Shown here piece by piece: positions 1-64,000 of a stretch of DNA of 64,000 bases. Under the pieces are notes generated by a model that saw only the letters and a program-made list of their open reading frames with translations, did not search any database and was not told where the DNA came from. The position numbers and the translations under genes are program-made. This DNA is from Anthoceros angustus (Eukaryota > Plantae > Anthocerotophyta), in contig MU008170.1 of the NCBI GenBank assembly GCA_010909165.1, positions 558,001 to 622,000 of the forward strand, given 5' to 3'. Within the stretch, counting starts at the first letter, position 1; each line of letters opens with the position of its first letter.

Positions 1-271
1 TTGGTAGCTTCCTAGTTGGACCCTTGACGCCTTCAAAAACTACATGTATTACCTACTCTATTAGTACTTGGTAGCTTTCTAGTTTGGGAGACGCAAAAAG
101 AATTTCAGCTACATGTGGTGCCTACCCTTACTAATTGCATATTTGGTAGAGCTTGTTTTGCATTCTAAAATTAAAAGTTTCCTAATTGGGGGAGGCCGCG
201 AGATATAAAAGAGTGAGCCCGCAGTTCATTAGTCACTCTTAGCTCAATTGTCATAGATGCTATTCTTAAGT

Positions 272-380
272 TTTCATAGAGTACAACATTTTATTTCTTA
301 GAGTACAACAATCTATGTTTAAGAGTATAACACTCTATTTTTAAGAGTACAACCCGTTATTTCTTAGAGTGCAACAATAT
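272..380. repeat. Short degenerate tandem repeat (~22 bp, core ttagagtacaaca)
   Basis: About five agagtRcaac-type copies upstream of the orphan ORF. Confidence 0.65.
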
Positions 381-542
381 AGTCTAGCCACCAACGCCCT
401 TTAACCGCTTACACAAGCTCGTGGTTTCTTAGTTGGAGAGAGTTCGTGGGACATAAAAGAGGTAGCTGGTTATGACAAGTGAGAGCTTATCTTACCTTCT
501 CATTAAGCAAAGAGGTTATCTTATATTCTACAAAACATAACC

Positions 543-1790
543 ATGGAGCATCCAAATGAAGGATTTACGCAATTTAAATCTAGTAATGTAATGATTCAAA
601 AAATTCGTGATTCCAAGTATCGTACCTCAAACAATAGTCTTTCTGAATATTCCAAATCTCTTCCATATGTTTTGAATAATGATATCAATACTGAGAACAC
701 GTTTACACAATTGGGATGTCATAATGTATTTCAAGTCATGTCACAAGAGTATTGTATACTAGACAACATTCTTTTTGAACCATATCCAGAACTTCTTCCA
801 TGTGCCTTGGATGATATGAATAATGTAACCCAAGTCTTATCTCAAGAGTATCATATCCGGGATAACATTCTTTTTGAATCATATCTAGAACCTCTTCCAT
901 GTGTTTTGGATGAAGAAATCGATGATGAGAAGAGTTGTTATTGGAGAAATATGACATGTGAAAATCAAAGAGATTCATTGTATGGCATCTTAGGTCTCTT
1001 GCAGGGTATCATGGATGTTTCAAACGGTATGCGGGATAACATTATGTTTGATCCACATGAACCTCTTCCATGTGTTTGGGATGATGATATCAAGAGTAAG
1101 ATAAAATTGACACGATTTGGACTTAATAATGTACCCAAAGTCCTTCCCCAAGATTATCATATGCAAAATAATACTAGTTTTGTATCATATCCAAAATCTC
1201 TTCCAATTGTTTTGGATGAAAAAATCGATGGTGAGAAGAGTTGTGATTTGAGTAATATGACATCTAAAAATGAAGGTAATTCACTGCATGGCATCCTGGG
1301 TCTCCTGCAGGGCATCATGGATGTTTCAAATAGTACACAAGACAATTTTGGGTTTGAATCGTATGATGAACCTCTTTCATGTGCTTTGGATGATGATATC
1401 AATAGTAAGAAAAAAATTACACAATTTGGATCGAATTACGTATCCAGAGTCCTGCCGCAAGAGTATCATATGTGGAACAATAGTGTTGTTGAATCAGATA
1501 CAAAACCTCTTCAAAATGTTTTTGATGGAGATATCAATGATAAAAAGAGTTGTGATCGGGGAAATACAACATCTCCAAATGAAGGTCATACCCTATGTGG
1601 CATCTTGGGTTTTATGCAAGAAATCATGGATGATAATCTAGGTCTTCAATCAGGTATCTCGCGGATAAATAATTCTTCTAGAGTGCAATATGAATCAACA
1701 TTGTTCATAGAGTTTGAAAACTTTGAAGGTATGTATCTGCCAGAGTTTGAAAACTTTGTAGATTTACTAGCTATTGAGATGCACGCATAA
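543..1790 (+). CDS. Orphan 415-aa intronless acidic protein with three ~100-aa internal repeats
   Basis: Long open frame in AT-rich DNA. Start context is aaccATGG, with a TATA-like acataaaaga at ~451. Recurring motifs are (E/K)PLPCVLDxxI, EKSC and LxGILGLLQGIMD. No family recognised. Confidence 0.6.
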   Translation: MEHPNEGFTQFKSSNVMIQKIRDSKYRTSNNSLSEYSKSLPYVLNNDINTENTFTQLGCHNVFQVMSQEYCILDNILFEPYPELLPCALDDMNNVTQVLSQEYHIRDNILFESYLEPLPCVLDEEIDDEKSCYWRNMTCENQRDSLYGILGLLQGIMDVSNGMRDNIMFDPHEPLPCVWDDDIKSKIKLTRFGLNNVPKVLPQDYHMQNNTSFVSYPKSLPIVLDEKIDGEKSCDLSNMTSKNEGNSLHGILGLLQGIMDVSNSTQDNFGFESYDEPLSCALDDDINSKKKITQFGSNYVSRVLPQEYHMWNNSVVESDTKPLQNVFDGDINDKKSCDRGNTTSPNEGHTLCGILGFMQEIMDDNLGLQSGISRINNSSRVQYESTLFIEFENFEGMYLPEFENFVDLLAIEMHA

Positions 1791-2994
1791 TACGTGATGG
1801 AATCCAAGATCTTGACTTTATTACAGCTCCTCCCTCGGATGTATAATGTAGTCTCTTAGAGTGGATTCTGAATGAACATAGCATGTAAAGTGTGAAACTT
1901 GGAATATCTATTGGAGTTATCCATTTGTGACCTCAAAATGTATTATGGATTAATATGTTCTTAGAATAATGGAGAGACTTTATGTAGAAAGAAAAGAGAT
2001 GGAAAAAATGTTCTTAGAATACATATAGAATCATCATAACAAATAGGATATTGAAATTTAGATTTGGCATTGAAGTTATCAAGAATGTAACTTACAATAA
2101 CTCATTACCTAGCTTAAATTGTTACTTAATACTTATGTTATATAATTTGTGTTCTTATTTATTTAAAATTTAACCTATACATAATGAAGCAATGAATTTA
2201 ATCGGGGTTATTGTAAATAAAAAGCCAATCACATGGTTTCTGGTGAGGCTTAGCTCTTGTACTTCTCACAAACGCTCCCAGTTGTGTGCAGTGATGGTGA
2301 TCAACCTGTTGATGACATGTTGGCGATGATAGTTGCTTGTTTGACAACTTGGCCACAACGACTGTGTCGACATGAACGGCCATGATTCGCAAGGTCTAGG
2401 CCAAGGTGCGGTTGTTCAACATGGACAAATTGAGCAGGAGGAGCACTATGTGTTTTTCCAGGCCGTCTGAAGCATTCAAAATGACATGTGATTAATTTGT
2501 GTAGAGGTCTCTAAGATGCATTCCTATTAACTTGTTTGCTGGTAGCTGTCAGGTGGCTGTGTATATGAAATGTGTGGAATCAAAATATTCACGCGAGGTT
2601 GTGGACTGCATTAAGGGATGTGCTAACATGTAATGCCCTGATGGCTGTGTTAGTAAAAATGTGATGAACTTAGGGATGCACGTCGTTTCTGACAGTTTGG
2701 CCACACATGACTTGGTGACGAGGAATGGCTCGAATGTGTATGTGCACAACAAGGGCTCGGCCGAGAATCGCTTGTTGAACATGGACAATCAAAGTAGCAT
2801 TGACACCAGCATTCTGCCCTTGTCCCCTTAATTTTGTCCTTGCCATGTGTGGAAGACCACATATACACTAACCCCTCTCTGAAGTGTCGGGATGAACGAT
2901 TTTTTTGTTTTGGGAGTGTTTGTATAGCAAAGTGCTTTGAGAATCGCCTGGGTAAGGTCTTTTATACGAGAATGGTCCTGAGCCCTTGGCATAA

Positions 2995-5900
2995 ATTTTT
3001 TTTTTTTTTTTGAACCTTAGGTTTTCGACCCCGGATAGGTATGTCGGAGATATAGTCCTTGGGTTTTGGTGATTTTAGAAATAAGAAAGTGTCTATATAT
3101 GTTACGGGTGCCTACATCTTGCCGCGATTCTGTGATCAAGCGGGAGGTAGCCAGTTCCACCAGTGGCGAAGAGCAGGGCGTCTGGGAGGGAGTTTACAAC
3201 CTAGTGGCGGGCGGGCGCAGGCAGTCGGGCGCAGGCGAGGCGGACACACCCGGCCACCGAGTCATAATTTCGAGGCCGGGCGTCGGAGGCGGGCTGCAGC
3301 CAGGCAGCTTCTGGCAGTCTCTGTTATTTGTCTGGTGGGGAGCCCGTCGGTCGGGCGGGCAGCGGTGGCGGAGGAAGGAAACCAGTGGCAGTAGCGAAGG
3401 AGGAAAGAGGCGGGCGCCCAGGGAGTGGAGGAGGCCGAGGGTGGTGTCCCCGACCATGCGAGGTGGGTTCTTTTCTGAAGAAACAAGGAGAAAGGAGATG
3501 GCGCCGGTGCGAAATTCCACCATGCGGTGGCCCAACATGGACCCTTTGGAAGGTGAGGCAGGCCAGTGCGGGTGCAGGTTATGGAAGAAATGGTGTTCTG
3601 ACATCGGCATTGGTGCAAGAGTGCGCCCGGATTGAGAACCAAGTTGCAAGAGGTGGCGAGGAAGGCCATAAGCGGGATTTGGGACTCTTTCGGCGATGTA
3701 TGGCGAAGCATCGGAGGATGGAAGCTTGGTAATTGATCCCCGGAGAAGACCACGAGGCTGCAGTGCGCTCATGAAACTGGAGAAGTGAGGTGAACAATGG
3801 ATGGGTGACTCGCCAACTCGTGTCTGCATTGGTGGGATTAGCCAAGTGGATTTTGTGTTTCTGCGACGGAAGTTGGATCATATGGCGGACCACTTCACGG
3901 TCTTTCTTCATGAGGTGGTTAAAGGTACACAAATCGATTGAGGCGGATGATCTTTGAAAGAGCACTGTGAGGAGGCGAATTTGCTCTCCCTTCCTCGGCC
4001 CTCCTTGATTTCACCTTTTCTAATTCATGTATTCGCATTAGGGTGTCGGGTTGGCGTATGCCCTAGGCTGGAAGCCGGTCGGGGAACTCAAGGTAGAGGA
4101 GGAGGAGTGTAAGGAGGATTAGGGAAGGATTCCAGGTTGGGAATCGCCTCCCTAGAAGATTCGGATGAAGGTGGGGAGGTTTCCAAGGGCAAGAAGCGGA
4201 GGCGGAGCAGTCGTGAAGGAAGGCGGCCCAGCGAAGAGGAACCCTGACCTAGGGTCACCAGTCGAAATCGGCGGAGCAGTGAAGGAGGAGAAAATAAAGG
4301 AAGCGACAAGTTGTGCCCCTCGGGTGCAGGAGGTCGCCGCTAGGAGAGATTGGAGGCGGATGAGGAAGTAGTGGCAAACCAACCCCTAGAAGAAGAGGTT
4401 AGTTTCGATAGCCAAGTCCGGAGACTCGGAACATTTTGGCGACATTTGCCGTCCGGTGAAGTGGAGCAGTGACACCGCTCGCGTCACGAGGTGTTGTGGA
4501 AGGGAATGGGCACGAGGGGTCGGGGTCTGCGAGGCCCGACTTGACCATGGCTCGGGGCAGCGGATCTCCTCGACCGACCATGGCTCTCACAGGAGTGTGC
4601 AGGGGGCCAGGAAAAGTTGCTCAAGGAGAAGTTGGAGAGCCTAGGCGAGAACAAGGTGGCGGAGGCGCGGAGGCAGGAATCTGAGGCGGCCCTATGCAAG
4701 GCAGGGCGGTAAGGGCCATGTCCACCCAGGAGGCCTTAGTGAATCGAGGTCAAGGCGCATGCCACACAATTGAGGAGCTTCAAGATGAGGTCTCATGAGC
4801 CCAGAACAATGGAAACAATGGCGCCTGGAGAAATTCAAGAAGGCGGAGAGATATAGCGAGAGAGATGAAGCTAGGGCGAGTCAAGAGAGAGGTGGCCAAA
4901 CCAAGAAGGCGAGCCACGGCAACATGATGGCAAGCCACCGTGGGGAAACTACCACCACGGTGGCTAAACCGCCACCGTCGCGGAAGGAGGAACCGAGGTG
5001 GGGAAGTCACCAGGAGCTGCGGTGGGGATCCCCATTCGAAGGCGGCCGGCTCGAGGATTGTCCACGGGAGGAGGGTAAGAACCTCTGTGGCCGGCGTATT
5101 GTGCTACGGCGTGGATGAGGATGCTCATGTCACAGCCGCATGGTGGCGGTGCTCACTCTAAATGTATGTGGTTGTTGGGACGGGAGGCGGAAACTATTGG
5201 CTGCACATCTTGACCGCCAGGCGTTTACGATGGTTCTTCGAGCAGGAGGCGGGGCCTACCCCAAGTGGTGATCGAGGAAATGGCGGCGGAGGCAGGCGTG
5301 GAGGGAGGAGCACAGTGTGGGTCAGCGGATAATGAGGGCATAGGGCCTATAGGCGCACGCCCATGGGGAAGGCGAATCGCCAAGAAGGCTGACGATGAGG
5401 TGGAGGTTTTGGGGAGAATCGCTCGGATCGGGCGTGGCGGGAGGCGAGGCGAGGAACCCCCACCCGGCAGAGCTAAGCGGCAACATGACGGAGCCTTGGC
5501 CGAGGCCATCATCATAGGCCGGAGGCTTCTTTTGGGGTAGGGATAGGATGTTTTGAGGGCTGCGGGCTGTAGTTACAGATTGGTAGGAGCGCTCGTGGTA
5601 GTGGGCCATATTTTCTAGACCTTTGGTAGGAGTGTGGAAATCCACGGTGAATGTATAAGAGACCCTTGAGAGTCTCTCTTAACGATTTCGGTGTGAACTT
5701 GGTGTGTTGAAGCTATGCGAGGTTGGTTGGAGCGTCGATCGACATCAAACTCGTTCGATGCACCGCCTTCTCGTCACAAGAAGGCCGGAAGATCCTGGAT
5801 GGTCGAGGCGGAGTGGCCAAGCTCCACGCGGGTGGAAGGTGGCGCAGCGCGTCGGAAGAGGTAGGGTTGCAGCGAAGGTTGAGGCGGGCTGGGAAGGCGA

Positions 5901-7250
5901 ATCGCCAAGCGTGAGTTTTCTTTCACGATCTTCTTTCCCAAGCTGCCACCGTGTTTATTCCAGAGGGGGTCTGTGTGGCCCAAGGTGGGGTCTGTGTGGC
6001 CCAAGAGGGGGTCTGTGTGGCCCAAGGTGGGGTCTGTGTGAGGAGAGGGAGAGAAGATTTATTAGGAAGGGAAGGTCCCGAAAGGGTGGGTGAGTCTTGT
6101 ATGAGGATTGTGCGTGTGGGGAAAATCGGGAAATGATTAGGGAGAGTGGAAGTGAGCGGTGGAATCGCGGGGAACTAGCGGCGGAGTGGCCAAGCTCCAC
6201 GCGGGGTGTGGAAGGTGGCGGCGCACGTCGGAAGAGGTAGGGTTGCGGAAGGTTGGCGGGCTGGGAAGGCGAATCGCCAAGAACGGCGGGGTTTTCTTTC
6301 CGATCTTCTTTCCCAAGCTGCCACCGTGTTTATTCCAAGAGTCATGTGGCCCAAGGAGTGCATGTGGCCCAAGAGGGTGCATGTGGCCCAAGGTGGGGTC
6401 TGCGTGACCTGTGAGGAGGGGGAGAGAAGATTTATTAGGAAGGGGAGGATCCCCGAAAGGGTGGGTGAGTGCGCGCTGTAAGGGATTGTGTGTGCGTGTG
6501 GGGAAAATCGGGAAATGATTAGGGAGAGTGGAAGTGAGCGGTGGAATCGCGGGGAACTAGCGGCGGAGTGAGGCGCCGCGGCACTCGAGGTCGTGGTGCA
6601 TAGCTCCCGGGAGGGATCCGATCGCGGAAATTCCTGGAAGCGAAGTGAGGGTGCATGTAGGCGTGTGTATGCCCATAACCCCCAAGGTCTGCGCCCGAGG
6701 GGTGACAAATAGTCACCCGACGGGGCGTATGGTGGGACCCGCCCGGTGGTTGAACCGACCAGCTGCGGTGGCCGAGTCTCCACGGTGGCGGGTTTTGGGT
6801 ATGGTAGGCGGAGAGGAGGTGGTGATCGATGGGGTAAGTCTAGAATCCATAGTTTTAGAACATCTTGACACAAAACCATTCCCTTGGGATCGAATCCTAG
6901 GACTACAACGACATAGAGGGTAAATGTGGCCTCTTTGCTTCTTCGGATGCAAAAACCCATTCCACACCATGTCATGAAGGCGCATGGGGAATCTAGGCGG
7001 GGGGCCCAGAAAATGGGTTTTGGCAAACGAGTTGAATGTGATGAGTGCGGTCTCTTGGAAGATGATTTGCAGAACAAGTACTCTTTTGCGTGAGCCATGT
7101 GCTAATCGGGGACATTGCAGCGGAAGCGGCCGGCGGCTCTTACAAAGGCCTTACGATTTAGCACCAACCTCTGTCTCTCTCACTCGTTTGGTTTTCTTTA
7201 CAGCACACGCGTAGCCACTAGCATTGAGTTCATGCTTATGGGATTTGTTT
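2995..7250 (-). other. GC-rich unclassified, probably transposon-derived block; poly(T) at left edge (poly(A) on the minus strand)
   Basis: Abrupt rise in GC, a T run at ~2996-3011, many fragmented ORFs with no recognised domain, and an internal direct repeat. Confidence 0.3.
5807..6571. repeat. Tandem direct repeat, two ~370-390 bp units, with nested 18-20 bp minirepeats (gtggcccaag core)
   Basis: gcggagtggccaagctccacgcgg starts at ~5808 and ~6181, and both units end ggaatcgcggggaactagcggcggagtg. Confidence 0.9.
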
Positions 7251-9104
7251 TCTAGTCTTGACGTCCCAAGCATCTTTCTGAGTCACTTAATTTATTGGCA
7301 GGAGCAGTCTAGTAGTTTGGCTCTGTAATCTTTGTCTCCTTGAGATGATTGTTCACTTGTTCATGAATATTCCAACAAATTTTCTTGGCTTCCTTATCTT
7401 TGCCTTTCTGAGGTGGTTGTTTACAAACAAGCCCTATTCAAAGGTAGCTAGTCCAAGAGCTTTCCTTGACTCAAGACAATCCAAGAGCTTTCCTTGAGTC
7501 CCTGATCTTTCTTTCTCTTTCAAAGATGCTTGTCCATAGGCATGCCCTGTTCATGGGCCAATAGCTCTTTCAGCAAGTTGAACCCAATCCACACACCTGC
7601 TCCCCATTAACTAAAGCAGCACGGGCCAAACTGAGAGCTTACGTGAGTATTGAGTAGGTAGACCCTCGGTTCCATCAACTAGGGTCCAATCATCACCTTG
7701 CAAAACTCTCCAACACTGCTCCTCGTCATCCCTTGTTTGATGATGAATGCAAACGCCTTCGTTTTCTCACTCACCAGTATCTACATGTGAAAGTGAGTGC
7801 CTACAAATCCAATGTGCCGTATATCCATTGCATCATTGCAAAAATATATGGCACAAGTCGCAGATGCGGCACATAGAGTTAGGCTGAAAACCTTTCAATA
7901 GATCAATGATAGAATTGCCTCACATGGAGAAAAAACCTCGCACAACAAAAAAGGCAATGATGTGCGCTGGAGTAAGGAGCAAGCTTCGGAAGGAAGAAAT
8001 GACAACTGGTGCGTTGGCGGTGCGACGAAATACTGAAACTTATGTCAACAGCAATGTCATATGACACCAGTAAAACAAATCCAATACGTTACACAAGTTT
8101 GATTCACAAGCTCGTCCTACCTCGTATCTTTATGGCGTAAGAGCACTGTCCCGGCCTCACCACCTTGTACCAGAAGATGATCAGAGTGCCACATCCAATG
8201 ATCACAAATAGATTTGTCAATGTTCGCTGCCATGCTCTCCCAGGTAGCTCATTGCTTCATCTGCATACAAAAAACATTGACAAACATTATAACAGCAAAC
8301 TTCATTCCTTTTCCTGACCCAATTCCATTGACTCTAGCTAGATCACGTGTGTGGCAAGTCCAAAATTTGGCTTGTGTAATGGTGGTTTCTAGTCGCCAAC
8401 AAGGGGTTAGAAGACAAACCTCTTTTCAAGAAGACACTGTCAAATACGAACGTTTTGAGAGCTCTCAACCATGTACTGAGGTTTTGCCGACAGTATTACC
8501 AAAAAATCCAAGTGCAGCTCCCAAAGGAAACCTGCCACCATGATTCCAAAATGTAGCTCATCAAGAAACCAAGGCCCATGCATTTATATGCACATAAAAC
8601 TTGGATGCGTCCTACGTCCGGCACACCAGTCAAAAAAATTCAGCTGCAAGTCGTAGGTAGTGCACATAGAGTAAGTCCGGAAAGCTTTTAATGTTGTATA
8701 CAAAGCAAATGTGTGAACATAATATCATCAAAAAAATGACTTTCAAAAACAATATCGTTGACTTTTTCAAAAATAGTTTTGCTGACTTTAGCATAAGCAA
8801 AATCAAGTAGGAAGTCTCGAGCATTAAACCTCACTTCAAGGAGGCCGGCACACCTAGCTACTATTATGATTTATAAATTTTTCAAACCACCAAAATCATA
8901 GCATCTCATCCCAAAATGAATCCGCCCTTCGGGTCCTTGAGTCTGGAGTTCTTTTACTAAGAAGTCTATGTGCACTCCCACTGTGAAGGGATAGAAATAA
9001 CTCAAGTGAAAATACGTAATGTAGCGATGCATCGGATGGCTGGCGCATCCTATCCATCACCTCCATCGCACGGGACGTCCAATAAGGTCGGGGTCTCCAA
9101 GAAT

Positions 9105-9370
9105 TGCGCCGGATGTCTGGCGCATTGCTCCAATACACCTCTCTGAAAGTTAAAACTTGGAGAGAATGCTAGAGGTAGGTAGTGTCACTCCACTACGCCG
9201 GATGTTTGGCGTGGTTTATAAAAGTCTGTGTTTAGTCGTGTCGAAGATGGCCTTGGTCAATATATTGCTCCTTCTAGTCTCAAAACTGCGCCGGACGTCC
9301 AGCGCAGTTGCACCTTTGGTTTTGACAGTAGCTCCTTTTGTGTTGTTAGTTACGGCGAACGTCCAGCGCA
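9105..9370. repeat. Cluster of ~20-bp palindromic motifs, tRcgccggaYgtYYRgcgYR
   Basis: Copies at 9105, 9194, 9287 and a degenerate one at 9351. One example is aactgcgc-cggacgtcca-gcgcagtt. Confidence 0.7.
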
Positions 9371-10302
9371 ATATGGCTTTCTAGACTGACATTCTGCAGT
9401 AAGGGGTCAACGGTTAAGACGTCTGAGTACTTTCGGTTGGCCCAGACATTTTATTGGGAGAATGAGCCTAGTGTACACCGTGCTAGGAGCGCGTATCGTG
9501 TGTGAAAGACCTTTCTGCGATTCCCATCACCTATCCAAAATCCTCGAAATCCCTTATCTTTTTGGCCTCAATGTGCGAATCATCTTTGGCTCAAACATGT
9601 CCTTGTGGGTGTTTGAGATAAATCTAGATGGTCAATATCAAGTCTCTACATGCCAAAACAGCTGGTTTTCTTATGTGTGGTGTTTTGCCTTGTTTTCAGG
9701 GGTCTTTTTATGGGTTTTTGAGGCCCAAACCTCTTTCCACGAGACAAACCCCTTTCAGAGGAGACATTGTTCAATATTCGTCATTGTACTCATGCGTTTC
9801 GTTCCCAAGAGATTTATTTCGTGCCTTCCTGTTTGCAAATTACACTCCAATCCTAAGTAACTAACCTGGGGTCAATCCTAATCCTAGAAGGCCTACCTAC
9901 ACAAGGAAACACCACAACGTTCGCTCCTTTCCAAGCCCAACGGCCGGATGTCTGACTTGCCATTCAGACTCTGTATCTTTCGGAACGGCCTTCCACCTCT
10001 AGACAGCCAAAACATTGCGTCTAGACTCAGCACCTTCCAGGACGACCTTCCAATGCGATCACGTAATGAGGATTCTTAGGGAAGCCTGACCATGAAGAGG
10101 AATTGGAGCCCGAGACTTGAAGAGGAACTGGAGCTTGTACATGAAGAGCATCCTTCATTTCTTTAGCACTCTTTCTAATAGGCCAGCTATCCCAGCAAGA
10201 CCTCCTATTGGAGCCTGCACATGAACATGATTGGGAGCTTGTGGCTTTTCATAATGCCTCTATTGATTTTGATGGTGTAGTAGAATCGTTGCTACAGTTG
10301 AC

Positions 10303-10734
10303 ATGGATGAATTGCATGCAGGTGGACAATGTATAGAAGTGGAGGCTGATGGTGACCCTAGCATTGCAAATATGGATGAACTCCAAGCACTCCAAGCAGT
10401 GATGGCATTGCAGTCACATAGGGTTTTCCATCACAAAGAGATTGAGGGAAGCAGCCGTGTTGCAAACATCCTGCGCTTGCCTACCATGGAGAAGCTTCTC
10501 ACTACCAACTCTAAGAAGAAGAAGTCCTTTGCACATTCCCAGCTTGTAACAACAGATGAGTGGATTACAATAGACGTAAGGAGGAAGGAGGAAAAGGCTG
10601 GTCTTCTAGAGGAGAAACAAAAGAGGAAGCAAGCTCATATTCAGGAAAGACTAAAAGGGCACCCGGATAAGACTCAGATAGTTAACACCAGGTCTGACTC
10701 TCAATTCCTAGAGTTCTCAATCCATCATATCTAG
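10303..10734 (+). mobile_element. Possible C-terminal remnant of a pogo/DDE_1-type transposase
   Basis: ILRLPT...KKKSFAHSQLVTTDEW followed by a charged KEEK...EEKQKRK helix resembles pogo-like C-termini as recalled. No catalytic DDE region is visible. Confidence 0.35.
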
Positions 10735-11220
10735 AGAAAAGGCCGAGTGGTTGCAGCTGAATGGAGAAACGAAAACCCATGGCCAATTCCAAGCAAGGTC
10801 GGGAAGAAACTAGCTATGACAAGGTGGAAAGTTGAAGCAAGGAGGAGTCAGATGCTGTTTTGGCCAACTGAGCTCCAACAAAATTGCAGGGAGCGAACCT
10901 CTCTCCAAAAAGAGGCTGCAATTTTATGCCAAGCCATTAAGCACACCGAGAGAGGAGCAGCGCCTTGCCAAACGGGCAAATCTGCAATGCATGAGGCTCT
11001 TGAGAGCGGCCAGGAAACGAATAGGCCCGTAGCACTTGATGCTGTCCATGGCAAATTTTGGGTCGTACTAAGGCGTGTGTGTGGTGGTATGATGGATGCT
11101 TGGTCATGGTCATGGAGCTCAAGGTGACACTTGTCAAGACCATTATGATGGTAAGAGGAATAGAGGATTTCATGAATCACGGTGGAAAGGCCGGTGTACA
11201 CTGGAGTAGAGTGTTTGTCT

Positions 11221-11442
11221 CTATGTGTCCAAATGGCTTAGACCAAATGGACAAACATTTATAAGAACTTCGTGATTAAGCATCCTACGCCTACATCGAT
11301 ATTTAGATGGGGTGCCTAAAGGGAGTGGATGTCCTTGGTGCAAGTAGCTTAGGCACACCATGGTATAAGTTGTTAAGTACCAAGTCTCATGACGGAAATT
11401 TGTCCTTAGTGGACTTCAATAAAATTCTTCTTCTTCTTCTTC
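11221..11442 (+). mobile_element. Short structured retroposon-like repeat, copy A (full length)
   Basis: tgtccaaatggcttag...ggacttcaataaaa(ttc)n; one of six related copies in the window. Confidence 0.85.
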
Positions 11443-11562
11443 ATGCGAGAGCCCAAATGTGCGGTTCGCGACGGTCGGTGGCGCTCAAGGTGCCGGCAAG
11501 TGGAGTCAAAGAGGATTTCTTTGAAAACCCACCCAAATTAAAGACTTAAGTACTACATTTAG

Positions 11563-11780
11563 ATGTGTGTCCAAATGGCTTAGGCCAAATGGACACACAT
11601 TTATAAGCATGCTTATTAAGCATCTTGCGCTTGGATTGGTACTTAGATGGGGTCCCTAAAGGGAATGGATGCCCTTGGTGCAAGTAGCTTAGGTATACCA
11701 TGGTACAAGTTATTAAGTACCAAGTCCCATGACGGAAATCCGTCCTCAGTGGACTTAAATAAAATTCTTCTTCTTCTTCT
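11563..11780 (+). mobile_element. Short structured retroposon-like repeat, copy B (full length)
   Basis: Aligns end to end with copy A and ends in AATAAAA plus a (TTC)n tail. Confidence 0.85.
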
Positions 11781-12205
11781 ACACATTATGGCGAACCTAA
11801 TGATCATTATTTTATATTATTTTAAATTTATTTTCTATCCATCGGCCTTAACATACCGGGATGTGGCCCGGGTAAATAGGTTCCCATACGGTCAAAGGAG
11901 CGTCAATCATTGGGGGTTTGAGAAGAGTCCAAGTGAAGTGAATGTGAAATGTCCTGGACTCCTCAATGTACGACATACATGAGTGAAGTGAGCAGAAAAT
12001 ACCTGGTTTGACCACAAGGAGCCACGTCCTTCGACACATGACTCACAGCCATTCAACATTGGAGCCTCCTCGGCATTGTAGTCGTGGTTTCCCCGCATTT
12101 GGCTCCTCTGGAACTTGCATGACTGACGAGCGAAAGCTCCTGTTTCTCACTTTCTCCAACCGCTTTCACGATCGTGCAAGCTCCAACTCGATCTAGCCTG
12201 TCAGG

Positions 12206-15303
<3,098 letters not shown>

Positions 15304-15542
15304 AGATGTACTCGACACTAGAGTAGCATGCCACCGCAGTCCGGTCTTGTAAAGTTGTGGGAAACGGTGTTGATCAGAAGTCTATCGTAGTCACACCCTC
15401 TGTTAATCCACTACTTCCGAATCCTACGAATCTGGAATTTAACTGGATTCTCTTGACTTGATCGTGAAATGGAATTTTAAAAGCTGTGTGAAGAGCAATC
15501 GTTTTTCCCAAAAAAAAAAAAATGACTGCGGCGCCGGAGGGC

Positions 15543-15551
15543 TTAGGGTTT
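15543..15551. promoter_or_regulatory. Telo-box (TTAGGGTTT) upstream of HD2
   Basis: Exact plant telo-box ~245 bp before the ATG of a nucleolar-type gene. Confidence 0.55.
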
Positions 15552-15794
15552 AAGACCCCCTGGTCGTGAAGTTTTCAAACGACTCGGCAGCCGAGTGTCG
15601 AGTGTGAACCGTGGAACGTTCTGGAGGGGAAGAGAAAGCTGGTACATAGACACTCTCCACCCAAGCTGCGGCCGACCTGGTCATTGGTGCATCGGGATCC
15701 GGCAGCTGTGATAGTCGCCTGCCCAGCCGCCGGCTATCGTTGCTGTGCCCGGAGCGGGTTCAGGCGCTCGGATTACACCTGCAGGAGCTAAGCT

Positions 15795-16658
15795 ATGGAG
15801 TTCTGGGGAGTGGAGGTGAAGCCTGGCGGGAAGAAGGTTCCCTGCAATCCCGGAGAAGACACATACTTGCACGTCACGCAGGTGGCGTTGGGAGAGATCA
15901 CAAACGGCAAAGAGGAGCGCGTGGTGATCCGGGTGGAGATTGACGGGAAGCAGGTGGTGCTGGGAACCCTGTCGCATGGCAAGTGCGATCAGATGAATTT
16001 GGACCTCATATTCGACAGGGAGTTCAAGCTGTTCCACAGCGGCACTCTCTCCAGCGTCTATGTGTGCGGCTACAAGACCGACACTCCTCGGGAGGACGAC
16101 TTCACCGACGATGAAGACGACGACGACGACGACGAGGATGACCTGGACGACGAGAAGGTTCCGCAGGCCGTGCCCTTGGCTAAGGCCAAGCCGGAGGCGG
16201 CTAAGGCAGGGGCTAAGGCATCTGCTCCGGTAGCTGCGCAGGATGAGGACGACGACATGGATGAGGATGACGACGAGGATGCGGATGAGGACGGCGAGGA
16301 AGAGGAGTCGTCTGAGGAAGAGGAAGAGCCGAAGCATGAGTCGAAGAAGAGAGCATTCCCTGCTTCCACAAACAAGGTCTCTCCGGCACCTAAAAAGGCG
16401 AAAGGCGGAGTAGAGACCCCTGAAGTGAAGGTGAAGGGCCCGGTGCCGCAGCCTGCCAGCGATGGCAAGGCAGCAGGTCAAAAGGGGGGCAAGAAGGGAG
16501 CCGACGGCGCCGCCAAGGATGCCAAGGATGCAAAGGACACGAAGACGAAGAAGTCCCCGGGTAAGTTGGCAGGGGACTATAAATGTGCATCCTGTTCTAA
16601 GGCATTCTCTTCCGAGTCAGGGTTAGCGCAACATACGTCCGCGAAGCACTCTTCTTGA
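15795..16658 (+). CDS. HDT: HD2/HDT plant-specific histone deacetylase/nucleoplasmin-like protein, intronless CDS
   Basis: Diagnostic MEFWGVEVKPG N-terminus, acidic tracts, Lys-rich region and C-terminal C2H2 finger CASCSKAFSSESGLAQHTSAKH. Confidence 0.95.
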   Translation: MEFWGVEVKPGGKKVPCNPGEDTYLHVTQVALGEITNGKEERVVIRVEIDGKQVVLGTLSHGKCDQMNLDLIFDREFKLFHSGTLSSVYVCGYKTDTPREDDFTDDEDDDDDDEDDLDDEKVPQAVPLAKAKPEAAKAGAKASAPVAAQDEDDDMDEDDDEDADEDGEEEESSEEEEEPKHESKKRAFPASTNKVSPAPKKAKGGVETPEVKVKGPVPQPASDGKAAGQKGGKKGADGAAKDAKDAKDTKTKKSPGKLAGDYKCASCSKAFSSESGLAQHTSAKHSS

Positions 16659-17753
16659 ATTGCCAGTTCGTTTTTGCGTGTTGCCATTTTAGATTAGGTG
16701 GTGTCTGTGCGGCGGGTGGGATAGTCTCGGGAGTGACAGGCCGGAGCAGTTGGCTGAGCCGAGGCCAGTTAGTTCCTAGAGTTGAGGTCCAAGAGTAGGC
16801 ATTCTAGGGCAGAGAAGCAGGTGGTATCTCAGCTCTTGCTGAATCATGTGTATGTTTCCAAGAGACGGCAAGCTCCCTGTGAGGTTGTGACGCCGGGTTC
16901 AGTTTGATTTTTAAGTTGAGGTGCTGGTAGGAGATTTTTGCGGCAATCCTGGATGTTGTATTTCAAGCTCATTACCGGTACTGTCCATTTCCTAGTTCTT
17001 GCTGGTTGTATTGGTTCCTAGTTTCATGGTCGTAGTGGCCTATTGTACCCCTTCATGGATCCTTTGAACAGTAACGCCGTCATATCGTCGCCTGGAACCG
17101 GAGAGGATTCGCACGGCTGTCTAGGCAATTTTGGAGAAATGATCTAGTGCTGGTAATATTTATTTAGTGTACCAATTTTATCACTATGAGAGCATAACGC
17201 ACTCGTGAATTGCACCATTGCTGCGTGTGGTCGACCCTCATCATCGTCAGGCTGTATATTGGACATCAGGAGGATTTTGGAATTGAGATTCAGCAGACGG
17301 CAACTTACCTGGCGAACAATTAAGCTTGATCTCAGCTGCCATTGAAACACTGAACTCGTGGGCTTGGAAGTCTCGGAATTGCAAGCTGTCTTGGACGTGG
17401 AATGCGTGGGGTAGGAAGGCTTCGGGATTGCGAGCTATCTTGGGCTCGCAGTGCGTGGGGTAGGAAGGTCTCGGGATGGCAAGCTCGCTGCTGGGTTTTT
17501 AGGCAGAATTTGAAGTTGAGGGTTTTGGAGGATGTGACGAGGCTAAGATGGTGTAACTTGAGCTCATGAACATGTCTGTGTCTGTTTATCTGTGTATCTG
17601 TGTGTGTGATTTTGTCTTGTCCTTCTTGAGTTTTGCATAATAGCGGTGGTCGTTTGCAACTCACTATGAAACCCAGTCTTTCAACTCTTGGACGAACAGC
17701 GAAAACCAACTACGACATGATGTTGTGCGTTGTCCACAGTTGTGGTAGAAATG

Positions 17754-18172
17754 GCATCCTTCGCGGTTAAGAAGCAGGATGCGTCTGGGTGCAAGCGCTC
17801 CGGGCCTACCGGCGTGCTGGTTAAGAAGGTGACTCGGTGGAAAATCTAGGGGCGTCACGCCGTCGTGGTCAAGCAGGAGGCTGTGTCTCGGTCGAAGGGC
17901 TCGGGGCTGGCTATGTCGTGGTCAAGCAGGACCAGGTGTCTCGGTCCAAGACCGCTGGGCGGACCTCCGTCGTTTTAAAGGAGGAGGATGTCTCGGTCCA
18001 ACACCCCCGGGCACACTGCCGTCGAGCTCGAGGAGGAGGATGTGTCTCGGTCGAAGAGCTCCGGGCCAGCAAGGGCTCCGGGCGTGGCTCGCGTACTGCC
18101 GCTGTGGTCAAGAAGGAGGATGCGTCTCAGCCTGAGAGCCCCGTGAAAGAGAGGGAACGTTATCACGAGTGA
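17754..18172 (+). repeat. Degenerate ~55-bp tandem repeat with coding-like character (VKxE/D motifs), frame-shifted
   Basis: About six or seven units like gtggtcaagNaggagNNtgtgtctcggtc...cgggc. Confidence 0.55.
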
Positions 18173-18332
18173 GGTTGTGCTTCTCTTTTTGATGGTGAGC
18201 GTGAATGTGATGGAAATGAGAGTAACTCTGACAACGATTAAGAGCACCCAAGAAAGCACAGCACAATTACCGGGTCCAAGCGGATAGGTTGAGCAAATAT
18301 GTATATCAGAGCACAAACATGAGACAGGTACG

Positions 18333-21300
18333 TCAACCAGGACAAGAATGCCTTGCGTATCTCATCTTCTCTAACATTGATTGGACGTTTCTCGCTTGCC
18401 CTTGTTGGAACTCTTCGATTTCACGAAGCAAAGCTCTGTACAACAACAGAGAGAAGTCATTCAATTGGCCCCATACTCTTTGTCAGGCTCGTCTGTGGAA
18501 ACAGCTTTACCTTAGCTTGTCATTCTCCTTCTGCGATGCCTGTAGGCTTTCGTCGTCCTGCAAGTCTGGATAGGTCAGTCTAGTTCAGTCTCTCAAGTTG
18601 GTCTCAAACGGGACACCTGGTAGATGTGCCAAACCTTTTTCCTGGAGGCATGAAGTGCAGTAACTTGTTCGTTGCACTTCTGGATGGTGTCCTTCAGTTT
18701 TGCAAGCTCCAGCTCATTCTGGAGAGCAGTGAAAACAAACGTCAGGGATCATTCCAAAGCACTTAGCCACCTTAAGCGGTGCTATCAGGGATTCTTGGTA
18801 TACTGAACCTTTCGGTTTACAGCTTCGGCTGCACATAGATCAGTCTGTAAGACCTGCACCGTTCTTTCTGCACCATCTTTGGATAATATTAACTGCGAGA
18901 CGCAAAACGAGAGCCCAATAGTAATGAAGAAATGTATTCATGCACCTGCCCCACTCAAGTTTAAGCACCTGACGTTACAGCCTTCGTGGTTGCTCGCAAA
19001 GCCCATTGAGTGTGCTACGAGAAATACCTGCTTGCACTCTCCAGAGAGGGCAGCATTGGACCTTCCCAGCTCTTCATTTTCCTTTTGTAGCATATCCACC
19101 TTGAAACTTTCCTGAAAAAGTGTGAACGACACGTTAAGGTTGAATAGAACACACGTAAAGCCCAGGCAACTACCGAACTTGAATTGACCAGATAGTGAGA
19201 AGTACTGAGATGCACCCGCTCAAGCTGTTTGCCCAAAACATCCAATGTTTCCTGCAAGCTTCGCACTGATTCCTGCAGGGTAGGGCACCGAGATCAGTAC
19301 CTGAGCATGAGACTAATCACATGGTTCGAACAGTGGTCTGACTATCTTTATGTATACATTGACCAAACTTGGCAGATTTGAAATCCATCTGTGTCTCAGT
19401 GCGATTCACTTCAGGAACTACGAACCAGTCAAACTAGCACCCCTAAAAAGAACAGACCTTGGCAGCACCCAGTTCAGTAAATAGCCTGTCTGCTGTGCCT
19501 TTTCTCTCTACTACTTCCTGCACAAAACAGTAAGCAGACTTAGTGCTCCAACCACATAACCCAAAGTGGATCGCTCCATCACAGTCCATATGTCATGCCA
19601 CAGAAAGACCATACAAGGAGACCTTACACTCAGCAAAATGGCTTTCTCTTTCTCATAAGTTACTGTGGACTGTTGTAGAGTCTGCATCTTGTTTTCGACC
19701 TCCAACTCCAGCCTTTGGACCTACTTTTGCACCACTTTACTACAATGAGCCAAGGAAACCAACACATCATATGCACTTGAAGTAGAAGCAGGTACATACA
19801 TGCAGCCTACGTTCCTCTTGCTCTTGTATAAGACAGGAATTGGACTTTTTAAGCTCTTCCACGGATCTGCCAACTACATGTAGTGTTAATATAGAAAGGA
19901 ACCAGGGACAAAATAGTGTTGTCATTTGTACAGGAACTACTTGCTAACATGAGCAGAACTTGCCGGGCGACATGTTGCTCCATCTTACCTTTGAAAGTCG
20001 GCTGCCTTTTGTTCTGATATGCTCATCTTCGAACCTGCCTCCATGATCCGTCTTTCTTTTTCATGTAGCTCCAGCAACCGCGCCTGCAAAACTGAACTAA
20101 CCTTGTTAATCACAGTCGGAATACTTGAAGATGTTTTGGCAGAGAACGAAATAGGATTTAGTAACATCCTGGAGCTAGAGATGGAGGGAGCATAAATCTA
20201 ATCTACCTGCACAGTTCGTAGGACATACACACACCTGAGCATTTGCTTTCAAATTTTCGTTCTCTATGTCCAAAGCTTCTTCTCTAGTTTCAGTTGCCCG
20301 CAGCCTCGAGTGCAGCCTTTCTATCTCTACCTCAAGATCCTGAACACGCTGATCAATGCCAGATCTCAGCTTCGAGTTTTCAGCTTCTAGGGCCACTACC
20401 CGTTGATCTTTTGCCTGTGTGGTCTCTTTAAGCTTTTCATTCTCCATCTCAAGAGCACGCAGCCTCAAGTCTCCAGATACAACCTGAAGTGGACCACGGA
20501 TGACAGGTTCCTCAGTTTTGGAACTGAGATCCACTGATACGTAAGAGAACAAATACATCTCGGCTTACATAATTGTTATCAGGTAATCCTCCACGATCTG
20601 GGATCCACACAGACTGACCCTGCCGAATCGGATTGCTTCTTCCCATAATGGCATTGAGCCTCTGTTCAATCCTCCTACTAGCTGGCAGAGGTGCATCTTC
20701 CTGTGCATGATCATTTCCTTGTTGCATCTGGGGAGAGTCTTGGATCACGTGGTCCAAGTCAGGAGGCTGTACATTTTTCGGCGACTCAAACTGCCCTGTT
20801 GCTTGACGTCCTGGTGATGGGTTGGTAAACAGGGTCTAAACGTTAGCAGGGATATCCCCAAGCATTCTTAACCTCTGAAGAGGGTAAAAGTGCAGTGCAA
20901 CATTCTGACAAAAAAAACCCACCATCATTCACCTGCACTCGTCTTCGTTTAGTGCTACGCCAACCCTCAGTATCCAGCTCCTGCTCCTCCTCTCTTCGTT
21001 CCAAGAGCCTCTGGAACTTTGAGACTATGACTGGGGTTTTAGGTAGGCGACTCATTCTTCCAACACCTACAACTGCAGGAAGACCATGTCGTTCACTGAA
21101 AGCACAAAGATATTGAGTATAACTCATGTGACAGCTGATCGTCAATGAAAATAAAGAATTTATAGAAGTTTAGGCCGACCTGGCAGTTCAGGGAAACTTT
21201 GCACTACATATGCATCAGAAAAATATTTGCCTACACAACGCCTCAAAAGGTGAGAAAAGCTACACAAGCAGAGCTGAATTTCAAGACAGACACTGAACCA

Positions 21301-22708
21301 GCATTTTAGGTGACTAGTTTCCGACCATTGCCACCATATCCTCCAAAAACGTAAAGGCTTCTATCTTTCGACACCAAGCTGTGTGCTGCCCGTCCTTGAT
21401 GATCTTGAGACAAAGCAGCATTGACAATGCGTTCTCCAATGGACTTGCGACCAGGATGCTGAGTTCTTCGCAGAATTGCAGACACATGCCACCTGTATGA
21501 AGCAGAAGCCCGGGCAGACTGCGCTGCATGAACCTGAGCAACAAGGACATATTTGTTTGGTGAAATTCAGCGAGCAAGGGATTGTTTCAACGAAAGACCA
21601 CTATCACCTGTAGGACAAGGGTGTCAAATAGTCTCTTGTCCAGGGTTCTTCCACCGTGGACTACAATCTGGTTGCATCCTATCAGAGTGGCTTTATGGCT
21701 AGATCTTGGCGATGGTGATACTCCTCTAGTCTTTGGGAATATCCACTTGTTCTCCACTGTGTCGTACACACTGCAAATAGATTGAAGAGCACGAATGAAG
21801 ACGTCGGTACTATTGTATCAAACAAAACCAAGAGCCCAATATCTTCTGAGAAGCATAAAGCCAGACTTAAGGACTGGCTCCACTTAAGGATGCTCAATAG
21901 ATCCAACAGTGAACCTCAGAATGCCAGCAGATATATCGCCAGTCGCTCCCTTACCCCCAAAGAGGGCAACATTTGTGCCAAAAGCAGTGAAGGTGTGATA
22001 CCCTCGCTCACCTGGAGCTTTCCCTGTGGGTGTTACCTCTTCCCACTGCAGGGAATCTGAACTCACGCAACAACAGCTTCAGCTAGACTACCTTCTGAGA
22101 ACCGACCTTCACACAATACCAATAAGGAGGCAGTGAGAGTATACCGGTATGCAGAATTGCAAGGTCCTTCAACCACGAGCGGTTCTTGTCACTGTTGCCA
22201 CCATATCCACCAAACACGAGGATGGCATTTTTTCGAACAGGATGGACGACAGCTGCATGAGCTCCACGCAGCATGTTCGCAATCGAGCCTTTGGTTGCAG
22301 GAATTGACCACTGTAGCACGAACAACGTCATAAGCTACTGCAGGAGGCAAGCTAAATACCGATTGCTCTGCCAAACCAATACCGTCTCCCAATATTCCTT
22401 GACGACCCGGGAGCGCACAGAATGTGTAACAACAAAAATACCTCCAAACTGTCTGTGTTGAGGACATGAACATCTCCAAGCATATCCTTCTGACCGGTAC
22501 CTCCGATCACCCACAGCTCGTTGTTGGCCACCAGAGTCGCAGTATGGTAGGCTCGAGGAGCAAAAGGAGCACACTGCAGCTGCTCCCAGACTTCCACCTC
22601 CGTATCAAACACCCACAGGTCGTTCAAAAATTCCTTTCCGTTGCGGCCGCCTAAAACAAACATGCGTGTGCCGACCAGGGTGGCAGAATGGCCAGCTCGG
22701 CCAGCCAT
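18333..22708 (-). CDS. Kelch-repeat protein with long C-terminal coiled coil (multi-exon; 5' end uncertain)
   Basis: Kelch motifs GRAGHSATLVGTRMFVLGG, PRAYHTATLV, ERGYHTFT and PRSSHKATLIG. Coiled-coil exons run from ~20480 to 18333, and the last exon reads ALLREIEEFQQG...HSCPG*. Confidence 0.85.
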
Positions 22709-23232
22709 CCCGGCATGCTCTGCAGCATTGAAAAGGTTCCATCATCATGGTCTGGATGCCACCAGCCAGCCTTCCTTTCACCGGGAAAAGAATTGGTCAC
22801 AGCACAAGATGCGGTAGCAGCAATTGCTGTCCCCACCCCACAAAATTCACAAAAACTGCCAAATTTTGGACTGGCACAATTGGCAATCCAATTCCAAGCT
22901 GCAGTCACCTGGAAGCCGTCGCCATTCGAGCTGCAGAGTTGAGCGCATCCTGAGACTCAGCTGTTTACTGAGCCCCGCCCTCCGCTCTTCTCAAGCGAAT
23001 TGAATAATTAAACTTCTTTCTGCTTCTGTACATGCCAACACAACGATAGCAGTCTTCTATGCCCCGCAGCCTTTGAACAGTGTGTGAACTTGTTAACTTG
23101 GCATAGAAGTACTTGATTTAGCCAAGGACAAAGCAGTGGTAGGTCAATCAAACTCACTTGACCCACAATGTCTAACCCAAATTAAGCCTTTAGTCATGTT
23201 CTTTTAACATTGTATATAATTTTGGTATCATA

Positions 23233-23738
23233 TCATATTAAGGTTATTCTTTATAAAAAATTATATTTTCTATCTTACTAAAAATAATTAAAAATATTTG
23301 ATCAATATATCTTGTTGTAAGATAAAAAAATCTTTAAAAAAACTCACAAATGCTCAAGGAATGAGAGTCGTTACTACTTACTTTATTACTTATCCGATGG
23401 TCCAGATTTTTGATGCGATAGAAATACCCTTTCTTAGACTATGTGCGTTACTTTTTTTCAAAAGAAAAGTAAATTGTTTTTGAAAACTATAATAGTTAAA
23501 GTATTTTTTATTTTTCCGGAAAAAAAGAACACATAATCCAAGAAAAGACCTTTCAATTGCATCAAAAATTTGGACCATGGAATTAGTATGCACGTAGTAA
23601 TGTCATCCATTTCTCGAGGGGTTGATGAGTTTTCTAAAAGATTCTTTTGCATTTGGAACGAATATCATAGTTAAATTGTTTTAATTTTTTTCTACAACAT
23701 AAGCATAGAACCCTACACTAAAGGCAACCTTAATATGA
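23233..23738. mobile_element. Foldback/MITE-like ~500-bp imperfect palindrome
   Basis: Ends tcatattaaggtt / aaccttaatatga are exact reverse complements. The arms align through atggtccagatttttgatgc / gcatcaaaaatttggaccat, with the centre near 23490. Confidence 0.8.
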
Positions 23739-24148
23739 TTTCTTGTCATGTATTTTTTGTGCTAGAAGAGGCATAAAGAAGGGCATAAAGAGGGGCAAAG
23801 TCTCAAATCGAGATCACTGGTTATTCTGGGGTTAAATACAAAAGAATTTTGCGGAGAGTGTGTGTGGGGTGGAGACGAGCTTCAGGTGCAGGACTTAGCG
23901 CTATACGTCCATCAATGGGATCTAAGGCCATACCGTCATTTGACGAAGATCATAGCAAGTGAGCAGGTGTTTTGTGTGCTGGACACCTAATACGTGTCCC
24001 TAATATGTTCTTCACCTACATATATATTATATATGTAGGTATGTGCATACCTCGCAGGTACCTATATCTTGAATAGTACCAGGAGAAAAGAAGAAATCTA
24101 TTTACATGAGGACAACGGGGAAGGGAACCCTACCTTCGAGTGCGTGCG

Positions 24149-25398
24149 ATGGAATTTTCAGGAGGGAAAAAGTATGGATTGCATCTGCGGACGCCCGTTG
24201 CTGCACAGAGCAAGAAGCCTGTCAAGAAACCCGTAGCTCTACCTTCTGTGTTTGGCGAGGATGACGAGGACACGGTGGAGGATGAACTGGCCCGTCAAGC
24301 TCTCAAGAAGAGATCCCTTCGGGAGGTACGGAGTTCTACTCTTTGCCTGAAGGATGCACGCAGGGAAGCTTCCTGTAGTGAGGTCGCGTAGCTGTGTGTT
24401 TTCGTCTTTGTGATCAGGCTGAAGAGCAGCAGAAGCGCGCTCTGGAGGAGGATCCAAATGTTTTCGACTACGATGCTGTCTACGACAGCATGAAGGATCA
24501 GCAAGTTCGGCCAATTTTGCAGGACCGAGCGCAGCGAGAAGTAAGCCAATGTCCTTCACCTTGCCAGGTTGCCTCACTTTACGGTCCTGTAGGAGAGCTG
24601 GTTGAATTACTTACAGTTCTTGTTGTCTTGAAGAACAGTCCAAGTACATCGGGAAGCTTGTGGAGAAGGCAAAAGCCCGTGCACAAGAGCAGGAGATCGT
24701 GCGAGAGAAACTTCTTCTGAAAGAGCGCATGAAGGAGGATGACCAGTACAAGGACAAGGACAAATTTGTGACAAGTGCATACAAGAAGAAGTTGGCTGAG
24801 CAGGCGAAGTGGGTGGAGGAGGAACGGCGGAGAGAGCTTCGTGATCAAGCAGAAGAGGTAGAGCGGTTGGCTGTCCACAAAATGCTTGTGTGGTGGAAGG
24901 AAGTTGGGAGCCATGTCTAACCATGTTGCTGTTGCGGTTGGGAAATTGTGGCAGGTTACGAAGAAATCTGACCTTAGTGATTTCTATCGAAATTTGATGG
25001 GGAAGAATGTGGCCTTTGGAGCAGGAAGAAGGGAAAGTGGTGAGAAGGTGCCCACACCCTCCGAGGCTGAGGTACTGGAGGCTAGCAAAACTAGAGTAGG
25101 GTTAGCAGCAGAATCTGCAGATCGGGCCCCCTCACCTTCACCCAGCAGGCCTGTTGAAGACACCAAGGAGCTGGATGGCCCAGAGAAACGGCAAGACGAT
25201 GATGCTGGGACAGAACCTAAAACTGAAAGAGCGTTAGTAGCTGCTGATGCAGCCTCGGAGGGGGCAAAGGAAGTTGCCAAGGACGTAGCAGCCGTGGCAG
25301 ACACACAGCAAAAGCCGACTCAAGAGGCAGACAGAGGCAGCCAAATATTATCTGCCAGAGAAAGGTTCTTAGCGAGGAAGAGACTCCGTGAAAGCTAA
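24149..25398 (+). CDS. NSRP1: Nuclear speckle splicing regulatory protein 1-like (DUF2040/CCDC55), 4 exons
   Basis: KKYGL, ALEEDPNVFDYDAVYDSMK, DKDKFVTSAYKKKL, DLSDFYRNL and terminal SARERFLARK. Confidence 0.9.
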
Positions 25399-25566
25399 AT
25401 TCACCGATTTCTTGAGGTCAACTGCTTCCAGTGTTGAGGCCTTTGTGTCGTGGCCAATTCCCGCGTACATGCCATAGTTCATTGGCGTCGAGCGCAGTTG
25501 GAGAGTCTCTTGCTCTCGAGAAATCTTCAACACACTCCACCGTTCGTTGTAAGACTCGGACGGTTC

Positions 25567-26385
25567 TCAAACAGATTGCAGCACTCCCAATATCTCTTGG
25601 GCGTTTCTTAGCCTGTCGCTCGTCTCTTCATTTTCTTCGTGTAAGCTAACAAGGCTCTGTATCTCATCCTCCCACTTTTCCATCTGACTTTGATGCAGCC
25701 TGATGAGACTGTCAAGACTAAACTCGCATTGGCCGGAATCGAGCAGAAGCATCAAATCAGCAGTCGTGCTGCAACCTTGATAAGGATACTGAAAAATTCT
25801 TTCCTCAAAATCACTTGCTGCCAGTTGAAAGTATGCTTTACCAGCGTCTAGAAGGCTAGACACCTACAGGCAGGAATCCGGTCACAGCAAGGAAGCTCCG
25901 ATGATCATCAGGTGTGGAGGCTCTACGGACCTGCTGAGTGAAGTTGTCCATCTTCTGGCGTATTTGTTGAATAATCGCGTCAATGCCACTGTCAGCCTTG
26001 GCTTGCAAGGCCTCCGTGTCACATCTGTCCAGACTGGCATTAGTCTGTGGCTGCTTGCCCATTCCTGCTGTGTGATTGACGGCAAACTTTGATAACGGGC
26101 TACTGTTTGGCAGCTTGTCATCAGATTGCACGTCACTCCCACTCGGAGCCTGCTGCTGCAATTTTGAAATCGCAGCCGATCAGTAAATACACTATGCAGC
26201 ACCCCTGGCCGCCTTTGCACGCACCCGACCTTTGCCTATAACACCGCATCAAATCATGACAGGGAATGATGTCATCAGACGAGGCCGTACAAGCATTTTT
26301 CGCTTCCTCGCCGGCTCGAGGCCTGGAGAGGTTGATCTGGTAGGACTTTCCATTTGCACTTGTGCTGCTTGCCATCCCAAACATG
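25567..26385 (-). CDS. Small plant coiled-coil protein, function unknown (multi-exon; start uncertain)
   Basis: Exons IQQIRQKMDNFTQQ | VSSLLDAGKAYFQLAASDFEERI | LHQSQMEKWEDEIQSL...RLRNAQEIL, joined by short introns. Confidence 0.6.
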
Positions 26386-27909
26386 AAAAACTCAGTCCCG
26401 GAAGAAGTGCTCAAACGACAAGGCCTTGCACTCAGGAAAGGCCTTGCAGTCTCATTCTCAGATTGCCAACTTACAAATTCCCTCCTGAGCCTGAGCCATG
26501 CACCTCACAATTTCGTTCATAGAATTTCAAACCGCTGATTCCGTTAAAGCTAGTTGTGCACCTATCAAGACCGGAAGAGAGCGCTCACAGAAGAAGCCCT
26601 GCCGCCGACAAAACCATATGGTAAGAGGCGTTCCAATGACGTTCATAGAGTTCATGGCATGCCAGGAAACAAACAGACAGCATGCAATTAACCTTTGTAC
26701 AGAGCTAGATCGGGAGCGAAGGGAAGCAGGGAGGAAAGAAAAACTTTGTAATTCGCGATTCGCAAGTTCGAGACTTCGCCACCGAAAACGGCAAGACCTC
26801 CAGTCCGGGCCTGCCTTGTATTCCAATTGGGGGAATGCCGGGCTGCCCGTGACTTGCTTTGAAAGAAGGCTTCCCCGCTTTGTATCCTCGACCACAACTG
26901 CGGGGCGCGGCAACCTAAACAGTTAGCAGGTGTATGTTTAACGTTATAATGCTGGTGTCTGGGGACGGTCCCCATTTGGTGTGCGAGGAACCAACATGTG
27001 ATGAGGGATTGTCAATATGAAAAAATGATGCCCAAGCGGGACATCACGAACCATATGGCGGTGATATCGATGGGATCGAAGCTGGTCAACTTTGAATCGC
27101 ACAGGTACTTCGCAACGGTATTATTACGTTAAAAGGATGCCAACAATTACCCATTTCACCCTCGTCATTGAATGGCAGGCTCTAACGTATATAGGAGTGA
27201 ATTACGTTTAAAATTCATAGTTATTTGTGGTTGTTGGACGTCGAGGCAGCACTTAGGTCTAGTATGCTCCAGGGCTGACGTTCAAGGGTGGTGGGTCTGG
27301 CCCTAGCCAGTAAGTTAGGCCTCTCTCTCTCTCGTAAGACTCTTAGTATGCTGTTATACCTCACACACCTGCTTTCATACAGACATACAAATGACACTAA
27401 AGACTAGTGATGCTGGTTATGATGCCAATATGTAGAACAAGGAAAGATTGGCTGATGCTCAGCTACTTGTCCTTCAGCCTGCACGTTCACCGTCAACTCA
27501 CAGTGCAAAAGAACCACGTATGAAATCTCGAAACAAGGACTTTATGTTTGGGACACACACACTGAGTGATGATCAGATTCACTGGACTGCAGGGCAAGGG
27601 AATGGCTTGGATGAGCCAGCCTTGTCGTGCAAAGACGTCCAAGTGAACAGAGATTGGGCCTGAGAATTGCCTTCTTCTTGCCTATGGCTCACCAGCCTTG
27701 ACCTCTTATACATTCATCGAACCCAAGGGAGCACACCCTACAGTTAGGATGAGGGCCTGCCCTTCTCACAAATTCAAATTGCTCCCTATCGCTTCCTACA
27801 ATCTCACTCCCTACCTATTCTCAACATGTGCCACAAACTAGGTAGGCAGGCAAGCTCTTGGCTTCGTTCAGCCGTGTTCACACAGCGTGCACATCCTATT
27901 GTGTGCACG

Positions 27910-27961
27910 AGGCTCGAGGAGCACGCAGGATGTTCACACAGCGTGCGTGCTCCTCGAGCCT
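27910..27961. repeat. Perfect 18-bp inverted repeat hairpin with 16-nt loop
   Basis: aggctcgaggagcacgca / tgcgtgctcctcgagcct. Confidence 0.9.
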
Positions 27962-28189
27962 GCAATTTCCCCGAGCTGACAATTTCACCCCTTGTTGATT
28001 TGATGCCAACCTCCCCATTTTCATCCAGAATTCTATCCTTTGTAAAAACAAGTTTCACACACACACCTTCATGCACCATACCGTTGTTACTACCGCTCCA
28101 CTCATATCCCTGGGCTAAGCCATTACTACCCTGAGAACTACTCCTTGCTGGACGTGTTGCCAACAAGTGCGAGGCTCCTAAGTACACTC

Positions 28190-28540
28190 TTGGTAGCGCC
28201 TTAAGCATCCTATAGGTAAATGGGGCATCCTTCCCACATATTCCACACTTCGCTGTTAATTTGAGTACGGTGTCGGCCAGCGGTATAATCATAAATAATG
28301 GCTGGGCTAAGCAATCACCATCCAAACTAGTGACGATAATCTTGTTCCCTATAGTAGGCTCTTTTTCACAAAACTTTTGTATGTCTGCCAAAAATTGAGC
28401 CTCATCCATTCCTATCACCTCCATTGAATCAAACATTTTTTATCCAATTTTGGTCACTACAGTTGTAATCACTACATCTTAATCACTCTCCTAACAAGAT
28501 TAATCACCTTTCATAAAGCCTCTCAATCTGTCAGGCTTAT
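28190..28540 (-). pseudogene. Thymidine kinase (TK1 family) C-terminal fragment, copy 1
   Basis: VIGMDEAQF, LDGD and IIPLADTVLKLTAKCGICGKDAPFTYR. The N-terminal P-loop is absent. Confidence 0.85.
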
Positions 28541-28580
28541 TCCAATAAAATTAGACACAGCTTGTCAAATTAGACATCGA

Positions 28581-28837
28581 AATAAGCTTGGTAGATTGAG
28601 AGGCTTTATGAAGGTGGCTAATCTTGTTAAGAGAGTGATCAAGATGCAGTGATGAGAACTGTAGTGATCAAAATTGGATCAGAAATGTTTGATTCAGTGG
28701 GGGTGATAGAAATGGATGAGGCTCAATTTTTGGCAGATATGGAAGAGTTTTGTGAAAAGGAGCCTAATGTAGGGAACAAGATTGTAATCGCTCGCGTGGA
28801 TAGTGATTGCTTAGCCTAGCCATTCCAGCCATTACTA
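28581..28837 (+). pseudogene. Thymidine kinase fragment, copy 2 (inverted partner of copy 1)
   Basis: VIEMDEAQFLAD...VDSDCLA*PF; aligns with the reverse complement of ~28300-28540. Confidence 0.85.
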
Positions 28838-28899
28838 CCGAGAACTACTCCTTCGGACGTGTTGCCAACAAGTGCGAGGCTCCTAAGTACACTCTTGGC

Positions 28900-29205
28900 A
28901 TAGCATCCTATAGGTAAATGAAATCCTTCCCACATATTCCACGCCCGTTTAATTTTGAGTATGTAATCAGTATAATCATAAATAATGGCCAATCACCATC
29001 CAAACTAGTGACGATAATCTTGTTCCTATAGTAGGCTCTTTTCACAAAACTTTTGTATATACGCCAAAATTGAGCCTCATCCATTCCTATCACCTCCATT
29101 GAATCAAACATTTATCCAATTTTGGTCACTAGGTGTAATCACTACATCTTAATCACTCTCCTAACAAGATTAATCACCTTTCATAAAGCCTCTCAATCCG
29201 CTTAT
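28900..29205 (-). pseudogene. Thymidine kinase fragment, copy 3 (indel-rich duplicate of copy 1)
   Basis: MFDSMEVIGMDEAQF with many short deletions relative to copy 1. Confidence 0.75.
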
Positions 29206-29239
29206 TCCAATAAAATTAGACACGACAAATTAGACATCA

Positions 29240-29652
29240 AATAAGCTTGGTAGATTGAGAGGCTTTATGAAGGTGGCTAATCTTGTTAAGAGAGTGATCA
29301 AGATGCGTGATGAAGCGTAGTGATCAAAAATTGGATCATGTTTGATTGATGAAAATGAAATGGATGAGGCTCAACGCAGTATATGGAAGAGTTTTGTGAA
29401 AAGGAGCCTAATGTAGGGAACAAGATTGTAATCGCTCGCGTGGATAGTGATTGCTTAGCCTAGCCATTCCAGCCATTACTTAGGATTATACCACTGGCCG
29501 ATACCGTACTCAAATTAGCACTGAATTGTGGAATATGTGAGAAAGATACCACATTAATCCATAGGATAGTTAAGGCGCTAGCAAGAATGTTCATATAAGG
29601 GAAGGAAATGGATATACCACTATACAAAATTCACTTTGTCAAGTTAGACTAG
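29240..29652 (+). pseudogene. Thymidine kinase fragment, copy 4 (reaches the TK C-terminus)
   Basis: PLLRIIPLADTVLKLALNCGICEK...MFI*GKEMDIPLYKIHF, with stop codons. Confidence 0.75.
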
Positions 29653-29859
29653 AATTTTTATCTAATCGCATGAGCTAATCCAACCTTTGGTTATGCTGCT
29701 ACGAAAGGATCTGTTTGTTTGGAGGTGGATGAGTGAATGCAAGTCGGTCTGGGAGGTGTTCAAAGAAGTTGGCGGCAATGTAGAAGGGTTCGGAAGCGTA
29801 GCGTGGACAACATTTGGCAAGGGTTTTCTTAGAGCACAAAGCAATCTTGAACAATCCGG

Positions 29860-30797
29860 GCAGGCGTCGCAGCCATGACAAGCAAGAAGAAGGGCGACAC
29901 TATAAGGGACAATGTAAAAGTGGGGAAGCAAACCAAGGCAGAATTATTGAAGAAGATCGAGGAACAAGAAGTAGAGCTCAAGCGGACAAGAGAAGCTAGG
30001 GGTCCGAAGTTGGAGCTGGTGTAGGACGCCTTACTTAATACGCATGGCTCACTGTTGCTGCCATCCATACTCGGGGTTTCACTAGTGAGCTCTAGTAAGG
30101 CACAAGCTGCAAAGGAGAGGCATCAGAGGGAAGAGGCTGCACGCCAAGCCAAGGAATCTGTGAGGGAACAATGGAAGACACCGTTCAAGCTTGCTGCCGG
30201 AACTTTTGATTCCAGATTGGTTCGGTAGAAGCGATTAGGGAGGAAGGCTAGAAGGAGCAAGGGGAGGAAGAGCAAGAGGGGGAAGGCAGACTCTAAGCCA
30301 AGGCAACTATAATCTGGGAGGAAAGGACAAAGGGCACCAAGAAATCGCAAATCCCAACAGCCCACTGCAAGCGCAACGAGAAATAAATTACAAACCCCAG
30401 CAACCCGGTGTAGGAGCAGCAAGGAGTTGTAGAATCAATGCAGATTGGAGCGAGGTTGGAGGCAAAGATACCCTCAAACCAAGAGCAGTAAGCTCGCATT
30501 GGTAAGGAAGGGAAGGAAGGGGGACAATTGCTAGCATGTTCCAACAAATTGCTACATTTTTTATCTTCCTTTGAGGAAGCTAGGTCGGACAGTGACGAGC
30601 TTGGATTGCACAGATTGTTGGTTGAAGAGCAGAAAGACAAGGTAAATGCGGGGGTGGATGTGGAGGACACTCAAGGAGAAGAGGAGGTGGAGCGGAACCA
30701 AGCAGTTACGAAACCGCCACAAATTGCCAGTTTTAGCCGCAGCCGCCACAAATTGCCAGTTTTAGCCGCAGTTACCAGAACGCAATCACCAATTTGA
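29860..30797 (+). pseudogene. Decayed unknown coiled-coil module, copy 1 (others at ~32410-33417, ~36470-37450, ~39380-40330)
   Basis: MTSKKKGDT...AELLKKIEEQEVELKRTREARG...KERHQREEAARQAKES; broken by stops or frameshifts in all four copies. Confidence 0.6.
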
Positions 30798-31031
30798 TCC
30801 CCCAGAAAAGGCGAGTAACTACAAGGCAAGGCAGAAGAGGTCATGTCGAGCTATGTTTTTTAAATAAGTTTATCTTGTTTTGCATGAGCATGACATAGGA
30901 GGTAAAAACATGTTTTATTAATGGAGCTCAAATTCATAACGTTAATCTACAAATATTATAAAACTATGTATAAAGAAAAAAACAAAGAGCCCACTGCACG
31001 TATGGGGCATGCCATGTTAAGAAGTTTCATA

Positions 31032-31829
31032 TTAATCACTTGAATACTCTTCATCAAAAAATTGTTTATCCCGGTGATCTTGTTTAGAATAATAATTTTG
31101 ATCTTCGTCAAAACCTGGAGTTGGAACGTTATTATTACGTGCTGGTAGAACTCATTTTGTTGTTTTTGAATTTTTGAAGTTTTTTCAGCAAATTATTATG
31201 CTCCTTGCAAGAAGTTTTATTGTGGAACTCCTTGCAGGCAGTAGTTTCCTGATTCACCTTGTATGACATGTGAGATTTTTGCATTTGAATATCAAAAATC
31301 TCTCGGCACTTATTATCCAATAGAATAGTTTGTGCCTCTAAAATTAATTGGAAAGCATTCGCAGCAGCTCCATCTTCTTTGTTCTTGTCAGGATGTAGCA
31401 ACAAAGCTAGGTTCTTGTACCTTTTTTTAATGGTATTTGCATCTGCAAGTGAGTCAACTTGAAGAAGCCTGCATTAGTTATACATGGGACTGTTGAACCC
31501 AAGGATAATTTATTTTGTTTTGCTGCAATTTCCACCTCCAAGATGGCGAGGAGGTAAGTAATATCATTCATTCCTTATTATTAGGAATAATTAGTGTATT
31601 AGTTCTACGTGCACTATTTACGTCTCACATGAAAGAGGGGAAACATGGACATGGACATGCCATGTGTTAACGACGAAACAAGGAAAGTGTTGTCTTCACC
31701 TAAAGAAATACTTGGGAAAAGTTTTTGTGCTTGAAGTAACAAGTTTTTTGCTCCTTCAAGATCATTTTCTATTCGTTTAATGTGAGCGCACTTCATTAAT
31801 TTATTAATTGCCATCTTTGTTTTGTCCAT
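31032..31829 (-). pseudogene. J-domain (DnaJ type III) gene, copy 1, disrupted
   Basis: Same two-exon layout as the intact copies; frameshift and stop at the NWYG motif. Confidence 0.8.
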
Positions 31830-33802
31830 CCTCGTCACTTTAATGATAAGGAGGAAGGCTACTTGACTTGAGCCTTTAAAGATGTGCAAAGCACAGAGAA
31901 GGCAAGAGAAGCTAGAGCAGCATAAATAGTATTCTCATTGGCCCTCACCTTTATATAGGACGTACATTGCCTAACTAATTTAGTAATTTTTTAAAATTAT
32001 TAAATATTTTTAATAAGATTACTTGGGACATAAGTAGCCAACCATATGTTGCGCAAATATAGCATCCATGTATGCATGAACTGGACTACAAGCATCGCAT
32101 GCATGTATGCATGTGGAGGGCAATGTCCCGTATGTACTCATGGCCAATGAGCCTCGAAGGGCGGAGTCCATATGTGCACGAAAGTGAGTTTAGTTGAGCA
32201 ACATTCTATGTTTGAAAACTTTTACGCAAATCTTAATATGGCGCATACAGAGCGTTGAGGTAATGCAAAATGAAAAAGTTAGAGGTATCCGTGGGGTGAT
32301 GAAGGCTAGGAAGAAACAAGGAGCAAAGTTTTTTTATGCCAAAGATTGTATGTAAGAAGGAGCTTGTGCAAAGTACCTACAAGATGAAGTGCTTTAAAAC
32401 CGAGACACGGCCGGGGTTTCAAGTCGCGAGTCGTTGAAGCGAGAACCAGCACGAGAGGGAGGAGGGTGGACAACATTCGGCAACGGTTTTCTTGGGTCAC
32501 AAAGCAATCTTGGACAATGTAAAAGTGGCGAGGCAAACAAGGAGCAAGAAGAAGGGCTACACGCTATGGGACAAGGTAAAAGTGGCGAGGCAAACAAGGG
32601 CAAAATTGTTGAAGAAGGTCGAGGAGCAAGAAGCAGAGCTTAAGCGGGCTAGAGAAGCTAGGGGTCCGGAGTTGGGTCGGCTGCAAGACGCCTTGGCAAG
32701 CTTCATACACATGGCTCACTGCTACTGCCACCCATACGCGGGGTTTCAGCAGTGAGCTCTCGCAAGGCACACACTGCAAAGGAGAGGCACCAGAGGGAAG
32801 AGGCTACACGCCGAGCCAAGGAATCTGTGAGGGAACAACGGAAGACACCATTTAAGCCTGCAACCGCAATTTTTGATTCCAAAACCGTTCGGTAGAAGCG
32901 GGTAGGGAGGAAGGCCAGAAGGAGCACAGGGAGGAAGAGCAAGAGGGGGAAGGCACACTCTCGGCTAAGGCAACTTCAATCTAGGAGGAGAGGACTCTTT
33001 AAAGAGCACCAAGAAATCGCAAATCCCGGAGCCCGATTACGCAGAAATTACAAACCCCAAAGAACCCGGTGTAGGAGCAAGGAGTTGTAGAATCAATGCA
33101 TTGGAGCGAGCTTGAGGCAAAGATACCCTCAAACCAAGAGCGAAGCTCGCATTGGTGAGGAAGGAAGGAAGGGACAATTGCTAGCATGTTCCAACAAATG
33201 CTGGACTTTTCATCTTCCCGTGAGGAAGGTGGGTCGGACAGGAGCCCGGATTGCAAATTATCGGTTGAAGAGCATAAAGACGAGGCAAACGCGGAGGTGG
33301 ATGTGGAGGACACTCAAAGGAGAAGAGGAGGTGGAGTGGAACCAAGCAGTCACGGAACCGCCACCCCTTGAATTGCCAGTTTCAGCGGCAGTTACCATAA
33401 CGCAACCACAAATTTGACCCCCCAAAGAAGGCGAGTAACTACGAGGCAAGGCAAAAGAGGTCACATCGAAATGCATTTTTGGAATGAGTGTATCTTGTTT
33501 TGCATGAGCATAACATAGGAGTTGTAGTGCCCCAGAAGTTTGAGTGTTTGTGTGGTGTGAGAGGTGCTTGCAAAGGCACATTTTCTAACATTATATGTAA
33601 GTGAAAACCGTATGATTTTTCTTCAAGTATAATGCATAGTTTTTCACACAAAACATGTTTTATTAATGTAGCTCAAATTCACGCGTTCATATAAAACTAT
33701 GTATAAAGAAAAAAACAAAGAGCTCACTGCACTCATGGGGCATGTCATGTTATGTTAAAGAAGTTTTATATTTATATGTGCATGTAGCATCTGGGTGGCC
33801 CT

Positions 33803-34592
33803 TTAATACTCTTCATCACAATATTGTTTGTCCCGGTACTCTTGTTTAGAATAATAATTTTGAACTTCGTCAAAACTTGGAGTTGGAACGTTATGATTAC
33901 GTCGTTGATAGAACTCATTTTGCTGTTTTTGAATTTTTTTAAGTTTTTTCAGCAAATTATTATGCTCCTTGCAAGAAGTTTTATTGTGGAACTGCTTGTA
34001 GGCAGTAGTTTCCTCATACGCCTTGTATGACATGCGAGATTTTTGGATTTGAGTATCAAAAATCTCTCGGCACCTTTTATCCAAAAGAATAGTTTGTGCT
34101 TCTAAAATTAGTTGGAAAGCATTCGCAGCTCCAACTTCTTTGTTCTTGTCAGGATGCAGCAGCAAAGCTAGTTTCTTGTACCTTTTTTTAATGGTATTCG
34201 CATCTGCAAGTGGGTCAACTTGAAGAAGCCCGTACCAGTTATACATGGGACCTGATGAACCCAAGGATAATTTATTTTGTTTTGCTGCAATTTCCACCTC
34301 CAAGATGGCGAGGAGGTAAGTAATATCGTTCATTCCTGATTATTAGGAACAATTAGTGTGTTTAGTTCTACGTGCACTATTTACGTCTCGCACGAAAGAG
34401 GGGAAACATGGACATGGACATGCCATGTATTAACGACAAAACAAGGAAAGTGTTGTCTTCACCTGAATAGATACTTGGGAAAAGTTTTTGTGCTTGAAGT
34501 AACAAGTTTTTTGCTCCCTCCAGATCATTTTCTATTCTTTTAGTGTGGGCGCACTTCATTAATTTATTAATCGCCATCTTTGTTTTGTCCAT
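33803..34592 (-). CDS. J-domain protein, copy 2, intact (exons 34592-34463 and 34335-33803; 220 aa)
   Basis: GT-AG phase-1 intron. NDLEGAKNLLLQAQKLFP plus WYGLLQVDPLADANTIKKRYKKLALLLHPDKNK match the N-terminus of plant J proteins of the DUF3444-associated type. TATA-like tatataaa ~140 bp upstream. Confidence 0.85.
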
Positions 34593-34930
34593 CCTCGTCA
34601 CTTTAATGATAAGGAGGAAGGCTACTTCACTTGAGCCTTTAATGATGTGCAAAGCACAGAGAAGGCAAGAGAAGCTAGAGCAGCATAAATAGTATTCTCT
34701 TGCAACTATTCACCATTGCCCTCACCTTTATATAGGACCTACATTGCCTAACTAATTTAGAAAGTTTTCTAAATTAGAAAATATTTTCCATAAGATTACT
34801 TGGAACATAAATAACCAACCATATGTTGCGCAAATATAGCATGCATCTATGCATGTGAAGGTAGGGAACTAGGCTACAAGCATAGCATGCATGTATGCAT
34901 ATGGGGCATGCCATGTTAAGAAGTTTCATA

Positions 34931-35729
34931 TTAATCACTTGAATACTCTTCATCAAAAAATTGTTTATCCCGGTGATCTTGTTTAGAATAATAATTTTGA
35001 TCTTCGTCAAAACCTGGAGTTGGAACGTTATTATTACGTCGTTGGTAGAACTCATTTTGTTGTTTTTGAATTTTTTGAAGTTTTTTCAGCAAATTATTAT
35101 GCTCCTTGCAAGAAGTTTTATTGTGGAACTCCTTGCAGGCAGTAGTTTCCTGATTCACCTTGTATGACATGTGAGATTTTTGCATTTGAATATCAAAAAT
35201 CTCTCGGCACCTTTATCCAATAGAATAGTTTGTGCCTCTAAAATTAATTGGAAAGCATTCGCAGCAGCTCCATCTTCTTTGTTCTTGTCAGGATGTAGCA
35301 ACAAAGCTAGGTTCTTGTACCTTTTTTTAATGGTATTTGCATCTGCAAGTGAGTCAACTTGAAGAAGCCCGTACTAGTTATACATGGGACCTGTTGAACC
35401 CAAGGATAATTTATTTTGTTTTGCTGCAATTTCCACCTCCAAGATGGCGAGGAGGTAAGTAATATCATTCATTCCTTATTATTAGGAATAATTAGTGTAT
35501 TAGTTCTACGTGCACTATTTACGTCTCACATGAAAGAGGGGAAACATGGACATGGACATGCCATGTGTTAACGACGAAACAAGGAAAGTGTTGTCTTCAC
35601 CTAAAGAAATACTTGGGAAAAGTTTTTGTGCTTGAAGTAACAAGTTTTTTGCTCCTTCAAGATCATTTTCTATTCGTTTAATGTGAGCGCACTTCATTAA
35701 TTTATTAATTGCCATCTTGTTTTGTCCAT
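34931..35729 (-). pseudogene. J-domain gene, copy 3, disrupted
   Basis: TGG>TAG at NWYG plus 1-nt deletions; nearly identical to copy 1. Confidence 0.8.
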
Positions 35730-36169
35730 CCTCGTCACTTTAATGATAAGGAGGAAGGCTACTTGACTTGAGCCTTTAATGATGTGCAAAGCAGAGAAGG
35801 CAAGAGAAGCTAGAGCAGCATAAATAGTATTCTCATTGGCCCTCACCTTTATATAGGACCTACATTGCCTAACTAATTTAGTAATTTTTAAAATTATTAA
35901 ATATTTTTAATAAGATTACTTGGGACATAAGTAGCCAACCATATGTTGCGCAAATATAGCATCCATGTATGCATGAACTGGACTACAAGCATAGCATGCA
36001 TGTATGCATGTGGAGGGCAACGTCCCATATGTGCTCATCTCCAATGAGCCTCGAAGGGCGGAGTCCATATGTGCGCATGGCCAATGAATGGGCCTACGCA
36101 CATGCACGTAGGTGGACACGCACAGACAGTGTTGTGACTTGATGAGTCATTGACAAGCCACGTCTAATT

Positions 36170-36452
36170 TTATTGGAATCAGCCCGACAGATTGAGAGGC
36201 TTTATGAAAGGTGGCCAATCTTGGTAGGAGAGTGAATGAGATGCAGTGATCAAAACTACGGTAACCAAAATTGAATCATAGGTATTCGACTCAGTGAAGG
36301 TGATAAGAATGGATGAGGCTCAATTTTTCGCGGATATACAAGAGTTTTGTGAAAGGAGCCTAATCTTGGGAACAAGATTGTGGTTGCTTTGGTTTGGATG
36401 GTGATTGCTTGGCCCAACCATTCAAGCCATTACTTACGATTATACCACTATT
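36170..36452 (+). pseudogene. Thymidine kinase fragment, copy 5
   Basis: MDEAQFFAD...LDGDCLAQPFKPLLTIIPL, truncated and joined to the coiled-coil module. Confidence 0.8.
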
Positions 36453-37847
36453 TCAAGTCATTCAAGCCATTATTTCAAGTCGCGAGTCGTTGAAGCGAGA
36501 ACCAAGACGAGAGGGAGGAGGTGGACAACATTCGCAACGGTTTTCTTGGGTCACAAAGCAATCTTGGACAATGTGGGAGGTGCCACGCCATGGCAAGAAG
36601 AAGGCGACACGCTATGGGACAAGGTAAAAGTGGGGAGGCAAACCAAGGCAAGGAGCAAGAAGCAGAGCTCAAGCGGGCAAGAGAAGCTAGGGGTCCGAAG
36701 TTGGGTCGACTGCAAGACGCCTTGCTTCATACACATGGCTCACTGCTGCTGCCACCCATACGCGGGGTTTCACCAATGAGCTCTCGCAAGGCATACGCTG
36801 CGAAGGAGAGGCACCAGAGGAAAGAGGCTGCACGCCGAGCCAAGGAATCTGCGAGGAAACAACGGAAGACACCATTTAAGCCTGCGACCACAATTTTTGA
36901 TTCCAGAACCTTTCGGTAGAAGCGGCTAGGGAGGAAGGCCAGAAGGAGCACGGGGAGGAAGAGCACGAGGGGGAGGGCACACTTTGAGCTAAGGCAACTT
37001 CACTCTAGGAGGAGAGGACATAGAGCACCAAGAAATCGCAAATCCCAGAGCTGCACGCCATCGAGTACAAACCAGAGCCGCAAGCTCGCATTGGTGAGGA
37101 AGTTGTAGAATCACAACGGATTGGAGCGAGCTTGAGGCAAAGATACTCTCAAACTAGGAGCGCAAGCTCGCATTGGTGAGGAAGAGAAGGAGGAGGGGAG
37201 AATTGCCGGCATGTTCCAACAAATTGCTGGACTTTTCATCTTCCCGTGAGGAAGTTGGGTCGACGATGAGGAGCCCTGGATTGTAAAAATTATCGGTTGA
37301 AGAGCATAAAAGGCGAGGCAACGCGGAGGTGGATGTGGAGGACACTCAAAGGAGAAGAGGAGGTGGAGCGGAACCAGGCAGTCACGGAACCGCCACCCCT
37401 TGAATCGCCAATTTCAACGGCAGTTACCATAACGCTATCACAAATTCGACCCCCCAAAGAAGGTGAGTAATTAGTGGACGCCCCCTATGAATAACAAGTT
37501 GCGGCCAAGTTTGTTTGCCACTCGCCTAAAGTTAGAGTAGGAGTTGTAGTGCCCCCGCAGAAGTTTGAGTGTTTGTGTGGTGTGAGATGTCTACTTGCAG
37601 AAGGCACATTTTTTGTACATTATACGTAAGTGAAAACCGTATGATTTTTCTTCAAGTGTAATGCATAGAAAAAATAATATTCATACAAAACATGTTTTAT
37701 TAATGTTGCTCAAATTACAACGTTGATCTACAAATATTATAAAAATATTTATAAAGAAAAAATCAAAGAGCTCACTTTGTAGTGATGGGGCATGTCATGT
37801 TAAAGAAGTTTTATATTTATATGTGCATGTAGCATCCGGGTGGCCCT

Positions 37848-38616
37848 TTAATACTCTTCATCACAATATTGTTTATCCCGGTACTCTTGTTTAGAATAAT
37901 AATTTTGATCTTCGTCAAAACTTGGAGTTGGAACGTTATGATTACGTCGTTGGTAGAACTCATTTTGCTGTTTTGAATTTTTTAAGTTTTTCAGCAAATT
38001 ATTATGCTCCTTGCAAGAAGTTTTATTGTGGAACTCCTTGCAGTAGTTCCCTCATGAGTGACATGCGAGATTTTTGGATTTGAGTATCAAAATCTCTCGG
38101 CACCTTTTATCCAAAAGAATAGTTTGTGCTTCTAAAATTAGTTGGAAAGCATTCGCAGCTCCATCTTCTTTGTTCTTGTCAGGATGTAGCAGCAAAGCTA
38201 GGTTCTTGTACCTTTTTTTAATGGTATTCGCATCTGCAAGTGGGTCAACTTGGAGAAGCCCGTACCAATTATACATGGGACCTGATGAACCCAAGGATAA
38301 TTTATTTTGTTTTGCTGCAATTTCCACCTCCAAGATGGCGAGGAGGTAAGTAATATCGTTCATTCCTGATTATTAGGAACAATTAGTGCGTTTAGTTCTA
38401 CGTGCACTATTTACGCCTCCGAAAGAGGGAAAACATGGACATGGACATGCCATGTATTAACGACAAAAACAAGGAAAGTGTTGTCTTCACGAATAGATAC
38501 TTGGGAAAAGTTTTGTGCTTGAAGTAACAAGTTTTTGCTCCTTCAAGATCATTTTCTATTCTTTTAGTGTGAGCGCACTTCATTAATTTATTAATCGCCA
38601 TCTTTGTTTTGTCCAT
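37848..38616 (-). pseudogene. J-domain gene, copy 4, frameshifted (possibly assembly errors)
   Basis: HPD-containing J domain is intact in ORF 38052..38363; several homopolymer deletions. Confidence 0.7.
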
Positions 38617-39077
38617 CCTCGTCACTTTAATGATAAGGAGGAAGGCTACTTCACTTGAGCCTTTAATGATGTGCAAAGCAGAAGGCAAGAGAAGCTAGAG
38701 CATAAATAGTATTCTCTTGCAACTATTCACCATTGCCCTCACCTTTATATAGGACCTACATTGCCTAACTAATTTAGAAAGTTTTTTAAATTAGAAAATA
38801 TTTTCCATAAGATTACTTGGAACATAAATAACCAACCATATGTTGCACCAATATAGCATGCATCTATGCATGTGAAGGTAGGGAACTAGGCTACAAGCAT
38901 AGCATGCATGTATGCATATGGAGGGCAACGTCCCATATGTGCTCATCTCCAATGAGCCTCGAAGGGCGGAGTCCATATGTGCGCATGGCCAATGAATGGG
39001 CCTACGCACATGCACGTAGGTGGACACGCACAGACAGTGTTGTGACTTGATGAGTCATTGACAAGCCACGTCTAATT

Positions 39078-39360
39078 TTATTGGAATCAGCCCGACAGAT
39101 TGAGAGGCTTTATGAAAGGTGGCCAATCTTGGTAGGAGAGTGAATGAGATGCAGTGATCAAAACTACGGTAACCAAAATTGAATCATAGGTATTCGACTC
39201 AGTGGAGGTGATAAGAATGGATGAGGCTCAATTTTTCGCGGATATACAAGAGTTTTGTGAAAAGGAGCCTAATCTTGGGAACAAGATTGTGGTTGCTGGT
39301 TTGGATGGTGATTGCTTGGCCCAACCATTCAAGCCATTACTTACGATTATACCACTATTT
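39078..39360 (+). pseudogene. Thymidine kinase fragment, copy 6
   Basis: VEVIRMDEAQFFADIQEFCEKEPNLGNKIVVAGLDGDCLAQPF. Confidence 0.85.
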
Positions 39361-40746
39361 CAAGTCATTCAAGCCATTATTTCAAGTCGCAAGTCGTTGA
39401 AGCGAGAACCAGCACGCGAAGGACCAGCGTGGACAACATTCGGCAACGGTTTTCTTGGGTCACAAAGCAATCTTGGACAATGTGGGGAGGTGCCACAGCC
39501 ATGGCAAGCAAGAAGAAGGGCGACACGCTATGGGACAAGGTAAAAGTGGGGAGGCAAACCAAGGCAAGGAGCAAGAAGCAGAGCTCAAGCGGGCAAGAGA
39601 AGCTAGGGGTCCGAAGTTGGGTCGACTGCAAGCCTTGCGCACATGGCTCACCGCTGCCACCCATACGCTGGGTTTCACCAATGAGCTCTCGCAAGGCATA
39701 CGCCAAGGAGAGGCACCAGAGGAAGAGGCTGCACGAGCCAAGGAATCTGCGAGGAAACAACGGAAGACACCATTTAAGCTGCGACCACAATTTTGATTCC
39801 AAACCTTCGGTAGAAGCGGCTAGGGAGGAAGGCCAGAAGGAGCACGGGGAGGAAGAGCACGAGGGGGAGGGCACACTTTGAGCTAAGGCAACTTCACTCT
39901 AGGAGGAGAGGACATAGAGCACCAAGAAATCGCAAATCCCAGCAGCCCAGTGCACGCGCATCGAGAAATTACAAACCCCAGCAACCCGGTGTAAGAGCAG
40001 CAGGAAGTTGTAGAATCACAACGGATTGGAGCGAGCTTGGACGCAAAGATACTCTCAAACTAGGAGCAGCAAGCTCGCATTGGTGAGGAAGAGAAGGACG
40101 GGGGAGAATTGCCGGCATGTTCCAACAAATTGCTGGACTTTTCATCTTCCTGTGAGGAAGTTGGGTCAGACAGTGAGGAGCCTGGATTGTAAAAAATTGT
40201 CAGTTGAAGAGCATAAAGACGAGGCAAATGCGGAAGTGGATGTGGAGGACACTCAAAGGAGAAGAGGAGGTGGAGCGGAACCAGGCAGTCACGGAACCGC
40301 CACCCCTTGAATCGCCAATTTCAGTGCTACTATAACGCTATCACAAAATTAACCCCAAAGAAGGTGAGTAATTAGTGGACGCCTATGAATAACAATGCAT
40401 GAAGTTTGTTTTGCCACTCGCCTAAAGTTAGAGTAGGAGTTGTAGTGCCCCCGCAGAAGTTTGAGTGTTTGTGTGGTGTGAGATGTCTACTTGCAGAAGG
40501 CACATTTTTTGTACATTATACGTAAGTGAAAACCGTATGATTTTTCTTCAAGTGTAATGCATAGAAAAAAATAATATTCATACAAAAACATGTTTTATTA
40601 ATGTTGCTCAAATTTACAACGTTGATCTACAAATATTATAAAAATATTTATAAAGAAAAAAAATCAAAGAGCTCACTGTAGTGATGGGGCATGTCATGTT
40701 AAAGAAGTTTTATATTTATATGTGCATGTAGCATCCGGGTGGCCCT

Positions 40747-41586
40747 TTAATACTCTTCATCACAATATTGTTTATCCCGGTACTCTTGTTTAGAATAATA
40801 ATTTTGATCTTCGTCAAAACTTGGAGTTGGAACGTTATGATTACGTCGTTGGTAGAACTCATTTTGCTGTTTTTGAATTTTTTGAATTTTTTTCAGCAAA
40901 TTATTATGCTCCTTGCAAGAAGTTTTATTGTGGAACTCCTTGCAGGCAGTAGTTTCCTCGTACGCCTTGTATGGCATGCGATATTTTTGGATTTGAGTAT
41001 CAAAAATCTCTCGGCAACTTTTATCCAAAAGAATAGTTTGTGCTTCTAAAATTAGTTTGAAAGCATTCGCAGCTCCATCTTCTTTGTTCTTGTCAGGATG
41101 TAGCAACAAAGCTAATTTCTTGTATCTTCTTTTAATGGTATTCGCATCTGCAAGTGGGTCAACTTGAAGAAGCCCGTACCAATTATACATGGGACTTGCT
41201 GAACCTAAGGATAATTTATTTTGTTTTGCTGCAATTTCCACCTCCAAGATGGCGAGAAGGTAAGTAATATCGTTCAATCCTAATTATTAGAAACAATTAG
41301 TGTGTTAGTTCTACACGTAGTACATACGTCTCGCAAGAAAATATAGGGAAAACATGGACATGCACATGGACATAGAAATAAACATAGATATGGACATAGA
41401 CATGCCATATGCTAACAAAGAAGCAAGAAAAGGAAAGGGCATGTTGTCTTCACCTGAAAAAACGCTTGGGAAAAGTTCTTGTGCTTGAAGTAAGAGGTGT
41501 TTTGCTCCTTCAAGATCATTTTCTTTTCGTTTATTTTGAGCGCGCTTCATCAATTTATCAATCGCCATCTTTATTTTGTCCATCAT
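40747..41586 (-). CDS. J-domain protein, copy 5, intact (exons 41586-41454 and 41279-40747)
   Basis: Open frame after splicing a GT-AG intron, with an HPD motif. Exon 1 and the upstream region diverge from copies 1-4. Confidence 0.85.
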
Positions 41587-42119
41587 CGTGACTTAAATGA
41601 TAAGCTATTCAGGCAAGACCGTGTCCCGAGCTAGAGAGGTCTTGGTAGCAAGGAAGACCGATACTCGGAAGAAATTTCTAGCTTAACGATAGGGGGTCAG
41701 GGACTTGGCCCTTTTCAGTCCAGCTGAAGGAGGATAGGCAATTAGTTTTAGATCTACTATATGAGAATATTTAAGCATATATAGCCTGTGTGGGAGCTTC
41801 TAGTTACCAAAGGCCAAGGATGGCAGATTTTAGCAATTCAGGAAAATAGGGTAGTAGCCTCGAGGACGAAGGACTTAGGGGAGTCCTTGGACTTTGGTGG
41901 CAGGAGTTAGGTGATCGAAGTACTGAGGACCAAGGCGAAAGTCTCCTTGGCCTATGCTAAATGCATAGATGTGTGCATGCATGCCATGGGCCAAGGAAGA
42001 AAACTTCCTTGAGCTTCGGGAAGGACAAGGGAGACTTTATTAACAAGAAGAGATGAGAAAACCTATCTACCCCAAACCGAGGGGAAACAACGCACTGAAG
42101 GGCCGAGAGCCAGGGAGGG

Positions 42120-42430
42120 CTAGCCCCCACGAATGCCAACCCCGAAGCTACTTACTGCCCCGATTATGTCGTGGTCCGAGATGAGGAAAGACCTACCTAC
42201 AACTGGTGCCAATGATGCAACGTCTCTTGCAGTCGTCCTGTAAATAGCATTGGCCAGCGCCCTTCGCAAGGTGATGGATACCCATTGTCGAGAGAAAACC
42301 ACCACCGAGGAAAGATGGAGACCCACTCCATTCCGACCACTGTGGTAGGCTTCTGCACAATCCTTAATGAAGCCAAAATATAAGTGTTCCCGAAGCCATC
42401 CCCAGGGTGCGCTTATAGTTAATCAGGGTA
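42120..42430 (-). mobile_element. Possible 3' ORF remnant of an RLE-type (CRE-like) non-LTR retrotransposon
   Basis: FSRQWVSITLRRALANAI resembles the terminal QRLSxALQRxNA motif of such elements as recalled. Confidence 0.4.
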
Positions 42431-42441
42431 ATTTCGGACAT

Positions 42442-42611
42442 AAGAAGGAGAAGAAGAATTTTATTGAAGTCCACTAAGGACGGATTTCCGTCATGGGACT
42501 TGGTACTTAACAACTTGTACCATGGTTGCCTAAGCTACTTGCACCAAGGGCATCCATTCCCTTTAGGCACCCCATCTAAGTACCGATCCAAGCTCAGGAT
42601 GCTTAATCACG
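42442..42611 (-). mobile_element. Short structured retroposon-like repeat, copy C (5'-truncated)
   Basis: Reverse complement of the 3' ~170 bp of copies A, B and D, with the tail intact. Confidence 0.85.
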
Positions 42612-42844
42612 GCGTTAATCACATGGTTAGCGGGAGAGGGCGTTCAGGACATCGGGGCGGAGGGTAACAGACATACCGCATGAAAATAGACTTACGTTCC
42701 GAGTCCACAAAATTTGGTGACGGAATTCAGGACAAAATCGAGTGGAGGAGTGGAGATGGCGTCAGCAGTGAAAGCGAAACTGTGGTATCCCGCACCCGCA
42801 GCGGAAGCGGAACAAGGGGCGTGGAGAGGTCGGCGTCCGGGAGC

Positions 42845-43468
42845 ATGGCGGCCGCGGCGAGCCTGGCACTCCCCTGTGCGCCGGGCGTGCAAGCCCGGCT
42901 GGGACTCCGGGGCGGGAGAAACCCTAGAACGCAGAGCATGCGGGTGAGAGCTTCGGCCGCGGCGTCCACCGCGGAAGGGGCGACCTCGTCGGAGGAGGCA
43001 CCGGCCGTGGTGCGGCAGTCTCCCCTGCTGAGCGGCCAGGCCATCAAGCAGGTGCTGGCCGGGGAGCTCCCGGTGGCCGTGGACCACTACGCGCGCCTGG
43101 GCCTGCCGCGGGGGGCCACCGATGAGCAGGTCAGGGTCACCTACGGGAAGCTGGCGCGGGAGCTCATGGTGGAAGAAGGCGAGGACGAGGAGAAGGCGCG
43201 CGCTCTGGGGGTGTTGAGGGAGTCGTTCGAGCTGCTCACGTCCGAGGAGGAGCGCAGGATGTATGACTGGAGCTTGGAGCGGGTAGAGAACCGGGAGGAG
43301 CGGTATGTTTGGCCGCATGAGGCGGATGTGACGCAGTCGCGGGATTATGCTCCTGCGACCTACACTCCTGAGAAGGACGAGGAGGGGATTAGGATCACGG
43401 GGTTCATCTTCCTTGGGTGGTTTGCGTTGTCGGTGTTCCTCAGCATCTTCTTCAAGAATCCGAATTAG
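42845..43468 (+). CDS. ndhU: Chloroplast NDH complex subunit U (CRRL), J-like protein, intronless
   Basis: Transit-like N-terminus, VDHYARLGL, EERRMYDWSL, ERYVWPHEAD, C-terminal TM helix, no HPD. Confidence 0.85.
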   Translation: MAAAASLALPCAPGVQARLGLRGGRNPRTQSMRVRASAAASTAEGATSSEEAPAVVRQSPLLSGQAIKQVLAGELPVAVDHYARLGLPRGATDEQVRVTYGKLARELMVEEGEDEEKARALGVLRESFELLTSEEERRMYDWSLERVENREERYVWPHEADVTQSRDYAPATYTPEKDEEGIRITGFIFLGWFALSVFLSIFFKNPN

Positions 43469-43721
43469 AAGGCAGGGGAAGCCAATGTTATCGTTGTGTT
43501 GTGCAATGCGGACATGGCCGTGCGTGCACCCGCTTGTCATCAGCAGGCGTGGCTTGTGCTATGTTTGTGATGCAGATTCTTGTTAGCTGGAAGCGTTGTG
43601 TTCGCTTCCTTGTAAAATTAATTCTTCCTCCGCTTGGTGCTCCAGTAGTCCTTGCTTTGGAATGCGCAAGCATTGTATGTATGTATGTATTGCACTGTTC
43701 CATCAACATCTAATTTTGTGA

Positions 43722-44075
43722 TGACACAGCAAGATGTATGTCCAGATTTTAAATACTTGTCTGGGCTGAGCTGACGAGCCTTATCTTAATGTAAACAAGA
43801 GGTAGAGTTCTGAAGTATAAGGACAGGTGTTGGAAACCCATATGCGAGAAGAAGGTCTGGCTTCCTCATGTGCTAGCAGTCTTGTGTAGATGTTGGTGGA
43901 ACAAACATCTACTTTTCTGGTGACACAGCAAGATGAAACACAAGTACAGATTTCAGAAAGTTTTCTGCGCTGGGCTGAGGGCCCTCATCTTGATGCAAAA
44001 CAAGAGGTGAAGAATTCTGAAGTCTAAAAACAGGCATTCGAAACCCATATGCGAGCAGCATGTCTGGCTTCGTCG
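43722..44075. repeat. Diverged direct duplication (~150 bp, two copies) between the NdhU and Borealin 3' ends
   Basis: tgacacagcaagatg...ctgggctgag...gaaacccatatgcgag...gtctggcttc at ~43722 and ~43921. Confidence 0.75.
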
Positions 44076-44131
44076 CTCTGGTTATAAGTCTCTTCCACCA
44101 ACGCACAGCGCGTGTCTTGTCTTTCTGTCCA

Positions 44132-45319
44132 TCAGTAGTGTCCAAGGGGCGAGCCATTGATGGACATGAGCAACTCTCCTCGCTGAGGCCTTCTCTCCGA
44201 CCTCGGGGTGACTCCACACCGGGAAGGTTGCAGAGCAGCAGCGAGAGGAGGACCTGTGAAGAGGCTGCCTCTTCTCCACATGGCGGGAGTGGCCATGGTA
44301 GGACTGGTGAGGGCACCGTAGTCTCGAGACGCCGATGCCTGGATGTAGGCTGACATGATCTCCGACAGGTCCCTGTTGTCTCGGTCACGGTTCAGGCCTC
44401 TGGTGGCCCACTTCTCCGCGCTGAAGTCTGCAGCTGCCATGGCTGGGGCAGGAGTGGGCACCACATTTCCCTGCACCTGCTGCAACCCAGCAGCAGCAGC
44501 AGCATCCTGCTGCTGCTGCCCTTCCGCCCAAGCGTTCCCGACATCCCCAGCGATGCTTGTGTCGAACTTCCTAATCTCCAAGGACCCGTCCTCCCGCTCC
44601 ACGATTCCGCAATGGGTGCAGTACTTTTCCACAAACTCCACCAGCGGCATCCTGAGCTGGGCTGCCGAGAACTTGGCCTGCTGCAGCTTCAGCTGGGCCA
44701 TCACCGCCGGGAGCTGCATCTCCAGCGTGGCCTTGAGGGCCTCACACCGGAACTCCACCTCGGAGTTGATGCTCTCGCTCACCCGGCGGATCAGCTCCAG
44801 CCGCTCCTCGTAGGTGGAAGGAAGCCCTGGCACCTCCTTCAGCGGAGGCCTGGCAGGTAAGTCCACTCTGCCCGAGCTCTTGGGCGGCGGCTCCGCCTTG
44901 TCTCCTACAACTCCATCCTCCCCAGCAGCCCCCTCCTGCACCGCTCTGCGGCCTCTCCCTTTCTTGGGTTTGGGAGCAGAACCCTCCTCCGATTCCAACA
45001 TCACCTGCAAACCAGCCCCGTTTCCATCCTTCCCATGCCCATCTCCATTCCCGGCATCCTCCTCCTTCGCCTGCTTCTCCCCCAACCTTGTCCTCCTCGT
45101 CGCCCTCCCCGAACCCGCAGCAAGCCCTACAAACCCATCTTTCTCCCCCGCGTTGGCATCCACGTCCACCAGCGGCCTCCTCCTGGCCGCCTGCTTCCTG
45201 GTCACCCGCCCCCCAGCCTCCCCTGCTCCTTCTCCTGCCGCCTCATCCTTCGCCGGGGAGCTCGAGGAATCGGCTCCCTTCCTCGGCCTCCCCCGCTTCT
45301 TGCCACCCGCTTTCTCCAT
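44132..45319 (-). CDS. BORR: Borealin-related chromosomal passenger complex subunit, intronless, with long N-terminal extension
   Basis: Helical segment ...KFSAAQLRMPLVEFVEKYC and C-terminal RRPQRGELLMSINGSPLG, as in Borealin/CDCA8. AT-hook-like KKRGRPRK at the N-terminus. Confidence 0.85.
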   Translation of the reverse strand: MEKAGGKKRGRPRKGADSSSSPAKDEAAGEGAGEAGGRVTRKQAARRRPLVDVDANAGEKDGFVGLAAGSGRATRRTRLGEKQAKEEDAGNGDGHGKDGNGAGLQVMLESEEGSAPKPKKGRGRRAVQEGAAGEDGVVGDKAEPPPKSSGRVDLPARPPLKEVPGLPSTYEERLELIRRVSESINSEVEFRCEALKATLEMQLPAVMAQLKLQQAKFSAAQLRMPLVEFVEKYCTHCGIVEREDGSLEIRKFDTSIAGDVGNAWAEGQQQQDAAAAAGLQQVQGNVVPTPAPAMAAADFSAEKWATRGLNRDRDNRDLSEIMSAYIQASASRDYGALTSPTMATPAMWRRGSLFTGPPLAAALQPSRCGVTPRSERRPQRGELLMSINGSPLGHY

Positions 45320-45384
45320 CTTCCTCTTCCTTCTGTCAAAGAACCACAACCCAACACCACTACACCTCCATCCAGCCTACCCAC

Positions 45385-45657
45385 CTACCCTGTTTCCTGC
45401 TCGAACTCTCCAGCATCGCTATCCTCTTCCACATTGTCAGCCTCTTCGTCCTCCGCATCCGGCTCGTACTCGTCCTGGTCGTTGTCTGGCGGGATTTTGC
45501 CGATGACTACAATGCCGTCGCAGGCCGTCTTGATCTCGTTGAACTTCTCATCCAGCTCGGACTCCTGCTGAGCCAGAATAGCCTCATCGCTGTCCTGGAT
45601 CTGCCAGTACGAGGAGTGGTCGACGGTGGGCGGCACCAGACGGGGAAACATCAACAT
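45385..45657 (-). CDS. APC15: Anaphase-promoting complex subunit 15 (90 aa)
   Basis: MLMFP...ESELDEKFNEIK...IVVIGK, then an acidic tail ending EFEQETG, matching plant APC15 as recalled. Confidence 0.85.
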   Translation of the reverse strand: MLMFPRLVPPTVDHSSYWQIQDSDEAILAQQESELDEKFNEIKTACDGIVVIGKIPPDNDQDEYEPDAEDEEADNVEEDSDAGEFEQETG

Positions 45658-45720
45658 GCCTGCCTCCTCCTCCTCCTCCTGTTCCCAGCTCGTCTCCTCC
45701 AACGTCTCGCAACTCTCCGC

Positions 45721-45750
45721 TTCCCGCGCCTCGCAGCCGTTCAAACGGTT
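45721..45750. promoter_or_regulatory. Two opposed MSA cores (AACGG) and an E2F-like ttcccgc upstream of APC15
   Basis: ccgtt at 45737-45741, aacgg at 45744-45748, ttcccgcg at 45721. Confidence 0.45.
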
Positions 45751-46226
45751 TTTATGGGCGATACAAATAGGACAAGGAAATCCCAAAACCCCGCCTATCC
45801 GGCCAGCCGCACCGCCCGAGCTTCCCGGTTGTTAGCTGCACTTCCACGTGGGTTCCAACTTCGGAGCTCTGTACGTCCAGATCCGTGTCCTGACGAGGAT
45901 TAACCTTCCCGCTTGTTAGAGATTCAAGCCTCTGCTACTGCATACATCCAGAGTTGGGTCATGATCTTCGAGATTATGCTCAGCCCAAGGGCTATATACC
46001 TAGTGCTCTATGTTCTTCCTGTGATGTAGCTCTAGCTCTGACTGTGTGAAGTCAGATTTCTAAACAGTACTGGCATTGGTAAGTGACGGTGTGAAGCAGG
46101 TTAGCTTTGAACTCTTTCGGTGAGTTCCTGAGGATTAGTGTGGGATAGGAATTTCAACTCGGGTCGTGGAGTTGGTCATCTCTGACCTCCTGGGCGGCAG
46201 GGCCGAGAATTGTGTAGAGGAAATTC

Positions 46227-47429
46227 ATGGCGAGTCTTGTGGCTCCGAGTTGCTCTCCATCAGCTTCGAAAGTCCTTGTGAACAAGGATGTTGCTGAGTT
46301 GATGTCAATTGAAGCACATAAGCATGGTGATGGGTCACGTGGCTGCACATGGGCGAGGTGGGGACAAAGCCATCGGTGGAGCCAGCTTTGTTTGAGCCGC
46401 AGCAGCAGCAGCAGCAGCGGGTTCCACAAGTTGGGATGGAGCTTGGAAGCCTGTAGGCAAAGGAGCAGGAGTACCAGTGGCAGAAGGAACAGTGGTTTAA
46501 TGGAGATAGTTGCCAAGGTTGTGAGGCAGAGGCACAAGGAGATCGATAAGTCGGAGAAGCTCATGGAGGATCCTTATAACGGGCATGTTTGCGACGTGAT
46601 GAGCACCGGTGTGGTATCAAGGACCTCTGACGCGCTGGTGGAAATCAAGGACTCCAGAAACTCCACAGTGGTATGGACCATGGACATGGATGTCTTCCAA
46701 CACTACACTGGCCTGCCGGTGGTGGACGGCCGTGGTCGCTGCGTCGGGGTGTTCACTCTGGAGGTAAGTAAGTAAGTGTTCAGGAAGGTGGTAATGAACG
46801 GTCGGCAGCAACCTCCAGTGATGCCATCGATCTCCCCCATGTTGATAGGACTACGAGAACAGAGCCAGCAGCTGCAGAGACGAGCAGTGGGTTGCAGTGG
46901 ACGACAAGGTCGGTGCACAAGTAGGATTGCCGGCAGTTTCTCTGCTGGGTCTTCCAGTAAGGTAGGACAGTGCAGGCTGTGCTTCGTGATTGGGCATCCA
47001 TCCATATCCCTCGTCCCCTTCCTTTTCCTGCTCCTCTTCCTCCTCCTCCTCCTCCTCCTCCTCCTGTGCTGCTACCATGTCTTCGAATGCAGTGCTATCA
47101 TGTCAAGTCCGGCAATAGTGATCAAGGAGCATGCTCCCATAGCCTATGCCGCCGCGTTGATGCTCCAGAACGAGGTACGTATGTGAGCACCGGCCATGTC
47201 TCCCTCCTGGAACAGATGATATGTGTGCTACTCTACTAACTACCCCCAGAATGGATGGATTGGCATGTGACAGGTGCACCGCCTCCCCGTGTTGGACAGC
47301 AACGGGCTGCTAGTCGGCATCGTGACGAGGACAGACATCTTCGAGCCCTTGTCCGAGATCAACCCCATGTACCACGTCCTTGCCGGGAAGCGAAGGGACA
47401 GCAGTATGCCACAGTTCACAGACGGATGA
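46227..47429 (+). CDS. CBS-domain pair protein (CBSX-like, probably plastid-targeted; middle exon junctions unresolved)
   Basis: HVCDVMS, YTGLPVVDGRGRCVGV, AIMSSPAIVI...AAALML and VHRLPVLDSNGLLVGIVTRTDIF. Confidence 0.85.
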
Positions 47430-48389
47430 CAGGTCCCTGAAAAGAATATTAGGTACCTACATACCCACAGCACTAATATTATACATCCACATGTGTGCAT
47501 ACCAGCGCATGGTTGGTAGGCCGGTGTGGGATGTGGAAGATCGAGAGGGTGAGAAATGTATGCATGGAAAGCGCGGATCGGAGAGCCGTCTGCAGGAGGT
47601 TTTACTCACACGTAGATTGCACATATTAGGCTGTCCAGTGAAGAACACAGATCATGTACATTGTATTACACAACAGATCTTGTACACATAAGAGGGCCGG
47701 CAGACAGGAGTTCTTGCCAATTGATGCAATAAACGGCAAGGGGAAGATGCGTGATGGAGCAGGAGAGTGTGCACTGTATGTAATCAGCCAGGCAGGGGGT
47801 GGCAGGGAGGAGACGATTCCTGGTGCCGTGGAGCATCAAGCTTCTGCTGCCTCCCGTCCTGCTGCTGCTGCTGCCGGCAGGCTGCTGCGTTGCCCAGCCT
47901 TCCCTGATGTGAACAGTGAAATTTCACGCTTCAAACATAGCAAGGGTGGAGTGCTGCAACCCCATGGCCGATTTTCCTGGCCCTCGTTTTAGGAAGAAGC
48001 CGGTCAGGCGGACGCAAGCACGCGCAAGGCGACGAGACGGTGTCGCCCTAATCTGGCGTCTTCCCTATCACACAAGATCCATGCTGTGGCGGAGCAGGCG
48101 GGGCAGGCGGGACAGGCGGGGCAGGCGGCCAGGATGCCAGGCTGCCATGCAAGTTGCGAGCTGCAAGAAGCGACAAGGAATCGTGGATTCGTGAATCGTG
48201 GCTCCGCTCCGCGTCTCCCTGCGAGGCCTGCATGATTGAAACCCTAGTGACGTGTGACCTGACCCTGTCAGCGACCCGCTGCCGTTGGCGGGCCTCGCTG
48301 AGTGTGCCGGATTTGTAGCGTTGCTCCGGCCGCGGGGCGGCAATGGAGACAGGGAGGCGCCCGGGGGGCCCGGGCCGGGGAGCCCGCGC

Positions 48390-49430
48390 TCTGCCCGCTG
48401 CCCGCTGCCCGCTGCCCGCACAGCTGTGTTCGTAATATGTGATAATTAAAGGGGAGGTACCTGCATAACGCCAATGCCATGCCATGCAGTGCATGCAGCA
48501 TTGCAGTGCCGTGTGTGTCATGATACAGTTTCGCCTTTTCGCCCTTTCGCCTTTTCGCCTTGCATTTTGGTGGAGGGTGGCCTCGGCAAACGGGACGGGG
48601 GCGTGTGACGTGTGAACGCCGTTACAGGCCGGTAATAACGTGGTCCAGGCAGCGGGCCGTGCAAGGCTTTCATCAATCATTTAGCGGCTCCCGAGAAGGG
48701 GTAGGTCGGGACCGGGTACGGGTACGGGCCGCGTTAATAACCGCATCATGCTCTGCCGCCGATTATGATGCACATTGCACATGCCCCAGCCGGGCCCGGC
48801 CCTGTCCGACTGCACGGAACGGAGTCGGCGCCGATACTGCTTCCGTTGCCGCTGCCACCGTTCACACGGGGCTGCCTGTTGGGCCGGACCCGGAGCCTGC
48901 GTTGTCGCGGTCCTGGTCCTGGTCCTGGTCCTGGTCGCGATCGAACCGCGCTCCCTTTCTCCCCCGGCATGTTGCCGACGCTGATGCTCGGATTCCCAGG
49001 ACGCGACGAAACTGGCGGGCTGTGCAGCAGCAGCAGCAGCAGGAGCAGTATGATCGGAATTCGCGTCTCGTGAGTCGTCTCGTCTCGTCTCGTCTCGTCT
49101 CTTCGTCTCTCGTCCCGTCTCACCTGTCCAGGGAAGGAGAGGCTGGCGTGGCCTGGCTCTGGCCTGGCCTGTAGCTGCTGCTCATCCAGCTCATCGTCTG
49201 CACCGCACTGCGACGTCGCTGTTTTATCTTGTGTCTGGGAAGGTTCCCATTTTGGCTGCCTTCGTCTCTTGTGTGTCGCCTGGCACTCGCTCCAAGCCCT
49301 GCCTGCTTGGCCTCATGTGCCGCCTTCTTTTATCTCCACGTGAACAAAGGAGGAACAGGAGCAGCAGCAGCAGCAGCCGGAGAAGGAGAAGGAGAAGGAA
49401 CAGGAGCAGCAGGCAGCAGGGAGCAGGCAG
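48390..49430. repeat. Microsatellite-rich GC region upstream of the RLK
   Basis: (ctgcccg)n ~48391, (ggtcct)n ~48909, (cag)n ~49025, (cgtct)n ~49064-49120, (ggagaa)n ~49379. Confidence 0.8.
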
Positions 49431-50301
49431 CGGCAGGAAAGAGGGGACGGCACTTCCTGCCTTCGCTTGCTGATATCCGGCTCCCTGCCCCTTTCCCCAG
49501 CTCCTTTTGCACCAGCCATAGCCATTGCCGCTACCCGCAGCCGCAGCCTCGGAGAGCGAGCTCCTCCGGCTTCCACGCACACATCTCTCGGCTGGCCTCG
49601 GATCTCGCACCTGCAGCTGCCTGGTGCTGGTGTTTGAATGTTGCAAGGCAGGGCCAGGGTTCGCAGATCGGCGCAAGTGAGCACTTTCTTGGCCGGGCGT
49701 TTGCGTTTCTGTCTCTCTTGTCTTCTGTTTGTGGTGAATCCGGTGTTGCGGGATGCGGAGCTCGGGAGCTCTGGTCCGGGATTGATGTCGGTCCATTTAC
49801 TCGGTGCAATCCGGGATCTTGTTCAGGGACGGCAGCGTGGTGTGGTGTGGTTTTAGGGAGTCTGTGTTGCGCGGCGGGCGGCAACGGCCAGGAAGCGAGC
49901 AAGCAGATGGTTCACTGCAGATTATCTCCAGTGCTTGGCTGGAGGAAGCGGGTGTGGAAGGGGAGGTATTACCAAGGGCCTGTCAGGCTTCCTTGAACGT
50001 GCGCCGAGCTGCTTTGCGTGCCTCTCGAATGGTTGCACTTGCACCACCGCCAGTCTGGCACAGAAGGCGCAAAAAATGCGCCAGCCGAATGCACAGCAGC
50101 AGCGGGAGCGCTGGGACGCGTTGAGGAAGTTGTCGCCGCTGCACAGAGACGTATCAAGCAGCAGCGGCACCGGCCTGCATGCTTCGAATATGTGGCGCTT
50201 TAGAGGAGACAGCAGGAGCTGCCAGATCTGATGCAAGTTGCCGGGACCGGGGTGCTGCACTCTGTTACCAAGTGCAGGAACCGTCTGGCCTACACTCGAA
50301 C

Positions 50302-53300
50302 ATGAGTGATAGAAGAGGGCATAATGCACCTTCCACTACAACATGGCGTCTGATCTCCCAGGCAATCCTCTCGCTCTGCGTCCTTCTGGAGCTTCAGCTG
50401 GTTCAGCCTGCAAGCGTTTCCGCTCCGGCAGACGCTTCCGTCCTCCTAGACTTCAAAGGAGGACTGTCCGATCCGACGGGCTTGCTCAGGAACTGGGGCA
50501 GCTCATCTCTCCCCCTGTGCAATTGGACGGGGGTCGACTGTGGTCCTGGTCAGTCACAGCTGGTGTACTCTCTGCATCTTCCCCGGGCCTTGCTCAGCGG
50601 TACCATCTCACCAGCGCTTGGCCAACTGTCTGCGTTGAGAGCTCTTGATCTCTCTTCCAACTATTTTTATGGCGAAATCCCTCCACAGCTTGCCAATTGC
50701 TCCCGGCTCAAGGCCATCAGGTTGGGCAACAATGAGCTTACTGGCTACATCCCGGACGAGCTTGCAACTCTTACTCGCCTAGAGGTTCTCGATCTGAGTT
50801 ACAATCATTTCGCTCCGGCTGCGGTTCCTGCTGCTCTTGCTAGCCTTACCAAGCTGCTGGAGCTCAATCTTGGGGGCACGAATCGCACTGGTCAGATTCC
50901 GCCCGCCTACTTCGGCGACAACTTTAAGAGTCTTCAGAAACTCGTGCTGCCGCAGAACAGGCTCGAGGGAGAAATCCCTATCAGCAGTGATTGGGTTTGT
51001 GGCAACCTCACGTATCTGGACCTCAACAACAACTCTCTCACCGGCCCCATCCCTCCTCAGCTGGGTACATGTGCCAGTCTCTACTTCTTGGATCTGAGCA
51101 CCAACAGACTCTCTGGCCCCATTCCTGAAGAAATAGGCAACCTGCTCTCCCTGGTCTCCCTCTGGGTCTTCACCAACAATTTGAATGACAGCATACCGTC
51201 ATCTCTTGGCAACTTGAAGAACTTGGAGAGCATCCGTCTCGGAGAGAATCAGCTGTCAGGTCCTATACCGGATGAGATTGCTGGATGTACCGGGCTTAAA
51301 ACTCTGGGATTTGCAACAGCAGGGCTGTCGGGTCAGATCCCTCCTGGGTTGGGACGCCTGGAGCTTCTGGAAGAGGTCCGGTTGTACAACAATCGTTTGA
51401 CAGGCTATTTGCCCCCAGAGCTTGGGAACTGCAGCCGATTAAATGTCTTGGCTGTGCACAACAATTCCATTGGAGGGAGTATACCACCGGAATTCGGCTA
51501 TCTCAGAAACCTCTCTACTCTGTATTTGTACAGGAATCAGCTTGAAGGTCCAATTCCGGAGTCGCTGGTGAACTGCACTCAGCTGACTGGGCTTGATTTT
51601 TCTTACAATCATCTTGGGGGTGAGCTACCCAATGATATTGGCAATTTGGTAAACCTCCAGGTGCTTTCTCTTTTCAACAACAACATCACAGGAACCATTC
51701 CATCATCCTTGGTCAATCTTGTTCAGCTGTGGAATCTGGATCTGTCTTACAATGATTTTTATGGTACCGTGCCGCCAGAAATTGGGCGGATGCCTCAGCT
51801 TCTTAATCTTATACTGGCAGGGAACTCGTTTGAGGGTGTGCTGCCGCAGGATCTTGGACAGTACAGTGTCCTTCAGAAGCTGGATGTATCCAACAATGGT
51901 TTGTCCGGTTCCATTCCTCCTGGAGTTTGCCGTGGGGGAAATTTGTCTTCTTTGGTGCTTCTCAATAACTACTTTTCAGGGGAGATCAATGGGCCAATCG
52001 CAAATTGCACATCACTAGTTCAAGTGCGCCTGGCCAACAACAGCTTCACTGGTACTGGCCCCAGTGATCTTACTTCTTTTGGTCAGCTGTACTGGATGGA
52101 CCTCTCCGACAATGAGCTTCATGGGGGATTTCCTCGAGGCCTCTCAAGTCTGACGCAGCTGGCTGCCTTACAATTGTCAAATAACAACTTCTCTGGTGAA
52201 CTCCCATCAGAAATAGGGGAACTGACCTCCTTACAGTTATTCAGTGCTGCCAATAATCGCTTTACAGGAAACATCCCAGCGGAGATAGGAGATCTGCAGA
52301 AGCTTCTGGGTTTGAATCTTGCTGGGAACCTGTTGACAGGGCCTATTCCCGAGGAGATTGGCAACTTGACACAGCTTTCCTACCTATTTTTGCAGGAGAA
52401 CTATTTGAATGGCTCTATTCCTCAGGCACTGACCAGGTGTGAGCGCTTGCTATCTCTGGACCTGGGAAACAATCGTCTAAGTGGATCAATCCCTCCAGAC
52501 ATTGGAAAGATGGTGACTTTGCAGTATGGCCTGAACCTAACACAGAATTCTCTCTCAGGCACCATCCCGTCCTCTTTGGGAACCCTTGTGAATTTGCAGG
52601 TTTTAGACCTTTCTCACAATGACCTGCATGGCCAGGTTCCTGGTACACTGACGAATTTACAATCCCTTCTCAATTTCAGCTTTGCAGAGAATCAGCTTTC
52701 TGGCCCCATTCCTGGTACTTCGCTATTCACTTCTGCTCCTATAAGCTCTTATGCAGGAAATCCAGGTCTCTGTGGGATGCCACTTCCGCCCTGTTCAGTG
52801 CCTGGGGCCCCAGGCAGTGGAGGCAAAGAAAAGAGTGGGCTAGGTCTGTCCTTGGGAGCTGTGATTGGGGTCATCTTTGCTGGTGTGGCTGCAATCTTGA
52901 TAGCAACTGTATTTCTCTTGTTCTGGAAGAGACAGTATGATGATGAGGACTACAAGTTGACCCACTCTATCAGTGGCCGTCGGATGGGCTCCATCAACTC
53001 CTCAGTGAAGGATTTTGAAGGCAGCACCTCAGGGCTCACCTATCGCGACATCATGGAGGCTACTCAAGGTTTGAGTGAGCGGAATGTGATCGGGTCTGGT
53101 GCATATGGAACAGTGTTTAAAGCTGTCTTGCCAACCGGACAGATCCTTGCCGTGAAAAGAGTGATCCTGCCGATGGACGGGTGCACTGAGAATAATTCCT
53201 TCAATGCTGAGGTTCGGACTCTGGGACAGATCCGCCACCGGAATCTTGTCCGCCTTATTGGCTTTGCAACCAACATGAACCTGAACCTGCTGCTGTATGA

Positions 53301-54076
53301 GTACATGCCAAATGGAAGTTTGGGAGAAGCTCTGCAGCATCCTGATGTTAGGCTGGAGTGGAGTTCTCGGTATAACATAGCCTTGGGAGCAGCTCAGGGT
53401 CTAGCTTACTTGCATCATGATTGCCATCCTCCCATAATTCATCGTGACATCAAGTCCAACAACATCCTTCTGGATTCAGAACATGAAGCTCATATCGGGG
53501 ACTTTGGACTTGCCAAGTTGATAGATGTCACCAAGGATACTCAGTCCATGTCTGCAATCGCTGGCTCCTATGGATATATAGCACCGGGTAAGAAGTCGGA
53601 CTTCTCTCCAAGACTGTATTTATGTGTCATGTCTGGTTGATCTGTCTGGATCTGTTCGAAGCTCCTTTGTGATCCTGCTTGCTTCATTAACTTGACTGGA
53701 GAAATTTGTTGCAGAGTACGGCTTTACAATGCGGGTAACCTTGAAGGGTGATGTGTACAGTTTTGGGGTAGTTCTGCTGGAGATAGTGAGTGGCAGAAAG
53801 CCAGTGGTTGATGAAATGACGGATTTGGTTTCGTGGATCAAAGACAGCATCAGGAAAAACCAAGGGCCAGAAGGAGTGCTTGATCCTCGGCTGGATGAGA
53901 TGGAAGGGCCTCTGAGGCGGGAGATCCTTCTTGTTCTCAAGATTGCTCTATTTTGCACCAAGGAGAATCCTGAGGAGAGACCAACAATGCGAAATGTTGT
54001 GGAGATGTTGATACAAGCCAGAGATCCCAACAGGTCCCCGTCCATTGTTCGGACATCCCTAAGCGACTTCATTTGA
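50302..54076 (+). CDS. LRR receptor-like kinase, subfamily XI-like (exons 50302-53587 and 53715-54076)
   Basis: Hydrophobic signal, LRRNT CNWTGVDC, more than 20 plant LRRs, GNPGLCG, TM helix, kinase HRDIKSNN/DFG, and a single intron at GSYGYIAP/EY. Confidence 0.95.
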
Positions 54077-54427
54077 TCTGTTGTACTCCACCACTTTGTA
54101 GAATCTTAGAGTCATTTGCCCGGCAACATTACTCAGCGTAGGTGTAAATTTTTCTGGCAGGCTGAGGAATAGTTTCTCCATTGCTGTCTATGTTTCACAG
54201 CAACAGAGTCGGAAGCCTCAGGCTAGGGCCCACGGTGTAACTGCTAACCAGGTCTAATTTTGAACGGAACGAGGCTATTTTCTCTCGTTTTGTCCCAACT
54301 TCGAAACCCTAGACCTTCTATAGAATCTCCAATCCTGCGCACCCGTCCACCTGGGAGAAGGGGGTTAAGTCCTTTCCATTTCGACTCGCGGAAACATGGT
54401 TCAGGTCATTCAGGTGCCTAAAAAATG

Positions 54428-55013
54428 TTAAGCAGGATTGTCTGCCTTCTCATTAGAGGTGGTAAAACCATGTCCGTCAGAGGTAGACGGCGGATGCAAG
54501 CCACTGAGCTGGCAGTACATGCTATCAACGCTACGCGCAATCTCCTTCCCCAAGCCTTCGTTGCACAGAATCAGTTGCCAAGCCTCCCGTGACGCGCGCT
54601 CCAGGACTTGAGGCCTGCAAAGATCCAGCCAAATTGTTGAGAGTCGCTGACGAATCAAGGGGGCGCAAGATAGGAAAAAGAGTCGGCAGCAAGTACATGG
54701 ACGACTCACTCGAGCTCTTTCCGCAAGGCATCGAAAAGGTCTCTGCGATTTCTCTGCTCGGCTCCAGGTGCGTTCAGCACACGGCTGGTCTCCACCAACT
54801 TCGTTGTGAAACTTTTGAGTTCTTCCTGCAGCCAGCCCGTGTTGCCATCCAAACGTGAGTGCGACAGTCAAGACAAGGCGTGTGTGCTTAGGGCCGACCG
54901 ACTCACTGCCTTACGTTGCTCTTCAGCTGGGCCGTCAGCTTCTGACGCAACGAGTCGAAGGTGCCGTCGTGCATCAGCGACTCCAGCACCTTGTTGGGAG
55001 TCACGCCCTCCAT
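54428..55013 (-). CDS. BOD1/Shg1 (COMPASS-associated)-like small protein, 3 exons
   Basis: Spliced reading: MEGVTPNKVLESLMHDGTFDSLRQKLTAQLKSN | EELKSFTTKLVETSRVLNAPGAEQRNRRDLFDALRKELE | PQVLERASREAWQLILCNEGLGKEI. Confidence 0.8.
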
Positions 55014-55172
55014 CACCACCGAGTTTAGGTGTGTCAAACCCTAGGGACGTGTGACTACAGACGCGCGAAGAGCACCAGCGGGGTACGACGGAGAAACGGG
55101 TCTCAGGTAAGGGATCCTTCGATCCCAATCCAAAAATAGTATTACGCACATTAACGGACAATTGGAGTTGAT

Positions 55173-57823
55173 TTAGCATTGTTCCGCGTATATGTCGTCG
55201 AACTCGCCGTAGGAAAGGTGTTTCCAAGTCGTATCAACCAAGTTATCCAACTCACCCAACATGCCCGCCCCTTTATGCTGTCCTTCGTTGTTGTCTGACG
55301 ACACTCCTGCATCCCGCATCATCTGCCTGATCTGCTCCTCGTCTGCCTTCCTACCAGCTATAGAGTACATGCTAACCATCAGGCCATAAGCGGCGTCATT
55401 CGCTGGCTCCAGCCTGACTAAACTGTCGAAGGCCCGCCGTCCCAGATCCAGGTTGCCATGGCTCTGGCATGCCGCCAAGACAGTCATCCACGTTTCTGCT
55501 TCAGGTTGGAAGGGCATGGTGCTTATGAGGTCATCCACCTCAGGTAGGTTGCCTGCCCGACTGAGAATGTCGACCATGCAGACATAGTGTTCCTTGCCCT
55601 GTGTTATCCCAAACTCCTGATACATGTTCCGGAATATAGAGTAACCTTCGTCAACCAGGCCCGCCCGGCCACATGCTGAGAGAACGGAAACCATGGTCGC
55701 TTCATTTGGCTTCACCCCTTCCTCTTGCATCTGCCTGAACAACTGCAGGCCTTCCCCAGCATGTCCGTGCAGACTGCAGCCAGATATCATGGCATTCCAT
55801 GACACTACATTTCTCCCTGACAGCTTGTTGAAGACCCTTCGAGCTTCATTTAAGCTCGCACATTGGATGTACATGTCAACGATAATGTTACCTACCTCCA
55901 AGTCACCGCCCAGTCCACTTGTAGTGATCCTGGAGTGGAAGTGCTTCCCTTGCTCCACGGATGCTATGATCGAACATGCTTTCAAACAGCTCACGAAGGT
56001 TGTTTTGTCAGGTAACATGCCTTCACGCTGCATTTGCTGGAAGAGTCCAAGGGCTTCGTCACCATCCCCTGCTCCCACATAGCCTCCAATCATGATGTTC
56101 CATGACGCAAGATCTTTCTCTGACATGCCATCAAAGACTTTGACTGCCTCCTCTTGGCACCAGCACTTCATGTACATGTTGAGCAACGCATTGCCTAGCA
56201 CCTTGTCTACGACCAATCCACCCTTTGTAAGCTCGCCATGAATGCGCTTCCCCTCATCTAGGGCTAGAAGGATCCCACACGCATTCAAGATGGCTACATA
56301 TGTGAACTTATCTGGAGTAACACCCTCCTCCAGCATCTGCTGGAAGAGCTCAAGAGCTTTCAGGGGATGTCCATGACGGACATTTGCAGCAAGCATTTCA
56401 TTCCACGACGCCAGCTCTTTCTTCACTAATTTGCTGAAAATCATTTGCGCCTCTTCAAGGCTACCACATCTTGCGTACATCTCCAAAAGTGCAGCTGAAA
56501 GAAGTAGATCCTTCTCGAATCCTAAATCCACAACCCGCTCATGGATGTCCCTGCCTTCCGTCAGGGCTTCTGTATTGGCGCATGCTTTCAGAACAGCAGC
56601 ATACACGGAGGCATCTGGCTCCCCTCCTCGCTGCTCCATTTCCTGAAACAGCTTGAGAGCTTCCTTGCTTTGACCAAGATCTGCATGTGCCTTGATGATA
56701 GCTTGCCATGACTGTGTGTCCGGGTCAGACATCTTCTGAAACACTTGGTTCGCCTCCACCAAGCTTTCACACTCTGCAAATAGCCGGATCAGACTGTTCA
56801 AAAGATTCAAGTTTCCATCATACTTGCCACTCGCAAGCAATCTTTGCATTCGCTTGCCAGCTGCCAAATTCTTGCTTTTGATACCCTCTTCCAGCAACCT
56901 TAACTCATCCTCTGCAGACCCTCCTTCGTCTTGACTCTCCACGTCTTTGAGAGGCTCACTGGTCCCTTGCCCACCCACAGCATTCTGCAAACCCTCATCC
57001 CCTCCTACATTTCCTTGAGGGTAGGTTTCACCACCGACAGGGCTGGAGGGATACAAAAAGAAACGAGTGAAGCACAGAAATTGAACGTCGTAAAAACAAA
57101 TCAACAACGACAGGACGAAACAAAAACACCAGACTGGCAGGACCGCCTCTGTTTGCGGTACAACACCTGGAATTCTGCCCTTGCGAATCCTCCGTCTTCG
57201 GAGCATACTCAGGACGATACTCCGCCCTGAAGACTCGGCCCGGTGGTGCATCGTGTATCTTCAACGTGGCCAGCCTTGCAGGTAGCCAGCGAGGGTTGTA
57301 CGGGTGATCAACCCACATTGCATCCCCTCCTTGCCAATGCCGAAAGTCTGGATGCCTATGGTCTCTCTGAAGCACAGCGCACATTTCCCACATGAGCAAA
57401 TCACAGAACAGAACTCTGGAACTCAGGAAACCTAGATACTGCATCCAAAATTCAGAATTTAGGTCGTTGATTAGGTCAAAAGCTCCTGCATACCTTGCTG
57501 TACCTGAAATCCCAATACAGATCAGGATTGGCGAAGAGTCTCAACCATAACTGCTCTGTGTACGTTTTCCTGTCTGCACCACATGCATCAACCCAATCCT
57601 GAGCTCCAATTTCCCACCGGGTTGCCTTGAAAAAAATCTGGCAAAAATGCCTGTGGTGTGAGAGTCAGATTCACTCACCAACCCTGACGCCGGTCGTGGT
57701 GCAATTCCGGGTCTGTTGACAACCCCATCCAGTCTCGCCAGCTGCAATCAGTGCGACTGCAGCACGCCAAAAGTCGAGACCTGGCTGCCGACCCAGGAAG
57801 GTGCGGCGGGCGAGATAGGACAT
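55173..57823 (-). CDS. PLS-class PPR protein with E domain and N-terminal OSB-type PDF motif (exons 57823-57679, 57555-57494, 57366-57167, 57042-55173; 758 aa)
   Basis: P/L/S repeats (NVVSWNAMISG, PDKFTYVAILNAC) and an E region (EHYVCMVDILSRAG...TWMTVLAAC), with no DYW. All three introns are GT-AG and phase-compatible. Confidence 0.85.
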
Positions 57824-58059
57824 GGTGCTGGGTCCAGCTCCCGCTGATCACCAGCGCTGGCCGAGTAGTGACGGCGGCGAGGCCATCCTTACTACCTTAG
57901 GACATTCATAACACAAAACGGGGGAAACTAGCGGTTCGAACCTTTCTGTAATCGGAGTTAAACTGGGCCTTATTTTAACTGCCGACCGAACTCTAGGGTT
58001 CTCTTTTGCCCTCCCCAGTCGCATCGTCTCGTCGCGGACGCCGTCGGAGCTCGGCAGCC

Positions 58060-58609
58060 ATGGGGAAGGGCACAGGCAGTTTTGGCAAGCGCAGGAACAA
58101 GACGCACACGTTGTGCACGCGATGCGGGAGGCGTAGCTTCCACATCCAGAAGGCACGCTGCTCAGCGTGTGCTTATCCCGCCAAGCGGATTCGGAAATGT
58201 GAGATTTGTTGGTGCTGAGGTCCTGCCGATGAGCTCGCCTCGGGTGTTCAGGAATCTTGAATTCTGAAGATTTTTGTTTTTCCTGGTGCGCGCAGACAAC
58301 TGGAGTGTGAAAGCCATTCGCCGGAAAACCACCGGCACAGGGCGTATGAGGCACCTCCGCCACCTACCTCGGCTTTTTAAGAACAACTTCAGAGAAGGTT
58401 AGCCCTGGGTGCCTCTTTTGATACGTAATTTTTTGAGCTGTGGTGCGGAATCTGAAACTTTTAAGAACAACTTCAGAGAAGCTTAGCCTGGGTGCCTCTT
58501 TTGATACGTAATTTTGCTGAGCTGTGGTGCGGAATCTGAAACCTTTTCATTTCTGTCGGCAGGAACTCAGGCAGCTCCAAGGAAGAAGGCTGCTGGGGGT
58601 ACTTTCTAA
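58060..58609 (+). CDS. RPL37: 60S ribosomal protein L37 (exons 58060-58198, 58296-58397, 58563-58609)
   Basis: [31 protein letters not shown]...[22 protein letters not shown]. Confidence 0.97.
58375..58542 (+). repeat. ~84-bp tandem duplication spanning the RPL37 exon 2/intron 2 boundary
   Basis: ttttaagaacaacttcagagaag(g/c)ttagcc...gaatctgaaac occurs twice. Confidence 0.9.
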
Positions 58610-59372
58610 AGGGGATGTGAAGTTGCTCCTTTGCTTTACAATTCTTTAGGGACCTTTGTGTACCTTCGGATGCTAAGCAAGCCATCCACTGTTTCGTCAG
58701 TGGTGAGATGTTTTGAGACGTCAAACAAGATAATTTGTTGTCTGACCCGAGTTTTTGGATATTGATCATGTACTTTTCGTGGTGAGCCTTGTATGCTTAC
58801 TTCACGGAACCTGGGAACACGGGAGTAGCACGGTGTGTTTCGGTTTTTGCTCGATTGTTGCACCGGTCGCGAGACAGCATGATGCATTCTTTTGAACACT
58901 TCCTTCCCCTTTTCCTTGTGTGCGAAATTGCCAGCTCGCCTATTCAGCTTTTGTTTTGTAATTTTCGTATACCCTCCTGAAATGGCCAGCGCCGTACTGA
59001 ATATGGGGTCTGTTATGTTGGCCGGGTGGTACGAAAACTACCAGTTCCTTAATTTTGCAGTGGCCTTTTTGGGTGAAAGCAAAGTTCACAACTCGAGTTG
59101 TTGTGGGACATCCAGTCTATTCTCGATAAATGGATGCTATTGGGCCAGAAAGATGCGTCCATGTCTCGTGGATGCCGGTAAGCAAGCCATAATGGAATTG
59201 GCAGTTGTGGTATACAGGTGGTTGATGATATTGCTGCTTTCATAGATTCTTCTGCCTCTGATCCCCATATAAGTTGTCGTCGGTTCCATTTTCAGGAAAT
59301 TTTAGAGCACCCTGGATTGAGGCTGACTTTATGTGTTGGGGGATGGAGGGGGGAGTTGGTTGATGTGCCTGA

Positions 59373-59589
59373 CTATGTCCAAATGGCTTAGGCCAAATGG
59401 ACACACATTTATAAGAAGTTGTGATTAAGCATCCTGAGCTTAGATCTGTACCTAGATGGGGTGCTTAAAGGGAGTGGATGCCCTTGGTGCAAGTAGCTTA
59501 GGCACACCATGGTACAAGTTGTTAAGTACCAAGTCCCATGACGGAAATCCATCCTTAGTGGACTTAAATAAAATTCTTCTTCTTCTTCT
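59373..59589 (+). mobile_element. Short structured retroposon-like repeat, copy D (full length)
   Basis: Aligns with copies A and B; ctatgt occurs at both ends. Confidence 0.85.
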
Positions 59590-60240
59590 ATGTGTGCCCT
59601 TAAGGGATCCGTTTCTTTAAGGAGTTAGTGAAGAATGAGAAGGGGCAGGTGCATATAACAAAAAAATTAGGAAAAGAAAGCGGGATGGCAAGTGGAAGCT
59701 CCCTGTGACTATCCTCTCTTCTTTGATGTGCTCTCAACAGATCCTATGAGAAGAACGTCGCTCTCTCTTCCCTTATAAAGCTTAAGATCCTCAAGATTAT
59801 GCAACATTAGTTGTGGTCATGGATCAAGTTATTTTCCATGAAGAACAGCATTCTATAGACATTGAGTGGTATCCAAGGTCATTTATAATAATTGAAGATA
59901 TTAATTACGTGAAGATAAATAAGTTTTCTTCATAGAGGTTAAGTAATATTAAGTTTCTTGAGATTTATTTTTGATACGTTCATTAATCCTATAAAATATG
60001 GTCACGTCTTTGACTTTTGATTTATCTATATCTACTTACCAGCATGAAGAAAATGGTGAAGGATTTTTTGTAATTTGTCTTCAATATCTTGAACTGGATA
60101 AAGAAATTGCTAAAATAAATGTATGTTCTCATATGTATTATTATCTGAAGCCATGGTTTGGTACATGCTGGTTGAAAATTACATGTCCACTTCATAGATT
60201 TGAAATATTACTCGCAAGCATTGAAAATTTACGGGTCACG

Positions 60241-60485
60241 AAAAGCAATATCCCAAGTGATGGAAGATTGGAACAAGACAGCAATTCGTAGAAAGCTATG
60301 CCCATGAAAAATTACGGATCGTAAAAAGTAATGCCCAGAGTGATGGAATATTGGAAGAAGAAAGCACTTCATAGAAAGCAATGTCCAAAGTGATGGAATA
60401 TTGGAAGAAGAAAGCATTTCACAAAAGCAATGCCCAAAGTGAAGGGAAGGGATATTGGAAGAAGAAAGCAAGTCTTCAAAAGCAA
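60241..60485. repeat. ~50-bp minisatellite (aaagcaatgcccaaagtgatggaatattggaagaagaaagc)
   Basis: At least four degenerate units, with further pieces at ~60641 and ~60925. Confidence 0.8.
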
Positions 60486-60490
60486 CACAT

Positions 60491-60632
60491 AGAAGAAGAA
60501 GAAGAATTTTATTTAAGTCCACTAAGGACGGATTTCCGTCATGGGACTCGGTACTTAACAACTTGTACCATGGTGTGCATACGCTACTTGCGCCAAGGGC
60601 ATCCACTCCCTTTAGGCATCCCATCTAAGTAC
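60491..60632 (-). mobile_element. Short structured retroposon-like repeat, copy E (partial)
   Basis: 3' part of the element, duplicated together with ~70 bp of flank shared with copy F. Confidence 0.85.
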
Positions 60633-60708
60633 ACTTCACAAAAAGCAATGCCCAAAGTGAAGGGAAGGGATATTGGAAGAAGAAAGCACGTCTTAAAAAG
60701 CAACACCT

Positions 60709-60926
60709 AGAAGAAGAAGAAGAATTTTATTTAAGTCCACTAAGGACGGATTTCCGTCATGGGACTTGGTACTTAACAACTTGTACCATGGTGTGCCTAA
60801 GCTACTTGCGCCAAGGGCATCCACTCCCTTTAGGCACCCCATCTAAGTACCGATTTAAGCGCGGGATGCTTAATCACGACGTTCTTATAAATGGGTGTCC
60901 ATTTGGCCTAAGCCATTTGGACATAG
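60709..60926 (-). mobile_element. Short structured retroposon-like repeat, copy F (full length)
   Basis: Reverse complement of the full unit. Confidence 0.85.
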
Positions 60927-61001
60927 TAATGGGATATTGGAAGAGGAAGTGAAGGGGAGGAGGAAGAGGAACTCACTAACTTCCATCTTCTTCTTCCTTC
61001 C

Positions 61002-61623
61002 TGTAGGGGAAGTACAAGTGTGCTTCACATCCAGCTCTCCAGCTCTCTCCCCCAGCTCCCAAATTGCACAAATTATACAAATTCGTCGTCCCTTGTACCT
61101 CCCAAATTGCACAAATTATACAAATTCGTCGTCCCTTGTACCTCCCAAATTGCACAAATTATACAAATTCGTCGTCCCTTGTACCTCCCAAATTGCACAA
61201 GTTGTAGGGGAAGTACAAGTGTGCTTCACATCCAGCTCTCCAGCTCTCTCCCCCAACTCCCAAATTGCACAAATTATACAAATTCGTCGTCCCTTGTACC
61301 TCCCAAATTGCACAAATTATACAAATTCGTCGTCCCTTGTACCTCCCAAATTGCACAAGTTGTAGGGGAAGTACAAGTGTGCTTCACATCCAGCTCTCCA
61401 GCTCTCTCCCCCAACTCCCAAATTGCACAAATTATACAAATTCGTCGTCCCTTGTACCTCCCAAATTGCACAAGTTATACAAATTCATAGTCCCTCGTAC
61501 CTCCCAAATTGCACAAATTATACAAATACATCGTCCCTCGTACCTCCCAAATTGCACAAATTATATAAATTCATGTTCCTGGTACCTCCCAAATTGCACA
61601 AATTTTACAAATTCGTCGTCCCT
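61002..61623. repeat. 43-bp minisatellite with higher-order structure
   Basis: Unit ctcccaaattgcacaaattatacaaattcgtcgtcccttgtac, interrupted three times by gtaggggaagtacaagtgtgcttcacatccagc (61003, 61204, 61362). Confidence 0.95.
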
Positions 61624-62625
61624 CGCCATTAGAAGGGCGCGCCGGACTCCCTCGAGCAATCTCTTCAGCGCCACACATTTTAATAATAAACTTGAACTTT
61701 GAACTTCAAACCTCCCCCCTTTCTTCTCCCGTCTGTCTTCCTACTTGCAAATTCCGTGCATTGTTTTATTATATTATGCATTATTCCACAATTTCCGTGA
61801 ATTGCTGACGACACGCTTACGAGGATGGGAACGAATCTGTTATATACAAGGTTTTCTGGGACGGGAAAGACATCGAAGCCGAGATATCGGATATCGTGGG
61901 GCGTTGAGCTGTCAGGCGGCGCAGGGTGTAGATAAGATGGTGCCGGCCAGTCGCAGAAATGATCGGCGACACTTGGCCCCTCCAAGCAACGACGCCTGGT
62001 GACTCGTGATCGGGCCTGGCCCGAGCCAGGAAGGATCGGACCAGACCGGCGCAAAACGGCCCCGCCTCCCTCTAGGTTTTTCGAGCTTCCCGCACAGTGG
62101 TGGGACGTGTTGCCTTCGTTTCTGGGCCTATCGCGCCCATGGCTGCTGTTGCCTGCCTGTCAGTTGGTCGTTGTCTTTGAGGCTGCGAGCGCGAGGGGGT
62201 GCCGGGATTCGGCTATCTTTCCCTCTGTATAGCTGTCTTGTGTGGAATGGTGTGGTGTGGTCGGCCTAGTGCGTTGTGCTTGTGACTGATGTGGAGGAGC
62301 GTGCCGTGAACAGATGCCTGCGGTCGCCTCCTGCCTGCTTGCTTGCTTCCCAGCCGCTCCGGCTGATAACCCCTGCTTGGCGCGGCTGCAGATCTGGACG
62401 GCGGTGGATCGGGTGTCCATGTTTTGAGCAAACAGGGGATTCGAATGGCGTCTAGGTTGTCGTAGGCGGGGTTTGAGGCAAAATGGTAACATTTGGGATG
62501 GCGGAGTCGGTGTCGGGTGTTAATTGGGGTGAGGTGGCGGGACACGGGAGATCATGGTAGTGTGTTAGTGTTGCCGGCCTTGGAAGGCCTTGTTTGTGGT
62601 GTTGTTTAGGATTATGCATTGCGCT

Positions 62626-64000
62626 ATGGAGGAGTGCAGCTCTGACGGCGGGAAAGACATGATGAGAAAGCTGGATGACGATACGGCAATGCACGTGTTG
62701 AGTTACCTCATGTCTCCTATCGATGTTGCCCGAGCCTCGGCTGTGTCGGTGGCTTGGAGGCGTTTCGGTGAGTTTGAAAGCGTTTTGCGGTGCAGGCGGT
62801 GTGTTGTGGTTGCAACTAGAGAAGTTGTGTAGAGCGGATCACGTATGCGTGTTGTTGCTTACTGCAGTACGAGACGGACGGCTGTGGAGGAGGCTTTGCA
62901 CTAACGCGTTCCCTGATGTCGGAAAGTTCGAGACGGTTGTGGACGCGAGGAGCGCGGGGGGAGATGGAGCGAGTCCGAGCAGTATTGCGTATCTGCATAG
63001 AATTGAGATGGAGAACCGCATTTTCAGAACCTTCTGTCAGGAGCTGAACGGACTGTGTAGCCCTAAGAGCTGTGTCAAGGAGGCGCTTGTGGCTTCCAGT
63101 ACCGACAATGATCCGGATGAGAGCATCAAGCAGACGCTCTATCCGAGACCGAAATATAACGACGAGGAGCTGATTCCTTCGTATTGGTCCAGCAAAGGTC
63201 AAGTACTTCCGGATGTGCCGGAGACCTTGACCTACCAGTTGGTCTCCCGCCTCTGTGTTGTGCATGAAGTCAGAATTCGCCCCTTCAAAGGTACAGCTCG
63301 TGTGGTGGGTGTCTCTCATCCGTTGTTCGTGAAATCCTGGTTCTCCTAGATGGTGTATTTTACAAGGTCTCACTACTTGTTGTGCCGTGATTGCAGCATT
63401 CTTTCAGGAAGGATCTCCTGTGTATTCCGCCAAGTATGTCCGCATCAGGCTTGGGAGCTTGCCTGGAACAAATTTAGATTTTGGTTCTGAGAACGGGATC
63501 ATGAGTTGGGATGCAAATCAGTGGAAGGACTCGAATTTTGAGTGGACATATGTGTCACCAGAGTTCCCGATGGAGCAGGTATTGTGTCATCTTGCATCTT
63601 GCAAAAAGAAAAATTTGCAGTGAATTTGGTGACTAGACATAAAGGTTTTCTGCGTGGGGTTCTGCCAGGCTGATACTCTACAGTCTTTCAAGCTTCCCTC
63701 GCCAGTGCTCTGCATTGGCGGTATACTGCAAGTAGAGCTCTTGGGCCGTGTGCAGACTCAGGAGATGGATAACATGTATTACATCTGGTAAGCATTGATT
63801 TCCGGTATAGCATGCTTCTGGCTGTCGGCGGTTAAAGCCGACTGACTACAATTGAGTTCTGATGCTCATGGTTTCTGGTGATGAAAAAGCTTTTGAGGCA
63901 TGAGTGCGAGAAAGGGAGTGTGGCCTTTGGTATTAATCCTCTGTCCTCCTGCCATCTGCAGTGTATGCCACGTTATGGTTGTTGGTAGACCCCTTCTGGA
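62626..64000 (+). CDS. F-box protein, At4g00755-like (multi-exon, runs off the window)
   Basis: F-box DMMRKLDDDTAMHVLSYL...ARASAVSVAWR, then ASSTDNDPDESI, SYWSSKG, PETLTYQL, YSAKYVR and WTYVSPEFPMEQ. Confidence 0.88.

Follow-up and report, generated by a model that had tools for sequence, protein, structure and literature searches.

An APC15-Borealin gene pair in Anthoceros angustus as a candidate shared transcript for two mitotic proteins

Gene content and layout of the locus

The window analysed in this study, a 64-kb stretch of contig MU008170.1 from Anthoceros angustus, contains two adjacent open reading frames (ORFs) on the same strand, of which the first encodes APC15 and the second very probably a plant Borealin (Table 1). 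The coordinates and the minus-strand orientation given for both genes in a first-pass annotation held on recomputation. The genome is compact at this point, with one gene on each side at a distance of about 0.6-0.7 kb from the pair, a DnaJ-domain gene and a CBS-domain gene. The latter (46227-47429, plus strand; introns of 85, 131 and 99 nt) is divergent from APC15. Since the two ATGs lie only 570 nt apart, the promoter region of APC15 is probably bidirectional.

Table 1. Features of the APC15-Borealin locus (positions in the window)
Feature	Position	Strand	Remarks
MSA pair (CCGTT / AACGG) overlapping CHR-like TTTGAA	45737..45748	-	presumed G2/M promoter element
APC15 coding sequence	45385..45657	-	90 aa, without introns; ATG at 45657, TAG at 45387-45385, C-terminus EFEQETG-stop
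Out-of-frame ATGs in APC15	45587, 45551, 45458, 45434, 45416	-	five; region 45360..45587
Candidate intron, donor 1 (GG/GTAGGT), 56 nt	45333..45388	-	predicted; without counterpart in L001
Candidate intron, donor 2 (TAG/GTGGGT), 52 nt	45333..45384	-	predicted; purine-rich 13-nt remainder, junction at stop codon
Inter-ORF spacer	45320..45384	-	65 nt, G/T-rich
Out-of-frame ATG in spacer	45371	-	one
Borealin ATG context	45319	-	A at -3, G at +4
Borealin-like (BORR-type) coding sequence	44132..45319	-	395 aa, without introns; ATG at 45319
AT-hook-like KRGRPRK, Borealin residues 8-14	45278..45298	-	opens low-complexity N-terminal extension of about 165 aa
Borealin N-terminal-type helix region, residues 186-232	44624..44764	-	weak PF10444 match and predicted helix
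C-terminal motif with TP CDK-type site, ends SINGSPLG	44141..44215	-	near-invariant in alignment A1
U/A-rich stretch	43700..44131	-	first such stretch 3' of APC15; likely the 3' UTR of the shared RNA
DnaJ-domain gene	42680-43468	+	convergent to Borealin; shares 3' region

Directly 3' of the Borealin stop, a tandem duplication of roughly 200 nt, by now diverged, was observed (43705-44074; 83-91% in two blocks). Elsewhere in the window, an ORF with nucleoplasmin-like and C2H2 zinc-finger parts (HD2/HDT-type; 15795-16658, plus strand) is also without introns, and a tandem array of units of about 40 nt lies inside larger repeats of about 180 nt (about 61020-61620). A ribosomal protein L37-like gene (58040-58610, plus strand) holds in its intron 2 (58398-58562) a tandem copy of about 85 nt that covers the exon end and the donor. 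On the minus strand (55173-57823), a PLS-E PPR ORF with an E motif was found. The OSB-type PDF motif upstream of it is best read when an intron of roughly 125 nt is placed from 57493 on, and not with the 55-nt choice of the crude gene model.

Identity of the two proteins

The identification of the first protein as APC15 was confirmed by the Pfam family ANAPC15 (PF15243), which matched residues 1-86 with 46.3 bits (cut-off 27, E=5.6e-12). The protein is 83% identical to the APC15 encoded on contig L001, which is described below, and 61% identical to that of a moss. In 32 of 34 homologues the C-terminus is free and lies within a few residues of FEQE, and no plausible fusion with Borealin was found among 45 APC15 homologue matches. 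Three long matches were considered as fusions and rejected: P0012 is an RVT_3 gene model covering 73 kb, P0034 is an acidic repeat protein, and P0055 reads as an unrelated ABC-type ATPase. Plant APC15 is described as uncharacterised (PMC7943633). The proteins of the window were absent from the public collection, two metagenome scans gave no matches, and sequence searches of the PDB added no information.

For the second protein, the proposed Borealin identity is backed by the ESM features and the fold search, both of which rank Borealin first, while the Pfam score stayed under the cut-off. Nbl1_Borealin_N (PF10444) matched residues 186-232 with E=0.02-0.06 and 13.6-14.7 bits compared to a gathering score of 24.4, and the orthologue on L001 (P0001) showed no Pfam Borealin match. 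This test is insensitive for plants, as about 45% of the streptophyte Borealin cluster members in the Atlas carry the family. Among the ESM-feature neighbours of the window protein, ten of ten annotated clusters were Borealin (0.91, 199 shared features), and the ten nearest annotated clusters of the L001 orthologue were likewise all Borealin (0.89). The top fold match was a streptophyte Borealin cluster with a low TM of 0.28; feature neighbours and fold match constitute moderate evidence each.

The predicted model of the window protein comprises a 46-residue helix with high pLDDT. We take this helix region and the C-terminal motif to resemble those of Arabidopsis BORR. The long predicted helix, as needed for the INCENP bundle, together with the C-terminal TP/SP motif conserved in the alignment corresponds to the Borealin/BORR architecture (10.1101/2020.03.19.998880). 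BORR (At4g39630) shares with the window protein a predicted helix and a C-terminal region that is conserved and holds CDK-type sites, but it comprises 233 aa and at least three exons in contrast to 395 aa, no introns and a long low-complexity N-terminal extension (10.1101/2020.03.19.998880). The AT-hook-like RGRP in this extension is absent from the L001 Borealin. Altogether, ORF2 very probably encodes a plant Borealin.

The orthologous pair in a diverged relative

Word-seeded homologue searches returned, as the sole close homologues of both proteins, a pair on the Logan contig L001; conservation of the pair is read from this one contig. L001 carries APC15 followed by Borealin in the same order and on the same strand as in the window, both without introns and separated by a spacer of 35 nt. 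P0001 is 47% identical to the window Borealin across the C-terminal 231 aa. Between the window and L001, 60-64% of the fourfold sites differ, corresponding to about 1.2-1.5 substitutions per site, and alignment at the DNA level comprised the two coding regions only. The flanks of L001 gave no tblastx match to the 64-kb window. What is kept in both species is the closeness of the ORFs, the APC15 stop after EFEQETG and the aligned first methionine of Borealin.

In the first-pass annotation, the pair had been read as one transcription unit in which a choice between two donors gives either an in-frame fusion or a bicistronic RNA. The shared unit is strengthened by the retention of both genes 35 nt apart in the diverged L001 and by the missing U-rich 3' UTR described below, whereas the fusion part is not conserved. 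On L001 the two reading frames do not match across the spacer, around which no donor could be paired with an acceptor at non-negative scores, and the fusion and the donor switch are thus unsupported as conserved features of the locus.

The fourfold divergence of APC15 was as high as that of Borealin (0.62 and 0.64, with only 24 sites), so no extra synonymous constraint and no sign of an overlapping promoter can be seen in APC15 by this weak test. The 730 nt with promoter motifs upstream of APC15 in L001 suggest that the contig originates from DNA; if it were RNA, it would be direct evidence for a two-ORF transcript. The last 28 nt of the contig (3001-3028) look like the start of a tRNA-Arg gene; ARAGORN and Rfam called no tRNA at this position.

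Promoter and 3' end signals

The two MSA cores previously noticed upstream of APC15 are present. They lie on opposite strands with their starts at 45748 and 45741, about 80-90 nt 5' of the APC15 ATG, and only four close MSA pairs of this kind occur in the 64-kb window. In both species an MSA pair and TTTGAA precede the APC15 ATG by 70-155 nt, while neither MSA, TTTGAA, TATA nor AATAAA was found in APC15 or in the spacer of either species. As an argument for the linkage, however, the motifs are weak, and they were rejected as linkage-specific evidence, since the stand-alone APC15 of Marchantia (L003, 9695-9755) is also preceded by an MSA pair and TTTGAA. The Marchantia motifs suggest G2/M regulation of APC15 in bryophytes and point to an APC15 promoter of old origin, which would be available to Borealin. 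No MSA pair with TTTGAA was found within 400 nt in the moss, Chara and Nymphaea loci.

The 3' side of APC15 is unusual in its composition. In the 200 nt 3' of the APC15 stop the T content was 13.5% and 15% in the two species, whereas it amounted to 33-41% in the five stand-alone APC15 genes compared and to about 27% 3' of Borealin. The 1.2 kb 3' of the APC15 stop are purine-rich and U-poor and contain no AATAAA in either species. Since no U-rich 3' region follows APC15 and none occurs before the Borealin stop, the APC15 RNA most likely runs through Borealin.

The spacer and its candidate introns

Two donors in the spacer region lie 4 nt apart, which corresponds to the common overlapping GTNNGT tandem-donor pattern. 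The outcomes proposed for them were reproduced by computation: donor 1 removes the stop and joins the ORFs to a 489-aa open frame with the junction EFEQETG-RKRK-MEKAGG, while with donor 2 the stop stays and 13 nt remain 5' of the Borealin ATG. The donors score equally and face one fair acceptor. A NAGNAG acceptor at 45330 leaves the frames unchanged, so that donor 1 is in frame with both acceptors and the fusion would then comprise 488 aa. An equally good intron was obtained in 0.4-1.0% of spacer shuffles and an in-frame version in <0.3%; these figures are optimistic due to thresholds set post hoc and an approximate matrix. Donor 1 is partly made by the last glycine codon together with the stop (GGG-TAG).

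The T content of the spacer is 34% compared to 10-17% in the adjoining coding DNA. A yTrAy-type branch motif is absent from the spacer and likewise from four of the six anchored introns checked. The statement that the spacer intron has a size found elsewhere in the window was not confirmed, as the nine introns of the window that could be anchored by eye, all in conserved genes, measured 85-165 nt. The candidates of 46-79 nt from an ab initio intron finder were discarded as a size calibration, since this finder is crude and visibly misplaced at least one intron. The RNA structure of the spacer was not notable (z = -0.5 here and -1.3 in L001), and an IRES-like structured spacer was rejected on these values. 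Judged from the DNA, the spacer may be spliced in A. angustus, with somewhat better than even odds.

Translation of Borealin from a shared RNA

In both species the APC15 ATG is in a weak context with U at +4, while that of Borealin combines a -3 purine with a +4 G, an arrangement that suits leaky scanning. The weaker context of ORF1 compared to ORF2 is itself a weak argument, since +4 is set by the second residue of APC15. In addition to the out-of-frame ATGs listed in Table 1, four were found in the APC15 of L001. In both species, the resulting mini-ORFs comprise 11-32 codons and, as long as the RNA is unspliced, end 5' of the Borealin start codon (here at 45507 or 45360), so that re-initiation would be allowed. 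Splicing at donor 2 would turn three of them into in-frame N-terminal extensions of Borealin. The donor-2 junction sits at the stop codon and should therefore not trigger junction-dependent decay.

No depletion of ATGs before ORF2 was detected, with an observed/expected ratio of 0.88-1.08 here and 0.80 in L001 (P 0.37-0.69), and efficient leaky scanning is thus not indicated. For algal bicistrons, ratios of about 0.43-0.49 upstream of ORF2 are reported, and ribosomes usually re-initiate poorly once they have translated an ORF of 90 codons (PMC11291117). Read-through RNAs of Arabidopsis seldom yield protein from their second ORF, and a start of its own exists for most of the second genes (PMC9768141). 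Read-through of the stop codon was rejected, since in neither species do the two ORFs share a reading frame. As the mini-ORFs end early, the spacer is very short (35 nt in L001; 65 or 13 nt here) and the context of the second ATG is good, a mix of scanning past the weak APC15 start and re-initiation would be the likeliest route to Borealin, presumably with a modest output. Nevertheless, the translation route of Borealin is the weakest link of the shared-transcript reading.

Other plants and the origin of the link

In the comparison with other plants, no link was found in Chara, Marchantia, two mosses, a conifer and Nymphaea. Borealin was absent 3' of APC15 in the Chara, Marchantia, Nymphaea and both moss loci and in the conifer cDNA by annotation, tblastn, HMM and motif, with the weight on the annotations and the conifer 3' UTR, as the Borealin HMM was built from two sequences without a positive control. 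The conifer APC15 cDNA contigs (L010-L012) carry unrelated, differing 5' partners, chimeras which mimic bicistrons. An apparent PGK-APC15 bicistron in L011 was accordingly rejected as a library chimera on the basis of its adapter-like start and of three different 5' partners in the three contigs.

An intron near codon 38 of APC15 occurs in Chara, Marchantia, one moss (L005) and Nymphaea and is missing here and in L001. Arabidopsis BORR comprises at least three exons. Since these four APC15 loci are unlinked and contain the intron, and BORR is a multi-exon gene, both the link and the intron loss are derived. We infer that an intronless Borealin copy landed in the 3' UTR of APC15 and took over its mitotic promoter, and APC15 would also have lost its ancestral intron.

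Interpretation of the locus and alternative explanations

Based on the arrangement of the DNA, APC15 and Borealin are assigned to a lineage-specific shared transcript giving two separate proteins, with a probability of about 0.55. The G2/M-type promoter 5' of APC15, with its MSA pair and TTTGAA, would drive a single RNA through both ORFs. This RNA would be polyadenylated 3' of Borealin, and Borealin would be translated from it separately from APC15.

Because the translation of Borealin from a shared RNA is the weakest link of this reading, a nested arrangement keeps a smaller but appreciable share. Most Borealin would then come from an RNA that starts separately within APC15, with the spacer as a 5'-UTR intron, and the APC15 RNA would carry Borealin as a long and mostly untranslated 3' region. 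This would resolve the problem of four to five undepleted internal ATGs, and an intron ending 13 nt 5' of an ATG, which is typical for plant 5' UTRs, favours it as well. A second-gene start site was found in 202 of 271 Arabidopsis read-through loci (PMC9768141), and APC15 of the window carries one E2F-like TTTCCCCG at +9. However, this site has no counterpart at the matching place in L001, no MSA, CHR or TATA element was found inside APC15 in either species, and the 24 fourfold sites of APC15 carry no extra synonymous constraint, although the latter is a weak test. Two ordinary packed genes with overlapping ends, in which the APC15 poly(A) site lies inside Borealin, the Borealin start lies inside APC15 and no RNA spans both, would suit the compact genome with its CBS and DnaJ genes within about 0.6-0.7 kb. 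The U-poor, purine-rich 1.2 kb without AATAAA 3' of the APC15 stop and the spacer of at most 65 nt, which was kept across near-saturating divergence while the flanks changed, make such an arrangement unlikely.

The spliced fusion as the main product, a 489-aa APC15-Borealin protein linking the APC/C physically to the passenger complex, is the least probable of these explanations. Although donor 1 is no weaker than donor 2 by score, fits the frame at either acceptor and has an equally good in-frame counterpart in <0.3% of the spacer shuffles (post-hoc thresholds), donor 1 is in part a by-product of GGG-TAG and the frame agreement is a 1-in-3 event. Furthermore, its 56-nt intron lies below all nine anchored introns (85-165 nt), an in-frame join is impossible in L001, no long APC15 protein with Borealin occurs among the 45 homologues, and the free APC15 C-terminus and the Borealin start are conserved. 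The related proposal, in which the shared RNA would encode either two proteins or a 489-aa fusion tethering the passenger complex to the APC/C, depending on which of the two donors 4 nt apart is used, is improbable as well. If true, it would constitute a young splice-controlled physical link from checkpoint signalling to checkpoint silencing. A minor donor-1 isoform is perhaps conceivable, though doubtful, and would be compatible with the shared transcript.

Comparison with known bicistronic systems

The CDC26-TTM3 locus, which had been named as a plant precedent, is indeed described as a bicistronic transcript with a small APC/C subunit in first position (PMC7943633, PMC11291117). According to the accounts of Lorenzo-Orts et al. 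2019 in these two papers, the bicistron occurs in plants and green algae; an interplay with NMD is described in PMC11291117. As in CDC26-TTM3, a small APC/C accessory subunit forms ORF1 at the present locus and a longer ORF follows closely behind, probably on one RNA. The differences concern the length of ORF1 (90 aa for APC15, 65 aa for CDC26), the partner, which is a mitotic protein here and a metabolic enzyme there, and the distribution, since CDC26-TTM3 is conserved from algae to Arabidopsis while APC15-Borealin is restricted to one lineage.

With the exclusively bicistronic loci of green algae (PMC7896298, PMC11291117), the pair shares a short ORF1 in a weaker context, a longer ORF2, a tiny spacer and the out-of-frame arrangement. 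A very short same-strand spacer conserved in a relative, which serves as a bicistron criterion, was found with 65 nt here and 35 nt in L001, far below the median spacing of 212-260 nt in algal polycistrons (PMC7896298). In contrast to the algal loci, the observed/expected ratio of ATGs is 0.8-1.1 instead of about 0.45, and the signature of leaky scanning is missing. In Arabidopsis read-through RNAs (PMC9768141), neighbouring genes of the same strand are joined in a single molecule, possibly across an intron, as is proposed here, but the genes behind them are ordinary ones, each with its own ends, and the RNAs are targeted by NMD. Unlike these loci, the present one leaves no room for separate ends, and its arrangement is conserved in a distant relative.

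Neither APC15 nor Borealin is named in the main text of PMC11291117. Within an incomplete coverage of the literature, no paper linking the two genes was found, in agreement with the earlier remark that such a link was not known to be described, and no paper on hornwort nuclear polycistrons was found either.

Significance

The principle of a two-protein mRNA is itself already known, and the present locus may reflect a habit of the whole genome and not a device specific for mitosis. If confirmed, the locus would be the second, independent plant case of a small APC/C subunit heading such an mRNA, this time with a partner that belongs to the Aurora passenger complex, the other principal machine of mitosis, so that the synthesis of both would be tied together. 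As it shows no ATG depletion of the kind that explains algal bicistrons, it would offer a test of ORF2 translation in land plants. With both genes intronless and the link lineage-specific, the pair would illustrate cleanly how units of this type come into being.
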